Shown piece after piece: positions 1 to 64,000 of a DNA stretch of 64,000 nt. Origin of the DNA: Escherichia phage LPEK22; the sequence record OK283619.1; one strand, given 5' to 3'. Positions within the stretch are counted from its first letter, which is position 1. Each line of letters begins with the position of its first letter. Below the pieces are notes generated by a model. That model saw nothing but the letters and a program-made list of their open reading frames with translations. It was not told where the DNA came from and searched no databases. Position numbers and translations under genes: made by a program.

Positions 1-1121
1 AAGCGTTCCAAGTTCGGATAATCGCCTTTTAATGCCAAAGCCAAAATGCGTTTGGCAACGGAAGTTCCGGTGATATCATAGCCACCCCAGCGAACACGAT
101 TGTCTGAAAGGTCAACCATGCCTGTGGTGAATTGTTTGATGGCTTCACGCGGTTTCATCAGAGTGTACGCTGTTTTGACGTCACGATTTTTAATCGCTTC
201 AACAATACGGTCATACGCCTGGTGGCTCGTTGTGATCGTTTCCGGTTTACCATCAACCACGATTACGATACTTTCCGGCAAAATCATGATCTGGTGTTCG
301 TTCAGGAACACAGACAGATCTTTTTCATTAAATGAATTCTGAGTTTGCTTGTCGCCTGTTTCTCCAACAACCGCAACAGTCTTGACCACGAATAATACGG
401 ATGACAATGCCAGACGAAGTGTACGGCCTAAAATTACATCAAAGTAACCCACGCGCCGACGGGCATCAAGGGAACCGCGCATCGGGTATGTTTCGCCGTC
501 ATGTTGTACACTGATTACCACGCCATCATTGACTTTGGTAACGCCATCAACCAGTGCTGTCGCCAATTCGGCCAACGGCGAAATATTTTCTTCATTGAAG
601 CGGCTTGACCGAGTTTCTAACGGTTTCAGTTCTTCGCTTCTGAAAAGTTTGGCCTGAATAGCAGCAGAGCTATCGTAACGCATACAGATAAACACTGTTT
701 GGTTTTCCAGGAAACGGCCAACATACCATTCTTCGCCTTCAGAATCGACAGACACCGAACCTTCCAGAACTTCATAGGTGTCGGGGATTTTCCCTTCTTC
801 AGTCAATTCTTTAATTGGCGAAATCACGACCACGTTATTAGATTCTTTGATGATACGAACCATCAGGGCGCGGGCAATTGTTTTGGCACTGACGCCATAA
901 ACTGATGCCAGAGAAGAATTGCTTTCACCTTTGCTGCTCTTGGTTTGTATTTCTTGAATCTGTTCAGTGGTCAGAGACTTAATCGAAGCTGGATCCACTC
1001 CCAGTTCTTTATCCGACACGCGTTGTATCATTGAGCGCGGTACGCCCAATTCACTGGCTATTGAACTTTGACTTCTGTTCTCATTCAACAGCTTGAGAAT
1101 ACGTTTTTCTATAGCATTCAT
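1..1121 (-). CDS. rIIB-like protein, 3' end beyond window (partial)
   Basis: ATG at 1121 (minus); reverse translation MNAIEKRILKLLNENRSQSSIASELGVPRSMIQRV stays open to position 1; two HTH-like repeats; lies directly downstream of the rIIA-like gene as in T4. Confidence 0.45.
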   Translation of the reverse strand, partial: MNAIEKRILKLLNENRSQSSIASELGVPRSMIQRVSDKELGVDPASIKSLTTEQIQEIQTKSSKGESNSSLASVYGVSAKTIARALMVRIIKESNNVVVISPIKELTEEGKIPDTYEVLEGSVSVDSEGEEWYVGRFLENQTVFICMRYDSSAAIQAKLFRSEELKPLETRSSRFNEENISPLAELATALVDGVTKVNDGVVISVQHDGETYPMRGSLDARRRVGYFDVILGRTLRLALSSVLFVVKTVAVVGETGDKQTQNSFNEKDLSVFLNEHQIMILPESIVIVVDGKPETITTSHQAYDRIVEAIKNRDVKTAYTLMKPREAIKQFTTGMVDLSDNRVRWGGYDITGTSVAKRILALALKGDYPNLER

Positions 1122-1153
1122 CTTGTAGTTCTCACTGTGGGGTAATGGGGCTA

Positions 1154-3895
1154 TTATGCCCCGAGAATACGTTTTGAAATAGCCTTCACAAATCTAGTGG
1201 CATCTTCAATCGCGTTGTGTGCCGAAGGCTGATATGTTGACATCATGAATTTCACCAAACGATGACATTCAACTCGGTATCGGTTTTTGGCCTTTTGCTT
1301 TTGAGATATAGTGCTAGTGACCTTTATCTCATCAAATCCTTCAGCAGTTAATTTTTCATTCAATAAATCAACAACTTGAGTTAACTGGTTACAGGCGCGG
1401 AAAAATCTCGTAGTTGAGAAAGGCATTTCTATATGATAATGTAATTCCTCAACAGCCTTGCGGAAATAACCGTACCCCGATCCAGACGGATTTCGTTTGG
1501 CCAGCATACGAACAATCTTCCATTCTTCTTCAGTGATTTGTTGTTTCGCATAACTGATGATTGCTTTTGCCCTGTGTTGATGATGGGCATAGCCATCCGT
1601 AACTTTTCCATGGGAATCAATCAACAGCTTGGCACCATAATCAATGCGATGAGACATGATGTTTATGCCCTTGCGAAGTTTCAGGAGTTTCTTAGATTCA
1701 AGCGCCTGAAATTCATCTTTATAATGCTCAAGCAACATATCAAACACTGCGTCAATGGGGATGAATACTTCTGGGAATTTCTTCATCATCGGAACAGATT
1801 TACGACGCGCAAGAACGATTGTTGGATGTGCTCCCAGCAAATCAAACAGGTTTTCGTTTCCATTCTCGCCGAACTTCGTTCTTTCCATCGCTTCACGCAA
1901 ATGTCCAGCCGCGGATTGTCGTAAGGTAATACCATGAATTTTATGGATACCTTCTCGGCCAGATACTTCGATATATACGATCTTTTTGCCCGAATCAATA
2001 ATATCTGAAACGGTTTTTCCATCTAATTCATAAACGCTGTCGAAGTTAAATGAATTGTAATGGAAACTAAACATCCCAGGATCTTTTTCAACGGTCGGGC
2101 GAACATATTCCATTTCATGCATGAAATAGACTTCATCCGGATTGAATAAATCGCCAAAAACCTCGATCAGTTTATCGGCAAAGACCAGGTAGTCCGGCGT
2201 TGTTTCTTGTACACCGATCCATGATTCAAAATAAGACTTCAATTCCTCATGGTTGGTAAATGATTCTTTATGTGCCGCCAGCTGATTCCGATTACTGAAA
2301 TAATTTTCATTCGGTTTGACGACGATAACGACATTGAAGTTATTGCGTGCTGTTTGTATCTTCAGGTTTCGAGCACGATTCGAGTTATCAATAATAACAG
2401 CAATTTTTGATTTAGATTTCAACCAATTTCCGACAGAGTTCACATAAATGCTGTCGTGTACTACACCGTTGTCGTGTACTTCAATTTCGTAAGGACTACC
2501 AATAGACCGGAAAGGTGCATCCAAAGAGTAATCGCGCACGACGTCCGGCGCTCCGATATAACGGAACGTGCCTTTGTAGAAACGGTTATCTGCAGGAAAT
2601 TCTCGCTCCACTAATTTACGGAAACCACTACCGAACATATCAGTCAGCTGAGTCTTTTTCATATACAACATAAGAGGACCCATTGACTCCGCTTGGCGAA
2701 GTTCATACATCTTCGCTTGCATGATATTTTCGGCCACATGCTTGAACACGCGGTTCAGGCTTTCACGAGTGAATTCGTCGTATGACAAGTCTTCGCGTGA
2801 AGGCGGTACATTCAGTTCCCCAAGTTCGAAGAAGGTATAGGAACTCGGGAATTTTTCCAGCACGGTGCATATTTCAGAGTCCAATTGGTCGAGATCTATC
2901 GGGTAAGAAACCCCGCCCATGACAGCATAGTGGATGTTGTCGGAATCTGACTTCGGTTGGATATATGTGTTGCCTACACGGTTTTCGAAGTTGATGTCAG
3001 ACCAACGGAAAGCATAACTGGCGTTTTCAACCTTCGGACGCATTGAAGGTCGCATCACTCGACCCAAACGGACCAACTCTTGTTCAAAGGCGGTAAAACG
3101 CTGATTCTTTACAGGAACTTTAACAGTCAGGCCGTTGAACTCATCAGTGTCCTCCGGTTTAGGATCACGGGTATCTAAATCCTTGGTAATGAGATCCACA
3201 GTTGGGATTCTGTCCGCATTCAGATACATCAGGAAGCGATACAGTTTCCCTTCATAGCGACTTTCTACTGTAAATGAATCAGATACCGCAAATGGGGATT
3301 TAGAACCTAGCCCAAACGCCCCTATTTGCCCGTCGTCGTCCTCTTTTGTACTATGGAAGAGTGTTGTATACAAACCAGGACCACGAATGATCTCGCCATC
3401 CTCAGCGCGGAATACCAGTACCCCATTATAATAACCAGGTGTACCAATAACAGCAGTGCTATCAGGGATTTCGTCTTCCTTCACGACGATATTACCTTCA
3501 ACCAGCACTTCATCTTCACGCGCTGTAATAGGCTCGCCGATGATCATTTCTAATGGAAGACCAACCCCATAATCTTTAATTTCCAGCCAGGGTTCCATAA
3601 CATCCGGTAAATGTACAACAACAGGAGTTCCCTTGGGGGCAAGATGTTTGCTGTATCGTTGAGGCATAGGAGTGAGAGGAGCATAATGCGATGGCATCCA
3701 GCGTTGTTGGCGATCACGCATATTATGTGAGTCTATACCATTACACAACGTCTCACGCAAAGACGCCGCCTCTTTATATTTGTAGAGACTTGAAAATAAT
3801 GTTTCAAATAATTTATCCGTCATCTTGACATTGAATGTCTGTCCGACGATGGTAGAAGAAGAGCGCACGAAATGCTCGGACTTGCGCATTTTCAT
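1154..3895 (-). CDS. rIIA: rIIA-like protein with GHKL-type ATPase motifs
   Basis: 913-aa ORF; N-box-like LRETLCNGIDSH, G1-like DYGVGLP, G2-like GAFGLGSKSPF, and LNVPPSREDLSYDEF resembling T4 rIIA as recalled; AGGAA RBS before ATG. Confidence 0.7.
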   Translation of the reverse strand: MKMRKSEHFVRSSSTIVGQTFNVKMTDKLFETLFSSLYKYKEAASLRETLCNGIDSHNMRDRQQRWMPSHYAPLTPMPQRYSKHLAPKGTPVVVHLPDVMEPWLEIKDYGVGLPLEMIIGEPITAREDEVLVEGNIVVKEDEIPDSTAVIGTPGYYNGVLVFRAEDGEIIRGPGLYTTLFHSTKEDDDGQIGAFGLGSKSPFAVSDSFTVESRYEGKLYRFLMYLNADRIPTVDLITKDLDTRDPKPEDTDEFNGLTVKVPVKNQRFTAFEQELVRLGRVMRPSMRPKVENASYAFRWSDINFENRVGNTYIQPKSDSDNIHYAVMGGVSYPIDLDQLDSEICTVLEKFPSSYTFFELGELNVPPSREDLSYDEFTRESLNRVFKHVAENIMQAKMYELRQAESMGPLMLYMKKTQLTDMFGSGFRKLVEREFPADNRFYKGTFRYIGAPDVVRDYSLDAPFRSIGSPYEIEVHDNGVVHDSIYVNSVGNWLKSKSKIAVIIDNSNRARNLKIQTARNNFNVVIVVKPNENYFSNRNQLAAHKESFTNHEELKSYFESWIGVQETTPDYLVFADKLIEVFGDLFNPDEVYFMHEMEYVRPTVEKDPGMFSFHYNSFNFDSVYELDGKTVSDIIDSGKKIVYIEVSGREGIHKIHGITLRQSAAGHLREAMERTKFGENGNENLFDLLGAHPTIVLARRKSVPMMKKFPEVFIPIDAVFDMLLEHYKDEFQALESKKLLKLRKGINIMSHRIDYGAKLLIDSHGKVTDGYAHHQHRAKAIISYAKQQITEEEWKIVRMLAKRNPSGSGYGYFRKAVEELHYHIEMPFSTTRFFRACNQLTQVVDLLNEKLTAEGFDEIKVTSTISQKQKAKNRYRVECHRLVKFMMSTYQPSAHNAIEDATRFVKAISKRILGA

Positions 3896-4002
3896 AGTAT
3901 AGAATTCCTGTTCAGATCAAAGAAGAACACATTATTGGGTAAGGTTATGATACTGGCGGGTGGTTCAATAGAAAAGCCTCCAATCGGAGGCTTTAATCAG
4001 GA

Positions 4003-4356
4003 TTAACTTCCCTGAACGTTTACAACGGTGGCGTTGAAATTGAATATCGGGTGGGTGGCACCTGGCTCTAACGTCTCTTCCAGATAACCCACAATATTGC
4101 GTGTCACAGATTTCGGCTCTGCGCGGGAAGGCTTCGTTGCGCCGAGGTCAATAATGCTCGAAGTGACTTGTTCAACCTGAGTGTGATTGACAACAAAATG
4201 ATAACGACTACCGAAGGCCGCAACTTCAACTTCTGTTATTTCTAAACCACTCAATTCAGAGCTGTTCAACTGCTTCACATTCAATTGAGAGCGGAGGTGC
4301 TCTACAATATTGCTGTAAACATATTGTGGTGTGATCAGCTGTTCAATAGAACTCAT
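4003..4356 (-). CDS. hypothetical protein
   Basis: 117-aa ORF with GAGGA RBS upstream of ATG at 4356. Confidence 0.55.
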   Translation of the reverse strand: MSSIEQLITPQYVYSNIVEHLRSQLNVKQLNSSELSGLEITEVEVAAFGSRYHFVVNHTQVEQVTSSIIDLGATKPSRAEPKSVTRNIVGYLEETLEPGATHPIFNFNATVVNVQGS

Positions 4357-4525
4357 GACATATCCTCATTTCTTTGGGGGTTTATTGTTACTTAAACGGA
4401 TCACCTCTGCTCGAAGGAAGAGGATTTCATCGGCCATCATTTTACCTTCTTGAAACATAACATGACATCGTGATGATCTGGGTTCACCTTCCGATAATGC
4501 GTGAAGGCGATATTCGGGGATGACA

Positions 4526-4732
4526 TCATTTACGGCGTTTCTTTTTGTTCTTTCCATGGGTCTTGGCCTTTTTAGGACGACTGACGGAAGGACGAGCATG
4601 CCCAGGTTCCCCAGGGGTACACCCTTGTGCATAACGATGATCATCCCAGAGACGACCATTATGCGTCATATCTTCAGCCATGGCGGACAAAGCAAGGGTT
4701 GCTACAGCCGCAGCAGATAATGGTTTAGACAT
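4526..4732 (-). CDS. small secreted-type protein with basic C-terminal tail
   Basis: Second in-frame ATG (MSKPLSAAAVATLALSAMA...) has a perfect AAGGAG RBS 7 nt upstream; signal-peptide-like N-terminus; KKRRK-rich tail. Confidence 0.45.
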   Translation of the reverse strand: MSKPLSAAAVATLALSAMAEDMTHNGRLWDDHRYAQGCTPGEPGHARPSVSRPKKAKTHGKNKKKRRK

Positions 4733-5171
4733 TTGTTTCTCCTTTTGCTGCATACGACAGAGCTTTTACGATCATAACAGCCAAACCGATAGGATCGTAT
4801 GCATTGTCGAATTCTTGTTCTATGTTCTGACGAATTTCATCAGAAGATTGTACTTCAGAGCAGTTCTTACTCTGTCTGCGTTGCTCTTGCTCGACTAGAT
4901 CTTTGAACAGAAGGTCTTTGAAAGAATACTCATCGAAGTTTTCAAGATACCGTTGGATGCTTGGTTGTTTTACATCCATCGTTTGACGCAAATTGCTAAT
5001 AGTTGAACTTGCCTGTTCGCGGTGTTTGTTCATAACAGCAAAGTTAACGGGCTTGCCCCAAGCATTCATCACTGGATTAGAGCATACTTGGCCAAAGAGA
5101 TCTTGGAAGGCATCATCCATGTGGATCAACGCAGTGGCCAATTCCTCATAAGTCGGTTTTTGAGTAGTCAT
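4725..5171 (-). CDS. hypothetical protein
   Basis: 148-aa ORF; GGAG RBS; ATGA overlap with upstream gene. Confidence 0.55.
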   Translation of the reverse strand: MTTQKPTYEELATALIHMDDAFQDLFGQVCSNPVMNAWGKPVNFAVMNKHREQASSTISNLRQTMDVKQPSIQRYLENFDEYSFKDLLFKDLVEQEQRRQSKNCSEVQSSDEIRQNIEQEFDNAYDPIGLAVMIVKALSYAAKGETNV

Positions 5172-5551
5172 TTTCGTTTACTCCGATTTTTATATTTCTT
5201 AGCCTGACGTTTATGTTGGGCGGCTCCATATAGGCGCGGCGGCTTTTGATAACGTTGTGACGCAATTATGTCTCTGTCATCGGCTTCTGCTTCACAATAC
5301 GAAATATCTGCCTTCCGTAACTGAGCCACCGCTTGAGATACCAATGTTTTGCGTTCACTTTCTACCAGATCATCACAAATTATCATGCGTTCACCTGGTT
5401 CACAACGACGTTTAGGAATATCGTCTACACTGATACATTCTACTTCAACACCTTTCAACTTTTCTTGAAGGATAATGGCCATAGTCCGAGCGCCGATTCC
5501 TCCTCCAATAATCGCTATCTTTCTTGGCTTGTCTGTCATGTTCTTGTCCAT
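5168..5551 (-). CDS. hypothetical protein with N-terminal GxGxxG dinucleotide-binding-like motif
   Basis: Track ORF starts with a TTG; first ATG at 5551 (MDKNMTDKPRKIAIIGGGIGARTMA); start uncertain. Confidence 0.45.
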   Translation of the reverse strand: MDKNMTDKPRKIAIIGGGIGARTMAIILQEKLKGVEVECISVDDIPKRRCEPGERMIICDDLVESERKTLVSQAVAQLRKADISYCEAEADDRDIIASQRYQKPPRLYGAAQHKRQAKKYKNRSKRK

Positions 5552-5555
5552 GAAA

Positions 5556-5583
5556 AGGGGATAGAGCAATAATACCCTATCCC
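5556..5583 (-). terminator. putative intrinsic terminator (minus-strand transcript)
   Basis: Hairpin GGGGATAG...CTATCCCC followed by a U-run on the minus-strand RNA, just downstream of gene 5601-6023. Confidence 0.4.
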
Positions 5584-5600
5584 CATTTATTGAAGAATTA

Positions 5601-6023
5601 TTAGTCTTCCGAACCTACAACCCCACCACGCAGATCCTGTGCTGGCTTACCATCAGGTGCCATGACATAGATGGTATTGATGGTCTCAAACCAAGACAAT
5701 AAATCAACTCCTTCAGTGTATGGCGTTACCGGAACAGAAGTTTTGATTTCTTTCTGTTCATCCTTCAAATCCGGATGACTTCCCGATAGGGTTAACCAAG
5801 CGAATCTTCCGTTGGGATAAATAATGCCTTCTTTGAACATTACAATCTTTTTGCGAGGATTATTGGCTTCGCCCAGACACACCACCAAATGATGTATCAT
5901 TTCGGGGCGCGTCAACAACGTGTCATCTTTGATAATGCCCTGCTTGACAGCAGAGATTACCACTTCATCCAGTAACGCCTGTTGCTGTTCCAGCGTCAGA
6001 GATTCGGTTAGTTTCACGCTCAT
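5601..6023 (-). CDS. hypothetical protein
   Basis: ORF trimmed to ATG at 6023 (MSVKL...) to avoid overlap with upstream gene. Confidence 0.5.
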   Translation of the reverse strand: MSVKLTESLTLEQQQALLDEVVISAVKQGIIKDDTLLTRPEMIHHLVVCLGEANNPRKKIVMFKEGIIYPNGRFAWLTLSGSHPDLKDEQKEIKTSVPVTPYTEGVDLLSWFETINTIYVMAPDGKPAQDLRGGVVGSED

Positions 6024-6027
6024 AAGA

Positions 6028-6597
6028 TCAGCCTTTGAAGTTAATCGGAGTCTGGACACCAGAGTCAAATGCGGCCTGGGTACGGGTGTCACTCACCACC
6101 TGACATGTCTTGTCAAGATCGATACGCGGATATCCAAAGATTCCTGCTATCAGAGAACCAGGGAACTGGCCAAGTTTAGTTTCATAGATCGCACATGCGT
6201 CCAATTTTTTAGTTTGGCTAATGCGGAATTCATCCCGACCTGAGCTGATAACAACCTGAATCTCTTTGTACAAAGATGAATCAAACTGAATATTCTGTTC
6301 CTGAATCCATTGCATTACTGCTTTGGAACCGTCTGCACCATAACGGCCTTGGAAAGTATCTTTGATCACTTCCTTCAAACCGTTTTTGTACATGTCAGGA
6401 ATCTGCGCCGTCTCCTGAACTTTGAGCGTGTAGTTGCTCAGGTGGTTTTCAGAATCTTTGTTGAACTTTTTGACCTGTTGTTCAATGCGGTTGAAATCAT
6501 TGAAATAGCTAACCACACTGCCAATCCCAATTACAGCAAATGCTAGAATTGCCAACCCAACGATCCAACCAATTGAAATACCTTTACGTTGTGACAT
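6028..6597 (-). CDS. membrane-anchored protein, possibly LemA-like
   Basis: 189 aa; N-terminal TM helix (ISIGWIVGLAILAFAVIGIGSVV) then soluble domain whose start (YFNDFNRIEQQVKKFN) resembles the LemA pattern from memory; GAGGAAG RBS. Confidence 0.45.
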   Translation of the reverse strand: MSQRKGISIGWIVGLAILAFAVIGIGSVVSYFNDFNRIEQQVKKFNKDSENHLSNYTLKVQETAQIPDMYKNGLKEVIKDTFQGRYGADGSKAVMQWIQEQNIQFDSSLYKEIQVVISSGRDEFRISQTKKLDACAIYETKLGQFPGSLIAGIFGYPRIDLDKTCQVVSDTRTQAAFDSGVQTPINFKG

Positions 6598-6612
6598 CTT
6601 TACTTCCTCTTG

Positions 6613-7722
6613 TTAAAACAAACGTTTGTAAGTGCGACCATTGTACTGCATGCGGCCTAATATGAAAACTGCGGTAAATGGGATACATCCAAACAACACG
6701 ACGATAATCACTTCCCAAGTTTTAAGATCTCGCCATTTCAGATATTCCATTTCCTTCATCTCGACTCGGTTGTATCCCTTACTGATATTGACCGCAACTT
6801 CTTGGAACACGGATATGCCCATTGGTTTCCCAGTCAATGAAAGTCCGTTACGAGAATGGAGTTCCATGTTGTTCATGCCGTCGGCAAATGACGTAGACTT
6901 ACCCCAATTAATTTTCATATCCTTTGAAATATCGGTGACTACAATAACATCGTTCTTTTTACCGCCAGACCATGCATATAGAAGTCCCTGAAAATATTCA
7001 ACAGGCTGGCCAGAAGTCACAACCCAAACGATATTAACCTGACGTGAAGCACCTAATGTTTTCAGAGTATTGTTCAGATAATCATTCCAGTAATCAACAG
7101 GAATGTCCATCCCTGACATATTCAGAACACGAGTTACTCGGTAATAATCATACACCCTCGGATATGAAGGGATATGCTCTTTGAACTTCTCGGCGAATTG
7201 CTGGTCAGATTTAGAGAATAATGAATCTTTGTTGCCCAGCACATAATTCATATATGAATGTTCACGTGCCGCAGGTTCCCCGATTTTAACTTGTGCCCAA
7301 CGCGGAGGCTCTGTAGTACCCTGACGATCAATACGGTCAATGCTCAGATCACCGACGGTTGTTAATACGTCCCAATCAACGTCATAAGAGTGCTCATAGC
7401 ATGTGCTGCAATGACGCGTTTGTGTACAAGATCGGTTATTTCCTGAACCAGAGCAAGATGTTGTGTAATAACACATACATTCATAAGAATGTTCACAACC
7501 CACCTTATTCCGTTGCTTATCAGTTACATATCCATTCAGGATTTCCACGTCCCCAGAACTACCAAGGGAGAAAGCAGCATATAATCCCGACTGGATAAGG
7601 CAAGACAATACGATAACAATGGCCGTGGCGATCAAAGTCTCCTTTGGCTCATGGGTCTTGCGGTGATATATTATAAACAAGATGGCCAAAATTACAGGAA
7701 CCACAAACAGAAGGTAAATCAT
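6613..7722 (-). CDS. membrane protein with Cys-rich extracytoplasmic domain
   Basis: 369 aa; hydrophobic N- and C-terminal segments; Cys-rich stretch GCEHSYECMCYYTTSCSGSGNNRSCTQTRHCSTCYEH; ATGA overlap with next gene. Confidence 0.55.
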   Translation of the reverse strand: MIYLLFVVPVILAILFIIYHRKTHEPKETLIATAIVIVLSCLIQSGLYAAFSLGSSGDVEILNGYVTDKQRNKVGCEHSYECMCYYTTSCSGSGNNRSCTQTRHCSTCYEHSYDVDWDVLTTVGDLSIDRIDRQGTTEPPRWAQVKIGEPAAREHSYMNYVLGNKDSLFSKSDQQFAEKFKEHIPSYPRVYDYYRVTRVLNMSGMDIPVDYWNDYLNNTLKTLGASRQVNIVWVVTSGQPVEYFQGLLYAWSGGKKNDVIVVTDISKDMKINWGKSTSFADGMNNMELHSRNGLSLTGKPMGISVFQEVAVNISKGYNRVEMKEMEYLKWRDLKTWEVIIVVLFGCIPFTAVFILGRMQYNGRTYKRLF

Positions 7723-8105
7723 AACACACCATCCACGAGTTGTTCCTTCGTCATACCAAGAAGTTGATTTTTATGCTCAGATTTAGCCCCATTTTTCAAC
7801 AACAGATCCCAACGTTCTTCATGATACTGTGGAGTCATTGCATCGTCAAAAGAAACATGGTGGCGATGCATAATTGTTGCAACGGTATGAAGAACGATTG
7901 CTGTTTCTCTTTTTAAAGCACGTGTATCCGTGATGTGGTCTTCGTATTCGATTCCCATCAAATCGAGTTCTTTTCGGATATATGCTATAGACAAATCACC
8001 TTCAGAATGCAATTTAACAATAGTCGCTTTCTTAGGATGTAACACGCCGTCTGTTTCTTTCATGAACAGATCGTACAAATATTGTTTGTATTCGGGGCGC
8101 TTCAT
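7719..8105 (-). CDS. hypothetical protein
   Basis: 128-aa ORF; ATGA-type overlaps at both ends. Confidence 0.55.
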   Translation of the reverse strand: MKRPEYKQYLYDLFMKETDGVLHPKKATIVKLHSEGDLSIAYIRKELDLMGIEYEDHITDTRALKRETAIVLHTVATIMHRHHVSFDDAMTPQYHEERWDLLLKNGAKSEHKNQLLGMTKEQLVDGVL

Positions 8106-8323
8106 CTCGTAATCCCTCCGGCACAGATGATATTCAGTTCACCGCGACGGAAACCGCCTTGCCCACCGTTCAATTTAGTCGGAAGCGTATCTTGAACTTT
8201 TTGTGCGAACTCTTCCGACACTACCAGATGACCCTTTTCTTGTTTCGGGGTAGATTCAAAATAGTCGCCAAATGTCGCTTCCATATCGAGCACAGACATG
8301 TCTTCAATTCGTTGCATTGCCAT
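8102..8323 (-). CDS. hypothetical protein
   Basis: 73-aa ORF; GAGG RBS. Confidence 0.5.
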   Translation of the reverse strand: MAMQRIEDMSVLDMEATFGDYFESTPKQEKGHLVVSEEFAQKVQDTLPTKLNGGQGGFRRGELNIICAGGITR

Positions 8324-8334
8324 GATATAGGACC

Positions 8335-8526
8335 TCAGTATAATTTCGTATAAACTTGTTTAACGCCAATATCGGCAGGAGCTGTGCTCTGCTGCATATT
8401 ATAGAATGCCAAATCTGCTTGTTCTTTGTTTTCAAAATCAACTACAACTGTGTGTACTGATATTGCTTCACCCTGTCCATAAGCATAACAACGGCTGGTG
8501 ACCAATATTTTGTATTGAGGTGTCAT
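8335..8526 (-). CDS. hypothetical protein
   Basis: 63-aa ORF; AAGGA RBS. Confidence 0.45.
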   Translation of the reverse strand: MTPQYKILVTSRCYAYGQGEAISVHTVVVDFENKEQADLAFYNMQQSTAPADIGVKQVYTKLY

Positions 8527-8607
8527 AAATCAATCCTTGCAAAAAGAAAGGGGAACGGGCTAATAATAACCCATTCCCCTTTATTGAAGAACGCAATCGC
8601 AATCAGA

Positions 8608-8775
8608 TTACTTTTTCTTCAGCTCGTCCAGTTTGGCTTCGATTTGTTCCAGGATGTCTTTACCCTTCTGAACAATCACTTCACCGTCTTGCGCGTGTTT
8701 ACGAAAGACCAGAGCGCCAGCTACGAAGCCGACAACAACGCCAGGAAGCGCGTACACCAACAGATCTTGTAACAT
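8608..8775 (-). CDS. small membrane protein (56 aa)
   Basis: Hand-translated, below the ORF-track cutoff: MLQDLLVYALPGVVVGFVAGALVFRKHAQDGEVIVQKGKDILEQIEAKLDELKKK; AGGA RBS upstream. Confidence 0.45.
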   Translation of the reverse strand: MLQDLLVYALPGVVVGFVAGALVFRKHAQDGEVIVQKGKDILEQIEAKLDELKKK

Positions 8776-8811
8776 GATAATATCCTCACTTTATAGGTGA
8801 GGATATTTATA

Positions 8812-10047
8812 TCAGCGCTTCAACAAAGACATGAGGTTTACACTGGTCGACTTCGGATTGTCCTCTATCTTTCGGACGGGCATTTTCAGATTAGTGTAAA
8901 CCTCAGATGGTTCCCAACGCGTACCCTGCTGTAAATGCCATATATGTAGAGGAACACCCGTCTCAAAGAACACAGGCATCTTCCACTTCTGGACGCCAGG
9001 AACGTGCCCTGCAGGAGCTTTTTCGCACAACAGGGTATCTGGTAGCCAGAGTGAACGGGCTTCCCATAATGCCTTACAGGAGTATTCAGGCCAAATACGT
9101 TCCATATAATCGATCTCGTCCCATGTACGCTCGGCGTCCCACCCGATGTAACGGGTATTCTTCAGTCGGAAGAATTTCTTCAGCCAACAAGCACCGGAGG
9201 TCTCAAAGTTCAGACGATTGATAAACGTGATGTGGCCAAACTCTTCAACGCATTCCTGAAACGCTTTCTCAAGGTCGGTTTCGAGTATATCACATTCTTC
9301 GTCTGTAATAGGACAACCGTTGATCTTTTTCTTCCCGTGCTTGGTCACCCAGTCGTCACGGTTTGACAAGAATGCCGCGCCGTTGCGGTTGGACTCGCTG
9401 CCATCGCGGTCACGCAGCATGAACCCAGGGACGTCGATCTCCCACATGTTGCCGAATACCATGTTCAGGGCTTCCAGGAAGTTCCAGGCGCTCAGGCGGC
9501 CAAAGTATTTCCAGGACATCGCCGTGTCCCACAGATTCGTGAATTGGTGGACAGGGATATCCAATTCAAGCATCGGTCGGAATGCTTCCATCTGAGTACG
9601 CCCAGCCAGCCAATCAATGTAGGACTGAACACACGGGATCATCTTCGACTTACGGTAACGGCAATCGGTATCGAAGCGCATACGCTCAAAGTTCAGGTTG
9701 TACCAATCAGAAAAGCGCTGCATCTCTTCTTTGGACTGAGGAGGCACAGGGAACTCACTGTAGATTGTCCATGGACCGATGGCGTTATAACAGCAGCCCC
9801 AAAGGAACGACATCCAGATCTTGCGCTCGATCTTCTCAAGCTGTGTGATGCCTTCAGTGACTTCGATCGCATAGTCCATCAGACGCATCTGCTGGTTGTG
9901 CTCTTCGGTGTAGGACAGCGCCTCCACCCAAGCCTTGAGCAGGTACATCCGATTCTCAGGCTTGCGATAGTCAACAGCCAGGTCAATCGGGTACTTCCAT
10001 TCAGCCGGGGGCGCATAGCCAGTCGGCATTTTAGAAATGTTATTCAT
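8812..10047 (-). CDS. hypothetical enzyme (411 aa), candidate amino-acid:DNA transferase of a thymidine-hypermodification pathway
   Basis: 411-aa ORF with GGGAG RBS; functional suggestion rests only on size and proximity to the P-loop kinase and polymerase. Confidence 0.55.
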   Translation of the reverse strand: MNNISKMPTGYAPPAEWKYPIDLAVDYRKPENRMYLLKAWVEALSYTEEHNQQMRLMDYAIEVTEGITQLEKIERKIWMSFLWGCCYNAIGPWTIYSEFPVPPQSKEEMQRFSDWYNLNFERMRFDTDCRYRKSKMIPCVQSYIDWLAGRTQMEAFRPMLELDIPVHQFTNLWDTAMSWKYFGRLSAWNFLEALNMVFGNMWEIDVPGFMLRDRDGSESNRNGAAFLSNRDDWVTKHGKKKINGCPITDEECDILETDLEKAFQECVEEFGHITFINRLNFETSGACWLKKFFRLKNTRYIGWDAERTWDEIDYMERIWPEYSCKALWEARSLWLPDTLLCEKAPAGHVPGVQKWKMPVFFETGVPLHIWHLQQGTRWEPSEVYTNLKMPVRKIEDNPKSTSVNLMSLLKR

Positions 10048-10229
10048 CCGATTTTACTCCCGAGTTCAACACGGAACGCCAGATAGAAGAAAGTGGCGAT
10101 AGATACAGGACATATCACCAAGAATGGGCGCTGTTGCACCCCTTCTGTGACCATGACGCCGACCAGCGAAACCGTAAAGATAACGAACATCAACATCATG
10201 AAGATAAAATCAACCTGCTTGATTTTCAT
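10044..10229 (-). CDS. small membrane protein
   Basis: 61 aa, two hydrophobic helices; GAGGAAG RBS. Confidence 0.45.
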   Translation of the reverse strand: MKIKQVDFIFMMLMFVIFTVSLVGVMVTEGVQQRPFLVICPVSIATFFYLAFRVELGSKIG

Positions 10230-10596
10230 CTTTCACTTCCTCTACAGGAGAAACAACTTCAGGCTCAGCTTCGGGAGCCAGCTGAATTTCTTCGGGGCTT
10301 ACTACGGGCTGTCCCAGAGACCAGATAGGCAGGAAACGACGATCATTCGTCACCAACCAAATTTGCTTGGCGGTTTTCGTCTTTTCGGAAATAAAATGCT
10401 GGGCATTGACTTGGGTACGAGACAAACCCACCTGACGCCAAGAACCGAAATCCTTAGAAGAAGGATTGGTATTCAGTTGAAATTGTGGGACGATTTTATT
10501 CTGTTCCGGATAGTAACGGACAGCGTTAATCATCTTCGCATCACCACGGTAATCAATAGCAACAGCGACAACGTTGCGTGGAATGAGGATTTTCAT
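10210..10596 (-). CDS. hypothetical protein
   Basis: 128-aa ORF; AAGGA RBS. Confidence 0.5.
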   Translation of the reverse strand: MKILIPRNVVAVAIDYRGDAKMINAVRYYPEQNKIVPQFQLNTNPSSKDFGSWRQVGLSRTQVNAQHFISEKTKTAKQIWLVTNDRRFLPIWSLGQPVVSPEEIQLAPEAEPEVVSPVEEVKDENQAG

Positions 10597-10597
10597 T

Positions 10598-10801
10598 TTA
10601 ATTCCTTTTGAAACTCTGAATTATGTTATAGACGAAAGGCGTTAATAAGATAGCACCCCCCAAATAATATAACGCGTAAACGTTCAATATTTCGGTTGAA
10701 TCCAACTCAACGATGCCCAAATATTTCATGACACCGACGAGCACAGCTGTGATACACATCACCAATCCGACGAACACAAAATATTTAGACATCTGTTTCA
10801 T
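10598..10801 (-). CDS. small membrane protein
   Basis: 67 aa, hydrophobic throughout. Confidence 0.45.
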   Translation of the reverse strand: MKQMSKYFVFVGLVMCITAVLVGVMKYLGIVELDSTEILNVYALYYLGGAILLTPFVYNIIQSFKRN

Positions 10802-10803
10802 TT

Positions 10804-11709
10804 CTAACCCTTACTCAACAGGCCGAGAAGGGATACAGAGGACTTTGTTACCTCTCCCTTGGCGCTCGCCTTGGTTTTAGATTTGGTCACCTTCTCAGGG
10901 ACTCGATGCGCTAGAGGATCATCCCCACCGACTTCGCGCGTCATTGGGTCAGTTTCACAGAATCCGTAGAAATCTTTGATGTCCAGACCCATGGCGTGAA
11001 ACTCACCACGCATTTGATGATGAATAGCGTTGCCAATCACCCACAAAGGTGCATCAAACGGCATCATGGCTAATTCGCTATCATTTCCTGTTTTGAATTC
11101 TTGAGTGTTTGTAGGCGATTGACGATACAACACGTCTTGCCCGCTGTAGTCATTGACCACCACTTCCCAACCCAGCACCAGCATTTCAGTCTTCGACTTC
11201 TCAAACTCCTTGGAGTAAGATTCGTTGCGTGACCAGCCGGAGTCCCCTGCTTCCTTACCAGAGCGACCACGGATGCGCGCATCATACTGATAGCGGTCTG
11301 GGTATGCAAAATAAAGCAACGCCAGAGATTCAATCGGATAGTTCTTGAACATCCATTCAGGACGCCATTTATCTGACAGCATGAGGGGTTCACCCTCGCA
11401 CACCAAAGTGTAACCCTGAGCCAGCCAGCCTTTGACCAGATCACGGGCGATATCACCCGAGCCTGTGGCGGCGTGGATGGCGTCCATGGAAGTCCAGGAA
11501 GCCAGACCGGATTTGTTGGACACAGTATACTGGCCGACGAAGATTAACTTCAGCTCTTCGAATTTCAGGCCGAATGGGCGCGTCTTGTCACCAATGGTGT
11601 AGGTGAGTTCAGTAGGCTCCAGCTTAGTGCGGAGCCATTCGATGAACTGGACTACTCTCGTACCCTTGCCCACGCCACTTGTTCCTTTCACTACAATTAT
11701 TTTAGCCAT
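10804..11709 (-). CDS. P-loop kinase, candidate 5-hydroxymethyl-dU DNA kinase
   Basis: 301 aa; N-terminal Walker A GTSGVGKGT; GAGGAAG RBS; sits among small genes beside the DNA polymerase. Confidence 0.6.
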   Translation of the reverse strand: MAKIIVVKGTSGVGKGTRVVQFIEWLRTKLEPTELTYTIGDKTRPFGLKFEELKLIFVGQYTVSNKSGLASWTSMDAIHAATGSGDIARDLVKGWLAQGYTLVCEGEPLMLSDKWRPEWMFKNYPIESLALLYFAYPDRYQYDARIRGRSGKEAGDSGWSRNESYSKEFEKSKTEMLVLGWEVVVNDYSGQDVLYRQSPTNTQEFKTGNDSELAMMPFDAPLWVIGNAIHHQMRGEFHAMGLDIKDFYGFCETDPMTREVGGDDPLAHRVPEKVTKSKTKASAKGEVTKSSVSLLGLLSKG

Positions 11710-12014
11710 TATGCATCTTCCTCAATACGCCAGCTCACACCGCCCAACCAGGGAGACCAGAAAACAGCAACCTGTGGGCGATCGTTTTCTACAAACTTCA
11801 CTTTATACTGGTCGTCGAAGTTATAGAAAATTTCATCGTCATCTGGTGCCATACCGTTTTCTATCAGAACACGCTTTAACTCCAGCGCCGCACCAACGGA
11901 AGTGGGTGTGGTTTGTTTACGAATGAAGTTGTTCACATGGATAATAACGCCATCCATATCGCTATCACCGGAACGCTTGTCTGGGGTTTCCCCAAACTTG
12001 GATTGTTCTTGCAC
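11709..12014 (-). CDS. hypothetical protein (start uncertain)
   Basis: Track ORF begins with TTG; a GTG preceded by GAGGAG gives a plausible start at 12014. Confidence 0.35.
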   Translation of the reverse strand: MQEQSKFGETPDKRSGDSDMDGVIIHVNNFIRKQTTPTSVGAALELKRVLIENGMAPDDDEIFYNFDDQYKVKFVENDRPQVAVFWSPWLGGVSWRIEEDA

Positions 12015-12024
12015 GATGTCCTCC

Positions 12025-12807
12025 TCAATGGACGTATTGATAATGGCCAATCAGGCGGTTCACCACTTCGACAATATTGCGGTTCAGGAAGTCGAAGTGG
12101 TTCTGGCCTTCGACTGGTTTAATATAAAGCATATCTTCCGAGTTCGAAAGATCCAGTTTTTCATAATTTCCCTGGGGAACAAAGATGACAAAAATATTGT
12201 TCATCGCACAGGGTTCAACGTATTTCGGGTTATCATCAATTAAAACATCACCTGCCAAAAGATGCTTTTCGTCGGTGCTGACAAACCCGTTGAAGATGCC
12301 AGGGAACTTGTCATAGACAAACTGGCGCTTGCTGCGCTCGTGTTCTGGCTCACACTTAGATACTGCGATCAATTCAACATTTTCAAAGTCTTCGAGAAGG
12401 ATCTTCTTCAGATTCACCAGGAACTCGTAAGCGCCTGGAAGCGGGTTCATCTTGGCATACAGGTCCGGCATGCGCCACCAATCCATAGGATCACGTCCTG
12501 TAGGTGAATCCATCCATTGACCAGCAACAAACACACGGCGCGTCAACCATGCTGGGTGAGCGCGTTCCCGCATGAGGATCGCCAAATCACCAGCATGAGC
12601 CATATAGCACTCTTTGGTGATACGCTGGAAATCATTGGGATAATCATGACAACCCATGTTTTCAGCAGCAGCTTTTGAATTGGAAATATTAAACCAATCC
12701 ACCCAAGGGGAGAGGCTATCAACCAAAGTCAAGTCTACGTCTACCAGGATACGATACATTCCACCGATTTTAGAATTGGCATCATACAGACCAACATGAT
12801 TATTCAT
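12025..12807 (-). CDS. HAD-like hydrolase/phosphatase-like protein
   Basis: Motif VDVDLTLVD (HAD motif I-like DxDxT) and C-terminal GDVLIDDNP (motif IV-like); start set at ATG 12807 with GGAG RBS. Confidence 0.5.
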   Translation of the reverse strand: MNNHVGLYDANSKIGGMYRILVDVDLTLVDSLSPWVDWFNISNSKAAAENMGCHDYPNDFQRITKECYMAHAGDLAILMRERAHPAWLTRRVFVAGQWMDSPTGRDPMDWWRMPDLYAKMNPLPGAYEFLVNLKKILLEDFENVELIAVSKCEPEHERSKRQFVYDKFPGIFNGFVSTDEKHLLAGDVLIDDNPKYVEPCAMNNIFVIFVPQGNYEKLDLSNSEDMLYIKPVEGQNHFDFLNRNIVEVVNRLIGHYQYVH

Positions 12808-13144
12808 CAGACTTCTCCACTTGATCATAACCAGTTGCGGTGCATTGCTCTTCTGTGCAATCTGCATACAGAACCACAGAAGATTCCTTCACGTAAGTGG
12901 TACAGTGATAGGTTTCATCTTCCTGGATGGAATCGTCATAATTGCAAACAGTTTGCAACGGACCAGGAGTGGTGTTATCCAACGCAGCATGTGCCTTGAT
13001 TGTGTCTTCCATCTTATTCACCGCTTGCTGATTGGTGAACGTCGGCGCATCGAGGTCAACAGTAGACGCAACGTCCAGAAGGGTAGAGCATGCAGTGGTA
13101 GAGAAAGCCAGAGCACACACCAGAAGAATCTTATTGAGTTTCAT
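12800..13144 (-). CDS. putative lipoprotein
   Basis: MKLNKILLVCALAFSTTACS: signal peptide with lipobox-like TTAC; track start is a TTG, first ATG at 13144. Confidence 0.5.
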   Translation of the reverse strand: MKLNKILLVCALAFSTTACSTLLDVASTVDLDAPTFTNQQAVNKMEDTIKAHAALDNTTPGPLQTVCNYDDSIQEDETYHCTTYVKESSVVLYADCTEEQCTATGYDQVEKSDE

Positions 13145-13204
13145 AACAATACCTGTTGTCAAAGGGATAACAGGGGGAATTATATCCCCCTTTGGTTTAT
13201 TGAA

Positions 13205-16201
13205 TCAACCTTTCTTGCCCATCATGGACAACAGATTAACTCGACGTTTATGAGACCAACCAACCACATCCAAGATAGACTGAATTGGCTCTATAAAGGT
13301 CTTTTCAAACGTGGTGTGGTAATCCACCCATTTATCCAATCCCAATTCTGGAGGAAGGAAGTCAGGGAAGGCTATGCGATCATTCCCCACAGGATTGCCA
13401 GGTTTCAGGTTGATGATTTTAACCTTATCGCCAGATTCGATAGGGGGAAGACCGAGATCTTCGTGCTTATCGATCAGCTTGTTGTACATAATACAAGCCT
13501 TGGCAGCAAAGTGCGTACCGCTGATGTAATTCCCGTTCGCGTCTAACCACTTCTCAATATCGCTTACACCAGATGCCTGAGCGATATCATCCACGGTGAG
13601 TTCCATATATTCCTTTTTGTATCCAGCGATTAATTCCTGAACCTCTGCCTCAGTACCGAGCAGGACTTTCTCATAACATTTAACCAGACGCTCACGACAC
13701 CACTCAGGAGTGGTTGATTTACGCGCTTCCAGACCTTTGAATTTGATCTTTGGCTTCTCATACTTGATGCCTTCGCTATCGTATACTGCCATGCAATACA
13801 TCTTCTTGGCTCGCCATACAGCAGACGATGCGATGACCTCACGTTCCCAGACCATGCGCTGCTCAAACCCGTTCATGGTATTACACAACAACTGCGCCCA
13901 TTCACTGGTTTTTGGCTGGTAATTCTCTTTGATCCATTGGTCAATGTTATCAACGAGTTTATGATGATCCTTTTCTTCAGGCCACAATTGCTTGACCAGG
14001 CGTTCAATGCAAATGTAGTTGGAGTCTGTATCACCTGCGATAACAAAATCCTGACCAGTAGTACCACAAAGTTTGTTCAGATAATCATCAGTGTGGCGTT
14101 TGTTCCATTTATTGATCAACTGGCCGGAAGTGGTAATTGCTTCAGCGATGTTGATGTTGAAGTATTCTTTAAACCAGACGTTAGAAATTGCACCATATCC
14201 TGCGTTCATCAAGATCTTCAGACCTTGTTGTAACGTATCTTGGGCAACTCCCAAATCTTCCCACTTGTGCATGACTTCAGTCAGGTGATCAAGGTCGATA
14301 TGCTTGTGTTCTTCATACCATTCAGGATCGTAGAAACGAGACTTCATGGCAGATTCAAGGTGGAAATCACCTTTAGACATTTCCTTACACCAACCAGCCC
14401 ATTGCTCATACTTCAGACCAGTTGCTTTCTCTCCTTTACGGTCAGCGTATATGCCTCGCATAATTTCGGAAAGGAAAGACATCTTCTCATTACTGAAGAA
14501 TTGAACGTTCGGGGTAAACGAAACGTTATATCGGCGTAATGTTTCAAAATGGAATTCACCCAGCGCGACCAATTCATCAACAACTTGTATGCGTTCATCA
14601 ATAGCACGCTGCAGCTTGTCGTGAAGATTTTTGAGATGACGGCGCTTGTTCATAGGCGTTGTCATATCATTCATCGCTTTGGTCAATTCTTCACACATGG
14701 ACTCAATGATATCGCGACGTGTGTGCTTGTCAGAAACGATAGTCTCAGGACCAAGGTTGTATTGCTGTATGATGTGGGGATACAGGGAGTTTAAGTCCTC
14801 AGAGAATACCCAGAAATATATCCCTGGTGCAACCTCCATGACATATGCGCCTTCAAAGTCCGTTGGACCATCATATACACGCTGTATTTTAGGGACAATC
14901 CCCTTTTCATAAAGACGATAGTAACACATCGCCAGCCATGGTGCTACAGTCCCAAGACCGTCTTCATAGTTAGATTTGGTGCGATACGCCAATACGAACA
15001 TCAGCTGTATCAAACGCAGCTTTTGTTCTAAACGCCACACGAGTTTGACGTCTTTGATACCATATCGGGTGTGTTTGCAATAATCATTAAAATATAGATC
15101 ATACAATGACTTGCTTTCACTATAATCCAACTTCTTCTCACCGAGTTCACAATAAGCGATCCAATCCAGTGAGTATTTTTCGCGGGTTGTGTACGTGTGT
15201 TTCTTGTAAACTTGCATGTAGTCCATCATAGGACAACCCACGAATTGATAAGAAGTCACGTCGCCTTTACGGTCTTTGATGAAACGTTTCTTGAGTTTGC
15301 CCCAAGGACTGAGGCGCTCTGCCTGAGTTTCACCGAGAACCTGCGTAATACGTTCAACCAAGTACGGGCTATCAAACGTTTCGATGTTCCAGCCAGTCCA
15401 ACCATCAAATTGACGTTCAGACCAATAATCTAAGAAAGCGCGAAGAAGTTCTTGTTCAGTCGTGTATTCTTTGTATTCAACCTCAAGACCACCTATCTCT
15501 TCATCATTTGGATCATATTTGAATTTATGGCGATCCTTAGAACACGGCATACCCCAGACATAGAACTTGTTGGTGTTCATGTCTTGAAGCTGGATGAGCG
15601 TAATAGGGAAGGCGGCATTCATGTTCTGTGTGATCTTACCATTACTATCAATGATAGGGAACTGGTCAGTCACGTTGTTGGAAATAAAGGAACCTGGGAA
15701 GTGCTCTCGAACGAAATCATGGTTGGCCAACACTTGCTTATGGAATCGGCGAACACGCGCCTCGCTCCCCTTAAACGTGTGGGATTCAATCGTCGCGTGA
15801 GGAAATGGGCCTTTAGTCATTTCTCCATCGCGCCACCCAGCCGAGAAAACTTCGATATCCACGTTGGCGATGTGAATATTTGAGTAATCGGGGGTAATCA
15901 TCCCAGGAAAACTATGCGCTATGAATTGATATGCATAATCCGTTTGTCCGTAAACGGCAGCGCCTTCGACCTCCTTATATTCCTCCAGATAGTTGTCGGC
16001 GTCACGCATTGACGCAAATTTTTTAGACACCAACGGTTCATTGAGGAGGCCAATCTTTTCAACTTTGGAATAATCGGCTGTGGGTAAATACAAGGTGGGT
16101 TCGAATTTCTTACGCAACATACGGCGATTGCCGTTGTCGTCTGCAATACGAATCAGAAGGTCGTTACCCTGTCGGGCAACGTTCGTATAGAAAACAGTCA
16201 T
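13205..16201 (-). CDS. DNA polymerase, family B
   Basis: ORF trimmed to ATG at 16201 (MTVFYTN...; GGAG RBS); exonuclease DIE motif (NVDIEVFSAG), motif B KILMNAGYGA, motif C VIAGDTDSNYI. Confidence 0.9.
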   Translation of the reverse strand: MTVFYTNVARQGNDLLIRIADDNGNRRMLRKKFEPTLYLPTADYSKVEKIGLLNEPLVSKKFASMRDADNYLEEYKEVEGAAVYGQTDYAYQFIAHSFPGMITPDYSNIHIANVDIEVFSAGWRDGEMTKGPFPHATIESHTFKGSEARVRRFHKQVLANHDFVREHFPGSFISNNVTDQFPIIDSNGKITQNMNAAFPITLIQLQDMNTNKFYVWGMPCSKDRHKFKYDPNDEEIGGLEVEYKEYTTEQELLRAFLDYWSERQFDGWTGWNIETFDSPYLVERITQVLGETQAERLSPWGKLKKRFIKDRKGDVTSYQFVGCPMMDYMQVYKKHTYTTREKYSLDWIAYCELGEKKLDYSESKSLYDLYFNDYCKHTRYGIKDVKLVWRLEQKLRLIQLMFVLAYRTKSNYEDGLGTVAPWLAMCYYRLYEKGIVPKIQRVYDGPTDFEGAYVMEVAPGIYFWVFSEDLNSLYPHIIQQYNLGPETIVSDKHTRRDIIESMCEELTKAMNDMTTPMNKRRHLKNLHDKLQRAIDERIQVVDELVALGEFHFETLRRYNVSFTPNVQFFSNEKMSFLSEIMRGIYADRKGEKATGLKYEQWAGWCKEMSKGDFHLESAMKSRFYDPEWYEEHKHIDLDHLTEVMHKWEDLGVAQDTLQQGLKILMNAGYGAISNVWFKEYFNINIAEAITTSGQLINKWNKRHTDDYLNKLCGTTGQDFVIAGDTDSNYICIERLVKQLWPEEKDHHKLVDNIDQWIKENYQPKTSEWAQLLCNTMNGFEQRMVWEREVIASSAVWRAKKMYCMAVYDSEGIKYEKPKIKFKGLEARKSTTPEWCRERLVKCYEKVLLGTEAEVQELIAGYKKEYMELTVDDIAQASGVSDIEKWLDANGNYISGTHFAAKACIMYNKLIDKHEDLGLPPIESGDKVKIINLKPGNPVGNDRIAFPDFLPPELGLDKWVDYHTTFEKTFIEPIQSILDVVGWSHKRRVNLLSMMGKKG

Positions 16202-16280
16202 TGTTTGTCTCCGGTTAACCGTGCCGTTAGCACGTCCCCGTAATTTAGCCGAGGAACGTTCAATGACCAAGGAGTTTATT

Positions 16281-16853
16281 ATGGCAATCCCCTTTGTGAG
16301 TATGATCCCAGGGGCGCTCAAGCAACTCTGGAACCTCGGGACTGATTTGATCCAATACAAGCGGGAAGTTGTTCAGGCCAAACACGATGTCAAGCTAGAG
16401 GCTATCAAGTCCTCCTCAGATTGGGAGCTGTCTAAGATCACCGAAGTCGGCGGGTCTTGGAAAGACGAATTCTGGACTATCGTGTTAGCTGTTCCCGCTA
16501 TCCTCGTCATGACTGCTCCGGTTGTGGAACTAATTCTGTTCCCTGATGAGTATCATAAAGGGGATTTCATCAAAGCAGTAATCGACGGCCTCCAGGCGCT
16601 CGATACCACACCTGAATGGTATACCTATTCGTTATTGACAGCAATTAGTGCATCATTCGGTATCAAGGGGTATAACCATTACAAAAGCAACAGCCGGAAG
16701 GCGCAAGCTGTGGATGCTCTCAAGCAGTTTGGGGTCAAAGTGGTTAACAAAGATCCCACTGTTGTTACTCAGTCGGGTTCTCCCGATCTTGAGTCTGCTC
16801 CCCCAGCTGGGTCTACTGCGACCTCTGGTGCGTGGCCTGATCTGAAGAAATAA
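16281..16853 (+). CDS. hypothetical membrane-associated protein
   Basis: AAGGAG RBS 7 nt before ATG 16281 (MAIPFVSMIPG...); hydrophobic segments. Confidence 0.55.
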   Translation: MAIPFVSMIPGALKQLWNLGTDLIQYKREVVQAKHDVKLEAIKSSSDWELSKITEVGGSWKDEFWTIVLAVPAILVMTAPVVELILFPDEYHKGDFIKAVIDGLQALDTTPEWYTYSLLTAISASFGIKGYNHYKSNSRKAQAVDALKQFGVKVVNKDPTVVTQSGSPDLESAPPAGSTATSGAWPDLKK

Positions 16854-16859
16854 GTTAGA

Positions 16860-16885
16860 GGGGAGGAAACTCCCCTTTCTTTTGG
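16860..16885 (+). terminator. intrinsic terminator
   Basis: Hairpin GGGGA-GGAAAC-TCCCC followed by TTTCTTTTGG. Confidence 0.5.
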
Positions 16886-16894
16886 TGTTAAGGA

Positions 16895-17107
16895 ATGAAA
16901 GTGGTAAACAAGAGATTGCTCGTCACCCAAGGCGGGGCGACGATAGTGAGAGGAAGGATTTACGAACAGATTCAGCTGGGTGATCATAAGACACGCCTGA
17001 CTGTCAAAGCACCGGACGGCGGATGGCCCACAAAGGTGGTTGTCCCCGACGGCCTCATAGAACGAGGGACAGCAGTGTACAAAGGAGCAGAGTTCAAAAT
17101 TTATTAA
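16895..17107 (+). CDS. hypothetical protein
   Basis: 70-aa ORF; start may be ATG 16895 or GTG 16901. Confidence 0.4.
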   Translation: MKVVNKRLLVTQGGATIVRGRIYEQIQLGDHKTRLTVKAPDGGWPTKVVVPDGLIERGTAVYKGAEFKIY

Positions 17108-17124
17108 AATATTTATTGAATAAA

Positions 17125-17153
17125 GTTTACTTCTTCAATAACTGGCGTATACT
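17125..17153 (+). promoter_or_regulatory. sigma70-type early promoter candidate (GTTTAC-N17-TATACT) with AT-rich upstream element
   Basis: GTTTAC 17125-17130, 17-nt spacer, TATACT 17148-17153; preceded by TTTATTGAATAAA; about 50 nt upstream of gene 17204. Confidence 0.4.
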
Positions 17154-17203
17154 TCTAATTGTAGTACGAACAAACAACAATCTGAAGAGAAGGAAATACA
17201 TCA

Positions 17204-17760
17204 TGGCAATCGAAATTATCGCTCAATCCAAATCCGGCAAAACTGTATTGTTCGGCACCGAAGAAGGCCGTGTAATCACCACTTTGGGCACAGTTGACGG
17301 CAGCAACCCCGTAAAAGGCGGTCGCTTCCTGGTTGAGTACGGTTCTCGTGTCGTGATGGTAAGTAAAATTGATGGGCGTGATATCACTGCTCCTCGTCAA
17401 GAATTCTTTGATTCACGTTCTGCCGCCATGCAATTCTTTTTCTTCCAGAAACGTCACGAACTGTTCGTTGAAGCGAAAGACGCAGGTCTGGACGACGCAA
17501 CGGCTGAGCTGATTGCCGAAGGTAAAATGACTCTTGAGACTGCTCTGGGAGACATGGATTACGAAGCCGAAGCGCATTATATTGAATATTCCGCATATCA
17601 GAACGAATGTGAAGATGATCCGGAAGATGATGGATTTGATCCAGATCTTCACGGCGGCGAGGATGACAATACTCCTTCTCTGGAAGTTATCATGGCTGGT
17701 GGTCAGGCCGCTTGGGAATGGCAGAATGAAAAGAACGCATGGTTGGATTCCCGCCTCTAA
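17204..17760 (+). CDS. hypothetical protein with acidic C-terminal region
   Basis: AAGGA RBS then ATG 17204 (MAIEIIAQSKSGK...); acidic stretch ECEDDPEDDGFDPDLHGGEDD. Confidence 0.55.
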
Positions 17761-17769
17761 TATGACAAA

Positions 17770-17790
17770 GCCCCTTCGGGGGCTTACTTT
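17770..17790 (+). terminator. intrinsic terminator
   Basis: GCCCC-TTCG-GGGGC hairpin followed by TTACTTT. Confidence 0.5.
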
Positions 17791-17808
17791 GAACTGAAGG
17801 ACTATATT

Positions 17809-17958
17809 ATGATTTTTATCGTGTGGGTAGTATTCGCATTTCTGGCCATGGCCGACATCGGCAAGTATCACCTAATCCCCAGTGACCTGACTGTCCTGCT
17901 GTACGGTATGGTTTCGTACATCCTGGGTTATGTCCGCGCCCGTCTTCTGTCTGAATGA
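17809..17958 (+). CDS. small membrane protein (49 aa)
   Basis: Hand-translated MIFIVWVVFAFLAMADIGKYHLIPSDLTVLLYGMVSYILGYVRARLLSE; shares the leader GAAGGACTATAT with the next gene. Confidence 0.4.
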   Translation: MIFIVWVVFAFLAMADIGKYHLIPSDLTVLLYGMVSYILGYVRARLLSE

Positions 17959-17969
17959 AGGACTATATC

Positions 17970-18512
17970 ATGAATATACCAAAAACTCCTGTCCGTATTG
18001 CCGTCGAGCCTCTGCTGGTTGATGCTGAGAATGCTGCTGAGCAGTACGCGAACAAAGTCATCAAGAACATAATGGACGATCTGGCATCCAACGGCTGGGA
18101 CGTCGAGAAGTGCGCTCCGTGGCCATCTTCGGTTGGTGTCAAGTTTGGTGATCCAGATTACCAACGAATGAAATCAAAACATGCGCTCTACCGTTCTTTG
18201 ACCCAGGCAGTGAATCCTTCTTACATACCTGGGAAGCCGGATATTGTCAAAGCTGATCCTGAGCGCCATGCTCTGTTTGTCAAAGAAGCACGTCGAAACG
18301 CTGCGATGCAATATGAGTCTTTCATTTGTAAACTGGAAGACAAAATTGGTGGGCACAGCGCGGCTGTGCTGAATGGTTCCCATATATGGGGTTATTCAAT
18401 CCTAACCGTGACTACACCAGAGGGGATCGAGCGCTGGAAGACTCAGACGATTATCAATGTGTCCAAGCTGGGCAAACTCTTTAACCAATATCCAACGAGG
18501 AAGGTGAAATGA
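17970..18512 (+). CDS. hypothetical protein
   Basis: ATG 17970 (MNIPKTPVRIAVEP...) preceded by GAAGGACTATATC. Confidence 0.55.
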   Translation: MNIPKTPVRIAVEPLLVDAENAAEQYANKVIKNIMDDLASNGWDVEKCAPWPSSVGVKFGDPDYQRMKSKHALYRSLTQAVNPSYIPGKPDIVKADPERHALFVKEARRNAAMQYESFICKLEDKIGGHSAAVLNGSHIWGYSILTVTTPEGIERWKTQTIINVSKLGKLFNQYPTRKVK

Positions 18513-18883
18513 TGAAAAACTTCGCACAAGAATTACAGACTACGATTGACCAGGCTCAGATTTGGGAAGCCATGGGGATAGTTGAAAAAGCCGTTGATAT
18601 CTTTGTTTGCAAAATGAAGAAGCAACTCGTTTCCCAAGCAAATCGCGGAGTTGAAATTGATGACATGGTGTACGCTGTTGGTGGCCACAGGTTTGACGAA
18701 ATATTAACCGCATTTCAACAGGCATATAAGTCTCAAAAATACCCAACAGACAAGCAAGTCGAAAAGTTCAAAACATTGTTGGTGGCGAGTCTTCTGAAGG
18801 AAGGTTTGAAGTTCGAATTACACAAGGATGAAAGAACAGATGTCGTAACAATGAGATTCACAGTACACACAAACGATATCTAA
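18509..18883 (+). CDS. hypothetical protein
   Basis: 124-aa ORF; GAGGAAGG RBS; ATGA overlap with upstream gene. Confidence 0.55.
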   Translation: MMKNFAQELQTTIDQAQIWEAMGIVEKAVDIFVCKMKKQLVSQANRGVEIDDMVYAVGGHRFDEILTAFQQAYKSQKYPTDKQVEKFKTLLVASLLKEGLKFELHKDERTDVVTMRFTVHTNDI

Positions 18884-18884
18884 A

Positions 18885-18909
18885 ACAAAGGGGCATTAAG
18901 CCCCTTTGT
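18885..18909. terminator. bidirectional terminator between convergent genes
   Basis: ACAAAGGGG-CATTAAG-CCCCTTTGT hairpin flanked by A-runs and T-runs. Confidence 0.5.
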
Positions 18910-19368
18910 TTATTTCCCATCCCAAAAGTCGTCTTCATCGTCTACTTCATCAAACGCAGAATCCAATTCTTCGTCAGAGTACTCTGGAAGACGACCATTC
19001 TGTTTCAGATATTCAATTTCGTCATCTTCCAATTGAAGATCCGTGGCTATAAACAGCGCCCCTGTTTCTTCATCGTGCTCAATACTGTAAGATGTATATT
19101 CAGCACCCTGGACTGTAATGATGATAGACGTCGGGTCTTCTGGGTCCACATGGGCTTCAAACGGGATACCGTCAATCGGGGCGTCCTCTAAAAATGTAGC
19201 AAGAGCTACGGCGGCGCGGACGACGTCTGTCCCTTGCACGGAAGCATAAATCTCTTCAGCGCCTGTTTCCCCGCGCTCAAAGAATTCAATCGTAGTCCCG
19301 TCTTGAACACCAGTCCAGATAGGCATGTCTGCTGGGGAATCCGCTTCAAATAATTTCGAAATTGGCAT
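18910..19368 (-). CDS. highly acidic protein
   Basis: 152 aa, very rich in D/E (EDDEIEYLKQNGRLPEYSDEELDSAFDEVDDEDDFWDGK); GAGGA RBS. Confidence 0.55.
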   Translation of the reverse strand: MPISKLFEADSPADMPIWTGVQDGTTIEFFERGETGAEEIYASVQGTDVVRAAVALATFLEDAPIDGIPFEAHVDPEDPTSIIITVQGAEYTSYSIEHDEETGALFIATDLQLEDDEIEYLKQNGRLPEYSDEELDSAFDEVDDEDDFWDGK

Positions 19369-19403
19369 GGTAATGTCCTCTTGAATAAACCGCTTTGGAC
19401 TAT

Positions 19404-19853
19404 TTAGGCTTCTCTGGTCGCCAACCCTGGCTTAAACACCACCATTTCCTCAACGTTATTGGCACTCATAGAGGCTATAGAATCGAACCCTTTGTTGATA
19501 AGTTCTTTCACATTATCATGTATCTTACCAGGCTTTATCCCCAACTCTCGCATTTTATTTTCCCACACCGAAACATTGTTGGAATCTATTACAAGAGTCT
19601 TCTTGGCCTTGACACGAAATGCCATGACAATAGGTTCACCAGATTGACGATAGCGCACGGCATTTTCTGCGTAGATCTGTGCCTTTTCTGGATCCCCCGT
19701 CAGGTAAAACCCAGCACCCATCGTACCAGAGTCAGTCTGGCCAAATTTTTCAAAATCAAAGATATCGAATTCAACATTAGACCCATGATACAAAACGATA
19801 TTCGTAAAATCAGGTAACGTTGATTCGCGATAAAATTCTAGAAAGGTTTTCAT
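19404..19853 (-). CDS. hypothetical protein with H-G-S motif
   Basis: 149 aa; LYHGSNVEF, GAGFYLTGD and a later EE pair, weakly reminiscent of H-Y-E ADP-ribosyltransferase/Tpt1-like folds. Confidence 0.5.
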   Translation of the reverse strand: MKTFLEFYRESTLPDFTNIVLYHGSNVEFDIFDFEKFGQTDSGTMGAGFYLTGDPEKAQIYAENAVRYRQSGEPIVMAFRVKAKKTLVIDSNNVSVWENKMRELGIKPGKIHDNVKELINKGFDSIASMSANNVEEMVVFKPGLATREA

Positions 19854-19892
19854 AGATACCCCACACTGGTCGTATGGGGTATTTAGGATGGA

Positions 19893-21086
19893 TTAGCTGG
19901 GGACAAACTCATTCACAGGGACATGTTCAGGTATTGATAATTCAGGACAAGCAGCTTTCATCGCTTCCAGATATGGCTTGCTACCCACGATCCAAAACAA
20001 TGAGTTCTCATTAAGCAATTCTGGTTTGTGTTCCTGTATCCATGTCATCACCTTCCCTTCATAACGAGGATGCAACTCAATATCTCCCCACTGGTAATCC
20101 ATGAGGTCGTTGTAACGAACCCAATTAGTGGTATGAAGATCCCAATGGTGTACCTCAAAGCGAGGAAGCACGATATCCGGCTCGTTCTTTGGCCTGATAC
20201 CACTTAGGAGGCCAGCCAGCGAAACGCTCTTAGAGGCATGCTGAAGATCCTTCTTACCATACACATAATCTGGGTTGTCGTGATAGCGACGAGTGAAATC
20301 AGTTATGTGAGGGAGGTTTGCTTGCTTACCGATAATGCGCAAACGACTTTCAATGAAATCTAATCGGTTAGGTCCAATCCCGATCAGATAGACATTCTTC
20401 AGATTTGGTTTCGGATGCATCGCTAAACCTGTCAGGATACTGGTGCATGAATTACAAGAACCAGCAGGAATGATCAGATCAGTGATATGGTCTGGGATAT
20501 TGGCAACCTGCTCGCCACCCAGCATATGGAATCCAGCAATGCGTTCTGGTGAATGAACGGTATGATCCAATGTAATGCCATATTCCAGATAATACGCCTT
20601 TGGATTTAATTGTTCAATGAGTTTCTTACAGCGCGGCTGAATGGTGCTATTGTAACCAGATCCAACAAAGTTGAACTCACTACCAAACCATGCTGACATT
20701 GAAACCATATCATGATTCATGCATGTGGTTGGTTTAGTGGCACCCAGCACAGTGGTTGTCTTGCCGCCGAAATGCCGTGAGACTGCCGTCGCCATAGGGG
20801 ACTGCGGACTACCAACTACAGTACCATGGATAAGATCTGGGGATCCTCCAGCTTTCAGATGCTCCATCATGAGCCAGATGGCCTGGCGGAGTTTGCTGCC
20901 ATTGATCCCCTGCTTGCCATTCATATAGCATGACAAAGGCGCGAAGTAATCTTCACGTTTGAACCAAACCTGCTGATTGGTTTCTGGATTGGCAATAAGT
21001 TCGCACGGGGTGTGTTTGTAGAGATAGTCTTCCCAGTGAACCAGATTACGGTCGAGGGAAAGGGTATCGAAGATGGTTTTGTTCAT
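19893..21086 (-). CDS. PLP-dependent enzyme (fold-type II, ACC-deaminase-like)
   Basis: 397 aa; N-terminal KREDYFAPLSCYMNGKQGINGSKLRQ resembles the ACC deaminase/D-cysteine desulfhydrase lysine-containing motif; AGGAG RBS. Confidence 0.55.
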   Translation of the reverse strand: MNKTIFDTLSLDRNLVHWEDYLYKHTPCELIANPETNQQVWFKREDYFAPLSCYMNGKQGINGSKLRQAIWLMMEHLKAGGSPDLIHGTVVGSPQSPMATAVSRHFGGKTTTVLGATKPTTCMNHDMVSMSAWFGSEFNFVGSGYNSTIQPRCKKLIEQLNPKAYYLEYGITLDHTVHSPERIAGFHMLGGEQVANIPDHITDLIIPAGSCNSCTSILTGLAMHPKPNLKNVYLIGIGPNRLDFIESRLRIIGKQANLPHITDFTRRYHDNPDYVYGKKDLQHASKSVSLAGLLSGIRPKNEPDIVLPRFEVHHWDLHTTNWVRYNDLMDYQWGDIELHPRYEGKVMTWIQEHKPELLNENSLFWIVGSKPYLEAMKAACPELSIPEHVPVNEFVPS

Positions 21087-21155
21087 TCTATTTCTCCTGT
21101 AGGCATTGGCTTATCATAGCGTATCTACAGGAGTATAGAAAAGGAGAATCTCGGA

Positions 21156-21857
21156 TTACTTCTTGAACAGACGAAGGAACTTCATCATGTTATCCATGAA
21201 AGTCGGCTTCTCGACCTTTTGTTTTACCGGAGCGCCCTGATCATTCAGAACACGACTGGCCGGAGGAGTAGGCGGTGTCGGGATTGAACTGTCATGTTTA
21301 ACAACCGGAGCACCACTGGCCAGAGGAGTTGGCTTCAAAGATTTAATTGCCTGATTCAAATCGGAATTATCCACGACACCCACTTCTTCACCGACCGTAA
21401 CGCATGGTTTGATCAGAACGGATTTCTTAGACTGCTCATACTGATGAGCGATGTCCAGATATTTCTTGCGCTCTGTGTAGAAATCAACATTCTTTACTTT
21501 ACGGCGGCGAGCAGTAGAACTCTCTTCACCATAGAAATCATAACCATTTTTGAATAACCAATTCACGGCTTGCTCAAATGTGTTGAACACCATATACAGA
21601 CCGCGTCGACCATTTACCATGTCGTCTTCGCTGGAATAACCAATGAATACCGCTTGCCCTTTCTTGTTGATATCAAAAGGAGTACACACACCAGTTTCTT
21701 CAAGTGATCGCGGAGCAAGATGCCCGTCCCGATAGATATATGCCGGATACAAGAACTCATTAAGAGTACGTTTGTTCCCTTTGTATGTGTACAGGCGAGC
21801 AAATGGAGGCAGGTCACAAACGACATCGTTGTAATCCCAAATCGTAACATTACGCAT
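21156..21857 (-). CDS. hypothetical protein
   Basis: 233-aa ORF; GAGGAAA RBS; Pro/Thr-rich linker PTPPTPPAS. Confidence 0.55.
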   Translation of the reverse strand: MRNVTIWDYNDVVCDLPPFARLYTYKGNKRTLNEFLYPAYIYRDGHLAPRSLEETGVCTPFDINKKGQAVFIGYSSEDDMVNGRRGLYMVFNTFEQAVNWLFKNGYDFYGEESSTARRRKVKNVDFYTERKKYLDIAHQYEQSKKSVLIKPCVTVGEEVGVVDNSDLNQAIKSLKPTPLASGAPVVKHDSSIPTPPTPPASRVLNDQGAPVKQKVEKPTFMDNMMKFLRLFKK

Positions 21858-21928
21858 GTTGTTTCCTCAAATCAATGAAGGGGTTTATAAACGGTTAAAT
21901 TTTAAACCCCTTATTCTCATTGAACAAA

Positions 21929-22447
21929 TCAAATACTAGTCATATAGAGTGGGACAACCTGCTCAGCGATCAACACGACCTCGGTAATGGTAAAGTCACC
22001 ACCATAAGAGTACAGTTTCATTTGCGCTCCGTTGGTCGCCAGGTTCCCATCCTTGTCAACGCTGAAGAATGTAATGAAAGACAAAGTGTCCGGCGGCGGT
22101 ACGCTAGCATCACGACTTCTTGATAACTGGTTCCCCACAGAACCCACAAAATCTAATATCATGGTTCTATTAGAAGTAGACCCAGACCATGATCCGACAA
22201 TATTAACCTTCACCGGAAGAATAGAATCATAGGGAAACGCATGAAATTTGTGATCTGATAATTTAAAAAACGGGGCTAAACCAGTAGGAGAAGAAGGGTT
22301 CGGAGTCTTCCCATCCAACACAGTTAATAAATCTATTCCAGTTGCCCCAGAAGTTAGCAGTTGTGACAACCCAGAAAATCTGACTTCTGTTTTAATGCGG
22401 TGGGTCTGAAGCATATTCCCCAAATAGGGAGATGTCAAAATAGCCAT
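21929..22447 (-). CDS. hypothetical protein
   Basis: 172-aa ORF; AAGGAGG RBS. Confidence 0.55.
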   Translation of the reverse strand: MAILTSPYLGNMLQTHRIKTEVRFSGLSQLLTSGATGIDLLTVLDGKTPNPSSPTGLAPFFKLSDHKFHAFPYDSILPVKVNIVGSWSGSTSNRTMILDFVGSVGNQLSRSRDASVPPPDTLSFITFFSVDKDGNLATNGAQMKLYSYGGDFTITEVVLIAEQVVPLYMTSI

Positions 22448-22456
22448 ACCCCCTCC

Positions 22457-22690
22457 TTAAGAAACGATAACTGTCGCATCAGAATTAATTGCCTTAACCC
22501 AACCCACCGTCGGCGGGGTTAAAACGACCATATTTCCTTGATATACGATGTGCGCGTTGTTACCCGTTGGAATACTAGGGCTATCGCACAAATACACAGA
22601 ACCGTGAGTCACTTGAAGAGTTTTCAAAGATGTTCCGTCTGAGACTTGTGTCCATGTACTTGCGTTTGGTGTGATCTTAGCAGTTGCCAT
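22457..22690 (-). CDS. hypothetical protein
   Basis: 77-aa ORF; AAGGAGG RBS. Confidence 0.5.
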   Translation of the reverse strand: MATAKITPNASTWTQVSDGTSLKTLQVTHGSVYLCDSPSIPTGNNAHIVYQGNMVVLTPPTVGWVKAINSDATVIVS

Positions 22691-22735
22691 AATAGACCTC
22701 CTTTACAAGTCAGATCTATTTATTATAGACAAAAA

Positions 22736-22760
22736 GAAGCCCGATCTTCCTGATCGGGCT
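22736..22760 (-). terminator. intrinsic terminator closing the tRNA-cluster transcript
   Basis: AGCCCGATC-loop-GATCGGGCT hairpin followed by UUCUUUUUGU on the minus-strand RNA. Confidence 0.5.
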
Positions 22761-22986
22761 ATGTTAAACCATCGTGGGGATGGAAAGACTACTCACAGCA
22801 ATTTCTAGTATTAGGCGTTTGGGAGAGTGCGTCGGGAATCGAACCCGAAACCGTCAGGACAATGAAAAGCTATTGCATTTCACCTTGCATATCCTCCGGC
22901 TTTCTTAACTTCCTTAACCCCAGATTGTTATGAAGTCAGCATGCACACCTTCTTCATCTTCAGGAAGTCACACTCATTATTCTGAT

Positions 22987-23071
22987 TGCTTCAACTGGAT
23001 TCGAACCAGTGACCTCAGGCACCTTGTTCTCTCGAAACTTTCCTGCGCTCTACCACTCGAGCTATGAAGCA
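22987..23071 (-). tRNA. tRNA-like element, atypical (85 nt)
   Basis: Perfect 7-bp acceptor stem (TGCTTCA/TGAAGCA), canonical D-arm (GCTC-GAGTGGTA-GAGC) and T-arm (ACTGG-TTCGAAT-CCAGT), but no standard 5-bp/7-nt anticodon arm. Confidence 0.35.
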
Positions 23072-23074
23072 ATT

Positions 23075-23163
23075 TGGCGGAAGGTGAAGGATTCGAACCT
23101 TCGGGGGCTAAAAGCCCCACTCGATTAGCAGTCGAGTCCCTTAAACCTCTCGGGCAACCTTCC
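23075..23163 (-). tRNA. tRNA-Ser (anticodon GCU), type II with long variable arm
   Basis: Hand fold of reverse complement: acceptor GGAAGGT/ACCTTCC, anticodon stem CTCGA/TCGAG, loop CUGCUAA, variable hairpin GGGGC-TTTTA-GCCCC, T-arm GAAGG-TTCGAAT-CCTTC, encoded CCA. Confidence 0.6.
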
Positions 23164-23989
23164 GTATACTGCGCTTCGGTCAAGAATTTCCAAGCCATGA
23201 CCTAAATCTGGGTTCTTGACCTGACCGAAACGACTTATTGGTGCTCGTTAGAGGATTTGAACCCCAGCACTCTGGTGATCAACCCAGAGAGTCGCGCCTC
23301 ATCCATTTGTTAGCCTAAACGAGTCTTGCAAAACCCGCACCGACCGTCTACAAACAGACTGCTTGACCGAGCGTAATATGGACGGGCTTCACACCCGATT
23401 GTGCATTTGATCTGCCGTAGCCCAACTCCCCGCGCTTATCAGCGCCGATTGGTTAACTGACACCAGTGCCTTCTGGTTCGATCTCCTGGAACTTTACAGG
23501 CTTCGCGCCCGACCATTTCTGGAAGTTGGGGCATCGTTTCCGATGTGGAGTCACCCCATTTTATACACAGCTGGCTGCAACGCTTACTGTGTTTGGTCTA
23601 CCACCACGTGCTGGGCCACGCTTGAGGACATCGGCCATCCTTCCTCAGCTAATCCACGCGGTGGTAGATTTTGTATCAGAGTGTCCGGTGTAGCTTTCCG
23701 TGAGGTGCGCACTACTGTAGCCTCTACACTCTGAATTTGGTGGGCGTTACTTTCGTCGGGTTCAGATTCCGTTCGGCTATTAGACGTCGCTCGAGAGAAC
23801 TTGTCGTTCGCGTACTTCGTGCTTACTTGCTTTCGTTTCACACCCATTGTTTGTCGTCGGGCGGGGGATTCAAACCCCAATCTTTAGTTTGTGTTTCTTC
23901 AAAGCTATCATATGTTCACTTTGAATACTAGACTCCCCTGGACATCAAAACAGAATCTCTATTCCATCCTGCAAGACCCGACATAATCC

Positions 23990-24065
23990 TGGCGACGATG
24001 ACAGGACTTGAACCTGCGACATACGATTTAACAGACCGCCGTTCTACCGACTGAACTACATCGTC
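23990..24065 (-). tRNA. tRNA-Asn (anticodon GUU)
   Basis: Hand fold: acceptor GACGATG/CATCGTC, D-arm GTTC-AGTCGGTA-GAAC, anticodon loop CUGUUAA, T-arm GCAGG-TTCAAGT-CCTGT, encoded CCA; close to E. coli tRNA-Asn. Confidence 0.6.
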
Positions 24066-24480
24066 TCTATTCTTACTTTCGTAAACACTCTTTATTCTGC
24101 ATGAAGATCCAGGGCAGGATCATAACGATCGTAAGTTTTTGGATGAGACCCGTTCTTGATGCTCACCATCCGACCTTCCCAACTAGCGCGAATTCTGTTG
24201 GAAATCACCACCCAAATATTCTTCATAATATAGAACCCTTCAACTATGTTTATTCGCTTCGATCGCCCTTAATTGGGCGTCCGCGTCAGCTTTGGTGCCA
24301 TGTGTCCCAAGAACATTAGTCTTGGTGTGGTCAAGGACAACCCACTTATCGCCTCGCTTTTCAACAAACTCAACAATCTCTTTGTTGTCGGTAGCGAGAC
24401 CATCCCACTCAGTAAGAAAATCACCGAACGTTTTCATCATACTCACCAATTGTTTATTGAACAACTGGTTTATTTAGTGG

Positions 24481-24556
24481 TGACCCTGGCTGGACTTGAA
24501 CCAGCGACCAATCGATTATGAGTCGACTGCTCTAACCACTGAGCTACGGGGCCAAA
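24481..24556 (-). tRNA. tRNA-Met (anticodon CAU; Met or Ile2)
   Basis: Hand fold: D-arm GCTC-AGTGGTTA-GAGC, anticodon stem GTCGA/TCGAT with loop CUCAUAA, T-arm GCTGG-TTCAAGT-CCAGC, encoded CCA. Confidence 0.6.
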
Positions 24557-26144
24557 ATTTGGCGGGGTCTGAGGATTTTCACCTCTCCTTGCTGGTTTGG
24601 CCGCCAGCCTGTTCTCTCTGGGGACTCGCTGTCCGGACAGCTGTCCCTTAAACTATCGCCCCATAATTTATTGTGTGACCAACCAAGGTCTCTCAACCCT
24701 TTATCCCGTTTGTGCATGATCAGTTCATGCATGCCTGTTTGTGCGCCTCACGGCAACGCGCTTCTGTGGGTCTTTGGCTTGCACCGTAGCCTCACCACAG
24801 GCGTTTATTTTTCCAGGGCTTTCCACTTGCAAGTCTTGACCATACAGGGATACGGGCTTGCAAGATCGGGTTGGACACAACTTTGATGGCTCTGGTACTA
24901 AAGATCCCGCGTCACCCATAGACATGGTTTATGAAATCCAGAGCCATCAAAGTTGCAACCAAATGTCACAACTCGCATTCAATGTCTTCGTCACACCGAA
25001 TACTTGTCCTCTATCGCTCGGACCAAACGAGGCTGGCCGACAGAAACATAACACCACTCATCACTAGAGCGAGGATGTGGTTGATGGCCACGATGTAATG
25101 TCTCTATCGAAGAGTGATCACACTTGTCAGATGATCACTGTTTTGCGAACTCGAGAATACTGCGCCTGTCTCGGGTTTCCCCTTAGTTCGGCCTCTCATT
25201 GTTCGTCTAGTCAGGGAGCTACCCTTGATGACCAGCTTATATTGAGATCTTCGCCAGCGCCCACCAGTGTCTAGAATGTGTAGGCGTCGAGGTCTGCAAG
25301 GCATTGCCCTATTTCATACAACGCTCTCTCAAGTACGCAAATCGAAGTTCTCTGGGCTTAACAGGTTCGACCCAACATGTTGTATATCGCCTAACTTACT
25401 CATGGGACGGCCACTTCTGTGTACAGACCTTGAGGGTTAAAAGATATACCCAGAGAACTTCGATTTGCGTTGCCCTTCACTTGCCAGAGATCAGGGCAAT
25501 TGGTAAGACTTCGCTCACATCTTAGAGGACACTGCACGGGACTCGAACCCGCCACGAACATTTGGCGCCAAATGCTTCCACCTGTCAATGTCCTCTAAGA
25601 TGTGGAGCCGTTTTAGGGAGTCGAACCCAAATGCTTGGCCAGCGCTGACCTTACATCCCATCTGACTTAGGCAACCCACCTCTGCCTACTCAGGAGCTTA
25701 TCCCCTTTGGACAGTCAGATATAACGGCTTTGGGATTGGAGGAAGGACTCGAACCTTCTCATGTACGCTCCTGATTTCTCAGAAGTAGTCTGCTCCCATC
25801 GACCTATTAAGTACACGCTCCGCTCATTGTCGGCGGGAGATTATTAATCACACCCTCCCGCCTATTTTAGTGCGCCGAATTTTGTTATGAGGAATCGGAA
25901 GACCTCACTGGTGTATGGCTATTAAGCTACTGCCAGGAACGTGTTATCATTAGCGATTATTTTTGTGGTCAGTTTCTAAAAACCCGCAAAGTCACGCACA
26001 ACGAAAACGAAAACCTGTTTGAGTCCTAAACCTACCTGTCTTGGTCTCACATCGCTATGAGTGGCCAGGACTCAAACAGCTTGCCGTTCAGTGAGTTAAC
26101 TATACTTTGTAACCCGTTATTGATAAAACCTTTTATTTTTGTTG

Positions 26145-26244
26145 ACGAGGGTGTGGAATCGAACCACACTTCTGAGCGCTGCCCCGTGTCACCAATGCAC
26201 CACCTCACCATCGATTTGCCGGAACTTACGCATCCGGCCTCGTC
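26145..26244 (-). ncRNA. tRNA-like element, about 100 nt
   Basis: 6-bp acceptor-type stem (ACGAGG/CCTCGT) plus T-arm GTGTGG-TTCGATT-CCACAC, but about 25 nt too long for a tRNA; inner hairpin CCGGA-N9-TCCGG. Confidence 0.3.
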
Positions 26245-26872
26245 CTGTCGGTGTTCTTCTGAATCCGGGAAGATCAGCAGGAACTATGAATCAAGTTAAT
26301 TCAACCAACAGGAATCCTCTTGTTGCCCTTTGACGCAACATTATGAACCCTCTATGAAGATTCATAATGTTGTCGGCGTGATGGAGATTAGCGCCCCCGA
26401 CCTCCCCTTATATGTTGGTGTCGACTTGCCAACGGGGTGCTCTCGTTTTTCTGAGCTAATCACGCTACAACAGGGAGTTTCGTTCTCCGACGGTCAAGTG
26501 CGTCCACTGACACCAGCGAGGTGGCTATTACGCCTCTATTCACACAAGCCCCTGAGACTAGGGGTTAACTGGTTTTGGGCTGCAAACCCGACTCCCACTG
26601 TGTTATTTCCCTCATGTTTAATACTTTACCGCAGCCCAGCTAATTTGAAAAGTCCTCTCCCCTTTGAGCTACACTGCCCACAGCAGTGCGGACGAACCTT
26701 CACTCAAAACCGGATGCGCCGAAGTGGGCAACTGTTTACCGGACTGATCAGGTAGACCCAGGAGAGAGCAGGTAATCCCGATCAGGAGGATGAGGAGTAA
26801 CATCATGTAAAACATAGTGTTCCCTCCCTTCCATGCAACTAACTTTACTACAATTATTTATTGAATAAAGCG

Positions 26873-27442
26873 TTATTTTAACACTTCTAACTTCACAACA
26901 CGACGCAGAAGGTAAACATATTCGCCAGCAGCTTCATGCGTCATATAATGGGTAGAAGGTGTGGAATGATTGTTCTGGGTTTCTTTTAATCCAACACGTT
27001 CTACCCAACCATTAATAGAGTTCCCATAGAAACCGATAATCGCGCCAAAATAAATGCGCTGGCTTTCTGGCTCTAAAACATAGTTGACAGTGAAGCAAAT
27101 ATCAGAACGAATAGACTCCAGTTTCATACCAACACGACCTTCGGAGAATTCGTTACGAACATATAAATGACGGAAACGATCGCGCCGCGCTTGTGATGAT
27201 TCTTCCAATTCTTGTCGAAGTGAAGAAGTTACGTCAATATTAAATGAAAATGTTGGATTTTGTAAATCAGAACGGGCCAACTCTAACGCAGATTCAACAA
27301 CGCGACGGAAATTGATACTTTTACCTGTCAGGCGTTTCACTTCATCTGTGATTGTTCCAAAAGGGATTTTCGTGGCGCGTTCCCCTTCGTATTTTGCCAA
27401 TAAAGGAATAATGTGTTTCATGATTGCTGTGTTAATGTGCAT
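26873..27442 (-). CDS. hypothetical protein
   Basis: 189-aa minus-strand ORF isolated between the tRNA cluster and the late operon. Confidence 0.5.
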   Translation of the reverse strand: MHINTAIMKHIIPLLAKYEGERATKIPFGTITDEVKRLTGKSINFRRVVESALELARSDLQNPTFSFNIDVTSSLRQELEESSQARRDRFRHLYVRNEFSEGRVGMKLESIRSDICFTVNYVLEPESQRIYFGAIIGFYGNSINGWVERVGLKETQNNHSTPSTHYMTHEAAGEYVYLLRRVVKLEVLK

Positions 27443-27758
27443 TCCGGAGCCTCACCGAATTGATTAAATGTCTCCATTATTATATTGGAGATACGTTTAT
27501 TGAATATAAACGCAGGAATGGCCAATAAAATAATGACAGTGATTATTAATAGGTAAAAACTACTTTTCTACAACATCAAGAAACTGTATCTTAACGCGGT
27601 GCCCTTCGAGTTGTGAGTGTTAACGAACAACGAGAAGCAGCCTCCATGGCTGTGGAATGGGACTGCCTGTCAAGGCGGTGTTACGAGCGAGGGCGTCAGC
27701 CCCCTCGCGAGTATATTCGAATAAATTAAACGCGCGCGAGCGTTTTGATTCCCGTTGG

Positions 27759-27766
27759 CTAAATAT
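27759..27766 (+). promoter_or_regulatory. late promoter motif CTAAATAT
   Basis: CTAAATAT about 40 nt upstream of the first late gene; same motif recurs before other late genes. Confidence 0.45.
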
Positions 27767-27805
27767 CTTCAACACCATATTCAAACTCAGGTGATGGAGA
27801 TTATC

Positions 27806-29587
27806 ATGGCCACGCAAACAGTTCCTTCACTCGACGTCAGAGCATTTGAATACATTATTAAACAGCGAATGAAAGCTGATCCCACCTTTAAAGATTATGA
27901 CTTTGAAGGTTCTGGTCTTAGTGCGATTATTCGTTTGTTGGCATCTGACGCGAACGCCATAGCCTTTATGCAAAACATGCTTAATGGTGAAGGCCATTTG
28001 AAGACAGCAAATCAACGTTCAAACGTCGGTTTATCTGCTGCATTTCTTTCCTACACGCCTGACAACTATCGGGCAGCATACATGTATGTCAACATCAAAG
28101 TTACGCCTTATGACGCCAGCACAGCCCCCAATGAGATCATCATGGATCGGCGCGTAATGTTCGTTGGGGCAAAAGACGGCAGTTCCTACAACTTTACTGT
28201 TGAGAAACCAGTGTCGGCAACGTTGACTGCAGACGGTTATTACATGTTCAACAATGTAAAGTTGGTACAGGGGAATTGGTTGTACAAGACATATGATGTT
28301 GAAGGAAGCGCGATTTCAACATATACGATTCCTTCTGGGAATGTCGATATCAATCATATGGTCGTGCAAGTACAAGAATCAGAGTCTTCCGACGTTTCGA
28401 CGACATATCAACGTTACAACAGTCCATTTGATCTGAGCCAATATGCCTACCTGTATTTCGTAGAATTGGGTATTGATGGTCTGTATGTGTTTGAATTCGG
28501 AGATGGTTATCTTTCGCGTCGAGTAGAAGATGGGAACGTCATATTCCTTCAATACTTAGAAACTTCTGGTGCTGATGGGAATGATATTACAAGCCTGTCA
28601 TCAGCGTCATCCATAGGCGGGTTTAACCAGGTCGACGTAGAATTGGTTTCCGAACGTAGCGCAGGTGGAGACGATCCGGAATCTATTGAGGACACTAAAC
28701 GGTTGGCTCCTTTAGCTTATCAGGCTGATGGTGCGGCGGTTACAGAAACAGATTATGGTGTATTGACTGAAAGGTTATTCTCCAACGTCTCCCGAGCTAA
28801 ATCATATGGTGGTGACACGCTGTCTCCTCCTGATTCTGGCTATGTTTACATCGCTGTTATACCTTCTGTTGGTGAGACACTTTCGGACGCTGAGAAGGCC
28901 GATATCGTTGCTGCTCTGGACAAGTATAATGTGGGATCTATTACCCCCAAAGTGGTAGACTCCGAGATCACATATATCCAAGTCTCAACGACTATATTTT
29001 GGGATCCTACTTCTACAGTCTACGTTGAAGAACAGATGAAAGTTGTTGTTGGAAACAGTATCGTTAAATGGGGTGAAAATAATCTCGGCGGATTTGACCA
29101 ATTGTTTGACAAAGAAATATTGCAGGAAGCAATTACAAAAATGGAACGTTCTATCAACTCGAATATTACTTCAGTTGGTTATAAACGCCATTTTAAACCT
29201 GATTATGGAGTCTTAGACAGTTTCACATTCAGTTATGGACGAAGTATCAAACCTGGTTCTGTGAAAATAACGGGGTTCAAACCGCTTCCTGCCGAGGTGG
29301 ATTTCACTTACTACATGCGCGACAATAATGGCGATTTGAACATGTATAAAGTGAATAACAATGACACGACAAAAGAGTTTTTAGTTCAAAAAACAGGGGT
29401 TGTGGATTATGCAAATGGGGTTGTAGACCTTCAGCAGATCACGGTCTCTAACTATAACCCTGAAGGGGTGACCATAGTCGTGTTACCGGATGGACTGAAC
29501 CAGAACATACAGGCTACACAAAACCAAGTATTCAAGATTGGTGATGTGGTTGTTACGCCAGAGGTGCGCTATGTCCAAAGATCTTAA
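27806..29587 (+). CDS. baseplate wedge protein (gp6/Baseplate-J-like), putative
   Basis: 594 aa from ATG 27806 (GGAG RBS; MATQTVPSLD...); first gene of the late block; size and position fit a baseplate wedge subunit; no motif verified. Confidence 0.45.
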   Translation: MATQTVPSLDVRAFEYIIKQRMKADPTFKDYDFEGSGLSAIIRLLASDANAIAFMQNMLNGEGHLKTANQRSNVGLSAAFLSYTPDNYRAAYMYVNIKVTPYDASTAPNEIIMDRRVMFVGAKDGSSYNFTVEKPVSATLTADGYYMFNNVKLVQGNWLYKTYDVEGSAISTYTIPSGNVDINHMVVQVQESESSDVSTTYQRYNSPFDLSQYAYLYFVELGIDGLYVFEFGDGYLSRRVEDGNVIFLQYLETSGADGNDITSLSSASSIGGFNQVDVELVSERSAGGDDPESIEDTKRLAPLAYQADGAAVTETDYGVLTERLFSNVSRAKSYGGDTLSPPDSGYVYIAVIPSVGETLSDAEKADIVAALDKYNVGSITPKVVDSEITYIQVSTTIFWDPTSTVYVEEQMKVVVGNSIVKWGENNLGGFDQLFDKEILQEAITKMERSINSNITSVGYKRHFKPDYGVLDSFTFSYGRSIKPGSVKITGFKPLPAEVDFTYYMRDNNGDLNMYKVNNNDTTKEFLVQKTGVVDYANGVVDLQQITVSNYNPEGVTIVVLPDGLNQNIQATQNQVFKIGDVVVTPEVRYVQRS

Positions 29588-30425
29588 TAATGGACACAAC
29601 GGGGTTAAGTATGAAACTCCGTTGTTCTACCAGAATGATTTCCCTCTGTTCATAGAATTTATGGACACGTTCTTCAATTGGTTGTATAGACAGCAGGGGT
29701 TCACTCAAGAAGAGATCTTGGCATATCTGGCAGATACGTCTAGTTGGATGAATCCTGAGAGTGAAGATTCTCCGGTTAAACAGCTGATTGATTTAAAGGC
29801 TGACAAGACTCCAGGCTCAGAGGCCAAGGATTATTTGTCTGATAAATTCTTGGTTCGTACCTTTGAGAACATGATGGCTCTGGATGCCGAAGAACTTTTA
29901 GATGCCGACGGAAGGCCGCTACTGTCAATAGAAGATAAGAACAAACAGATAGATGACTGGTATAATGATTTTGGTTTCCAACGAACCGTTGATAAATCAT
30001 TTCAGGAATTTGGTCATTTTATCCCAGTTGGTTCGGATTCTTTGTTGACAACCACGGGCGATACGTTCTCTGTTTATATCGAAGGAACTAAACGAAGAAC
30101 TCTGGATCATCCGCGTTGGCTGAAATTGTTGAAACACATCTATAAAATACGTGGAACAAAGAAAGCGATTGAATTGTTCTTTTGGATATATTTCGGTTGT
30201 CCAGTCAGCGTCTATTTTACGAAAGAAGACATAGGCGGTCTGGACGGAAATTTTGAATGTGACGGCACGACAGGGATGCGTGATGATTACTATTATGATG
30301 AATACACTTATGTTATAGGAGTCCCAGGCGACGTATCTGATTTTGAAGGTGTGTTTGAGCGCGTCTTCCGTCAGCATTTTCATCCTGCTGGATTTACTGT
30401 ATTCCTAGAAAGCACAAGGAGCTAA
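29571..30425 (+). CDS. baseplate/tail-fibre-associated protein, putative
   Basis: About 284 aa from internal ATG (MSKDLNNGHNG...), overlapping the upstream gene end. Confidence 0.4.
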   Translation: MSKDLNNGHNGVKYETPLFYQNDFPLFIEFMDTFFNWLYRQQGFTQEEILAYLADTSSWMNPESEDSPVKQLIDLKADKTPGSEAKDYLSDKFLVRTFENMMALDAEELLDADGRPLLSIEDKNKQIDDWYNDFGFQRTVDKSFQEFGHFIPVGSDSLLTTTGDTFSVYIEGTKRRTLDHPRWLKLLKHIYKIRGTKKAIELFFWIYFGCPVSVYFTKEDIGGLDGNFECDGTTGMRDDYYYDEYTYVIGVPGDVSDFEGVFERVFRQHFHPAGFTVFLESTRS

Positions 30426-30427
30426 AA

Positions 30428-31618
30428 ATGGCCGATTTCCTGAGTCAATATACAGGTCAGCAGATAGATCAGATATTGGGTTCTGTTGACGACAAAGTAA
30501 GTAAAAACGACGTCATTGATGATTTTGAAGTCAGCGACCCATTGTTTCCACCGTCTGCTCGCCTGACATACGAGTTGAAAAGATCTGTTGACACAATCAA
30601 TGATACTTTGGCCAACAAAGTTATTCGGACAGATAGTGGTGAACAAACAATCAATGGCAAAAAGACTTTCAATGCTTTGTTGGTGACCAATGGGGGTATA
30701 CAAGTCCCTGCTGGAAAATCCGTTTCAATCACAGATGAACCAACGAACTCGACAGATGGTGTTAACCTGAGTATGTTGAGAAAGCATGGCGTCAGTGAAG
30801 ACACTACCCCGCCTGGTTCTGGTTTGGCTGGGGAGTTGTTGACATCCGGATATTACAAATTCAATTTGGATTTCACCAGATTGTCTGCGTATACCGGACC
30901 AACGTTGCCGACTTCAGTTCCAGTACAAACAGATTCTGGAGCGCGTTATTGGGCAATGACTGCATTTTTTGATGCGTTGTTTGCAGATAACCGATTTAAT
31001 GGATATGTGACAACGACAGCGTATGATGCAGATATGCTGAGTTTAGAGTCTCAAATTAATAACATCAACACGTCGTTGAACGGGAAAGTCAACACCTCGA
31101 CTTACAACACTAAGATGGCGTCGTTGGATTTGAGTATCTCCAATATCAACACGTCTCTGGGTAATAAAGTCGAGGTCAGCACATATAATACGAAGATGAC
31201 TTCCTTGGACGGCAGTATCAGTTCTCTCACGACTGGTAAGGTCGATGTATCAACGTATAATGCCAAAATGACCACAATTGATAACAGTTTAGGGAACGCA
31301 GTTTATCGCACAAAAACAAACTTGTCGTCATACACGGTTTCGGCTTCTGGAACGACGGCTCTTCCAGATTTTGATTTGGTGAACCTTTGTCAAATACTGG
31401 TAACTGCGCAATGGGGGACGGGTAACGTTGTTGACACATATCGAGTAACCATAACTCGTGACGGAACGATCAAATCAGAGTTGTTGGTTCAGAAAAGTAC
31501 GAGTGGTACAGTGACGTTCACAGGGGCTGTGGTGGGTGGTAAATTGAGAATTTCCGTTGTTAATGCGAATACAACAACCGCTTGTTCTGTCGATTATTCT
31601 ATTGCAGCTTCTTTCTAA
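30428..31618 (+). CDS. tail-fibre-like protein with internal tandem repeats
   Basis: 396 aa; four imperfect repeats of about 26 aa (STYNTKM[AT]SLD.SIS.INTSLGNKV); Ser/Thr/Asn-rich. Confidence 0.55.
   Translation: MADFLSQYTGQQIDQILGSVDDKVSKNDVIDDFEVSDPLFPPSARLTYELKRSVDTINDTLANKVIRTDSGEQTINGKKTFNALLVTNGGIQVPAGKSVSITDEPTNSTDGVNLSMLRKHGVSEDTTPPGSGLAGELLTSGYYKFNLDFTRLSAYTGPTLPTSVPVQTDSGARYWAMTAFFDALFADNRFNGYVTTTAYDADMLSLESQINNINTSLNGKVNTSTYNTKMASLDLSISNINTSLGNKVEVSTYNTKMTSLDGSISSLTTGKVDVSTYNAKMTTIDNSLGNAVYRTKTNLSSYTVSASGTTALPDFDLVNLCQILVTAQWGTGNVVDTYRVTITRDGTIKSELLVQKSTSGTVTFTGAVVGGKLRISVVNANTTTACSVDYSIAASF
31010..31300 (+). repeat. imperfect tandem repeats (about 78 nt unit) inside the fibre-like gene
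   Basis: Repeated DNA coding the YNTKM-SLD-SIS-INTSL-NKV peptide unit; coordinates approximate. Confidence 0.5.
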
Positions 31619-31620
31619 AA

Positions 31621-31631
31621 CTAAATACCCC
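31621..31631 (+). promoter_or_regulatory. late promoter motif CTAAATACCCC with downstream 5'UTR hairpin
   Basis: CTAAATACCCC then inverted repeat TACCCCTA...TAGGGGTA immediately before ATG 31665. Confidence 0.5.
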
Positions 31632-31664
31632 TAGATGACATGAATACATTTAGGGGTATTACAA

Positions 31665-34600
31665 ATGGCCAACAAACCAACACAGCCTCTTTTCCCTTTG
31701 GGTTTAGAAACTTCTGAGTCTTCGAACATAAAAGGCTTCAACAACTCCGGCACTATTGAGCATTCCCCTGGTGCCGTAATGACATTTCCTGAAGATACTG
31801 AAGTTACAGGTCTTCCATCTTCTGTACGTTACAATCCTGATAGTGATGAATTTGAAGGTTATTACGAAAACGGTGGTTGGTTGTCTTTGGGGGGCGGTGG
31901 AATACGCTGGGAAACGCTCCCTTACGCTCCCTCTAGCAATTTGTTAGAAGGTCGTGGTTATCTCATTAATAATACCACAGGGACATCTACAGTGGTTCTC
32001 CCTTCCCCTACGCGTATTGGGGATTCCGTTACTATTTGTGATGCTTATGGGAAATTTGCCACTTACCCATTGACCGTGTCTCCTTCTGGAAATAATTTGT
32101 ATGGCTCCACTGAAGACATGGCTATAACAACTGATAACGTATCAGCAACGTTCACTTGGTCTGGACCTGAACAAGGTTGGGTTATCACATCCGGCGTCGG
32201 TCTTGGCCAAGGCCGTGTCTACAGTCGTGAAATCTTTACACAAATTTTGGCGTCTGAAACAAGTGCTGTCACTCTCAATACTCCACCAACAATCGTGGAC
32301 GTGTATGCTGACGGAAAACGTCTTGCGGAATCCAAATATTCACTAGATGGGAATGTAATCACTTTCAGTCCTTCTTTGCCAGCCAACACAGAACTTCAGG
32401 TGATTGAATATACTCCGATTCAATTGGGTAATGGCGGTGGTTCTGGTTCTTCTACGATTACCTGGGTCTATAATGGGGGTTCAGCGATTGGCGGTGAAAC
32501 CGAAATCACGTTAGACATCGTTGTTGATGATGTTCCGGCCATTGATATAAACGGAAGTCGCCAGTATAAAAATCTGGGGTTCACATTCGATCCATTAACC
32601 AGTAAAATCACTCTTGCGCAAGAACTGGATGCAGAGGATGAAGTTGTTGTAATTATCAATGGAACGCCAAACATCTATAATCAAATTGATTATACTTTGC
32701 GGGAAGTGGCTCGTGTAACCAATGTTAAAGATACAGAGGTCGTTTATTTTAGTGTTGGTGCTGTGTTAAGCGGGTATAAAGTTATCTACGATAAAATAAC
32801 ACAGAGATCATATTTTATTCCAGAGTTACCGACTGGAACCACGGCAGTCAGCCTTAGTTCTTCGGCTGTGCTTGTACATTCTGCTGGTAGTGTTGATCTG
32901 GGCGCATTAGCTGTATCTCGTGAAGAATATGTTACCTTGGCTGGGACATTTGATTCTGGTGCTGTCATCAATACTAAAAATGAATTACTCACCCATACTG
33001 ATGGAAAGTATCGTTGGGATGGTACACTTCCTAAAACTGTAGCTGCTGGCTCAACACCTGCAACAACTGGAGGCGTTGGTTCGGGAGCGTGGTTGAGTGT
33101 TGGTGATGCCACTGCCCGCCAGTGGGTAGCTAATAATTATATCAATAGTAAATTCGAGAAGTTTGGGTCTTTCTTGCAAGGTTCAGTTTTAACCACCAAC
33201 GAGCAAGCTCTTGTTGATTCAAGTGGTCTTTTCTGGGTTAAATATGGTGCTATACAAAGTGGTGGTTATACAGTAGCGCCGGGAACTGTTCCAGACTATC
33301 CCGATTTTTACTGTGTTGGATATTTAACAGATTATGATTGGCAGTCTGTTACAAACTGGGGTGCTGATAACAACTATTCTATCGCAGATAAGATCGGTGT
33401 AGACGCGGTCGATGCTATAAACCTCGCAGGTTATCATGCGGAGAAACGTGCGGAACTATTCGGATCCCAGCAAGTTGTCATGGTTCCTGCTGGCACTTAT
33501 CTGTTGGATAAAACGACTCTTGTGGAAGGCACGGCGCATGGTCTGACTATTTATCGTAATCAGGAAGTTATGATTTTTCTTCGCAACAACGTTACTTTCA
33601 TCGGCGATGGCGACGCAACGTTACTGTATGTTGCCGATGGTGTTGTTGAGCGCAATAAGGAAAACGGGGGCACTAAAGGCTTTGTAGTTTTCGGTGATGG
33701 TATTCGTGAAATTCAGAACGCATATGTCCACGATATGCTAATTGATGAAAATGGTGACAATAACCTTGTCCCGCCATTGAACTGGTCTGGAGCACAAGCT
33801 CATTGTCCAGCAGTAGCTTGTTACGAAGGTAGTAATGGTGTGACTGTTTCTGGAGTTAACGTCAAGAATGCTCCTGGTGCAAACGTAATGGTATTCCAGG
33901 AAGCTCAGGCAGCGTTCAACAGCTACAATACGCGTGTAGAGAATTGCAACTTCTATCGCGTTGCTGACGCTGTGACTGGAAACAGTAACCTAATAGACCA
34001 CTCATCAATAAGAATTCATTCCGATGGCTACGTTATAAATAACGTTAAATGTATCCAGCCAACCATGTCAGACATGTGTACGGTATTTGAGTGTCATGGT
34101 AATGGGATCGTTGATGGATGCATCACCAAAAAAGCTCGCTACCCATTCCTGAAGGCTAACGACGGTGCTACATCGACATCTATAGTCACCTTCACAAATA
34201 ACGTCTGTGAGGACGCAGGTAGTGCTTTGGTTCTGGATACCGTACCTAACGTTACAACTGTTGCCAGATTTATTGGTAATACTGTAACGCTACGATCAGA
34301 AAAGCAAGTTATCGGGTATCCTAATACTGCGGCATTCACAACACAGCAGCCGTCTGTTTTGTCATCTGACCCAACCACTATTAATGCAATTATTTACTCT
34401 GCAAATAATAACATATTGCAAAAAAACAGAGCCGCAGATTGGACAACTGAACAAAAAGCTGCAAACGTTGCTTATGACCTGGACTATTTCAAAGAAGTTG
34501 TTAGTGAAAATAACACTTTCTCAGGTTTTTGGGGGTGTGTTCGCTTGGGTAAACAAAAAACAGGTGCTACTTTCAACAGCAATGACTCTTTTGTCTCTTG

Positions 34601-35168
34601 CGGGACCAACGGTTCACCTCAATTATCAGACAACACAGCCATAAGGTTTACCAATAAATTTGCCAACGATTATCTTGTTCACCTTGATGAAATGCATATT
34701 AAATGGAATATGACAAAATGTCAGTTTGGTGGTGTCCTGGGTTTATTGCAACAAGCAGCAGGAGTGACTGTTGGTGTTGTGCAATTCACTGCTGATATTA
34801 AAACAGATAGATGGATGCATCCAGCGCTTGGGATAGCTCCACTATCCGTACAGGATTACTACTTCAACATTGATGTATACAGTGATGTGAATACCAGTGA
34901 ACCTTTATACGGATACGCTGGTATTCATGGGCAAATTAATGTTGACTCGCCAACTCAACCATATGTTAAACAATTTTACAAATACAAACCAAACACCCAG
35001 AATGGATGGTGGTTTAAAGGCATTTTAGCAACTGACACAACTTCTGTTCCTGACAGGCCTTTTGGTAATGCGTCTGGTGACAGATATGATGTTATTGCTG
35101 GGGCATCAAATATTTTCGGGTATCGACATAATGGTACAACATGGGATGCAATGAAATTTACATCATAG
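31665..35168 (+). CDS. tailspike protein, long form (N-terminal anchor region + shared module + C-terminal catalytic/receptor-binding domain)
   Basis: 1167 aa; shares the module VKDTEVVYFSVGAVLSGYKVIYDKITQRSY...KYRWDGTLPK...GAWLSVGDA with the three downstream genes; Gly/Asn-rich C-terminal region. Confidence 0.75.
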   Translation: MANKPTQPLFPLGLETSESSNIKGFNNSGTIEHSPGAVMTFPEDTEVTGLPSSVRYNPDSDEFEGYYENGGWLSLGGGGIRWETLPYAPSSNLLEGRGYLINNTTGTSTVVLPSPTRIGDSVTICDAYGKFATYPLTVSPSGNNLYGSTEDMAITTDNVSATFTWSGPEQGWVITSGVGLGQGRVYSREIFTQILASETSAVTLNTPPTIVDVYADGKRLAESKYSLDGNVITFSPSLPANTELQVIEYTPIQLGNGGGSGSSTITWVYNGGSAIGGETEITLDIVVDDVPAIDINGSRQYKNLGFTFDPLTSKITLAQELDAEDEVVVIINGTPNIYNQIDYTLREVARVTNVKDTEVVYFSVGAVLSGYKVIYDKITQRSYFIPELPTGTTAVSLSSSAVLVHSAGSVDLGALAVSREEYVTLAGTFDSGAVINTKNELLTHTDGKYRWDGTLPKTVAAGSTPATTGGVGSGAWLSVGDATARQWVANNYINSKFEKFGSFLQGSVLTTNEQALVDSSGLFWVKYGAIQSGGYTVAPGTVPDYPDFYCVGYLTDYDWQSVTNWGADNNYSIADKIGVDAVDAINLAGYHAEKRAELFGSQQVVMVPAGTYLLDKTTLVEGTAHGLTIYRNQEVMIFLRNNVTFIGDGDATLLYVADGVVERNKENGGTKGFVVFGDGIREIQNAYVHDMLIDENGDNNLVPPLNWSGAQAHCPAVACYEGSNGVTVSGVNVKNAPGANVMVFQEAQAAFNSYNTRVENCNFYRVADAVTGNSNLIDHSSIRIHSDGYVINNVKCIQPTMSDMCTVFECHGNGIVDGCITKKARYPFLKANDGATSTSIVTFTNNVCEDAGSALVLDTVPNVTTVARFIGNTVTLRSEKQVIGYPNTAAFTTQQPSVLSSDPTTINAIIYSANNNILQKNRAADWTTEQKAANVAYDLDYFKEVVSENNTFSGFWGCVRLGKQKTGATFNSNDSFVSCGTNGSPQLSDNTAIRFTNKFANDYLVHLDEMHIKWNMTKCQFGGVLGLLQQAAGVTVGVVQFTADIKTDRWMHPALGIAPLSVQDYYFNIDVYSDVNTSEPLYGYAGIHGQINVDSPTQPYVKQFYKYKPNTQNGWWFKGILATDTTSVPDRPFGNASGDRYDVIAGASNIFGYRHNGTTWDAMKFTS
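32700..33125 (+). repeat. shared tailspike N-terminal module, copy 1
   Basis: DNA/protein similarity to 35325-35750 and 40360-40790; approximate coordinates. Confidence 0.6.
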
Positions 35169-35174
35169 TAAAAA

Positions 35175-35195
35175 CCCCGCTTCGGCGGGGTTCTT
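35175..35195 (+). terminator. intrinsic terminator CCCCGC-TTCG-GCGGGG
   Basis: Hairpin followed by TTCTT; same stem-loop reused at four other sites. Confidence 0.6.
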
Positions 35196-35231
35196 ATTAT
35201 ATCCATGTTTATAAAATTTTGTTAATTCAGA

Positions 35232-35242
35232 CTAAATACCCC
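35232..35242 (+). promoter_or_regulatory. late promoter motif CTAAATACCCC
   Basis: Motif followed by hairpin CCCCATA-N12-TATGGGG that ends 7 nt before ATG 35272. Confidence 0.5.
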
Positions 35243-35271
35243 ATATTGGTCATCCTTTATGGGGTATTATC

Positions 35272-37368
35272 ATGATTTCTCAATTCAATCAACCACGCGG
35301 CTCCACTTCCATAGAAGTTAACAAACAATCTATCGCTCGAAATTTCGGTGTCAAAGAAGACGAAGTCATTTATTTCACTGTCGGTATTGATCTCAGCGGA
35401 TTTAAAGTAATTTATGATGAGTCTACCCAACGGGCTTATTCTCTTCCTTCAGGTATTGTTTCAGGAACGACTGCGATAAGTCTGAACGAACAAGCCATCC
35501 TTACTCATTCTTCTGGCTCTGTTGATCTCGGGGAATTAGCAGTAAGCCGCGAAGAATATGTGACTTTACCTGGTTCTTTTAATTTCGGCCATACTATTAA
35601 TGTGAAAAATGAACTTCTTGTTCACGATGATGAAAAATATCGATGGGATGGTGCATTACCTAAAGTTGTTCCTGCTGGTTCAACTCCAGCATCAACTGGT
35701 GGCGTTGGTTTAGGTGCTTGGGTTAGTGTTGGTGATGCTGCATTTAGGCAGGAAGCTAATAAGAAATTCAAATATTCAGTAAAGTTATCTGATTATTCTA
35801 CATTACAGGATGCAGCGACAGCAGCCGTAGATGGATTGCTTATTGATGTTGACTACACTTTTACTGCAGATGAGAATGTAGATTTTAGCGGTAAAGTTTT
35901 AATCATTGAATGCAAAGGAAAATTCATTGGCGATGGTATGTTGGTTTGGAATGGTTTGGGTGCGGGCTCAGTAATTAAGAAACCGCACATGCATACTAAA
36001 ACTACGCCGTATACTGTTTACCGATTCGATGCAAACGGTAATTGGGTTACAGACCCAACACAAGTTCTGGCATCTGTTCAGCAGCGTTTGGATGTTGGAT
36101 ATAAGCCAAATATTAACGATTTAGATATTTGGGACGACCTTCCTGATAATGTAAAAAATCAGGTTGCTGGTGCTACTTTGCGAATAATGAGCGGCGATAA
36201 TATCATCGTAGAGAACCCAGAAGCTACATTTGGTGGTTATCTATTTACTTTATGTAATAGGATTCTTGTTAAGAATCCACGCAATTTTATTGCTTTGGAA
36301 TCGGGCATTACATTTGAGAACCATCATACAACTGCATGGGGTACTGGCAACTGGGTTGTTGGGGGTGAGATAAAATATGGCTCTGGTTCCGCTGTACTGT
36401 TCATTCGCAATGATGGTGGTACAGACCATGATGGTGGAGTAAGGGATTTAATCTCATACCGTGTTGGAGAATCAGGTATTAAAACCTATCAGAACGAAAT
36501 TGGAGGTCGTTCAGCCAGGAACTACCGTTTAGTGTTCGACAATATAACTACAATCCAGTGTTACTATGATGGTATTGATGTTAATGCTGACACAGGGTCG
36601 CCAACTGAACGTGTGGATGACTACTCACTCGCAGAGTATCCATGGTTCCACCTACCTACTCAACATATCATCCGTAATATTATTACTCGTGATTGTATGG
36701 GGATTGGTGCTTGGTGGGATGGTCAGAAAAATATTATTGATAATGTTGTTACTTATGAGGCCCATAAGGAAGGCGTCTTCGATAGGGGTACTAACAATGA
36801 TATTACTAACATTACTGTAGTAGGTGCGAATAAGGATTTAACTAACCTAAATCAGCTTACCTGTGAGGGAGGTAGTAGACTTCGTGGTATTAACATCCAT
36901 GCATATACTACACAAGGTTACGCTATATACGCTCCGTCTTCAGAAGTAAGTAATGTTTCCTGTGCTGGTTCCGGTACTAAGAAATTACTATGTACCTATA
37001 TAAGCGATATTCAGGGAGGTAATATCAATGTTCAGCATAGTGCCAACCAAATGACACTTGCAATGCAACCTGCTATGGGTGGTACTACAAACCCATCTTT
37101 GCTTATGACGGCAGATTGCCAGGTTGCTACACCAGGGGGTGAGGCAAGTATTGTCAAGCTTTCGGCAATTCAGGAGGGTGTACGTGTAGGTGAGTTTCAG
37201 CTTAACCGCTTAGGCTTTAAGCATATGAGTATACCTGCTGCCCCTTTACAATTACCAGAGAGCGCTCTGGAACATAATTCATCTATAGGATTCTTCTTCG
37301 GAAGTGACGGAGCATTGAGGTTGCTTGCTAAAAAACCAGATGGAAGTTATGTAACATACACACTTTAA
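35272..37368 (+). CDS. tailspike protein, short form (shared module at extreme N-terminus)
   Basis: 698 aa; begins directly with VKEDEVIYFTVGIDLSGFKVIYDESTQRAYSLP...KYRWDGALPK...GAWVSVGDA; distinct C-terminal domain. Confidence 0.75.
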   Translation: MISQFNQPRGSTSIEVNKQSIARNFGVKEDEVIYFTVGIDLSGFKVIYDESTQRAYSLPSGIVSGTTAISLNEQAILTHSSGSVDLGELAVSREEYVTLPGSFNFGHTINVKNELLVHDDEKYRWDGALPKVVPAGSTPASTGGVGLGAWVSVGDAAFRQEANKKFKYSVKLSDYSTLQDAATAAVDGLLIDVDYTFTADENVDFSGKVLIIECKGKFIGDGMLVWNGLGAGSVIKKPHMHTKTTPYTVYRFDANGNWVTDPTQVLASVQQRLDVGYKPNINDLDIWDDLPDNVKNQVAGATLRIMSGDNIIVENPEATFGGYLFTLCNRILVKNPRNFIALESGITFENHHTTAWGTGNWVVGGEIKYGSGSAVLFIRNDGGTDHDGGVRDLISYRVGESGIKTYQNEIGGRSARNYRLVFDNITTIQCYYDGIDVNADTGSPTERVDDYSLAEYPWFHLPTQHIIRNIITRDCMGIGAWWDGQKNIIDNVVTYEAHKEGVFDRGTNNDITNITVVGANKDLTNLNQLTCEGGSRLRGINIHAYTTQGYAIYAPSSEVSNVSCAGSGTKKLLCTYISDIQGGNINVQHSANQMTLAMQPAMGGTTNPSLLMTADCQVATPGGEASIVKLSAIQEGVRVGEFQLNRLGFKHMSIPAAPLQLPESALEHNSSIGFFFGSDGALRLLAKKPDGSYVTYTL
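35325..35750 (+). repeat. shared tailspike N-terminal module, copy 2
   Basis: See copy 1; approximate coordinates. Confidence 0.6.
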
Positions 37369-37385
37369 TTTATCTTGAGCAAAAA

Positions 37386-37406
37386 CCCCGCTTTGGCGGG
37401 GTTCTT
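37386..37406 (+). terminator. intrinsic terminator CCCCGC-TTTG-GCGGGG
   Basis: Hairpin followed by TTCTT. Confidence 0.6.
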
Positions 37407-37441
37407 ATTATACCTTTGTTCATAAATTTTATTAGTTCAGA

Positions 37442-37452
37442 CTAAATACCCC
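37442..37452 (+). promoter_or_regulatory. late promoter motif CTAAATACCCC
   Basis: Same arrangement as upstream of gene 35272. Confidence 0.5.
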
Positions 37453-37483
37453 ATATTGGCAAATCCTTATGGGGTATTTTCAA

Positions 37484-40249
37484 ATGACCAGAAATGTAGA
37501 AGAATTATTCGGCGGCGTAATCACAGCTCCCCACCAGATTCCTTTCACGTATAAATCAAATGTCGGTGGAGAAACTTTCCTTTCTTTGCCGTTCCATCCC
37601 GTCACTGGTGTTATCACAATCAACGGTGGTATGCAAGTTCCGTTAGACAACTTTGAAATCGAAGGAAATACATTGAATCTCGGACGCGCATTGTCCAAAG
37701 GCGATGTTGTGTATTGCTTATTCGATAAAATTCTTTCGCCAGAAGATACAGCCAAAGGTATCCGCATATACAAATTTCAGGCCGTAGGAGGTGAAACCGA
37801 GTTCACTCCTGATTTCACATCTTATGGAGTCCAATCTCTTTATATCGGTGGCGAGTACAAAACCCCCGAAATTGAATATTCCTATGACAGTACGACAGGA
37901 AAAGTATCTTTGCAAACTGCACTGACTGCAGGCGTTTGGGTAGTCGCTGAAATGTCTGTTAAACAACCGAATATCAGTCCGGCGTTTGACCGAAGTATTC
38001 AAGAAATCGCCCGTTCTGCTAATGTAAAAGACTCTGAAGTCATCGTTAGTACGGACACCATATCTTTGTTGGATGGGAAGAAAGTTGTTTATGACATAGC
38101 GGCGCAAACCAGTTATGGTTTACCAACCATTCCTGATGGTTCTGTCATTTCTTCTGTATCTGCTGGGAAATTGAATTACAATCCAGGTGATGTGCAGGTT
38201 GATTTGTTGCCTTTAGAAGATTCATTTATTAATGTGATAAACACTCTGGGGCGAAATGATGGTGCCAAGTATATTGGAGAATGCCATTCTGTTGCTGATC
38301 TCAGGAATACTGAACCCACTATGGATGGACAACGCATTATTCTTAAGCAACACACTGCGGGTACTCTTCTTGGTGGAGGGGTATTCCGTGCGTTAATTGA
38401 TGGTACAGGAAAGACTGATAATAACGGTACTGTGATCAAAACTGTTGGCGGCGCAGCATGGTTACGTGTTAATGCTGATAGAGTTAACCCATTCATGTTT
38501 GGTGCTTTGGGTGGTTCTAATGATGATACTATTCCAGTACAATCTTGTGTGGATAGTGGTAAGGCCACACAATTAACTGGTGTACATTACGTTAGCAATA
38601 TCCAGTTAAAATATAATACGTCGTCTATTTATGGGTCTGGATTACATTACTCAAGGTTGCATCAGTTGCCTTCTGCTACTGGGAATTGTATTACCATAAA
38701 AGATACATGCTCCCTTATTGTATTAGACGCCTTTGGGGTATATGGCACAGGTGCACAACAAGGCACGTCATTTACTGCGGGCACAACAGGTATCTATGTA
38801 GAAACTCCTTCAGGTCTCTCAGCCGATTATCCGTTCCACACTACCGCAGACCCAAGACGGGACTTGTGTATTTCTAAGGTCCATATAGCAGGTTTTGATG
38901 AATATGGGTTAAATATTGATAGTGGTAACTTTAGTGTTACTACAGATTCTCTTTTAGTCAACCACATCAATCAGGTGGGTGTCCGTTGTGCTACTACTGA
39001 TTGGACTTGGACAAATATCCAGGTTAATACCTGCGGTAAACAATGTCTAGTTCTTGATGGTTGTGGTAATGGTCGTATTATTGGCGGTAAATTCATTTGG
39101 GCTAACTGGCAACCTTATGGTACAGTAGGACAGTTCCCAGGCATTACTATTAATAACAGCCAGAATATGGTTATTAATGGTATTGAGGTACAAGATTGTG
39201 GCGGGAATGGTATTGAGATTAGCGAGTCATATTCAATTTCCATGAACGGATTGAACACCAATCGTAACGGCATCAATGCTAACAACACTTTCTACAACAT
39301 CGTATTTAACAAAAGTGATGCAGTTATCAACGGATTCGTAGGACTCAATTATGCCGCGAATAGTGGTTCAGGTGCTAACTCTAGTGCAGGCAATTTTCAG
39401 TTCCTGTCTAATGATTGTAGTGTCACCATTAATGGTGTGGTTGAGACTGGTTATATGGGCATTAACTTTATTGGTGATAACAATATTATCAACCCCACCA
39501 ATTCCGACCTGAGCATTAACGGATTGGTTAATTATTCCAAGACTGGTTTGCAAACCATGAACGAGACCCCTACATTTGATGGTGTTAGCACTACACCTGT
39601 TTATGTAAGTGTCCCATCTTCTGTAGGGCAAGTAAATGGTCTGAGACTATCACAAGCCAACAAAGATAAATTACTGTATTCAAGAACAGCAGGTCCAGAA
39701 GGTATTACCATGGCTGCTGTTGTAGTACCCACCATATCTGGAGCTGAAGTATTTAACTTCATGGCCATTGGTTCAGGGTTTAGTGATACATCCAACAGTC
39801 TTCATCTTCAATTAGTTATAGACGCTTCTGGAAAACAAACAATTGCTTTGCTATTGGGGGGCGATGGTACAACCCAAATTTTATCTGGGGATTTACCTAA
39901 CGACCTTAAACTACAAAGTGGTGTACCATATCATATAGCTATTGGTGCTAAACCTGGATATTTCTGGTGGAGTATTCTTAATATTCAGACGGGTAAGAGA
40001 ATCAGACGGTCATTCCGAGGCGCTTATTTAGCCGTACCATTTAATTCTATATTCGGATTAACTTCTTCATTAACATTCTTCTCGGATAGCAATGCTGGTG
40101 GGGATGCTTGTTCTGGGGTGGGCGCTAAAGTGTATGTTGGTATGTTCTCTTCCGAGAACGATTATGTAGCTTCACGATACTACAATCTGATTAATCCGGT
40201 AGACCCTACTAAGTTAATTAGTTACCGTATATTGGATTCTTCTATTTAA
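37484..40249 (+). CDS. tailspike protein, long form (diverged copy of the shared module)
   Basis: About 921 aa; start set at second in-frame ATG 37484 (MTRNVEELF) by analogy with the neighbouring gene, track start is 37469; diverged module IQEIARSANVKDSEVIV; Asn/Gly-rich C-terminal region. Confidence 0.7.
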   Translation: MTRNVEELFGGVITAPHQIPFTYKSNVGGETFLSLPFHPVTGVITINGGMQVPLDNFEIEGNTLNLGRALSKGDVVYCLFDKILSPEDTAKGIRIYKFQAVGGETEFTPDFTSYGVQSLYIGGEYKTPEIEYSYDSTTGKVSLQTALTAGVWVVAEMSVKQPNISPAFDRSIQEIARSANVKDSEVIVSTDTISLLDGKKVVYDIAAQTSYGLPTIPDGSVISSVSAGKLNYNPGDVQVDLLPLEDSFINVINTLGRNDGAKYIGECHSVADLRNTEPTMDGQRIILKQHTAGTLLGGGVFRALIDGTGKTDNNGTVIKTVGGAAWLRVNADRVNPFMFGALGGSNDDTIPVQSCVDSGKATQLTGVHYVSNIQLKYNTSSIYGSGLHYSRLHQLPSATGNCITIKDTCSLIVLDAFGVYGTGAQQGTSFTAGTTGIYVETPSGLSADYPFHTTADPRRDLCISKVHIAGFDEYGLNIDSGNFSVTTDSLLVNHINQVGVRCATTDWTWTNIQVNTCGKQCLVLDGCGNGRIIGGKFIWANWQPYGTVGQFPGITINNSQNMVINGIEVQDCGGNGIEISESYSISMNGLNTNRNGINANNTFYNIVFNKSDAVINGFVGLNYAANSGSGANSSAGNFQFLSNDCSVTINGVVETGYMGINFIGDNNIINPTNSDLSINGLVNYSKTGLQTMNETPTFDGVSTTPVYVSVPSSVGQVNGLRLSQANKDKLLYSRTAGPEGITMAAVVVPTISGAEVFNFMAIGSGFSDTSNSLHLQLVIDASGKQTIALLLGGDGTTQILSGDLPNDLKLQSGVPYHIAIGAKPGYFWWSILNIQTGKRIRRSFRGAYLAVPFNSIFGLTSSLTFFSDSNAGGDACSGVGAKVYVGMFSSENDYVASRYYNLINPVDPTKLISYRILDSSI

Positions 40250-40299
40250 AAAATACACCCCTCTTAGGAGGGGCTTACTAGAAAAACAAAGAGGTATGT

Positions 40300-42612
40300 A
40301 TGAACGAGATGTTTAGTCAAGGTGGTAAGGGTTCAACTGGAATCCTAACCAACAAACAAGCAGTAGCTAGACACTTTGGGGTTAAGCAATCTGAGATTGT
40401 TTACTTTTCGGTTGGTGTAGATTTAGGGGGGTATAAAGTTATCTATGACAAGGAAACGCAAAGAGCTTATTCCTTACCTGCTGGTATTGCTTCTGGTACT
40501 ACTGCCGTCAGTCTTAATACTGCTGCTGTACTTGTACATTCAGCAGGTTCTGTAGACTTAGGTGCATTAGCTGTATCTCGTGAAGAATACGTAACCTTAC
40601 CTGGTTCGTTTGATTCTGGCTCTACGCTTAACGTTAAAAATGAATTACTCACTTATACAGATGGTAAGTATCGCTGGGATGGAGCATTACCTAAAGCTGT
40701 CCCTGCCGGTTCAACTCCTGCATCAACTGGTGGTATTGGTCTTGGCGCGTGGGTTAGTGTTGGTGATGCTTCTTTGAGAACACAACTGGCAAACGGCAAT
40801 GGCTCGTTGATTGGAATTCACCCGCAGGGAACGCTAAATAATGTATTAACTGTGCGCACACCTGAACAGTACAATGCGGTAGGCGACGGAATAGATGACG
40901 ATACTTCAAAATTAAAAGAAATGCTTTCAGACATAAACAACGTTCCTGAAACACTTCCTGATGCTGCGGCTGTAAACTCGTACATGGAGCAAGTAGCAGT
41001 AAAAATTAACCTGACCAAGTTATACCGATTCACAGAGACGCTATACATACCCCCAGGTGTTTCAATTGAAATGCCAGCACCAAACTTTTTTACTCGTGAG
41101 TGTAAGCAAGGATTGTTTTATGACCCAGTAGATAAGAATACAGCAGCAATCAGCTTAATGGTGTACCGTAAACAACCTGATGGTTCATACAAACTCAATA
41201 AAGATGTAGATTATTATCCTACTGGGTTAGATATTGATAATGGGTACGCTGTAACATGTGCCAGAAAAATTGATATTAGTAACCTTAACCTGATTACAGC
41301 ACCAGGTGTAAAGGTTGGTGTTAAATGGATAGGTGGGGCAGGTTGCACTACAAAAGGGTTATCTATTGGGGAGAATACAGGGAGCGATATTACAACAGCA
41401 AGACTGCCAAGAGTAGGATTGTTGCAGTCAGCATCATGGGGTTCTGTTCATGAAAATCTACGCATCCTGTATAAAACTCAGGGCGCAGTGTTCATTGACT
41501 CTAATGGCGGTGCTACTGTAAACAATGCTTACATTTCCCGCCTTGGTAATACCAATGGTGAGCTAGAACAAGCGGTGTATAAACCAGCAGGGTTTACTGA
41601 GGTAGGTGATGTTGCCATCACTCAGTTTGCAGGTTCAGAGGTTAAGTTTAATAGCCCAATCATCGAACAAGCATCATTCGACTTTGTTCACGCTGGCCGG
41701 GATACTGATTCCTACGGTTTATTTATGGTTGATAAACCCCACATTGAATCATCTGGTGGGAAGAAAAAACATAGTTTCTACCTGATCAATACCAGTTCAG
41801 ATGTTACGTTGTCAGGGGTAGGTCTTTCCGGACAAGACCCTGATCTAGATAGTATGTACTTCCTTAAAAACTGCCCAGAAACTGCCCGAAATGTTGTCAG
41901 AGGACAAATGCCAGTAGGTGGTTTAAAACTCGTTAGAGGTACTGGTAACTACCCTACATTGGTACTCGACTGTACAAATATGGGAAGTCAATTCCAATTT
42001 GGGGAAGTTGGTGACATTTTCTATATCAAAGATGTTGTTGGTGTAAAAGCAGACACTCTATACATAGATCCTGTAAATGGTAATAACTACAACTGGGGAT
42101 TTAACGGAACCAAACCTATAAGAGAGCTACTTAATATTTCAAAGTTATGCCAGCTATTCAAGTGCAAAAGAGTTTATCTTAACCCAGGTGAGATAGCCAT
42201 TACCTCTAACACGGAGTTGCCGATGGTTAATTTTGAAGGTACTGGTAGCTTGAAGGCAAATTCTGGTAGTAGCTTCCTTATCAAAACCGGTGGGACATTA
42301 TCATTAATTGGGCTTGCTGGTATATCTACAGATGGCGGCCATATGTTTAGAGTCTCCACCACGGAAAAAGTAAACATACATACTAACTGCCCAGTGGATT
42401 CTGGTGCGGCCTATGTTGTACTAAGTGAGATTCAGGGTAATATTGAATACAGGCAATTATTCTATTCTGTAAATTGTTCTAAGTATGTAGGTGCAACAGC
42501 TGGACAAACTATCGCTGGTGTCATGGTTAAGACAGCGTCAAGACCGACAGGAATAGATGCTGATCCAGTTGATGGTAATACTTCTCTAACCTATAAAATT
42601 ATAGGATCATAG
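40300..42612 (+). CDS. tailspike protein, short form (shared module at N-terminus)
   Basis: 770 aa; N-terminus VKQSEIVYFSVGVDLGGYKVIYDKETQRAYSLP...KYRWDGALPK...GAWVSVGDA; distinct C-terminal domain. Confidence 0.75.
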   Translation: MNEMFSQGGKGSTGILTNKQAVARHFGVKQSEIVYFSVGVDLGGYKVIYDKETQRAYSLPAGIASGTTAVSLNTAAVLVHSAGSVDLGALAVSREEYVTLPGSFDSGSTLNVKNELLTYTDGKYRWDGALPKAVPAGSTPASTGGIGLGAWVSVGDASLRTQLANGNGSLIGIHPQGTLNNVLTVRTPEQYNAVGDGIDDDTSKLKEMLSDINNVPETLPDAAAVNSYMEQVAVKINLTKLYRFTETLYIPPGVSIEMPAPNFFTRECKQGLFYDPVDKNTAAISLMVYRKQPDGSYKLNKDVDYYPTGLDIDNGYAVTCARKIDISNLNLITAPGVKVGVKWIGGAGCTTKGLSIGENTGSDITTARLPRVGLLQSASWGSVHENLRILYKTQGAVFIDSNGGATVNNAYISRLGNTNGELEQAVYKPAGFTEVGDVAITQFAGSEVKFNSPIIEQASFDFVHAGRDTDSYGLFMVDKPHIESSGGKKKHSFYLINTSSDVTLSGVGLSGQDPDLDSMYFLKNCPETARNVVRGQMPVGGLKLVRGTGNYPTLVLDCTNMGSQFQFGEVGDIFYIKDVVGVKADTLYIDPVNGNNYNWGFNGTKPIRELLNISKLCQLFKCKRVYLNPGEIAITSNTELPMVNFEGTGSLKANSGSSFLIKTGGTLSLIGLAGISTDGGHMFRVSTTEKVNIHTNCPVDSGAAYVVLSEIQGNIEYRQLFYSVNCSKYVGATAGQTIAGVMVKTASRPTGIDADPVDGNTSLTYKIIGS
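40360..40790 (+). repeat. shared tailspike N-terminal module, copy 3
   Basis: See copy 1; approximate coordinates. Confidence 0.6.
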
Positions 42613-42618
42613 TAAAAA

Positions 42619-42640
42619 CCCCGCTTCGGCGGGGGTTTTA
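42619..42640 (+). terminator. intrinsic terminator CCCCGC-TTCG-GCGGGG
   Basis: Hairpin followed by GTTTTATTT. Confidence 0.6.
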
Positions 42641-42666
42641 TTTCTATCCTGTTTGTTGGCTGTATA

Positions 42667-42674
42667 CTAAATAT
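42667..42674 (+). promoter_or_regulatory. late promoter motif CTAAATAT (TATAAATG nearby)
   Basis: Upstream of ATG 42706; GGAG RBS. Confidence 0.4.
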
Positions 42675-42705
42675 CTCTATAAATGGCACTCTATGGAGCA
42701 TCAAA

Positions 42706-45700
42706 ATGCAATCTACAAATTTAAACCGTCGCCCGTATTGGGATGACTGGAATCCTGGGAAACGTTTTTCACGGATTCTTTTTCGTCCGATGCCTATCAA
42801 GGTTCAGACTCGAGAACTGAACCAGATGCAGACTATTCTTCAGGATCAAATTGAAAAACTAGGCAACCATTTGTTCAAAGATGGTTCTATGGTTATCCCT
42901 GGCGGTCTGACGATTACCAATGCCGCAGTCTCTTTGAAATTCACTTTGGCTGGTGGTACTGAATTCACTGATCTGGAAGGTATTTCTGAACTCTACGTTT
43001 TGGGGAAGGACAATAATGCCAAAGCACGTGTGTTGTCTCTTGAACGTGATCTGTCTGCTCCTGATACGATGCTGGCTATCCTTGAGATGACTGAAGCGGG
43101 TAATGCTGACGGATTCCATGTTAACGATAATCTGTATTTCCAGACTTACGACGTGAATGATAATTTCATTCGTATTGGTTATGGTATCGCAGCTGCAGTA
43201 ACTGGTTCTATCGTCGCTCGTATGACGAAAGGCGTTTACTTCATTCGTGGGATGTTCCTAGACGTTGATGACGCAACTCTTATCGTTGATAAAACTTCTA
43301 ACATCACTTCCCACCGCATCGGATTTAAAGTCACCGAAACTATTGTCACCGAAACAGAAGATGAATCCCTTTATTCAAATGCTCAGGGAACGATTAACTC
43401 CAAAGCCCCAGGCGCTCATCGTCTTCGAATAGATCTGGTCTTATCTCGATTTGATTATGACGCCGTGGTTGAAGATTTTGTTGAACTGGCCAAAGTTCGT
43501 GATGGTAAAATCCAGTCTATGGTGACTCAGTCCACCTATAATATTCTGGAAGACACGTTGGCCCAACGGACGTATGAAACCAACGGCGATTACAACGTTT
43601 CAACGCACCAGATCGACATCCGCGAACACCTGAAAGTCAATAACAATGGCGGGGTATTCAATGCCGCTGATGGCGGTGACGAGAGCAAATTTGTTTCTGT
43701 GATGAAACCAGGCATCTCCTATGTTCGCGGTCGACGTATCGAAAATGTCGGGGAAGAACTGGTTATTGTCGACAAGGCGCGGGATACCGATGTCCTGAAT
43801 AACACCCCTGTTGCGGTGGCCACAGGCAATTATCTGGTCACTAAGAATTCTAAAGGTGTGCCAGTGATATCCCGCACCGTTCGATACAAATTACTGAATG
43901 CTTCAGGCGTTACCCAGGCTACAGCACTTTGTATATCAGCTGAACGTAATTCAACAGAATTTCGTCTGTATATGCGCGACCTGGTCGTTACTGGCGATGC
44001 ATCCACTATCACCAAAGTGTCTTACGAAGAAAGCGGTATCACCATGTTCTCTGCTGAACTGGAATCCAATCAGTTTAACCAGAGTTCTATGATAGATCTG
44101 ATCTTCTCTCTTCCGGTATTCGGTGTCAAGACTTTAGCACCAACTGGCTCCGTGGATATCAACTACACTGTTCTCAGAACGTATAAAGTGACGTTGGACA
44201 ACAGCGGCGCGGGTTCTATTTCTGCTCCATTGGGATATAGTTTTTCCCCAGAATTTTCGTTGTACTCTGCAGCGAAATCTGATGGTTCTGAAGCGCAGTT
44301 CGATATCTCTGGTTCTTTGTCTTTGACTGGTTCTCCGGTCGGTTCGGCGCTGCAGATTTCTCTGGGCAGTGGTAATGCTAACCAGTCAATCAATTTGCTG
44401 GCGCTGATGATTCGTACCACGGCCACAATCAAAACGAAGACCATCACTGAAACAACTGAAACAGTGACATTCACCTCGCAGACTAGCCGTCCTTTGGCGA
44501 ATCACGATGGTTGGAAATTGGTGTCGGTCAAAAACGATACTGGCGCAGACGTGACCTCCAGCTTCGTCCTAGATGGCGGACAGCGTGATGCAGGGTATTA
44601 CAAGTCTAACTTGTTATCCAGCGCTGGAGCAATCTCAGGGACGTATACAGTGGTGTATCAATACTTCGCCCACAGTTCCGGTGATTTCTTCTCTGCTGAT
44701 TCGTATACTTCGATGGATTATAAAGATATCCCGAATTATACATCTTCTACATCAGGCGCGGTGTACGGCCTGGCAGATAGTTTGGATTTCCGTCCGAAAA
44801 TCACCAACGGAACTTCTGACACAGATATGGTTCGTCCAAACACTGCAGTTATTCTGGACACAGAATATTATCTGCCGCGTATCGACGCGATTTATCTGGC
44901 AGACAACGGCGTGTTTGGTGTGGCTCGTGGCATCAGTTCTAATAATCTGGCTTCTCCAGCAATCCCAGCGAACGCCATGCGTTTGTATGAATTGTTGATC
45001 CCGCCGTATACACCGAATATTGATGATATCCAAATTCGAACTATTGATAATCGTCGTTATACAATGCGCGATATCGGTAAACTGGAAACCCGTATTTCCA
45101 ATGTTGAATACTATACCTCTCTGTCACAGCTGGAATCTTCAGCGATGACACAGCAAGTGTTCGACCCCATTACGGGTAATCCTCGTTTCAAAAATGGTAT
45201 CGCAGCTGATCCGTTCAAAGACTTCCGGTTGATTGATGACTTGTCTGAAGATTGGATGGGTTCTATCGATACCGAAAACGGACGTCTGCGCCCGTTTGTA
45301 CAACAAAACGTTGTTGACATGACTCCGGTTGGCTGGAACAAAGTGATGGATGGGATGGTGGTTTGTAATTACACGCCTGAAATCTCGGTGAACCAAGAAT
45401 ATGCGACGACGACGATCAACGTTAACCCGTATGCAGTATTCAATTGGGAAGGTTTCTTGAAGATTAACCCGACCACAGACTACTGGTTCGAAAACTATTA
45501 TGTTGCGCCGCGTATTATCAATGAAACGATCAACACCCGTGGTACTGTACAAGAAGGTTCAGTGTACGGAACATGGCGTACTGTTTCTGTTTCTGATCGT
45601 GTTTGGGAACCGCATGGTGCTGGTGGTGTGTGGTGGGGATATCGTTACCGCACGACTGTTTCTGCCCGTGATGTCACCACATATACATACACGGACAAAA

Positions 45701-47544
45701 CAACCACGACCATGACTGGTGAACAGATTGTGGAGACGCAAGTTATCCCATACATGCGCGAGATCGATATTTCTTTCGACGCATCTGGGCTGCGACCTTT
45801 CACTCGTATGTATGCGTTCTTCTCTGGTCGTGACGTCAATCTGTATTGCAAACCGAATGGTGGTAATTTCGGAGACCCAATCACCACTGATGCCAATGGT
45901 GCTGTTAAAGGTGTATTCCGCGTTCCACAGAACGATACAATCAAGTTCAACACAGGCGACAACGTGTTCCGCTTAACGGATAGCCCTGTTGACAGTAAAT
46001 CTGCGGATGATACACTGACCAATGCAGAAATTGTTCATAAATCTTTCGGTAAGAAACAAGGTATTCAAAAGACCTTTGTCAACACTCGTGTCCTGGGTTA
46101 CACTGCTAGTACTCGCACCGAAACTTCTACTTCTGAAGTGGTTGTTGATCAATGGCGTGATCCGATTGCCCAATCGTTTATGGTGGCGACTAAGATTGGC
46201 GGCGAGTATATCGAAGGCGTGGAAGTATTCTTCTCTACCAAGTCACGTGATGTTCCGATCACTCTGGAAATTCGCGAGATGGAGAATGGCTTACCTTCTC
46301 ATACAGTCATTACTCGTAAAACTTTGAACCCGTCTGAAGTGACGATCTCTACAGACTCTTCCGGCGGTACGAAGTTCACCTTTGATTATCCGGTGTATCT
46401 GCAAGCATCGACTGAGTTTGCTATCGTTTTGTTGGCGAATACTCAGGATTACAACGCGTATATCGCGGAAATGGGCAAGAAAAACCTTCTGTCCAACGAA
46501 TATATCGCCAAACAACCGTATACAGGGGTGTTCTTCACTTCTTCAAACGGTTCTACATGGTCTCCAAACCAAATGGCTGATATGAAATTCCGCATATATC
46601 GTTGTAACTTCGCTGCGGGACAGAACGTTGTAACATTTGATCCGAAGCTCGGGCCAAAACAACGTCCGTTGGGATTGAACACTCTGAACTGCGTAAGCGG
46701 GTCTTCTGTTGTGACTGTGTTTGCAACTGGTCATGGTTTGGTTGCTGGGAACAATGTTACTCTTTCTGAATTGACAGGCGGTTGTGGCTTTACTCCTGAA
46801 CAACTTAACAAAACGTTTACTGTGACAGATGCGAGCTATACTTCATTCAAGATTGACGTCGGTACGGCAGCAGACAGCAATGGACAAATCGGTGGAGATA
46901 ATGCTTCTTTCTTGGGCAATTATCTAGTTGATATGTTCTATGCCAGCGTTACCAATTCGGCTCTGGAAGGTTCAATTCTGAAATTGGAATACCGTTATCG
47001 CGATGCCACTTCAAATTCTATGTCTGATTGGGCTGAGTTTGAAACTGACACTGACGTGGCATTGCCGACTGAAGGTATCTATCGCCAGGTCGGGGATTTC
47101 CAAATCCGAGCCACCATGACGCGTAGTGAAAACAACGTGTACACTGCTCCAATGATTGATGGCGATGACCTGAGCGTAATCTTCAACTCATACGGTGTGG
47201 ATCCATTTGAAGATGTCTTCAAATACGTGACAAAGGACATCGGATTTGATAATCCGTGTTCTACTGTGAAGTTGTTCTTTGGTGCAATGCTCCCATCTCA
47301 GTCTTCGATGAAGGTGCAGGTGAAACTTCTACGAGCAGGGCAAGAGATGGATAGTGTGGCTTGGGAAGACGTCACCCCAACTTCGCCTCTGGTTAACGAC
47401 GGTTCCACATTCTTTGAATATGAGTATGACAAGACTGTGGCGAGCAATAACCCGTTTGTTGGCCTGAAAGTCCGAGCGCTTGTACGGGGGAACCGCGTTG
47501 CTCCTCCATCATTCAAAGACTTCCGTCTTATTGCTCTGGCATAA
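42706..47544 (+). CDS. large virion-associated protein (1612 aa), function unknown
   Basis: Single uninterrupted 1612-aa ORF inside the late operon between tailspikes and neck genes; no motif recognised. Confidence 0.65.
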   Translation: MQSTNLNRRPYWDDWNPGKRFSRILFRPMPIKVQTRELNQMQTILQDQIEKLGNHLFKDGSMVIPGGLTITNAAVSLKFTLAGGTEFTDLEGISELYVLGKDNNAKARVLSLERDLSAPDTMLAILEMTEAGNADGFHVNDNLYFQTYDVNDNFIRIGYGIAAAVTGSIVARMTKGVYFIRGMFLDVDDATLIVDKTSNITSHRIGFKVTETIVTETEDESLYSNAQGTINSKAPGAHRLRIDLVLSRFDYDAVVEDFVELAKVRDGKIQSMVTQSTYNILEDTLAQRTYETNGDYNVSTHQIDIREHLKVNNNGGVFNAADGGDESKFVSVMKPGISYVRGRRIENVGEELVIVDKARDTDVLNNTPVAVATGNYLVTKNSKGVPVISRTVRYKLLNASGVTQATALCISAERNSTEFRLYMRDLVVTGDASTITKVSYEESGITMFSAELESNQFNQSSMIDLIFSLPVFGVKTLAPTGSVDINYTVLRTYKVTLDNSGAGSISAPLGYSFSPEFSLYSAAKSDGSEAQFDISGSLSLTGSPVGSALQISLGSGNANQSINLLALMIRTTATIKTKTITETTETVTFTSQTSRPLANHDGWKLVSVKNDTGADVTSSFVLDGGQRDAGYYKSNLLSSAGAISGTYTVVYQYFAHSSGDFFSADSYTSMDYKDIPNYTSSTSGAVYGLADSLDFRPKITNGTSDTDMVRPNTAVILDTEYYLPRIDAIYLADNGVFGVARGISSNNLASPAIPANAMRLYELLIPPYTPNIDDIQIRTIDNRRYTMRDIGKLETRISNVEYYTSLSQLESSAMTQQVFDPITGNPRFKNGIAADPFKDFRLIDDLSEDWMGSIDTENGRLRPFVQQNVVDMTPVGWNKVMDGMVVCNYTPEISVNQEYATTTINVNPYAVFNWEGFLKINPTTDYWFENYYVAPRIINETINTRGTVQEGSVYGTWRTVSVSDRVWEPHGAGGVWWGYRYRTTVSARDVTTYTYTDKTTTTMTGEQIVETQVIPYMREIDISFDASGLRPFTRMYAFFSGRDVNLYCKPNGGNFGDPITTDANGAVKGVFRVPQNDTIKFNTGDNVFRLTDSPVDSKSADDTLTNAEIVHKSFGKKQGIQKTFVNTRVLGYTASTRTETSTSEVVVDQWRDPIAQSFMVATKIGGEYIEGVEVFFSTKSRDVPITLEIREMENGLPSHTVITRKTLNPSEVTISTDSSGGTKFTFDYPVYLQASTEFAIVLLANTQDYNAYIAEMGKKNLLSNEYIAKQPYTGVFFTSSNGSTWSPNQMADMKFRIYRCNFAAGQNVVTFDPKLGPKQRPLGLNTLNCVSGSSVVTVFATGHGLVAGNNVTLSELTGGCGFTPEQLNKTFTVTDASYTSFKIDVGTAADSNGQIGGDNASFLGNYLVDMFYASVTNSALEGSILKLEYRYRDATSNSMSDWAEFETDTDVALPTEGIYRQVGDFQIRATMTRSENNVYTAPMIDGDDLSVIFNSYGVDPFEDVFKYVTKDIGFDNPCSTVKLFFGAMLPSQSSMKVQVKLLRAGQEMDSVAWEDVTPTSPLVNDGSTFFEYEYDKTVASNNPFVGLKVRALVRGNRVAPPSFKDFRLIALA

Positions 47545-47596
47545 ATAATGTTGAAAGGTGGGCGTAAAGCCCACCAAACCAATAGAGGATAAAGAT

Positions 47597-47845
47597 ATGC
47601 GTGGAGTGAAAGTACAGGGGCACGCATCCATGTTGAGAAGCAGTTCTTGCCCTGGCGCGATTATTTGCACCGATCACGCCGCTGGCATGGCTGCATTGCA
47701 AGCCCGTCAACGCAATGAAACCCGTGAAGCCACCATTGTTGAACAATCAAACCAGATATCTAATCTGGAGGCGACAATCAAAATGATGGCCGAAAAGTTG
47801 GGGATCGAAATCCCCGAAGGAGGTCAGAATGGCGACGCAAGCTGA
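47597..47845 (+). CDS. hypothetical coiled-coil protein
   Basis: Start at ATG 47597 (GAGGA RBS); Ala/Gln/Glu-rich. Confidence 0.45.
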   Translation: MRGVKVQGHASMLRSSSCPGAIICTDHAAGMAALQARQRNETREATIVEQSNQISNLEATIKMMAEKLGIEIPEGGQNGDAS

Positions 47846-48170
47846 AAGAACGGGGCTTGACATCCGTGGTATCTTAACCGCTGTCGTGGCTTCTGCATTG
47901 GTCTCGGCAGCATCGTTCCTTTGGTTCATGGGCGGGATGGAAACGCGCGTGAATGTATTGGAACGAGATTCCAACAAGATGGATCAAGTTCTTCAGAAAG
48001 TGAATGACATGAGTGAACGTATGGCGATCATGAATACTGACCTCGCATATGTCAAACAAAACATGGCTGAGTTAAAACTCAATAGCAGCAGTCTTTCAGA
48101 TGATGTTCGCACACTGCGGATTACTGTATCTGATTTGCAGCAAAAGGGGAATAACAATGGCCGTCAATAA
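47829..48170 (+). CDS. membrane-anchored coiled-coil protein
   Basis: 113 aa; TM-like segment ILTAVVASALVSAASFLWFMGG then heptad-like sequence. Confidence 0.5.
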   Translation: MATQAERTGLDIRGILTAVVASALVSAASFLWFMGGMETRVNVLERDSNKMDQVLQKVNDMSERMAIMNTDLAYVKQNMAELKLNSSSLSDDVRTLRITVSDLQQKGNNNGRQ

Positions 48171-48909
48171 GATTCGAGACAAAAAATCTTTTATGAATTA
48201 TGTCTTGCGTAAATTGGGTGCTCCTGTGATCCAAATTAACCTTGACAGTTCACAAGTCGAAGATGCAGTCGATGATGCTCTGCAGAAATTTTGGGAATAT
48301 CATCGTGATGGTAGCCAAGATGCGTTCTTCCTGTACCAAGTTAAACAAGAAGATATCGACAAGGGATATATAGAATTTCCCGATGATATTGACGATGTGA
48401 TTGAAGTTATCCCTGGACCTCCTATTGAGTCAATCGGAAACTGGGCAACTCCTCAATGGCAAATGGCTCAAGCAATGCTTGTCCCCAAAGCAGCGCTGGT
48501 TTCTATTCGTCTCATTGATTATGTTTCCATGCAACAACGCCTGTCGGATATCACAAGCGTCTTAAATGTTCGCCGTAATTTTGTGTACAAGAAGTTCCAG
48601 CGACGCCTTTACCCGCAGTTTGCTGCCATTGTTGATGAAACTCTGGCTTTTCGTTGTTATCAAAATATCGACCCCGAATCGGAAGAAAACGCTGAAGCAT
48701 GGAATGATATGTGGTTGAAAGCGTATGCGACTGCATTGGTCAAGCGCCGTTGGGCAGAGGTGCTTAAGAAGGCAAGAGGCATCCGTCTCCCTGGTGGTAT
48801 CGAACTGGATGGTGATAGTATGTTCAGTGAGGCCGAGACCGAGATAGAGCGGCTGGAGGAAGAATTGCGTACTGGTCAGCAATACCCCATTGATTTTATG
48901 ATGGGATAA
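48157..48909 (+). CDS. neck/head-completion protein (gp13-like by position), putative
   Basis: 250 aa from ATG 48157 (MAVNKIRDKK...); fourth gene upstream of terminase, matching T4 order 13-14-15-16-17. Confidence 0.45.
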   Translation: MAVNKIRDKKSFMNYVLRKLGAPVIQINLDSSQVEDAVDDALQKFWEYHRDGSQDAFFLYQVKQEDIDKGYIEFPDDIDDVIEVIPGPPIESIGNWATPQWQMAQAMLVPKAALVSIRLIDYVSMQQRLSDITSVLNVRRNFVYKKFQRRLYPQFAAIVDETLAFRCYQNIDPESEENAEAWNDMWLKAYATALVKRRWAEVLKKARGIRLPGGIELDGDSMFSEAETEIERLEEELRTGQQYPIDFMMG

Positions 48910-48911
48910 GA

Positions 48912-48937
48912 GAAGGCGGGTTATCCCGCCTTTCTTT
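48912..48937. terminator. bidirectional terminator hairpin
   Basis: AAGGCGGG-TTAT-CCCGCCTT followed by TCTTTTTA; between convergent genes. Confidence 0.5.
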
Positions 48938-49150
48938 TTATAACTTGATGTCGCGTCCGGAAGGATCTGAATTTGCTAGAATATAACCATCAACCACGTT
49001 CTTTTCGTCCCACCATTCAATAAAATCATTTCCCTTTTCGCCTTTGATAAGACCCACAATGTTATATGAACCATCGGCGATTTTAGCATCTACACAGATA
49101 ATTCTCACACGCCTTCCGTCACGAGTTTCTTTAATATCTTCAACCTTCAT
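48938..49150 (-). CDS. small protein on the opposite strand inside the late operon
   Basis: 70-aa ORF with strong GAGGAA RBS 8 nt before ATG 49150. Confidence 0.5.
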   Translation of the reverse strand: MKVEDIKETRDGRRVRIICVDAKIADGSYNIVGLIKGEKGNDFIEWWDEKNVVDGYILANSDPSGRDIKL

Positions 49151-49181
49151 TTATCAATTCCTCAAAAGAATTAATGATTGA

Positions 49182-49190
49182 CTAAATACC
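49182..49190 (+). promoter_or_regulatory. late promoter motif CTAAATACC
   Basis: About 22 nt upstream of ATG 49212. Confidence 0.45.
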
Positions 49191-49211
49191 TTCAAAATTG
49201 AGGGTAAAGTC

Positions 49212-49853
49212 ATGGCTACTTCAAAATATTTCAACTATACAGCACATCAAGGTACTCAAAAATTAATTGATGACTTGGTGGTCGAGATGATACAATTGCG
49301 TGGGATTGACGTCAAGTATATCCCACGTTCTATTGTTGAAAAATACCCAATTTTAAACGAGGCCGAACACAAATTCGACCAAGCGTTTGACATCGAAGTG
49401 TATATGCAGGATTATCAAGGCTTCAACACACAGATGTGGGAAAAGTTCGGCGGTATCCAATTACAAGATGAAGTGACATTCACTATTGCTCGTCGTCGTT
49501 TTTCAGAAGTTATTGGTAATGGTCCAGGCCTTGAACAAATGCCTCAAGAAGGTGATTTGATATATCTGCCTATGGCTAACAAAATATTTAAAGTGAATAA
49601 CCCGAATAACGATGAAGAATTCATGCAATTTGGGAAATGGTACACATATTCCCTACCATGTACGTTGTTCCAATACGGTAACGAAGATTTCGATACAGGT
49701 GTATCTGAAATAGACGATATTGATAAACGATTGCAGGATCTGGAAGGAGACGGTGTGTACAAAGACGCCAGCCTGCAAACGGATAACCAATTTGCGGACG
49801 AAATAGAGAAAGATCTTTCGCCCAATAAAATGAAGATAGACTTCGGGGAATAA
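49212..49853 (+). CDS. neck protein (gp14-like by position), putative
   Basis: 213-aa ORF; synteny only. Confidence 0.45.
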   Translation: MATSKYFNYTAHQGTQKLIDDLVVEMIQLRGIDVKYIPRSIVEKYPILNEAEHKFDQAFDIEVYMQDYQGFNTQMWEKFGGIQLQDEVTFTIARRRFSEVIGNGPGLEQMPQEGDLIYLPMANKIFKVNNPNNDEEFMQFGKWYTYSLPCTLFQYGNEDFDTGVSEIDDIDKRLQDLEGDGVYKDASLQTDNQFADEIEKDLSPNKMKIDFGE

Positions 49854-49855
49854 TC

Positions 49856-50554
49856 ATGGCCAGACCATTTGAAAAATATTTCTATCATGAATCATTGTTG
49901 AAATACATACATGTGTTCAACGCTATCATGTCAGATTTAAAAGTCAAAACCGAACGTGGCTTGATGGAAATCCCGCTGCATATGGCCATTGGCCGCCGTA
50001 ATGACCTCAACAGGAACGTGCCAGCCAATATGCTGCCATTTGCAACAATGTCCTTTGGTCAGTTCGAAATCAATAAACAGGTGACGAAGTCATACCACAA
50101 CCAAATATCGACCGCTACGGCACGGTCCAAACAACGCATTCCGATCATTATAGATTTTGAATACAATATCAGAACTAAAAAATTGGTCGAAATGTTGCAA
50201 GTATTAGAACAAATTTATTCTGTGTTCACTCCTTCTGTTGACTGTCAGATAAAGGACAACGATACTTTATCTCAAGATCAGAACGTGAAGATAATGTTGG
50301 TAAATCACACGATTTCTGACAACTGGGAAGGGGACGCAACAGAATCACCACACATAGATTGTTCATTCAATTTTCAATTACATGGTCACATCTATGGAGA
50401 AGATTATTGGGTTGATGATGGTTCGGGCGGTGGGGATCCAAACGTCATCAAAGAGATAATTATTGAAATGTCTAATGATTTGAACATGCCATGGTCGGAA
50501 CTTCCTGAGTGGTTCCGAGTTGATAAAGACGGCATACATCATCCGGAGGATTGA
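49856..50554 (+). CDS. tail completion/sheath stabiliser (gp15-like by position), putative
   Basis: 232-aa ORF; synteny only. Confidence 0.45.
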   Translation: MARPFEKYFYHESLLKYIHVFNAIMSDLKVKTERGLMEIPLHMAIGRRNDLNRNVPANMLPFATMSFGQFEINKQVTKSYHNQISTATARSKQRIPIIIDFEYNIRTKKLVEMLQVLEQIYSVFTPSVDCQIKDNDTLSQDQNVKIMLVNHTISDNWEGDATESPHIDCSFNFQLHGHIYGEDYWVDDGSGGGDPNVIKEIIIEMSNDLNMPWSELPEWFRVDKDGIHHPED

Positions 50555-50556
50555 TC

Positions 50557-51237
50557 ATGAGCAATATGTCAGAAAGGTTACTCGCCACGCTTGATGCAGT
50601 GACCGCCCGAGACGAAGTCGGGAAGGAGGCGATGGAGGCTGTCGCCCCTCGTCCAGGTATTGACTTCGATGAAAATACAGGTGAATGGTTTGGTGAACGT
50701 CCGGAAGGGTATCAGCCGATTCCTGAACCTCCTTCATTGGAGGATATTGCTTCCAAGGAATCCAAAGTACCTGAGTTTGCGGACACTGATGCTACAACGG
50801 ATTACAAACGGATACGCGACACAACATATGCCATGCAAGAAGCCACAATGTTCATGATGGGACAAGCCGCTAAATTGGCTGCATCCACAGAAGCTCCGCG
50901 AGCATTTTCTGTTTTCCGTGAATTGGGTGAACTCATGCGCGGTCTGAATAAAGACTTGATGGAAAACCAGAAAACCATCAAGGCAGTAACAGGTGATAAA
51001 GAACCACCTGTTGATGACACGACAGTGGATGTTACAACTTCACCAGACGGAACAACAACAGTATCGGTTGGGAAAAAGGCGCGATCTTCTCGCGATTTAT
51101 TGAAGACGATTGAAGATGCCCGCCGTCGCGCTGAAGAAAGATCACAAGCAAAGGCCGCACAACAACCAGAAGATGAAATCATTGATGGTGAAACAGTTGA
51201 TGTGAAGGAAGAAGACGATGGCGTATCAGAAGCGTGA
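50557..51237 (+). CDS. terminase small subunit (gp16-like by position), putative
   Basis: 226 aa from ATG 50557 (GGAGG RBS); immediately upstream of and overlapping the terminase large subunit; acidic C-terminus. Confidence 0.5.
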   Translation: MSNMSERLLATLDAVTARDEVGKEAMEAVAPRPGIDFDENTGEWFGERPEGYQPIPEPPSLEDIASKESKVPEFADTDATTDYKRIRDTTYAMQEATMFMMGQAAKLAASTEAPRAFSVFRELGELMRGLNKDLMENQKTIKAVTGDKEPPVDDTTVDVTTSPDGTTTVSVGKKARSSRDLLKTIEDARRRAEERSQAKAAQQPEDEIIDGETVDVKEEDDGVSEA

Positions 51238-53428
51238 TATAGAATATGCCCCAATTAAAACGGGGTTCAAAATAGACGATGTGAAATTGCGTATGGACCA
51301 AACGTTCATGCGCAAACCTTCTGTGCGTGCTCCCCGAGTCGAGTTAATGCTGACAGATGAACAAGAAGACGAATTCGTTGAATGTTCAATGGACGCGCAT
51401 TACTTCGCCGCCAACTATTACAAGATAACCACGATCGATAAAGGCTTTATCCTTTTCGATATGCATGATTATCAGAAGCAGTTGTTCCATGACTTTCAGG
51501 ACTATCGATTCAATGCGGTCGTCCAGGCTCGTCAGTCCGGTAAATGCGTCCGTGGTGATACTCTTGTTTATGTCTATGATACAATCAGTCAACAAGAGTT
51601 GCATCTCACCATAGAAGAGCTTCACAAGCGCTTCGAAGGACCTAACCATGCTGTGCCACTGAATACCATTGGCAACCACAATAAGTTTGTAGACAGCCGT
51701 TTCGGGAAACGATATTTTGTTGAGTCCGACACTGGCTGGGTTCCGGTTATTGCCGCTCATAAAACGAAAGAATACGCTGAATACGTTGTCAGGACTGAAA
51801 CCGGACGCACAATTCATGTCGCAGATGAGCACATGTTCTTCAATGAATATGGGCGCGAAGTATTTGCTAAAGACATGGAGGCCGGAGATGCCATAATGAC
51901 CCAGGAGGGAATAGAATTCATCTCTGAGATCTGGGAGACTGGTGAGTACCACCACATGTATGACTTGCAAGTCAAGTCCAGCGATCAACGTTATTACACG
52001 AATGGGTTCCTCAGCCATAATACCACGGTCGTGGCTGCGTTTCTTCTTTGGTATGCGATGTTCCACTCAGACAAAGAAATCGCGGTACTGGCAAACAAAG
52101 AGAAACAAGCGATTGAAATTCTTGACCGTATCAGGAAGGCGTATCAGGACCTCCCATTCTTCCTTCAGCAGGGTTGTGAGAAGTTTGGTTCTACACTGAT
52201 AGAGTTTGAGAACGGCTCTAAGATATATGCTTATGCAACGTCTTCGGACTCTATTCGTGGTCGTTCTGTATCTCTCTTGTACGTGGACGAAGTAGCGTTC
52301 ATCGAAAATGACTTTGAATTTTGGGAATCAACATTCCCAGCGATCGCATCTGCTGATACTTCACGTTGTATCCTGACCAGTACTCCGAAAGGCCAGCGAG
52401 GGTTGTTCTACGATATCGTTACAAAAGCCGACCCACGCCATCCACAATACAACGATTTCCATCTTACCGAAGTCCCTTGGTACAAGGTTCCGGCGTACAC
52501 CAAAGACCCTGATTGGGAAACCAAACAACGCGCTCGTCTGGGGGATGCTCGTTTCGATCAAGAATTTGGCATTAAGTTCCGTGGTTCCGTGGGTTCATTG
52601 ATTCCGGCCAAATGCTTAGATAAAATGACGTCCAAGTTGTATCGGGAACCTAATGAATTCACCAAGATTTATAAGGAATACGACCCACAACGTCTCTACT
52701 TTGGGATTGCGGACACTGGGAAGGGGGTGGAAGGAGATTATTCCGTCTTAACAATTCTGGATATAACTGAATATCCGCATGTCATAGCAGCCAAGTACAG
52801 GAATAACACGATACCTCCTATGATGTATGCATACACGATAGCTGATATGTGCACCGAATACGGGGAATGCCCTGTCCTTGTTGAAACAAACAACGACGTC
52901 GGTGGACAGGTTATCACGATCTTGTATCAAGAAATTGAGTATCCAGAGATCATATTCACGTCGACGGATAACAAAGGGACAGGGAAACGGATTGGTGGTC
53001 GTAAACCAGAGCCAGGCATTAACACCAACAGGAAAGTGCGATCTATTGGTTGTGCTAACCTGAAAGCGCTTATTGAGAAAGAAATGTTGGTGATCGAAGA
53101 CCAAGACACGATAGATGAACTCAGCACATTCGTGTTCCGTGGTGCGCGTTATGAAGCAGATGATGGATGCCACGACGACTGCGTTATGCCGTTGGTATTA
53201 TATTCTTGGGCAGTTAAACAAGAATGGTTCAGTGATCTGACTTCTACCAGTATTTCTCAAGACATGAGAAATAGAATGTCTTCGACTGAGTCACAACAAG
53301 TATTCCCGTTTGGTGGTTTAGTCGTGGGAGACACTCCATCTGGAACTGAGCATCTCCCTGGGTTCGGTGGTGTTCAAGTCTTCGACGAACGTTCAGGGAT
53401 GACAATGGACGAGTGGTTTAAGAATTGA
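51218..53428 (+). CDS. terminase large subunit, interrupted by an in-frame mini-intein
   Basis: 736-aa ORF; Walker A split as VVQARQSGK | intein | TTVVAAFLLWYAMF, which rejoins as RQSGKTT; overall T4 gp17-like position. Confidence 0.85.
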   Translation: MAYQKRDIEYAPIKTGFKIDDVKLRMDQTFMRKPSVRAPRVELMLTDEQEDEFVECSMDAHYFAANYYKITTIDKGFILFDMHDYQKQLFHDFQDYRFNAVVQARQSGKCVRGDTLVYVYDTISQQELHLTIEELHKRFEGPNHAVPLNTIGNHNKFVDSRFGKRYFVESDTGWVPVIAAHKTKEYAEYVVRTETGRTIHVADEHMFFNEYGREVFAKDMEAGDAIMTQEGIEFISEIWETGEYHHMYDLQVKSSDQRYYTNGFLSHNTTVVAAFLLWYAMFHSDKEIAVLANKEKQAIEILDRIRKAYQDLPFFLQQGCEKFGSTLIEFENGSKIYAYATSSDSIRGRSVSLLYVDEVAFIENDFEFWESTFPAIASADTSRCILTSTPKGQRGLFYDIVTKADPRHPQYNDFHLTEVPWYKVPAYTKDPDWETKQRARLGDARFDQEFGIKFRGSVGSLIPAKCLDKMTSKLYREPNEFTKIYKEYDPQRLYFGIADTGKGVEGDYSVLTILDITEYPHVIAAKYRNNTIPPMMYAYTIADMCTEYGECPVLVETNNDVGGQVITILYQEIEYPEIIFTSTDNKGTGKRIGGRKPEPGINTNRKVRSIGCANLKALIEKEMLVIEDQDTIDELSTFVFRGARYEADDGCHDDCVMPLVLYSWAVKQEWFSDLTSTSISQDMRNRMSSTESQQVFPFGGLVVGDTPSGTEHLPGFGGVQVFDERSGMTMDEWFKN
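51545..52021 (+). mobile_element. mini-intein (159 aa, Hint domain, no endonuclease domain) in the terminase P-loop
   Basis: Starts CVRGDTLVYVYD (block A with Cys1), internal TIHVADEH (block B-like), ends YDLQV...YYTNGFLSHN with +1 Thr. Confidence 0.8.
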
Positions 53429-53431
53429 TCA

Positions 53432-53439
53432 CTAAATAT
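53432..53439 (+). promoter_or_regulatory. late promoter motif CTAAATAT
   Basis: About 42 nt upstream of ATG 53481. Confidence 0.45.
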
Positions 53440-53480
53440 CTTTCAAATTGAGCGAAACTCTACCGAGAAGGAATAACATT

Positions 53481-55376
53481 ATGGCAACTCAAAGCTTCAG
53501 CGTTGCGCCGTCCGTTCAGTGGACTGAGCGTGATGCCACGCTTCAGACGTCCCCGTCCGTTGTTGTTCAGGGCGCGACCGTCGGCAAATTTCAATGGGGT
53601 GAAGTTGAACTTCCAGTGCTGGTGACTGGTGGTGAGACAGGTTTGGTGAAGAAATTCTTCAAACCCAACGACAGTACTGCGACAGATTTCCTTGTGATTG
53701 CAGACTTTTTGTCTTACAGCTCTATGGCATGGGTGACTCGTGTTGTTGGTCCTCTGGCCAAGAACTCTGTCACCAAAGGCCAGACAGCCATCACGATCAA
53801 AAACAAGCTGGATTTTGAAACAGCAAGTCCGTCAGCGTCTATCACTTGGGCTGGTCGTTATCCAGGTTCCCTGGGTAATGATATTGCTATCAATGTTTGT
53901 GACTCCGCTGGATTTCCGACCTGGGAATTCCGCAACAACTTTGCGTACGCACCTCAGTCTGGTGAATTCCATGTTGTGGTTGTAGACAAAGTTGGGCGCA
54001 TTACTGACTCTGAAGGCGCAGTCGGTCAGGTTGATCGTATATCTGTTTCTGGCACGGCAACTGCAGCTGGCACCATCAGTGTGGCAGGTGAAGATATTGC
54101 ATATCTGGATACTGATACTCCGGCCACTTTGGCGACCAAAATCGGCGCGGCGCTGACGGCGCTGACAGATGTTTATTCTTCTGTCGTTGTTAAGTCTAAC
54201 ACTGTCATCGTGACCCATAAAGCTATTGGTCCCCAGACAGTTACTGCTATTGTTCCAGATGATAAGGGGCTGACTGCAACCGCCGTGATTACCACTGTTG
54301 GCGCATCTGGTTCTATTATCGAAAAATACGAACTCATGCAGAACACACAGGGTTCCAAAAAGTCCGATGGCGCGAATGCGTACTTCAAAGATGTCATCAA
54401 TGATACATCAAATTGGGTGTACACCTTCGCTACCGCTCTGGCCGCAGGTGTTGTTGAATTAGAAGGCGGCGTAGACGATTATAACATCAACCGCGTGGCG
54501 GCTATCCAAGTCTTGAACAATGCCGAAGCATATGATGCGAAGCCAGTATTTGCATACTGTGAAGAGTTGATTGAGCAACAAGCATTGATCGACTTATCTA
54601 CTGAGCGAAAAGATACAGTATCTTTCGTATCCCCGCTCCGTGATACGGTTGTTGGCAACCGTGGTCGTGAAATGGATGATGTCGTTGCTTGGCGTGAAAG
54701 CCTTGTTCGCGACTCTTCTTATTTCTTCATGGATGATAACTGGGCATATGTGTACGACAAGTACAACGACAAAATGCGTTGGATTCCGGCTTGTGGTGGC
54801 ACCGCAGGTGTTTGGGCGCGAAGCATTGAAATCGCGGGTATCTACAAATCTCCGGCGTTCCACAACCGTGGTAAATACAACAACTATAATCGAATGGCGT
54901 GGTCTGCGTCTTCTGATGAACGTGCTGTGTTGTACCGCAATCAGATCAACAGCATCGTAACCTTCTCCAATGAAGGCATCGTCCTGTATGGTGACAAAAC
55001 TGGCCTGACCCGCCCGTCGGCGTTTGACCGTATCAACGTTCGTGGCCTGTTCATCATGGCTGAGCAGAACATCGCCGCAATCGCCAAATACTATCTTGGT
55101 GAGAACAATGACGCGTTTACACGTAGTCTGTTCAGCAATGCGGTTCGTCCATATATTCGCCAGCTGGCAAATATGGGCGCGATTTACGATGGTAAAGTCA
55201 AGTGTGATGAAGATAACAACACTGCTGATGTCATTGCGGCAAACCAAATGGTTGCTGGTATCTGGTTGAAGCCTGAGTACAGCATAAATTGGGTGTATCT
55301 TGACTTTGCTGCAGTTCGACCAGATATGGAGTTCAGCGAAATCGAATCCGGTGGCGGCATCGTTGCTGCTTCATAA
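53481..55376 (+). CDS. tail sheath protein (gp18-like)
   Basis: 631 aa from ATG 53481 (AAGGA RBS; MATQSFSV...); follows terminase as in T4; size fits sheath. Confidence 0.65.
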   Translation: MATQSFSVAPSVQWTERDATLQTSPSVVVQGATVGKFQWGEVELPVLVTGGETGLVKKFFKPNDSTATDFLVIADFLSYSSMAWVTRVVGPLAKNSVTKGQTAITIKNKLDFETASPSASITWAGRYPGSLGNDIAINVCDSAGFPTWEFRNNFAYAPQSGEFHVVVVDKVGRITDSEGAVGQVDRISVSGTATAAGTISVAGEDIAYLDTDTPATLATKIGAALTALTDVYSSVVVKSNTVIVTHKAIGPQTVTAIVPDDKGLTATAVITTVGASGSIIEKYELMQNTQGSKKSDGANAYFKDVINDTSNWVYTFATALAAGVVELEGGVDDYNINRVAAIQVLNNAEAYDAKPVFAYCEELIEQQALIDLSTERKDTVSFVSPLRDTVVGNRGREMDDVVAWRESLVRDSSYFFMDDNWAYVYDKYNDKMRWIPACGGTAGVWARSIEIAGIYKSPAFHNRGKYNNYNRMAWSASSDERAVLYRNQINSIVTFSNEGIVLYGDKTGLTRPSAFDRINVRGLFIMAEQNIAAIAKYYLGENNDAFTRSLFSNAVRPYIRQLANMGAIYDGKVKCDEDNNTADVIAANQMVAGIWLKPEYSINWVYLDFAAVRPDMEFSEIESGGGIVAAS

Positions 55377-55386
55377 AAATGACCAA

Positions 55387-55410
55387 CCCCGCTTCGGCGG
55401 GGTTTTCCTT
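55387..55410 (+). terminator. intrinsic terminator CCCCGC-TTCG-GCGGGG
   Basis: Hairpin followed by TTTTCCTTT. Confidence 0.6.
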
Positions 55411-55434
55411 TGTCTTATTGATTTGAGTTATTGA

Positions 55435-55893
55435 ATGATATACGCATACAAAATTGAAACGATAACTAATGGAAAGGTCTACATCGGTGTGACCAATCAC
55501 CCACAACGAAGATATGATCAGCATTTTGCGAATGCTTTTCATCATGGAGTCCAAAGTGAATTGTATGATGCTATGCGTAAGTATGGAACATCTGGATTTA
55601 CTTTCGTTGTAATTGCTCAGACCGATGAAGTCCATAAATGGGAATTAGAGAAGCAACTCATCGCTCAATATAATTCTTATGAGATGGGTTACAACATGAA
55701 TAAAGGCGGTAATGATGGAAGTCATATGCTGGGTAAAACTGCAGCAAAATTGACATCCACAGGTGAACACATTGGTCTTGTTTCTCTCATAGATCCCCGT
55801 TGGGAATTGTGTGAAATCGAACCTGTTTCAAGTAATGTTCATCATGGTTTCGATCTTTCTTCCATGAAGATTAAAAGATTGACGACTAATTAG
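55435..55893 (+). CDS. GIY-YIG homing endonuclease (free-standing)
   Basis: 152 aa; N-terminal IYAYKIETITNGKVYIGVTNHPQRRYDQH matches the GIY-(N10)-YIG motif with conserved Arg; inserted between sheath and tube genes. Confidence 0.75.
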   Translation: MIYAYKIETITNGKVYIGVTNHPQRRYDQHFANAFHHGVQSELYDAMRKYGTSGFTFVVIAQTDEVHKWELEKQLIAQYNSYEMGYNMNKGGNDGSHMLGKTAAKLTSTGEHIGLVSLIDPRWELCEIEPVSSNVHHGFDLSSMKIKRLTTN

Positions 55894-55923
55894 AATTGTG
55901 TACTCTTATTTGGAGATATAAAA

Positions 55924-56457
55924 ATGGCGACAGTCAATGAGTTTCGCGCAGCCATGTCACGAGGGGGCGGCGTACAACGCCAACACCGCTGGCGTGTGAC
56001 TGTAAACTTTCCTTCTTTTGTTGCTGGTTCCGACACAATTCGTGACGTGTCCTTGCTGGCTGTAACCACCAACACCCCAACAGGTCAGCTGGGCGAAATT
56101 CTGGTGCCCTGGGGTGGTCGTGAACTTCCGTTCCCAGGGGATCGTCGTTTCGAAGCGCTTCCTGTGACGTTCATTAACGTGGTGAACAACGCTCCATACA
56201 ATGCTTTTGAAGTGTGGCAGCAATTCATCAACGGTAGTGAAAACAACCGCGCCAGCGCGAATCCAGATGATTATTTCCGTGATATCATCATGGAACTTCT
56301 GGACGCGAATGACAACGTGACTAAGACATGGACTTTACAGGGCGGCTGGCCTCAAAACCTCGGCCAACTGGAACTCGATATGTCGGCAATGGACTCTTAC
56401 ACACAGTTCACTGTCGACTTGCGTTATTTCCAAGCCGTTTCTGACAAGTCATTGTAA
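55924..56457 (+). CDS. tail tube protein (gp19-like)
   Basis: 177 aa; position after sheath; C-terminal GQLELDMSAMDSYTQFTVDLRYF resembles recalled T4 gp19 C-terminus. Confidence 0.6.
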   Translation: MATVNEFRAAMSRGGGVQRQHRWRVTVNFPSFVAGSDTIRDVSLLAVTTNTPTGQLGEILVPWGGRELPFPGDRRFEALPVTFINVVNNAPYNAFEVWQQFINGSENNRASANPDDYFRDIIMELLDANDNVTKTWTLQGGWPQNLGQLELDMSAMDSYTQFTVDLRYFQAVSDKSL

Positions 56458-56524
56458 TGTCCTCGGTGCTGGGGGAATGTTATTCCCCCTCACTAATTAC
56501 AAGAAAACGTTGAGGACTTAGATC

Positions 56525-58207
56525 ATGGCTGGATACGGCATGGGGTTCTTCGGTTTGTTTGGTGGCGGCGGTTTAGTCAATGCCAAAGTCGACACCGATA
56601 AGTTAGCCCAAAAACAAGATGAATTGTTGCTCACCAAGGCGACAGTTGTTGCTCTGGACGATGCTCAAGACGGTTCTATAATCCTTCAGGGCGGTGCAAA
56701 CACCTACAACTATGTTGGCGTTGAGAGTGAACTTCTCAGCGTTAAAACAGTTGTGGAAGAATATCAGTCCATGGCTCAACAGCCTGAAATTCGCAAAGCT
56801 GTGGACATTATTGTCAATGATGTTGTCACCTGTGAGGAAGATGAAACTCCAGTGACAGTAAACCTTGACAAAGTTGAAGGGATATCTGATACTGTTAAAG
56901 AATCTATCACCGAATGCTTCAAAGAAGTTATGCACTTGATGGACTTTGACAATACAGCATATCAGAAGATCCGGAAATGGTATGTTGACGGTCGACAAGC
57001 ATATCATGTCATCGTTGATCCCACGAATAAAAAAGGCGGGATCAAGAAATTGGTTATGCTTGATTCTCGTTGCATTCGTCCTGTCTATATCGTTGAGAAG
57101 GCGATGCGTGAAGGCGGTATTGAAGCAATAGAATCTGTAACATTGAAGTATTATTACAACCCGAATTATAATCGAAACCAATTCACTGGCCAATCTGGTA
57201 CTTCTCAAAACTTCCAGCCTTCACAGCAAGAACTCGTATTCGATGACGAAAGCATTGTTTACATCGATAGTGGTGAAGAGCCATTGGCCAATGGTATTGT
57301 CCCAGGCCTTTTAAATCCTGCTATCCGTCCGTTGAACAACCTGGTTACGACTGAAGATGCGACTGTAATTTATGCCATCACTCGCGCCCCTGAGAAACGC
57401 GCATTCTATCTTGACGTCGGTACTCTCGGTAAGAAATCTGCTGAAGAATACATGACCATGATGATGGGTAAATTCAAAAACCGCAACGCATATGACCGCA
57501 CCACTGGTAAGATAACAGGTAATGCCCATCTTATGGGTATTGCAGAGGATTATTGGTTGCCGCGCCGCGAAGGTCAGAATGCTACAGAGATTGCGACTGT
57601 TGGGGGTGGGAATCAATTGGGCGAAATGGATCACGTGAACTATTTCCGTGAAAAACTCTATGATGCTCTAATGATCCCTAAGAGCCGCCTCCAAGAGGAA
57701 GGATCTATTAACATTGGGGGTTCTAACCTTGCGGAGATTACACAGGAAGAGCTGCGCTTCAGCAAGTTCTGTGCTGGGTTACGACGCCGTTACTCCCATT
57801 TCTTTATGGAATTCTTGCGCCGCCAGTTAATTTTGAAAGGCGTTACGGATGAAAAGGATTGGAATGAGAAGATCAAACCGTTTATAAAGTTTGAATTCAC
57901 ATCCGATAGTTACATTCGTGAACAACAAGAAAACGCTATCTTGAATGATCGTCTGGCTTCATTGAACACTGTTGAGCCATTTGTTGGTTCCATTTTCTCC
58001 ATAGACTACGTCATGAGAAATGTATTGCGTATGTCTGATGAAGAAGTTAAAGAACAACAAACGAAGATCGCGGAAGAGAAGAAGAAAGGTCTCTATCCGA
58101 AGGTTCAAGCAGATGAAACTGGCAATTATAGCGGTTCAGATGTTAGTCCGTTGAAGTTTAAACCTGAGACTATCCCATTCTCCGGTTCAACAGACGATAG
58201 TATTTAA
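56525..58207 (+). CDS. portal protein (gp20-like)
   Basis: 560 aa; position between tube and prohead-core genes; size fits portal. Confidence 0.6.
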   Translation: MAGYGMGFFGLFGGGGLVNAKVDTDKLAQKQDELLLTKATVVALDDAQDGSIILQGGANTYNYVGVESELLSVKTVVEEYQSMAQQPEIRKAVDIIVNDVVTCEEDETPVTVNLDKVEGISDTVKESITECFKEVMHLMDFDNTAYQKIRKWYVDGRQAYHVIVDPTNKKGGIKKLVMLDSRCIRPVYIVEKAMREGGIEAIESVTLKYYYNPNYNRNQFTGQSGTSQNFQPSQQELVFDDESIVYIDSGEEPLANGIVPGLLNPAIRPLNNLVTTEDATVIYAITRAPEKRAFYLDVGTLGKKSAEEYMTMMMGKFKNRNAYDRTTGKITGNAHLMGIAEDYWLPRREGQNATEIATVGGGNQLGEMDHVNYFREKLYDALMIPKSRLQEEGSINIGGSNLAEITQEELRFSKFCAGLRRRYSHFFMEFLRRQLILKGVTDEKDWNEKIKPFIKFEFTSDSYIREQQENAILNDRLASLNTVEPFVGSIFSIDYVMRNVLRMSDEEVKEQQTKIAEEKKKGLYPKVQADETGNYSGSDVSPLKFKPETIPFSGSTDDSI

Positions 58208-58214
58208 AGTTCAA

Positions 58215-58222
58215 CTAAATAT
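58215..58222 (+). promoter_or_regulatory. late promoter motif CTAAATAT
   Basis: About 27 nt upstream of ATG 58249. Confidence 0.45.
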
Positions 58223-58248
58223 AGAAAATTAATTCGGAGATCAAAATC

Positions 58249-58419
58249 ATGAGCGCAATTGATATCGTTCGTGCAGTAATTGACGGTGACACTGAAACTG
58301 CTGTTGCAGAATGCAACATGGAACTTGATGCACGTAGTCAAGAACTATTAAACCAAGGCACAGCATATGTTCTGGATTCTATCGCAGCTGATATGAATTC
58401 AAACAACAACGGCCAGTAA
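58249..58419 (+). CDS. small acidic prohead core protein (gp67-like), putative
   Basis: Hand-translated 56-aa ORF (MSAIDIVRAVIDGDTETAVAECNMELDARSQELLNQGTAYVLDSIAADMNSNNNGQ), below track cutoff; GGAG RBS. Confidence 0.45.
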   Translation: MSAIDIVRAVIDGDTETAVAECNMELDARSQELLNQGTAYVLDSIAADMNSNNNGQ

Positions 58420-58427
58420 GGAGATGC

Positions 58428-58745
58428 ATGATGGAAATCACAGAGATCGCCACGTTCGCTGATTTCCTGGCCTCTCGTATGGACGAGCAGCGAGTCATCG
58501 ATAAAGTGAACGCTCGTGGTAAACGCCGCCGCCGCTTGAAATGTGCCCCTGGGTTCAAATTGTCGGCTGATGGTTCACGTTGTGAAGTCATGGATGCCAG
58601 CGAACGTCGTGTGCGCAAAATCGGCAACCGAAAAGCTCTTCGCTCCAAAAAGCGTATGGGTATGGGCTACCAACGAAAAATCGAGCGTCGTAAGAAAAAG
58701 GCTATGAAGTTCCGCAAAATGATGGGACTGAGTAAGAACAAGTAA
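58428..58745 (+). CDS. basic prohead core protein (gp68-like), putative
   Basis: 105 aa, very Arg/Lys-rich; AAGGAG RBS; between portal and protease. Confidence 0.5.
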   Translation: MMEITEIATFADFLASRMDEQRVIDKVNARGKRRRRLKCAPGFKLSADGSRCEVMDASERRVRKIGNRKALRSKKRMGMGYQRKIERRKKKAMKFRKMMGLSKNK

Positions 58746-58752
58746 GGAGTTT

Positions 58753-59421
58753 ATGATGAAACTGTTGCGTGAGATCACAGCGATAGGGAAGGATCTTCAA
58801 ATCGGTGAGGATACGACCTCAACTGGTGGGAAGGCCATGTTCATCGAAGGTCCGTTTGTGATGTGTAACCAAGTAAACCGGAACGGGCGTAACTATGATC
58901 TACAGAAAGTGGGTATCCCTGCTGTCGAAGCATATGACAAAGAGTATATCCAAGATCGTCGCGCAATCGGTGAAGTCACACATCCTGACTATCCTTTCCC
59001 TAATCTGGTGGAAGCAGCGCTCAAAACCGAATCCCTTCGCTGGGAAGGCACCAATGCCATCGGTCGGGCGCGAATTTTAAATACACCAAAAGGCCAAATC
59101 ATACGTGCATTGGCTGAAGCAGACTTCAATCTGGCCGTGTCTACACGTGGTCTGGGTGAGACCAAGTCAGTAAACGGTTATGACGACGTTCAACCTGGCT
59201 TTATGCTCACCGCTGTTGATGCAGTCGACCGTCCTTCTGGACAAGTTTGTTATGTTAAGGCTGTGAGTGAATCTGTTGAATGGCAGCTTGATGAGGCTTC
59301 TGGTATTTGGATGCCTCGGGATGTTAAAGGAAACGTTGTTGATCAGTTGGTGAAAGCCAATATTCAAGTAGAAGACGACTTCCTGCGCCGCCTTGATGCA
59401 GCATTGAATCATCTGGGCTGA
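58753..59421 (+). CDS. prohead core protease (gp21-like)
   Basis: 222 aa; position before scaffold and capsid; GPFVMCNQVNRNGRNY...GEVTHPD...STRGLGE fits the T4 gp21 pattern as recalled. Confidence 0.65.
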   Translation: MMKLLREITAIGKDLQIGEDTTSTGGKAMFIEGPFVMCNQVNRNGRNYDLQKVGIPAVEAYDKEYIQDRRAIGEVTHPDYPFPNLVEAALKTESLRWEGTNAIGRARILNTPKGQIIRALAEADFNLAVSTRGLGETKSVNGYDDVQPGFMLTAVDAVDRPSGQVCYVKAVSESVEWQLDEASGIWMPRDVKGNVVDQLVKANIQVEDDFLRRLDAALNHLG

Positions 59422-59432
59422 AATTCAGCTCA

Positions 59433-59440
59433 CTAAATAC
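59433..59440 (+). promoter_or_regulatory. late promoter motif CTAAATAC
   Basis: About 28 nt upstream of ATG 59468. Confidence 0.45.
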
Positions 59441-59467
59441 TGAAAAATCGTTCAGAAGGAAACTATC

Positions 59468-60307
59468 ATGAAACCTGAATTGCAAAAACTGTTTGAAGGC
59501 GTTAATGGCCTCAGCACCGATTTCTTGGACAAAGTATCTGGTCTGCTGGAATCTAAAGTTGAAGCCGCCCGTCTGCAAGCTATTCAAGAAACTGAAGCGG
59601 CTGGTAACGTTGAGCGCCTGACTCTGGTAGAAGCCCACCAGAAAGAAGTCGCAGACCTTAAAGAAAATTTCACTCTTCAGTTGGCGGAAAAAGTTGATTC
59701 GTTCCTCAACGCGGTTGTTGAAGAATGGGCTAACAAAAATGCTCCGGCTATTGACGCTCAGATCAAAACCGAAGCTGCTGAACGCTTCCTCACTGGTTTC
59801 TCTAATGTTCTGAAAGAAGCAGGTGTTAGTTTCGCCACTGACCCAGACGGTCAGATTGCAGCTCTCACCAACCGCCTGGCTGAAGCAGAGCAACGCGCCA
59901 GCATTGCCAATACTGAATTGGCTCAGCTCAAAGAAAGTGAAACCAAACGCCAGCGCAATGATGTCATTGATCGTATTTGTGAAGGTATGGTTGACACCAA
60001 GAAAGACACTGTTGTCAACCTGCTGGAAGGTATTGAATTCCAGACCGAGTCTGAATTTGAATCCCGTGTGCGCACCTTCCGTAACCTGGTAGAAGGCAAA
60101 GATGACTTCTCTGATAAAGTCGGCAAAGACAATGAAAAAGGCAAGCCGGATGGCGACAAGTCTGAAAAAGACATCAAAGAAGGTAAAAAACCGAAGAAAG
60201 AAGGTGAAGCCGACGATGATGACGATGACGATGATGACAAAGACGAAGTTGGCAAAGAAGTCAACGAAGCCGTCCGTCGCCAGATCAGTGCTTTGCTGAA
60301 CGGCTAA
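59468..60307 (+). CDS. prohead scaffold protein (gp22-like)
   Basis: 279 aa, highly charged, ends in EADDDDDDDDKDE; immediately upstream of the major capsid gene. Confidence 0.6.
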   Translation: MKPELQKLFEGVNGLSTDFLDKVSGLLESKVEAARLQAIQETEAAGNVERLTLVEAHQKEVADLKENFTLQLAEKVDSFLNAVVEEWANKNAPAIDAQIKTEAAERFLTGFSNVLKEAGVSFATDPDGQIAALTNRLAEAEQRASIANTELAQLKESETKRQRNDVIDRICEGMVDTKKDTVVNLLEGIEFQTESEFESRVRTFRNLVEGKDDFSDKVGKDNEKGKPDGDKSEKDIKEGKKPKKEGEADDDDDDDDDKDEVGKEVNEAVRRQISALLNG

Positions 60308-60398
60308 TTTTAGCAGCCACAGCCCTCGAAAGGGGGCTTGATTTTGAACTACTAAGTAATTTCAACTTAACTGAATATCAATGTAAGGAACGAGCATC

Positions 60399-61721
60399 AT
60401 GACTAAGAAACTTGTAACCGAAGAAATGCGCAAACAGTGGCTGCCAGTTCTCCAAAAAGAATCTGAAGCTATTCAACCTCTGTCTGCCGAAAACGTAACC
60501 ATCCGTCTGATGCAGAACCAGGCTGAATGGAACGCAAAAAACCTGGGCGAATCTGACGCACCTGGTTCTGTGAACAGCACTGTCGGTAAATGGCAGCCAG
60601 TTCTGATCGACATGGCAAAACGTCTGGCGCCGATCAACATCGCGATGGACTTCTTCGGTGTTCAGCCGCTGTCTGGTCCTGACGGTCAGATCTTTGCACT
60701 GCGCGCTCGCCAGGGTATTGGTGACAGTTCCAACACCGCACAGTCTCGTAAAGAACTGTTCATGCAGGAAGCCGATTCCGGCTATTCCGGTGATGGTACT
60801 GTACAGGCTGGCGACCCGTCAGGCTTTAGTCAGGCTGAGATCGAAGGTTCCGGCTCTGGCGTGACCACTATCGGTAAAGGTATGCCGTCAACCGACGCGG
60901 AACTGCTGGGTACTACCACCAATCCGTGGGCGCGTGTTGGTATCACCGTTCAGAAAGCGACCGTTACTGCCAAGTCTCGCGGCCTGTATGCTGATTACAG
61001 CCATGAACTGCGTCAGGATATGATGGCAATTCACGGCGAAGACGTGGATAATATCCTGTCTGACGTGATGGTAACTGAAATTCAGGCGGAAATGAACCGT
61101 GAATTCATCCGTACCATGAACTTCAGTGCTGTTCGCTTCAAAAAATTCGGCACCAACGGTGTTGTTGATATCGCGCAGGACATCTCTGGTCGTTGGGCGC
61201 TGGAAAAATGGAAGTTCCTGACTTTCATGCTGGAAGTTGAAGCGAACGGTATCGGTGTTGACACCCGTCGTGGTAAAGGCAACCGTGTTCTGTGTTCTCC
61301 GAACGTGGCATCCGCTCTGGCGATGTCTGGCATGCTGGACTATGCTCCAGTTCTGCAGGAAAACACTAAACTGGCTGTTGACCCGACTGGCCAGACCTTC
61401 GCTGGTGTTCTGTCCAACGGTATGCGCGTCTATGTTGACCCGTATGCTGTAGCAGAATATATCACTCTGGCATACAAAGGCGCAACTGCGCTGGATGCCG
61501 GTATCTTCTTCGCGCCGTATGTGCCGCTGGAAATGTACCGCACCCAGGGTGAAACCACCTTCGCTCCGCGTATGGCGTTCAAAACCCGTTACGGCATCTG
61601 TGCTAACCCGTTCGTACAGATTCCGGCTAACCAAGACCCGCAGGTTTACGTGACTGCTGACGGTATTGCTCAAGACAGCAACCCGTATTTCCGCAAAGGT
61701 CTGATCAAATCTCTGTTCTAA
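60399..61721 (+). CDS. major capsid protein (gp23-like)
   Basis: 440 aa; DFFGVQPLSGPDGQIFALRARQG matches T4 gp23 FDICGVQPMNSPTGQVFALRAVYG as recalled; high-expression-type codon usage; terminator follows. Confidence 0.8.
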   Translation: MTKKLVTEEMRKQWLPVLQKESEAIQPLSAENVTIRLMQNQAEWNAKNLGESDAPGSVNSTVGKWQPVLIDMAKRLAPINIAMDFFGVQPLSGPDGQIFALRARQGIGDSSNTAQSRKELFMQEADSGYSGDGTVQAGDPSGFSQAEIEGSGSGVTTIGKGMPSTDAELLGTTTNPWARVGITVQKATVTAKSRGLYADYSHELRQDMMAIHGEDVDNILSDVMVTEIQAEMNREFIRTMNFSAVRFKKFGTNGVVDIAQDISGRWALEKWKFLTFMLEVEANGIGVDTRRGKGNRVLCSPNVASALAMSGMLDYAPVLQENTKLAVDPTGQTFAGVLSNGMRVYVDPYAVAEYITLAYKGATALDAGIFFAPYVPLEMYRTQGETTFAPRMAFKTRYGICANPFVQIPANQDPQVYVTADGIAQDSNPYFRKGLIKSLF

Positions 61722-61742
61722 TCGACAGGTTTTGATAACAAA

Positions 61743-61768
61743 CCCCGCTTCGGCGGGGTTTTTCTTTA
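61743..61768 (+). terminator. intrinsic terminator CCCCGC-TTCG-GCGGGG
   Basis: Hairpin followed by TTTTTCTTT after the capsid gene. Confidence 0.65.
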
Positions 61769-61815
61769 TAGGGATATGTAAGATAATAAAGCCTCATTTA
61801 TCAAAGGAGGTTAAA

Positions 61816-62052
61816 ATGTCTCATCAATTATCTGGCGGTGCAGTCGATACTCTATTCGTTCTTTTCTGGTTTGGACCTCGTGAAGCTGGGGAAATACCTG
61901 CTAAATCTGGAGAAGCCGAATTGGCCTCCCTGGGGTTTTGTAAACGAGTTGATGTTAAAAACGTACCAAAAGGTCGAGATACACATCTGTGTGTACTCAC
62001 CGAGGAAGGTTACAAATACGCATATCTGAAATATGTTTCTCAAAATGCGTGA
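61816..62052 (+). CDS. hypothetical protein
   Basis: 78 aa from ATG 61816 with AAGGAGG RBS. Confidence 0.5.
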   Translation: MSHQLSGGAVDTLFVLFWFGPREAGEIPAKSGEAELASLGFCKRVDVKNVPKGRDTHLCVLTEEGYKYAYLKYVSQNA

Positions 62053-62139
62053 TTGTTTATCGTAACGATTTAATACGCGAATAGTTCAATAACAATTCCT
62101 GTTGTACGATATAACTTTCTTACAACAGGAGTATCAGTC

Positions 62140-62454
62140 ATGACAACCCGAAATATTACCTCTGAACAATCCGTGTCACAAATCCTCATTAATTCCCGCA
62201 CCCAAAAAGAACGTCTTTTTGACATCCTCACTAATGTGATCAATATTCGTCGACAATTAGATGGTGAATTTCCCGAATCTGATTCTGAAGAAAAATCAAC
62301 ACACAATCCAGGTCTTGTTGGTGCTATCCTTAACATACAAGGAGAGCAGGACGATATCATCGATAGAATCAATGCCCACATGGACGTCATCCATACTAAA
62401 CTGGGAACGTTTTATCACCCAAATTGTGAAGACGAGTCTAAAGATAATTGTTAA
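62140..62454 (+). CDS. hypothetical protein
   Basis: 104-aa ORF; AGGAG RBS sits in the 3' arm of an upstream hairpin. Confidence 0.5.
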   Translation: MTTRNITSEQSVSQILINSRTQKERLFDILTNVINIRRQLDGEFPESDSEEKSTHNPGLVGAILNIQGEQDDIIDRINAHMDVIHTKLGTFYHPNCEDESKDNC

Positions 62455-62515
62455 TGTTTTCAATAAATGGGTAATGAACCATCATTACCCAACTTTCACA
62501 ATAGGAATACAACTC

Positions 62516-62710
62516 ATGGCAAAAGAAACTCTTAACAATGAAAACTCCAACTTTGCAGAATGGCATACCGAATTAGAGCGCGTTGCCCGTTCTCAACATG
62601 GTTCTGCCGCTGATGCAGATGCTTGGCGTGAAGATTATGAATCTGGAAAAACTCCACGTCAGGCTTGGGAAGACGAATGGGGGTGGGATGATGCCGACTC
62701 TAATCCGTAA
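62516..62710 (+). CDS. hypothetical Trp-rich small protein
   Basis: 64 aa from ATG 62516 (MAKETLNNENSNFAEWHTELERVARSQHG...WEDEWGWDDADSNP). Confidence 0.45.
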   Translation: MAKETLNNENSNFAEWHTELERVARSQHGSAADADAWREDYESGKTPRQAWEDEWGWDDADSNP

Positions 62711-62921
62711 GATATATCTGGATAAGAACTATTTGGAATCTAAAATCGAAGTTTTCACGGCTCAAAAAATATTTGAAGACGGTGAAACGAGATATTATCT
62801 GAATCCAGACCTTTATCTCCCAGGAAGTAATTTGAATCGCGACATATCCCAAATAGACGGCACAATCATTCGTTGGGAAATAGCGACGCAAGAAGACAAC
62901 TGTCACAACATAACACTTTGA
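62688..62921 (+). CDS. hypothetical protein
   Basis: 77 aa from ATG 62688; overlaps end of previous gene. Confidence 0.4.
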   Translation: MMPTLIRKIYLDKNYLESKIEVFTAQKIFEDGETRYYLNPDLYLPGSNLNRDISQIDGTIIRWEIATQEDNCHNITL

Positions 62922-62936
62922 AGAGAGAACTACATC

Positions 62937-63383
62937 ATGTCTAAACAAAATTATATCTTTATTAGTCCAGGACGTTCCCAGTTTTTTCGTAGCGACATCG
63001 ATACACCTATCGAAGGTTTTCGCATTTTCAAATGCTATAAATTGGCCAGCGGTGACATTGATTATCAAAGTCACGACAATGACCGCCAAGACTTGGTTGA
63101 TAACGGTTGGGAAGAAATAGATTCTCCTCAATATCTGACCGTCAACCTTTATTATATGAAGGAAAGCGGTAAATATTATTCGACTGGGGAGTTGAAAATC
63201 CGAGTTTCAGAAGCCCAATCCAATCCAGCAAAAAGTTGGTATGACACGCAAGAGTTAGTGCGTGATCTCCTGAAGAAAGGCGAACTGCCTGGCTTGGTTA
63301 AAGGTTCCCGTTTTGATACCTTCATGTCCTGTGAACAACACCCGTGCTATGTTCCGACTTTATTTAAAATCAGCAACATGTGA
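62937..63383 (+). CDS. hypothetical protein
   Basis: 148-aa ORF. Confidence 0.5.
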   Translation: MSKQNYIFISPGRSQFFRSDIDTPIEGFRIFKCYKLASGDIDYQSHDNDRQDLVDNGWEEIDSPQYLTVNLYYMKESGKYYSTGELKIRVSEAQSNPAKSWYDTQELVRDLLKKGELPGLVKGSRFDTFMSCEQHPCYVPTLFKISNM

Positions 63384-63394
63384 GAGATTAATAT

Positions 63395-63769
63395 ATGAGC
63401 AATTTACCACTGCTTCAAGTCGGCGATGTGTTCGTTCTCACAGAAGAAATGACCATTGAAACTCAGGTGCCTAAGCATTTCTTGTATTCTAATTGCAAGG
63501 GAGATTGGCAAACGGACTCTGGTTATATCACCCCTGAGGGATTCTTCGGTTACATGCAAGGGCATTATGTCGTTACCAAAACAGCTCTACAAGGAGGTAG
63601 CGCTGGTCACGACCCATACCCAGACGGTCATCATGTTTGGGCACAGCATACCGAAAATGAACGCATCAGGATCTGTTTTTATCAGACAGGCAGCTTCAGA
63701 AACATGCACCGTAACGTTCCAGTAGTCGGAAAAGCCAAGGCGCAAACATGGACTTGGGAGAAATTATGA
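63395..63769 (+). CDS. hypothetical protein
   Basis: 124-aa ORF. Confidence 0.5.
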   Translation: MSNLPLLQVGDVFVLTEEMTIETQVPKHFLYSNCKGDWQTDSGYITPEGFFGYMQGHYVVTKTALQGGSAGHDPYPDGHHVWAQHTENERIRICFYQTGSFRNMHRNVPVVGKAKAQTWTWEKL

Positions 63770-64000
63770 GAATCAAAAAGATTGGAGCAAGCCCGTTGAC
63801 GGGCACTATCTTCCAAGGTACATTGAATACCAAAACCAGTATGTGGGTAGGTGAGAAGACCGACGTGACTAACGACTGTGTAGCGGCTACGGCTGAACAT
63901 ATGCGCCACATCAAGAAAGACTACTGCTTCCCTACTAAAGACGGCAAGTTCCTGGTGCTGAGCGCTGAGGTTCACGACACTCTTCCTGATCGCTTCAAAT
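63766..64000 (+). CDS. hypothetical protein, 3' end beyond window (partial)
   Basis: ATG 63766 with ATGA overlap; open to the window edge. Confidence 0.45.
   Translation, partial: MRIKKIGASPLTGTIFQGTLNTKTSMWVGEKTDVTNDCVAATAEHMRHIKKDYCFPTKDGKFLVLSAEVHDTLPDRFK

Follow-up and report, generated by a model that had tools for sequence, protein, structure and literature searches.

An intein in the terminase large subunit (TerL) of the Ackermannviridae is already known, having been both annotated and published for sister phages of the one considered here. The 2013 genome announcements of the phages Marshall and Maynard describe TerL as interrupted by an intein (PMC3853055, PMC3868846), and the NR entry 'intein [Salmonella phage Maynard / Marshall]' (YP_008772116.1; 159 aa) shows 99% identity to the element in the window, the 64,000-nucleotide stretch of Escherichia phage LPEK22 (OK283619.1) that was analyzed. 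A mat_peptide labeled 'intein' is also present in the records of Mooltan (MH688040), where it covers the same 477 nt with identical boundaries and 99.4% identity to the window intein, and of the Klebsiella phage Magnus (MN045230), with the same boundaries and 84% identity. The inteins of these four phages and that of the window are the same element, with no difference of substance between them. Most other records, that of phage S8 included, give only 'terminase large subunit' and leave the intein unmentioned. Our literature searches for a comparative treatment of the Ackermannviridae TerL intein gave only the two 2013 announcements, the word intein is absent from the family reviews retrieved, and the searchable literature yielded no splicing experiment on an Ackermannviridae TerL. 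The present analysis adds context in the form of the distribution among isolates, two alleles within Kuttervirus, and many atypically split relatives.

The junction between the lysine and threonine of the P-loop (K/T) is a 'classic' site of intein insertion, and the TerL inteins of mycobacteriophages splice efficiently (Kelley et al. 2016, PMC5050341). Among the latter, the TerL1-a P-loop inteins reside in the TerL ATPase domain, as does the window intein, but their host family is terminase_1, whereas the window host belongs to terminase_6 (T4 gp17-type), for which the same survey records inteins at the C-motif (site f) only (PMC5050341). No close sequence relationship was detectable between the window intein and the TerL1-a inteins, and the comparison suggests independent invasions of analogous sites.

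Among inteins of solved structure the best sequence match is the cyanophage-like gp41-1 (PDB 6qaz; E 7.9e-4), with blocks B, F and G aligned, a Foldseek TM-score of 0.84 on the target (E 9e-9) and a C-terminus (...LTHN) that ends in HN like that of the window intein (...LSHN). It differs in its length (125-128 aa), in being canonically split, in its location in a DnaB-like helicase, in having Ser in place of Ala in block B, and in lacking the ~30-residue helical linker. The top structural match is VidaL (PDB 6vgv; Foldseek E 6.6e-11), which, along with CatC (Cat consensus, 6dsl), is also recovered by sequence at only ~20% identity. VidaL, Cat, AceL-TerL and GOS-TerL are all atypically split, whereas the window intein is contiguous and predicted to splice in cis. 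The short-IntN, long-IntC architecture of GOS-TerL (37/115) and AceL-TerL (25/104; PMC11766414) nevertheless matches that of 32 of the 50 best representatives of the window intein family, in which the protein begins just upstream of the conserved K47-F48 and thus opens with the last ~114 intein residues, that is, IntC followed by the C-extein. In one relative (L010) the intein is split into two genes at the same TerL P-loop site. As AceL-, GOS- and Cat-TerL use Cys at +1, in contrast to the Thr of the window, they probably occupy a different TerL site, for which a site with Cys+1 immediately ahead of Walker B, seen in P0120, P0123 and P0141, is a candidate. More distantly, inteins of Campylobacter phages (CP21, IBB_35) and of Vibrio, Salicola and Pseudomonas jumbo phages share a homologous core (31-40% identity across residues ~45-159) but are far more divergent; several likewise lie in T4-type TerL genes, and the IBB_35 TerL gene carries an additional intron with an HNH endonuclease (PMC3322345).

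The terminase locus and its empty-site counterparts

The window and Salmonella phage S8 show 100% identity, and so do their TerL proteins, that of S8 being annotated as 'terminase DNA packaging enzyme large subunit'; the source phage is a Kuttervirus of the family Ackermannviridae. The TerL frame (Table 1), into whose start the small terminase gene runs by 20 nt, has the organization of T4 gp17-type (Terminase_6) enzymes, with an N-terminal ATPase domain bearing Walker A and Walker B (LLYVDE, in the C-extein) and a C-terminal RNaseH-like nuclease domain. Pfam recovers Terminase_6N (PF03237) with E 3e-16 and Terminase_6C (PF17289) with E 7e-4, the latter at 20 bits against a gathering score of 22.6.

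An initial annotation of this DNA, made from the letters and open reading frames, had located within the frame a 159-aa insert, CVRGDTLV...FLSHN, and claimed that it splits the Walker A P-loop; translation bears out both points. The insert is flanked by ...VVQARQSGK upstream and TTVVAAFLLWYAMF downstream, separating Lys109 from Thr269 (RQSGK/TT), and its removal restores RQSGKTT. The comparison with T4 gp17 that the same annotation had suggested agrees with this: the insert-free TerL of 577 aa matches the gp17 structures 3ezk and 3cpe over residues 28-516 (E 3e-76), and across the junction the alignment to 3ezk is gap-free (arqsgkttvvaafl in the query against SRQLGKTTVVAIFL in T4; E 3.4e-76). 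R-Q-x-G-K is invariant across 21 TerL homologs, and T269 and T270 are likewise invariant in all 21, intein-bearing or intein-free. The ligated junction peptide would read ...QSGK/TTVVAAFLLWYAMFHSDK.

Table 1. Features of the terminase locus, in positions of the window
Feature	Coordinates	Strand	Remarks
Small terminase (T4 gp16-like), context	50551..51237	+	PF11053 E 2.7e-6; S8 annotation
TerL (T4 gp17-type) precursor ORF	51218..53428	+	736 aa, 84.7 kDa
N-extein	51218..51544	+	109 aa; first Walker A half (...VVQARQSGK); Lys109 is the -1 residue
Predicted class 1 mini-intein	51545..52021	+	159 aa, 18.6 kDa; CVRGDTLV...GFLSHN; without homing-endonuclease domain
Block A (CVRGDTLV)	51545..51568	+	Cys1 invariant in 16 aligned homologs; intein_Nterm match, residues 1-99
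Variable helical linker (IEELHKRFEGPNHAVPLNTIGNHN)	51611..51682	+	Intein residues 23-46; length varies among homologs; lowest model pLDDT
Block B core A93-D94-E95-H96	51821..51832	+	A93, D94 and H96 invariant; aligned to SEEH of gp41-1 (6qaz)
Block F (MYDLQV) with Asp140	51956..51973	+	M138 and D140 invariant; Y139, Q142 and V143 at least 90% conserved
Block G (L-S-H158-N159) and C-extein +1 Thr	52010..52024	+	L156, S157, H158 and N159 invariant
C-extein	52022..53428	+	468 aa and stop; starts with second Walker A half (TTVVAAF)

Exactly the 159 residues are absent from several relatives, namely P0010 (576 aa, 85% identical), P0013-P0016 and Vibrio phage K440, and RQSGK is directly joined to TTVVAAF in P0010, P0013-P0016, P0018, P0021 and P0023. 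In the two relatives whose gene order was compared, P0010 and P0013, the neighborhood is that of the window (gp13-gp14-gp15-TerS-TerL-sheath-tube-portal), and the empty-site DNA was read directly in two relatives. Precise loss of the intein from a Kuttervirus would restore the junction DNA CGTCAGTCCGGTAAA/ACCACG. The counter-case raised by the initial annotation, a native structural insertion carried by homologous terminases, is excluded because these syntenic homologs lack exactly the 159 residues.

Intein signatures and the predicted splicing reaction

The insert was further expected to match intein profiles, and when searched alone it matches Pfam Intein_splicing (PF14890) with E 3.5e-8 and NCBIfam intein_Nterm (TIGR01445) with 25.4 bits, above the 24.5 cut-off. 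The Pfam score of 33.9 bits is slightly below the gathering threshold of 35.8 and the NCBIfam intein_Cterm score of 11.9 bits is below its cut-off of 15.6, both of which we counted against the intein reading. A phmmer search recovered the gp41-1, CDC21, CatC and VidaL inteins. The AlphaFold2 model (pLDDT 94.8, pTM 0.87) is all beta apart from two short helices, at residues 23-29 and 36-43, where pLDDT reaches its minimum (85-87), and all of the 50 best Foldseek matches to it in the PDB are inteins or intein-like (BIL) domains. The helical linker region is 10-20 residues longer in more distant contiguous homologs and is the point of division in naturally split relatives. The resemblance of the insert to inteins is not due to chance.

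Besides the HINT fold, supported by AlphaFold2, Foldseek, Pfam and TIGR01445, the insert displays the remaining features of class 1 inteins: an N-terminal nucleophile (Cys1), a catalytic block B histidine (His96), the block F Asp (D140), the penultimate His and terminal Asn (H158, N159), a +1 nucleophile (Thr269), and in-frame insertion at a conserved site with exact intein-free homologs. Cys1, the C-terminal His-Asn and the +1 Thr had been recognized from the outset and proved invariant across homologs; C1, A93-D94-x-H96, D140, H158, N159 and T+1 are conserved down to 32% identity. The proposed block B needed correction: the string TIHVADEH indeed contains it, but the motif is ADEH and not a 'TxH' at TIH, as T89 and H91 vary among homologs. 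The catalytic histidine is thus retained in a variant motif, with Ala93 in every family member where the Thr of TxxH is usual. Thr is the rarest and usually the slowest +1 nucleophile; its presence at this position and the Ala in block B were counted against the splicing reading, and against any forecast of splicing rate or efficiency.

Other kinds of intein were considered for the window and rejected. Class 3 (WCT) inteins lack an N-terminal nucleophile and are marked by a block B Trp, a Cys at position 4 of block F and a block G Thr (PMC2807308); the insert has Cys1 as its single Cys and Asp140 at block F position 4. The claim that it is too short for a homing endonuclease was upheld, as the ~40 residues from H96 to M138 are all modeled as HINT beta-strands, giving a HINT-only fold, and Pfam and NCBIfam gave no match to endonuclease families. 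A split intein is ruled out by the unbroken frame across 51218-53428.

Based on the profile matches, the modeled fold and the conserved residues, we propose with high confidence that the Walker A P-loop of this Kuttervirus T4-type TerL is interrupted by a class 1 mini-intein that splices in cis. The 84.7-kDa precursor would be translated with its ATP-binding loop split, Lys109 being held apart from Thr269. Cys1, helped by block B His96, would undergo the N-S acyl shift; attack of Thr+1 on the resulting thioester would yield the branched intermediate; Asn159, helped by His158, would cyclize to a succinimide; and a final O-N shift would leave RQSGKTT whole in a TerL of 66.2 kDa, alongside the free 18.6-kDa intein. 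We infer that splicing takes place because more than 250 isolated phages are viable with a split P-loop, and since it is the P-loop that the insert splits, it is reasonable to suppose that DNA packaging would depend on splicing.

Distribution, alleles and alternative readings

We found 281 phage records with at least 80% of the intein. A word-indexed search with the intein alone returned 2 proteins from 4 candidates, which brought up the NR entry but said nothing about distribution; an exhaustive search of representatives took its place. For the empty site, the query was a 40-aa junction-spanning peptide, both 20-aa halves of which pass the E-value limit, so that the query by itself does not discriminate; the census was therefore read from the number of matching pieces in sampled rows. 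Sampled enterobacterial isolates, a subset of the ~280 records, always gave two pieces 477 nt apart, a spacing common to the Kuttervirus, Taipeivirus, Agtrevirus, Limestonevirus, Enterobacter and Yersinia isolates that were sampled, every one of them plaque-forming, and one-piece matches among the sampled rows came only from Vibrio phages and more distant phages. In the Klebsiella phage TTM-TASP117, whose record is a 'partial genome' and whose TerL is broken, the intein match is spread across 680 nt, which is likely an assembly or frameshift problem.

Within Kuttervirus there are two intein alleles, incongruent with the history of the exteins as judged from pairwise identities. Comparison of the window and Magnus inteins (pN 0.093, pS 0.726, dN/dS about 0.04) indicates that the intein is under strong purifying selection. 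At 45.9% GC against 45.5% for the exteins, the intein does not stand out by composition as a recent arrival from a foreign source. It has no endonuclease of its own and seems to descend vertically, with reshuffling via ordinary phage-phage recombination. A GIY-YIG gene, coding for a free-standing homing endonuclease, lies at 55435-55893, 3.4 kb downstream.

A more active history, in which the mini-intein is not a passive passenger but its alleles cross Ackermannviridae lineages independently of the exteins and the lineage toggles, at a single TerL site, between a contiguous and an atypically split form, seems to us unlikely. Alleles may move, for example, by co-conversion driven by homing endonucleases that free-standing genes nearby encode, the GIY-YIG enzyme being one, and in a stronger version of this proposal the timing of packaging may be set by the rate of intein splicing.

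We see only a slim chance that the intein, while splicing, has been co-opted as a conditional switch, its rate shifting with temperature, with the redox state, with DNA or with the assembly of the terminase, which would delay the active TerL ATPase and so time packaging; its family-wide retention would then reflect usefulness and not merely difficulty of loss. Its occurrence in every sampled enterobacterial Ackermannviridae isolate despite the lack of endonuclease drive, together with the strong purifying selection, fits such a role, but a selfish intein at an essential site is equally expected to be fixed and under purifying selection, because only its precise deletion is viable. The location in a catalytic P-loop would afford all-or-none control, and conditional splicing is documented for the P-loop inteins of RadA (PMC4513877) and DnaB (PMC6195587); however, having a single Cys the window intein cannot form an intra-intein disulfide trap, and relatives without the intein, in a matching genomic context, give no indication that they require it.

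It is highly improbable that the 159 residues are instead a degenerate intein, or a HINT-like insertion with a structural or regulatory role, that does not splice and stays in the mature terminase: the label 'pretoxin HINT domain protein' in GenBank records of Dickeya phages (H116, H117), the missing block B Thr and the subthreshold Pfam and C-terminal NCBIfam scores speak for it, but the insert parts the Walker A Lys and Thr, whose adjacency is required for ATP binding, the invariance of C1, H96, D140, H158, N159 and T+1 over deep divergence is unexpected for a mere structural module, the two-gene form in L010 would give a functional TerL by trans-splicing only, and the reading was rejected on account of the relatives that lack exactly this segment and of the invariance at the junctions.

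Consequences for annotation and phage biology

The mini-intein proposed here leaves current understanding unchanged, being a correct but ordinary finding, and adds one further case to the preference of inteins for the P-loops of essential phage ATPases. Its immediate bearing is on annotation, in that the gene is labeled no more than 'terminase large subunit' or 'hypothetical' in most of the ~280 Ackermannviridae records and goes under 'pretoxin HINT domain protein' in some. Phylogenies, moreover, widely rely on TerL as a marker, and as intein and extein histories differ, the intein should be stripped ahead of tree building. As a contiguous, cis-splicing relative of the split TerL, VidaL and Cat inteins, it may also be of interest to protein engineers. 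Finally, CBA120, Vi01, Det7 and S8 grow easily and are genetically tractable, and these phages could be a convenient means of deciding between neutrality and a regulatory role for a fixed intein that lacks an endonuclease.

The insert and its host gene

The large terminase (TerL) is encoded as a 736-aa precursor by a single long ORF, the DNA of which is 100% identical to that of Salmonella phage S8 (KY630163; Ackermannviridae, Kuttervirus), where the product is named "terminase DNA packaging enzyme large subunit", and of phage STP55; 250 more phage records match it. The surrounding gene order is that of a T4-like late module, with neck proteins, gp15, small terminase, TerL, sheath, tube and portal. 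Between tail sheath and tail tube, 3.4 kb downstream of the insert, lies a free-standing GIY-YIG (Seg-like) homing-endonuclease ORF of 152 aa (PF01541, E 1e-10); CBA120 has an annotated "putative homing endonuclease SegD" in this slot, and the S8 record, identical in sequence, only a 333-nt hypothetical protein. Elsewhere, a 149-aa ORF matches ART-PolyVal (ADP-ribosyltransferase of polyvalent proteins, PF18760; E 2.2e-10) and DUF3990.

Features in the window, with divergence of the TerL segments from CBA120 and Mooltan
Feature	Position (strand)	DNA / aa identity to CBA120	Synonymous divergence from CBA120	dS from Mooltan
TerL ORF	51218-53428 (+)			
N-extein	51218-51544 (+)	97% / 100%	dS 0.16	0.80
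Intein	51545-52021 (+)	72.5% / 78.6%	pS 0.77 (saturated)	0.02
C-extein	52022-53428 (+)	90.5% / 98.9%	dS 0.58	0.24 (mixed)
Tail sheath	53448-55376			
GIY-YIG ORF	55435-55893 (+)			
Tail tube	55924-56457			
ART-PolyVal ORF	19407-19853 (-)			

Pfam recognizes Terminase_6N at precursor residues 269-460 (E 3e-16) and Terminase_6C at 498-629 (E 7e-4; 20 bits, below the gathering score of 22.6). The insert translates in frame to 159 residues, CVRGDTLV...TNGFLSHN, flanked by ...FNAVVQARQSGK on its N-terminal side and TTVVAAFLLWYAMF on its C-terminal side; coordinates, frame, length and flanks all agree with the initial annotation. Once the insert is computationally removed, the 577-aa spliced sequence matches crystal structures of T4 gp17 over residues 28-516 (3ezk, E 3.4e-76; 3cpe, E 5.9e-75), and as the alignment crosses the junction without a break (arqsgkttvvaafl versus SRQLGKTTVVAIFL), the insert sits between the Lys and Thr of a gp17-type Walker A motif and its removal restores the canonical P-loop, as had been claimed.

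The initial annotation had named a native 159-residue insertion shared by homologous terminases as the alternative to an intein. Instead, a search with the spliced sequence recovered TerLs of ~576-583 aa beside others of 735-738 aa, and in eight aligned proteins RQSGK is directly followed by TTVVAAF, the gap being exactly the 159 residues. These relatives are P0010 (85% identical to the spliced TerL), P0013, P0014 and P0016 (77% each), P0015 (74%), P0018 (60%), P0021 from Vibrio phage K440 (56%) and P0023 from Vibrio phage GR28A (55%). The P0010 and P0013 loci share the order gp13-gp14-gp15-TerS-TerL-sheath-tube-portal, and their empty-site DNA reads CGTCAGTC(A/C)GGTAAG directly followed by AC(A/G)ACTGT. 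Such exact empty sites in relatives indicate that the insert is optional at this conserved position, which rules out a native part of the terminase family.

The reading of the insert as a Hint-domain intein is supported by sequence profiles, predicted fold and a conserved catalytic set. The insert alone matches Pfam Intein_splicing with an E-value of 3.5e-8 (33.9 bits, slightly below the gathering score of 35.8) and NCBIfam intein_Nterm above cut-off (25.4 versus 24.5 bits; residues 1-99), with a weak match to intein_Cterm at residues 139-159. By sequence, it matches the solved structures of the gp41-1 intein (E 7.9e-4), an archaeal CDC21 intein, VidaL and CatC, an engineered consensus atypical split intein. 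An AlphaFold2 model built from 16 sequences (mean pLDDT 94.8, pTM 0.87) is all beta-strand apart from short helices at residues 23-29 and 36-43, and a Foldseek comparison of it with the PDB gave nothing but inteins or intein-like (BIL) domains among the 50 best matches, headed by VidaL (E 6.6e-11), gp41-1, Npu DnaB and the Mtu RecA mini-intein. The insert has no second domain, bearing out the suggestion that the insert is too short to hold a homing endonuclease.

Catalytic residues and proposed splicing

Among 16 homologues with identities as low as 32%, the residues that never vary are C1, K47, F48, G64, T74, Y77, A93, D94, H96, G114, T119, G122, M138, D140, Y150, T152, G154, L156, S157, H158 and N159, and Thr+1 is invariant in 21 of 21 TerLs compared. 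These residues make up the class 1 catalytic set: Cys1 (block A; the sole cysteine of the intein), His96 (block B), Asp140 (block F), His158-Asn159 (block G) and the +1 nucleophile. The initial annotation was thus right about Cys1, the terminal His-Asn and Thr+1; its TxH-like block B was misplaced at T-I-H, which varies among homologues, the motif proper being the A-D-E-H immediately downstream, which aligns with S-E-E-H of gp41-1 and in which all members have Ala where Thr is usual. A class 3 intein is ruled out by the nucleophile at position 1 and a block F Asp rather than Cys.

Class 1 inteins splice by an established four-step chemistry. Here, a thioester would form between Cys1 and Lys109 and be attacked by Thr+1, after which Asn159 would cyclize and the ester rearrange to a peptide bond, such that the 84.7-kDa precursor would yield TerL of 66.2 kDa and an intein of 18.6 kDa. 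Since 159 residues separate the P-loop Lys and Thr of the precursor, splicing should be needed for ATPase activity and, through it, for packaging. The proposed splicing receives indirect support from the occurrence of the element in hundreds of isolated, plaque-forming phages and from purifying selection on it (pN 0.093, pS 0.726 between the window and Klebsiella phage Magnus); a literature search found no experiment showing that this intein splices.

Known P-loop inteins and split relatives

The element is already known through annotation and publication, and belongs to a well-studied kind. When the genomes of the Vi01-like Salmonella phages Marshall and Maynard were announced in 2013, their large terminase was described as intein-interrupted, unlike that of T4 (PMC3853055, PMC3868846), and NR lists a 159-aa "intein [Salmonella phage Maynard] / [Marshall]" (YP_008772116.1) at 99% identity to the insert. 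In the GenBank records of Salmonella phage Mooltan and Klebsiella phage Magnus the product is an "intein-containing terminase large subunit precursor", and a mat_peptide labelled "intein" spans precisely the 477 nt of the insert. In Dickeya phages phiDP10.3 and phiD3 (KM209271 / KM209228) the intein-containing TerL is misleadingly named "pretoxin HINT domain protein", and several other sampled Ackermannviridae records call it a "hypothetical protein" or lack an intein note. Kelley et al. (2016) regard the Lys-Thr junction as a "classic" P-loop insertion site, occupied in mycobacteriophage terminases by the efficiently splicing TerL1-a inteins (PMC5050341). As terminase_6-type proteins in that survey carried inteins only at the C-motif (PMC5050341), the present case shares the site and differs in host family, a small variation.

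An exhaustive phmmer search of 1.84 billion representatives with the intein recovered 751 matches at E <= 1e-3 and 363 at <= 1e-10. In 32 of the 50 best representatives, the match to intein residues ~46-159 begins within the first 20 target residues: these proteins comprise Met, a few residues, a conserved K-F and the remaining intein, followed after the SHN-T junction by TerL, ClpA/B-like, ClpX-like or DnaB-like sequence. They have the layout of atypically split inteins, with short IntN and long IntC, such as AceL-TerL (25/104 aa), GOS-TerL (37/115) and VidaL (PMC11766414). One case was verified at the DNA level, in metagenomic Ackermannviridae-like contigs from two different samples (L010, 3424-5788; L011, 1579-3943), where TerL is split at this P-loop position. 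Gene 1, ending ...VQCRQSGK-CVDGETIIKIRNKKTKEVKELTIGEFHELMKSK...stop, supplies the N-extein and an IntN of ~52 aa; the 85-nt spacer that follows contains a lone 42-aa ORF and lacks an endonuclease gene; and gene 2 (P0073), preceded by a GGAGGAA ribosome-binding sequence, reads MSSLLSESVDRKFIESF...RYYTNGILSHN-TTVVGAFLTWY, an IntC of ~124 aa plus the C-extein. VidaL is the closest solved structure (E 4.6e-5). The split point maps to what is the helical linker in the window's intein (residues 23-46), a stretch that is 10-20 residues longer in more distant contiguous homologues. The window's element thus represents the unsplit version of a lineage of phage inteins that is directed to P-loop GK-T sites and has been split repeatedly. 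Published TerL split inteins use Cys+1 (PMC11766414) and so probably sit at another site. Several T4-type TerL relatives (P0120, P0123, P0125, P0128, P0141) carry a second, Cys+1 intein directly before Walker B (...IRGKS, then C...HN, then C-LLYLDE), such that one terminase can be interrupted at both ATPase motifs, and the ClpA/B-like P0127 has a second large intein with a LAGLIDADG-like segment.

Distribution and probable allele exchange

At least 80% of the intein is present in 281 phage records. In every sampled record, spanning Kuttervirus, Taipeivirus, Agtrevirus-like and Limestonevirus phages, Enterobacter phage EspM4VN and Yersinia phage CAU_YEP3, the P-loop halves lie exactly 477 nt apart; TerL is uninterrupted in the sampled ~157-kb Vibrio phages (K355, D509 and others), Straboviridae and cyanophages. 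In Klebsiella phage TTM-TASP117 (PV588649, 2501-3180) the match falls in two pieces over 680 nt rather than 477, and the record, a "partial genome", lists TerL as two CDSs named "hypothetical protein"; this is likely an assembly duplication or frameshift, not biology.

The contrasting divergences of intein and exteins (see table) point to different histories. Mismatch density against Mooltan shifts no more than ~15 nt from the N-terminal splice junction; the exteins of phage PhaxI (P0002) match those of the window at 98% identity and its intein at 79%, and this intein is 97% identical to that of P0004, in which the exteins are only 86% identical to those of PhaxI. By these pairwise measures, two intein alleles circulate in one genus, the intein or its flanks probably having been exchanged between lineages by recombination without an endonuclease of its own. 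Recombination among Kuttervirus phages has made TerL a mosaic: nt ~1306-1620 of the gene show 98-100% identity to CBA120 between blocks of 82-92%, and form the most divergent block against Mooltan (83-90%). Such mosaicism would affect TerL-based phylogenies of Kuttervirus.

What the first reader, a model, noticed from the sequence alone, without database searches (positions are those of the whole stretch)
55435..55893. Free-standing GIY-YIG homing endonuclease between tail sheath and tail tube genes
A 152-aa ORF with a textbook GIY-YIG N-terminus (YAYKIETITNGKVYIGVTNHPQRRYDQH) sits in the sheath-tube intergenic space, directly after the sheath terminator. Together with the terminase intein, two selfish elements lie within 4 kb in the most conserved part of the virion module.
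Basis: partly seen in the sequence, partly recalled or inferred. Interest (0 to 1): 0.6.

Follow-up and report, generated by a model that had tools for sequence, protein, structure and literature searches.

The report
Known GIY-YIG homing endonuclease, sheath–tube gap
The 152-residue gene between the tail sheath and tail tube genes is a real GIY-YIG homing-type nuclease gene, but it has been annotated at this spot in about 200 Vi01/CBA120-like phages since 2010-2011, so it is ordinary.

Summary

- **Identity.** ORF 55435-55893 (+) matches Pfam GIY-YIG above threshold and PHROG 5123 end to end. Its model superposes on the I-TevI catalytic domain, and all catalytic residues are intact.
- **Prior annotation.** The window is a Kuttervirus (Ackermannviridae) phage. 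The same gene, 97-100% identical, lies at the same place in about 200 GenBank phages. Kutter et al. 2011 described it as CBA120 orf195, a "putative homing endonuclease".
- **Setting.** It lies between the sheath terminator and a late-promoter-like motif (ACTAATTA) that overlaps its stop codon.
- **Variable junction.** Across the family the sheath-tube gap takes at least six forms: empty, this short gene, a longer paralog with a helix-turn-helix tail, both in tandem, a reverse-strand Hef-like gene, or a reverse-strand GIY-YIG/NUMOD3 gene. Sequence divergence in the flanks tracks the cassette type.

Three points go beyond the annotations:
- The short form lacks the helix-turn-helix domain of its paralogs.
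- It keeps one copy of a roughly 34-residue "DPRW-TGEI" unit that has no Pfam or NCBIfam model.
- It is under purifying selection (dN/dS about 0.09) and has diverged in step with its flanking genes.

Cleavage, target site and mobility are untested.

The parts
51545..52021 (+). Coding region of the 159-residue mini-intein inside the large terminase gene (TerL residues 110-268). It is the second selfish element named in the finding, not part of the endonuclease gene.
   Evidence: Cys1, a C-terminal His-Asn and a +1 Thr, inserted in Walker A. Pfam Intein_splicing scores 27.3 bits, below its cut-off. Solved inteins match at E=8e-4. The insertion is exactly absent from Bue1 TerL.
53481..55376 (+). 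Tail sheath gene (gp18-like, 631 codons from the ATG used in the CBA120 and moki annotations). In relatives with a different cassette, its last 100-600 bases carry divergence linked to the cassette type.
   Evidence: Pfam Phage_sheath_1C and PHROG 23. CBA120 annotation. Mismatch profile.
55385..55414 (+). Intrinsic-terminator-like hairpin of the sheath transcript (AACCCCGC-TTCG-GCGGGGTT) followed by a T-rich tail.
   Evidence: Terminator scan. RNA fold, centroid -15.2 kcal/mol. A hairpin followed by a T-run lies at this position in every relative shown; Mutine and Menlow annotate a terminator there.
55425..55427 (+). Weak Shine-Dalgarno-like GAG, 7 bases upstream of the endonuclease ATG. No promoter-like site lies between the terminator and the ATG.
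   Evidence: Sequence. Promoter scan found nothing between 55405 and 55434. The Klebsiella and Serratia versions have GGAG here.
55435..55893 (+). Free-standing GIY-YIG endonuclease gene, 152 codons plus a TAG stop. This is the finding.
   Evidence: It is 100% identical to the protein of phages moki, Se_EM1, Se_EM3, SeHz-1 and Liang dang 541.
55435..55710 (+). GIY-YIG catalytic domain (residues 1-92). Catalytic residues are Y5, Y16, R26, H30, E72 and N87.
   Evidence: Pfam match to residues 2-87. Model confidence (pLDDT) above 92. Best structural match is the I-TevI catalytic domain, 1MK0/1LN0. These residues are invariant in 80 sequences and align with I-TevI Y6, Y17, R27, H31, E75 and N90; columns from the alignment with I-TevI, the functional roles of these residues from my own knowledge of I-TevI.
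55735..55824 (+). One copy of a roughly 34-residue 'A..TGE.LG.V...DPRW.TGEI' unit (residues 101-130), reached through a low-confidence linker (residues 91-100). It is the presumed DNA-binding module.
   Evidence: It is the most conserved stretch outside the catalytic core. Modelled as a beta-hairpin, a turn and a strand, pLDDT 85-87. The same unit occurs in 4-7 tandem copies in metagenomic nuclease-like proteins. No Pfam, NCBIfam or PDB sequence match.
55885..55892 (+). ACTAATTA, a late-promoter-like motif for the tube gene. It overlaps the last two sense codons and the stop codon of the endonuclease gene.
   Evidence: All 10 + strand copies of ACTAAWTA in the window lie within about 55 bases upstream of a plausible gene-start ATG. 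The total is 12 against 4.3 expected. The motif region is shared by all cassette types at the right-hand boundary.
55912..55916 (+). GGAGA ribosome-binding site of the tube gene.
   Evidence: Sequence.
55924..56457 (+). Tail tube gene (gp19-like, 177 codons).
   Evidence: PHROG 45 at E=6e-57. Pfam Phage_T4_gp19 at 25 bits, below its cut-off. Annotated as such in relatives.

Best explanation
The ORF encodes a free-standing homing-type endonuclease of the I-TevI/Seg kind.

**Architecture (shown or predicted).** An N-terminal GIY-YIG catalytic domain is joined by a flexible linker of about 10 residues to a single small beta-hairpin module, the 'DPRW' unit. A short basic tail follows.

**Position (shown).** The gene sits as a cassette in a transcriptional gap. 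It lies downstream of the sheath terminator and upstream of the tube gene's own late-promoter-like motif, which overlaps its stop codon.

**Expression (inferred).** It has no promoter-like site of its own and only a weak ribosome-binding site. It is therefore probably made in small amounts, late in infection, by read-through of the sheath terminator.

**Action (inferred).** When the phage co-infects a cell with a relative that carries a different allele at this junction, the enzyme cuts the other genome near the sheath-tube junction. The break is repaired from the endonuclease-carrying genome. The gene and some hundreds of bases of flanking virion-gene sequence are copied across, by intronless homing with marker exclusion. 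The phage's own genome escapes because it differs at the target.

**History (shown).** The gene was present before Kuttervirus and Taipeivirus split, and selection on the protein has maintained it since.

Nuclease activity, target site, expression route and mobility are not shown.
For: **Enzyme**
- Pfam GIY-YIG is above threshold.
- The AlphaFold model built from 80 sequences has pLDDT 85.
- Foldseek's best PDB hits are the I-TevI catalytic domain, probability 1.0, TM 0.82-0.84 normalised to the target, rmsd 1.8-2.0 A.
- Y5, Y16, R26, H30, E72 and N87 are invariant.

**Cassette behaviour**
- The sheath-tube gap has at least six occupancy states across Ackermannviridae.
- Four of them occur within the genus Kuttervirus alone.
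- A Dickeya phage keeps a 36-codon 3' remnant of a long GIY-YIG gene next to a Hef-like gene that displaced it.
- G+C is 37.9% in the ORF, against 48.7% in the sheath gene and 51.3% in the tube gene.

**Locus fidelity**
- Both of the most distant short-form homologs whose contigs I examined (54% and 59% identical, from metagenomes) lie between sheath and tube genes.

**Divergence linked to cassette type**
- Phage 'barely' (long cassette) differs from the window at 25 of the last 96 sheath bases. It differs at only 1-4 per 100 bases over the preceding 900 bases and at 1 of 534 tube bases.
- S118 (tandem) differs over the last 600 or so sheath bases.
- Mutine (Hef-like) differs in the last 200 or so sheath bases and most of the tube gene.
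- moki, with the same cassette, is nearly identical here.
- This pattern is what co-conversion predicts (Edgell et al. 2010, PMC2988022; Barth et al. 2023, PMC10055350).

**Function maintained**
- dN/dS is 0.09-0.10 against Taipeivirus copies.
- dS is 1.25-1.32, similar to the sheath gene (1.24-1.43) and tube gene (1.50-1.62).

**Regulatory setting**
- The terminator, the absence of a promoter and the promoter-like motif at the stop codon resemble T4. There, promoters of essential genes lie inside endonuclease genes and expression is kept low.
Against: - The protein lacks the roughly 85-residue C-terminal helix-turn-helix-like domain that its paralogs at the same locus carry (Menlow, barely, S118, phiMAM1, SKML-39). 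Whether one 30-residue module gives enough sequence specificity for homing is unknown.
- dS equal to that of the flanks indicates long vertical inheritance rather than recent spread.
- None of the Kuttervirus junctions I saw (about 120 distinct records across the listings, out of 270-439 matching records) was empty. The empty sites are in distant genera. A present-day naive target within the genus is therefore not documented.
- The linked divergence tracts could come from ordinary recombination.
- The papers I read report no cleavage or mixed-infection data for this protein or its close homologs.
Confidence: 0.6

Rival explanations
1. A retained but no longer mobile nuclease. In this reading it derives from a longer I-TevI-like homing endonuclease, having lost the helix-turn-helix domain. 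It is inherited vertically and kept because it benefits the phage. Possible benefits are cutting or nicking DNA of competing co-infecting relatives without copying itself, or stimulating local recombination.
For: - Menlow and P0010 carry a short-type N-terminus (E=1.3e-52 to the short-form profile, positions 3-137) followed by the helix-turn-helix tail. This is what an untruncated ancestor would look like.
- dS equals that of the flanks, and dN/dS is about 0.09.
- About 208 of the roughly 270 related records carry the gene at the junction, and none of the Kuttervirus junctions I saw was empty.
- The tube promoter-like motif overlaps the stop codon, so only a precise deletion would be tolerated.
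Against: - It cannot be told apart from an active homing endonuclease by sequence.
- The junction is clearly still being exchanged among close relatives.
- Phages that lack the gene (barely, Mutine, Se-J, Dickeya phages, Bue1) were all isolated and propagated, so it is dispensable.
- The direction of change, truncation or gain of a helix-turn-helix domain by Menlow, is not resolved.
Confidence: 0.3
2. A GIY-YIG nuclease with no homing role and a general function in infection, in the manner of T4 endonuclease II (DenA). That enzyme is a short GIY-YIG protein that nicks unmodified host DNA. The T4 comparison is from my own knowledge.
For: - The protein is small (152 residues) and has no recognisable large DNA-binding domain.
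- Phages of this group have hypermodified thymidine (my own knowledge). That would in principle allow self and non-self DNA to be distinguished.
Against: - The closest sequence and structure relatives are I-TevI and intron or free-standing endonucleases. These are PHROGs 5123, 314, 7168 and 19446, TIGR01453, and 1MK0/1LN0. No endonuclease II structure appeared among the hits.
- The gene is missing from many family members.
- It lies in a late structural operon behind a terminator, whereas host-DNA breakdown is an early function.
- Every homolog whose location I examined sits at one junction, which suggests site-specific residence rather than a housekeeping gene.
Confidence: 0.07
3. A decaying pseudogene, a chance ORF or a structural protein.
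For: It lacks the C-terminal domain of its paralogs, and its ribosome-binding site is weak.
Against: - dN/dS is 0.09-0.10 at dS about 1.3.
- 66 columns are invariant across nine sequences that are 54-95% identical to the window protein, including the region outside the catalytic core.
- The length is conserved at 151-156 residues across genera.
- The Pfam and PHROG matches are strong.
- Every consulted record that names a function for it calls it an endonuclease, not a virion protein; others say 'hypothetical protein'.
Confidence: 0.03

Closest known systems
The same gene in other Ackermannviridae: CBA120 orf195, the GIY-YIG endonuclease of Vi01 and Det7, PHROG 5123, and RefSeq 'homing endonuclease with GIY-YIG motif'
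   Same: It has the same length and the same position between sheath and tube genes. Protein identity is 97-100% within Kuttervirus, about 81% in Taipeivirus and 59% in Miltonvirus phiMAM1. Kutter et al. 2011 list it as one of two putative homing endonucleases of CBA120.
   Different: Nothing of substance; the window carries another copy. Five other phage genomes encode a 100% identical protein.
The longer GIY-YIG endonucleases at the same junction (207-245 residues): barely gp021, S118 gp151, phiMAM1 gp053, SKML-39, Menlow gp185, Dickeya Coodle and XF4
   Same: They share the GIY-YIG domain and one DPRW unit, the same insertion site and strand, and the same right-hand boundary at the tube promoter-like motif.
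   Different: Identity over the shared region is only 36-50%. They carry an extra domain of about 85 residues resembling the helix-turn-helix tail of I-TevI, which the window protein lacks. In some genomes both genes are present in tandem; the stop and start codons overlap in S118 and KpS110 and lie one base apart in phiMAM1.
I-TevI (T4 td intron endonuclease)
   Same: The catalytic domain fold and catalytic residues agree. The overall plan is also the same: a catalytic domain tethered by a linker to DNA-binding elements.
   Different: I-TevI is encoded in an intron. Its 245 residues include a zinc finger, a minimal helix and a helix-turn-helix domain (my own knowledge). The window protein is free-standing, has 152 residues and a different small module. 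Sequence identity is about 24%, and the NCBIfam group I intron endonuclease model scores 47 bits against a cut-off of 56.
T4 Seg endonucleases, in particular SegD, the name used in the CBA120 record
   Same: They are free-standing GIY-YIG genes placed between conserved virion genes. Intronless homing and marker exclusion are established for SegA, B, C, E, F and G.
   Different: Similarity to T4 SegD is generic only: 28% over 69 residues, pairwise E=5e-4. T4 segD lies between genes 23 and 24 on the opposite strand, and the T4 gene 18-19 gap is empty. It is not an ortholog of SegD.
Hef-like endonuclease F-LimVIII of Dickeya phage LIMEstone1, and the equivalent genes of Mutine and Ds3CZ
   Same: It occupies the same sheath-tube junction. 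The 2012 LIMEstone paper already recorded it as a free-standing homing endonuclease upstream of the tail tube gene.
   Different: It is an unrelated protein of 591-596 residues (DUF7487 plus a DUF559/MTES_1575-type restriction-endonuclease-like region) on the opposite strand.

Membership tests
GIY-YIG nuclease superfamily (Pfam PF01541) | Profile match above the curated threshold | tested here: met
   42.2 bits against a gathering score of 22.6, E=1e-10, residues 2-87 matched to profile positions 2-78 of 78.
GIY-YIG nuclease superfamily (Pfam PF01541) | Catalytic residues present: the two Tyr of GIY and YIG, plus Arg, His, Glu and Asn | tested here: met
   Y5, Y16, R26, H30, E72 and N87 are invariant in the 80-sequence alignment. 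They align with I-TevI Y6, Y17, R27, H31, E75 and N90 (residue roles from my own knowledge of I-TevI).
GIY-YIG nuclease superfamily (Pfam PF01541) | Alpha/beta fold of the GIY-YIG domain | tested here: met
   The predicted model has pLDDT above 92 over residues 1-92. Best PDB matches are 1MK0 and 1LN0, TM 0.82-0.84 normalised to the target, rmsd about 2 A. UvrC N-terminal domains come next. This rests on a prediction, not an experimental structure.
Free-standing homing endonuclease gene (Seg-like, intronless homing) | A separate ORF between genes, not inside an intron or intein | tested here: met
   The ORF has its own ATG and stop within the 547-bp sheath-tube gap. The flanking genes are intact and full length.
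Free-standing homing endonuclease gene (Seg-like, intronless homing) | Presence or absence, or replacement, at one locus among otherwise collinear relatives | tested here: met
   The junction is empty in Bue1, VP-1 and T4. It holds other cassettes in barely, Se-J, Mutine, Ds3CZ and SKML-39, and a tandem pair in S118, phiMAM1 and KpS110.
Free-standing homing endonuclease gene (Seg-like, intronless homing) | A sequence-specific DNA-binding region tethered to the nuclease domain | tested here: inconclusive
   Only one DPRW unit of about 30 residues and a 22-residue tail follow the catalytic domain. The helix-turn-helix domain of the paralogs is absent. DNA binding by the unit is inferred from its tandem repetition in other nucleases, not shown.
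Free-standing homing endonuclease gene (Seg-like, intronless homing) | Co-conversion of flanking markers with the gene | tested here: inconclusive
   Divergence tracts of 100-600 bases in the sheath 3' end, and in the tube gene for Mutine, go with cassette type. This is consistent with co-conversion but also with ordinary recombination.
Free-standing homing endonuclease gene (Seg-like, intronless homing) | Site-specific cleavage of the allele that lacks the gene, and preferential inheritance in mixed infection | not testable with these tools
   This needs enzyme assays and phage crosses. No such data appeared in the papers I read.
T4 SegD orthologs (the label in the CBA120 record) | Specific sequence similarity to SegD beyond the shared domain, and an equivalent genomic position | tested here: not met
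   BLASTP gives 28% identity over 69 residues within the GIY-YIG domain only, E=5e-4. T4 segD lies between genes 23 and 24 on the opposite strand.
Group I intron endonuclease (NCBIfam TIGR01453) | Score above the curated cut-off | tested here: not met
   47 bits against a cut-off of 56.05. Only profile positions 5-93 of 215 match, which is the catalytic domain. No intron context.

The most novel reading that the evidence does not exclude
The short form may not be a mobile element in transit. It would instead be a minimal nuclease kept by selection since before the Kuttervirus-Taipeivirus split. In this reading it recognises DNA through a single copy of a roughly 34-residue 'DPRW-TGEI' repeat for which I found no Pfam, NCBIfam or PDB sequence match. 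That repeat would be a new modular DNA-binding unit of phage nucleases, used as beads on a string in 4-7 copies elsewhere. The phage would use the nuclease mainly as a weapon in competition among co-infecting relatives at a junction that has been invaded at least five separate times.
Probability: 0.25. Interest if true: 0.5.

Novelty: already known. Interest (0 to 1): 0.25.

Why it matters
For this window it matters little. The gene is a correctly recognised, previously annotated selfish-type nuclease gene in a well-sampled phage genus.

The wider picture has some value:
- **A natural test bed.** One short intergenic gap between two highly conserved virion genes holds at least six alternative contents across about 270 sequenced relatives, with divergence in the flanks tied to the content. 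Such a series could be used to study how homing endonucleases compete, displace one another and move virion-gene segments between phages used for Salmonella, E. coli and Klebsiella biocontrol.
- **A candidate DNA-binding module.** If the DPRW repeat binds DNA in a modular way, it would add a building block to the known nuclease-associated DNA-binding modules.

Tried and rejected
1. **Single-sequence structure prediction** gave pLDDT 43 and was not usable. It was replaced by the model built from 80 sequences.

2. **Short form as an internal deletion of a long form.** I first read the shared 3' sequence ACTAATTAGAATTGTG as a relic of the long gene's last codons. I dropped this as proof because the shared sequence contains the ACTAAWTA motif found upstream of nine other genes in the window. 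It is more simply the tube gene's promoter region, which both ORFs run into. The domain comparison with Menlow and P0010 still favours truncation but does not prove it.

3. **A relic of the long gene upstream of the short gene in short-only Taipeivirus phages.** One manual alignment suggested it. MAFFT instead aligned that stretch with the long gene's own 5' leader. The result is ambiguous and I make no claim.

4. **Paralogs within the window.** A profile search of all six-frame ORFs found none.

5. **Sequence matches for the DPRW unit.** Pfam, NCBIfam and PDB sequence searches found nothing above noise. The only hit was a weak, sub-threshold match to the YlmC/YmxH family.

6. **G+C dip as evidence of foreign origin.** The dip is real (0.37-0.39) but not unique. 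The portal gene's 3' end dips as low, so I treat it as weak support only.

7. **Orthology with T4 SegD** was rejected.

8. **One literature search failed** because a search term was too short.

Full report
**What is at the coordinates**

ORF 55435-55893 (+) has 152 codons, an ATG start and a TAG stop. It fills the 547-bp gap between the tail sheath gene (stop at 55376) and the tail tube gene (ATG at 55924).

The neighbouring genes are those of a T4-type virion module: large terminase, sheath, tube and portal. A hairpin at 55385-55404 (AACCCCGC-TTCG-GCGGGGTT) with a T-rich tail follows the sheath stop.

**Where the window comes from**

The sheath-to-tube stretch is 99.5-99.6% identical to Salmonella phages Se_EM1, Se_EM3 and S117, and 96.6% identical to Escherichia phage CBA120. 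These belong to Kuttervirus, in the family Ackermannviridae.

The ORF's protein is 100% identical to that of five other phages and at least 95% identical in 150 records. It is annotated there as 'GIY-YIG endonuclease', 'homing endonuclease with GIY-YIG motif' or, in CBA120, 'putative homing endonuclease SegD'. Kutter et al. 2011 name orf195 as one of two putative homing endonucleases of CBA120 (PMC3184105). The element is therefore already known at the level of annotation.

**What the protein is**

- Pfam GIY-YIG scores 42.2 bits against a cut-off of 22.6.
- PHROG 5123 matches over the full length at E=3.9e-93.
- The NCBIfam group I intron endonuclease model matches only the catalytic domain and falls below its cut-off.
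- A single-sequence model failed. A model built from an 80-sequence alignment has mean pLDDT 85.

The model has four parts:

| Residues | Feature | pLDDT |
|---|---|---|
| 1-92 | GIY-YIG domain | above 92 |
| 91-100 | linker | 59 |
| 101-130 | beta-hairpin, turn and strand | 85-87 |
| 131-152 | tail | low |

The best PDB matches are the I-TevI catalytic domain, with TM 0.82-0.84 normalised to the target, rmsd about 2 A and probability 1.0. UvrC N-terminal domains follow. Y5, Y16, R26, H30, E72 and N87 are invariant across the 80 sequences. They align with the I-TevI catalytic residues.

Similarity to T4 SegD is only generic, at 28% over 69 residues. T4 segD also lies elsewhere in its genome. 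The SegD label should not be read as orthology.

**The C-terminal part**

Residues 98-130 (GKTAAKLTSTGEHIGLVSLIDPRWELCEIE) are among the best conserved in the family. The longer GIY-YIG proteins found at the same junction in other phages share them. Those longer proteins have 207-245 residues. They continue with a further domain of about 85 residues that resembles the helix-turn-helix tail of I-TevI, with weak HTH profile hits. The window protein lacks that domain.

Menlow gp185 and the metagenomic protein P0010 combine a short-type N-terminus with this tail. The short form therefore looks like a truncation, although the direction of change is not proven.

The conserved stretch is one copy of a unit of about 34 residues, with consensus A..TGE.LG.V...DPRW.TGEI. 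It occurs in 4-7 tandem copies in metagenomic proteins. Several of these have GIY-YIG or SegE-like N-termini, and one (P0019) has what looks to me like an HNH-type motif.

The unit has no Pfam, NCBIfam or PDB sequence match. Among cultured phages it appears only in Ackermannviridae, in 230 records. Its tandem use in nucleases suggests a modular DNA-binding element, comparable in principle to the repeated zinc-finger modules that Barth et al. 2023 describe for other phage homing endonucleases. That is inference.

**The junction in relatives**

The sheath-tube gap takes at least six forms:

| Form | Content of the gap | Examples |
|---|---|---|
| a | empty | Erwinia phage Bue1 (77 bp), Vibrio phage VP-1 (10 bp), T4 (116 bp) |
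| b | the short gene alone | window, CBA120, moki, Vi01, Klebsiella and Serratia Taipeivirus phages, two metagenomic contigs |
| c | a long GIY-YIG gene alone, about 20 records | barely, SKML-39, Menlow, Dickeya Coodle and XF4 |
| d | long and short in tandem (stop and start codons overlap in S118 and KpS110; one base apart in phiMAM1) | S118, phiMAM1, KpS110 and about 25 listed records |
| e | a reverse-strand Hef-like gene of 591-596 residues | Mutine, Ds3CZ; recorded for LIMEstone1 as F-LimVIII |
| f | a reverse-strand GIY-YIG/NUMOD3 gene of 264 residues | Se-J |

Ds3CZ still carries 36 codons of the 3' end of a Menlow-type long gene beside the Hef-like gene (92% identity). That is direct evidence of one element displacing another.

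About 208 records cover at least 80% of a junction query that includes the short gene, out of about 270 with megablast-level similarity to the sheath-tube region.

**Signs of exchange and of selection**

Relative to the window, divergence in the flanks tracks the cassette type:

| Phage | Cassette | Sheath gene | Tube gene |
|---|---|---|---|
| barely | long only | 25 of the last 96 bases differ; 1-4 per 100 over the preceding 900 bases | 1 of 534 differs |
| S118 | tandem | diverges over the last 600 or so bases | 8 of 534 differ, all in the last 134 bases |
| Mutine | Hef-like | diverges over the last 200 or so bases | diverges over most of its length |
| moki | same as window | one difference in the last 800 bases | identical |

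This is the pattern expected from co-conversion during homing. Ordinary recombination could also produce it.

Against the Taipeivirus copies the gene shows dN/dS of 0.09-0.10. Its dS is 1.25-1.32, close to the sheath gene (1.24-1.43) and the tube gene (1.50-1.62). At these values dS is near saturation, so the comparison is approximate. The gene has therefore diverged together with its neighbours and is under purifying selection. It is neither a recent arrival nor a decaying relic.

**Regulatory setting**

No promoter-like site lies between the terminator and the ATG. The ribosome-binding site is a weak GAG.

The motif ACTAAWTA occurs 10 times on the + strand. Each copy lies within about 55 bases upstream of a plausible gene-start ATG, including those of the sheath, tube and portal genes. 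The total is 12 matches against 4.3 expected, and 3 of 100 shuffles reach 12.

The copy at 55885-55892 overlaps the endonuclease stop codon, and all cassette types end at it. The cassette thus sits between a terminator and what is probably the tube gene's late promoter. This echoes T4, where promoters of essential genes lie within endonuclease genes and endonuclease expression is kept low. Expression by terminator read-through is my inference.

**Verdict**

TerL residues 110-268 split Walker A, and Bue1 has the uninterrupted allele.

The most likely account is a Seg-like free-standing GIY-YIG homing endonuclease that promotes its own inheritance and that of adjacent virion-gene sequence in mixed infections (confidence about 0.6). 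The main rival is a retained, no longer mobile nuclease (about 0.3). Activity, target and mobility remain untested.

Because the gene is annotated in hundreds of genomes and mentioned in print since 2011, novelty is 'already known' and interest is low. The variable junction and the DPRW repeat are the only parts worth further attention.

Noticed in passing
window 51545-52021 (TerL residues 110-268): A 159-residue mini-intein with no endonuclease domain is inserted in the Walker A P-loop of the large terminase (ARQSGK|C...HN|TT). The TerL genes of the Kuttervirus, Taipeivirus, Limestonevirus and Miltonvirus relatives I looked at have the interrupted length (2208-2217 nt; VP-1 also 2217 nt). Erwinia phage Bue1 has the uninterrupted 580-residue allele and also has an empty sheath-tube junction.
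   Followed up: partly
window 31620, 35231, 37441, 42666, 49181, 53431, 55885, 56492, 58214, 59432 (+ strand): The motif ACTAAWTA lies within about 55 bases upstream of a plausible gene-start ATG at all ten + strand sites, and only two copies lie on the - strand. It is a candidate late promoter for this phage group. Kutter et al. 2011 stated that the late promoter of ViI-like phages had not been identified; I did not check later literature.
   Followed up: partly
proteins P0012, P0016, P0019, P0023, P0028, P0033, P0054, P0109 (metagenomic); window 55735-55824: A repeat of about 34 residues (A..TGE.LG.V...DPRW.TGEI) occurs in 4-7 tandem copies behind nuclease-type N-termini. It has no Pfam, NCBIfam or PDB sequence match; the only hit is a weak, sub-threshold one to the YlmC/YmxH family.
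   Followed up: partly
L005 (Dickeya phage Ds3CZ) 6477-6584: A 36-codon relic of the 3' end of a Menlow-type long GIY-YIG gene (92% identical to P0010 residues 195-230) survives between the reverse-strand Hef-like gene and the tube gene. One homing endonuclease gene has evidently displaced another.
   Followed up: yes
L006 (Salmonella phage Mutine) 4634-4996: Mutine has an extra 120-residue ORF with no Pfam match and its own annotated terminator, between the sheath terminator and the Hef-like gene.
   Followed up: no
L013 (Vibrio phage VP-1) 2490-3691, - strand: VP-1 has an empty sheath-tube junction, but a gene annotated as a Hef-like homing endonuclease lies on the reverse strand immediately downstream of the tube gene. 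Nuclease genes thus cluster around the tube gene in distant family members too.
   Followed up: no
window 53681-54180 (sheath gene bases 200-700): The window's sheath gene differs from CBA120, barely, S118, moki and Mutine by the same 8-16 mismatches per 100 bases in this central segment, while its first 200 bases are identical to all five. The window therefore carries a distinct variant of the sheath's central region, another mosaic block.
   Followed up: no
search hits H9 (MN871475.1 'Pseudomonas phage Pa-sanjiao') and H30 (OR844942.1 'Enterococcus phage Efm 3-10'): Two records named for Pseudomonas and Enterococcus hosts are 96.6-98.6% identical to this Salmonella/E. coli Kuttervirus region. 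The host labels are probably wrong, or the records reflect contamination.
   Followed up: no
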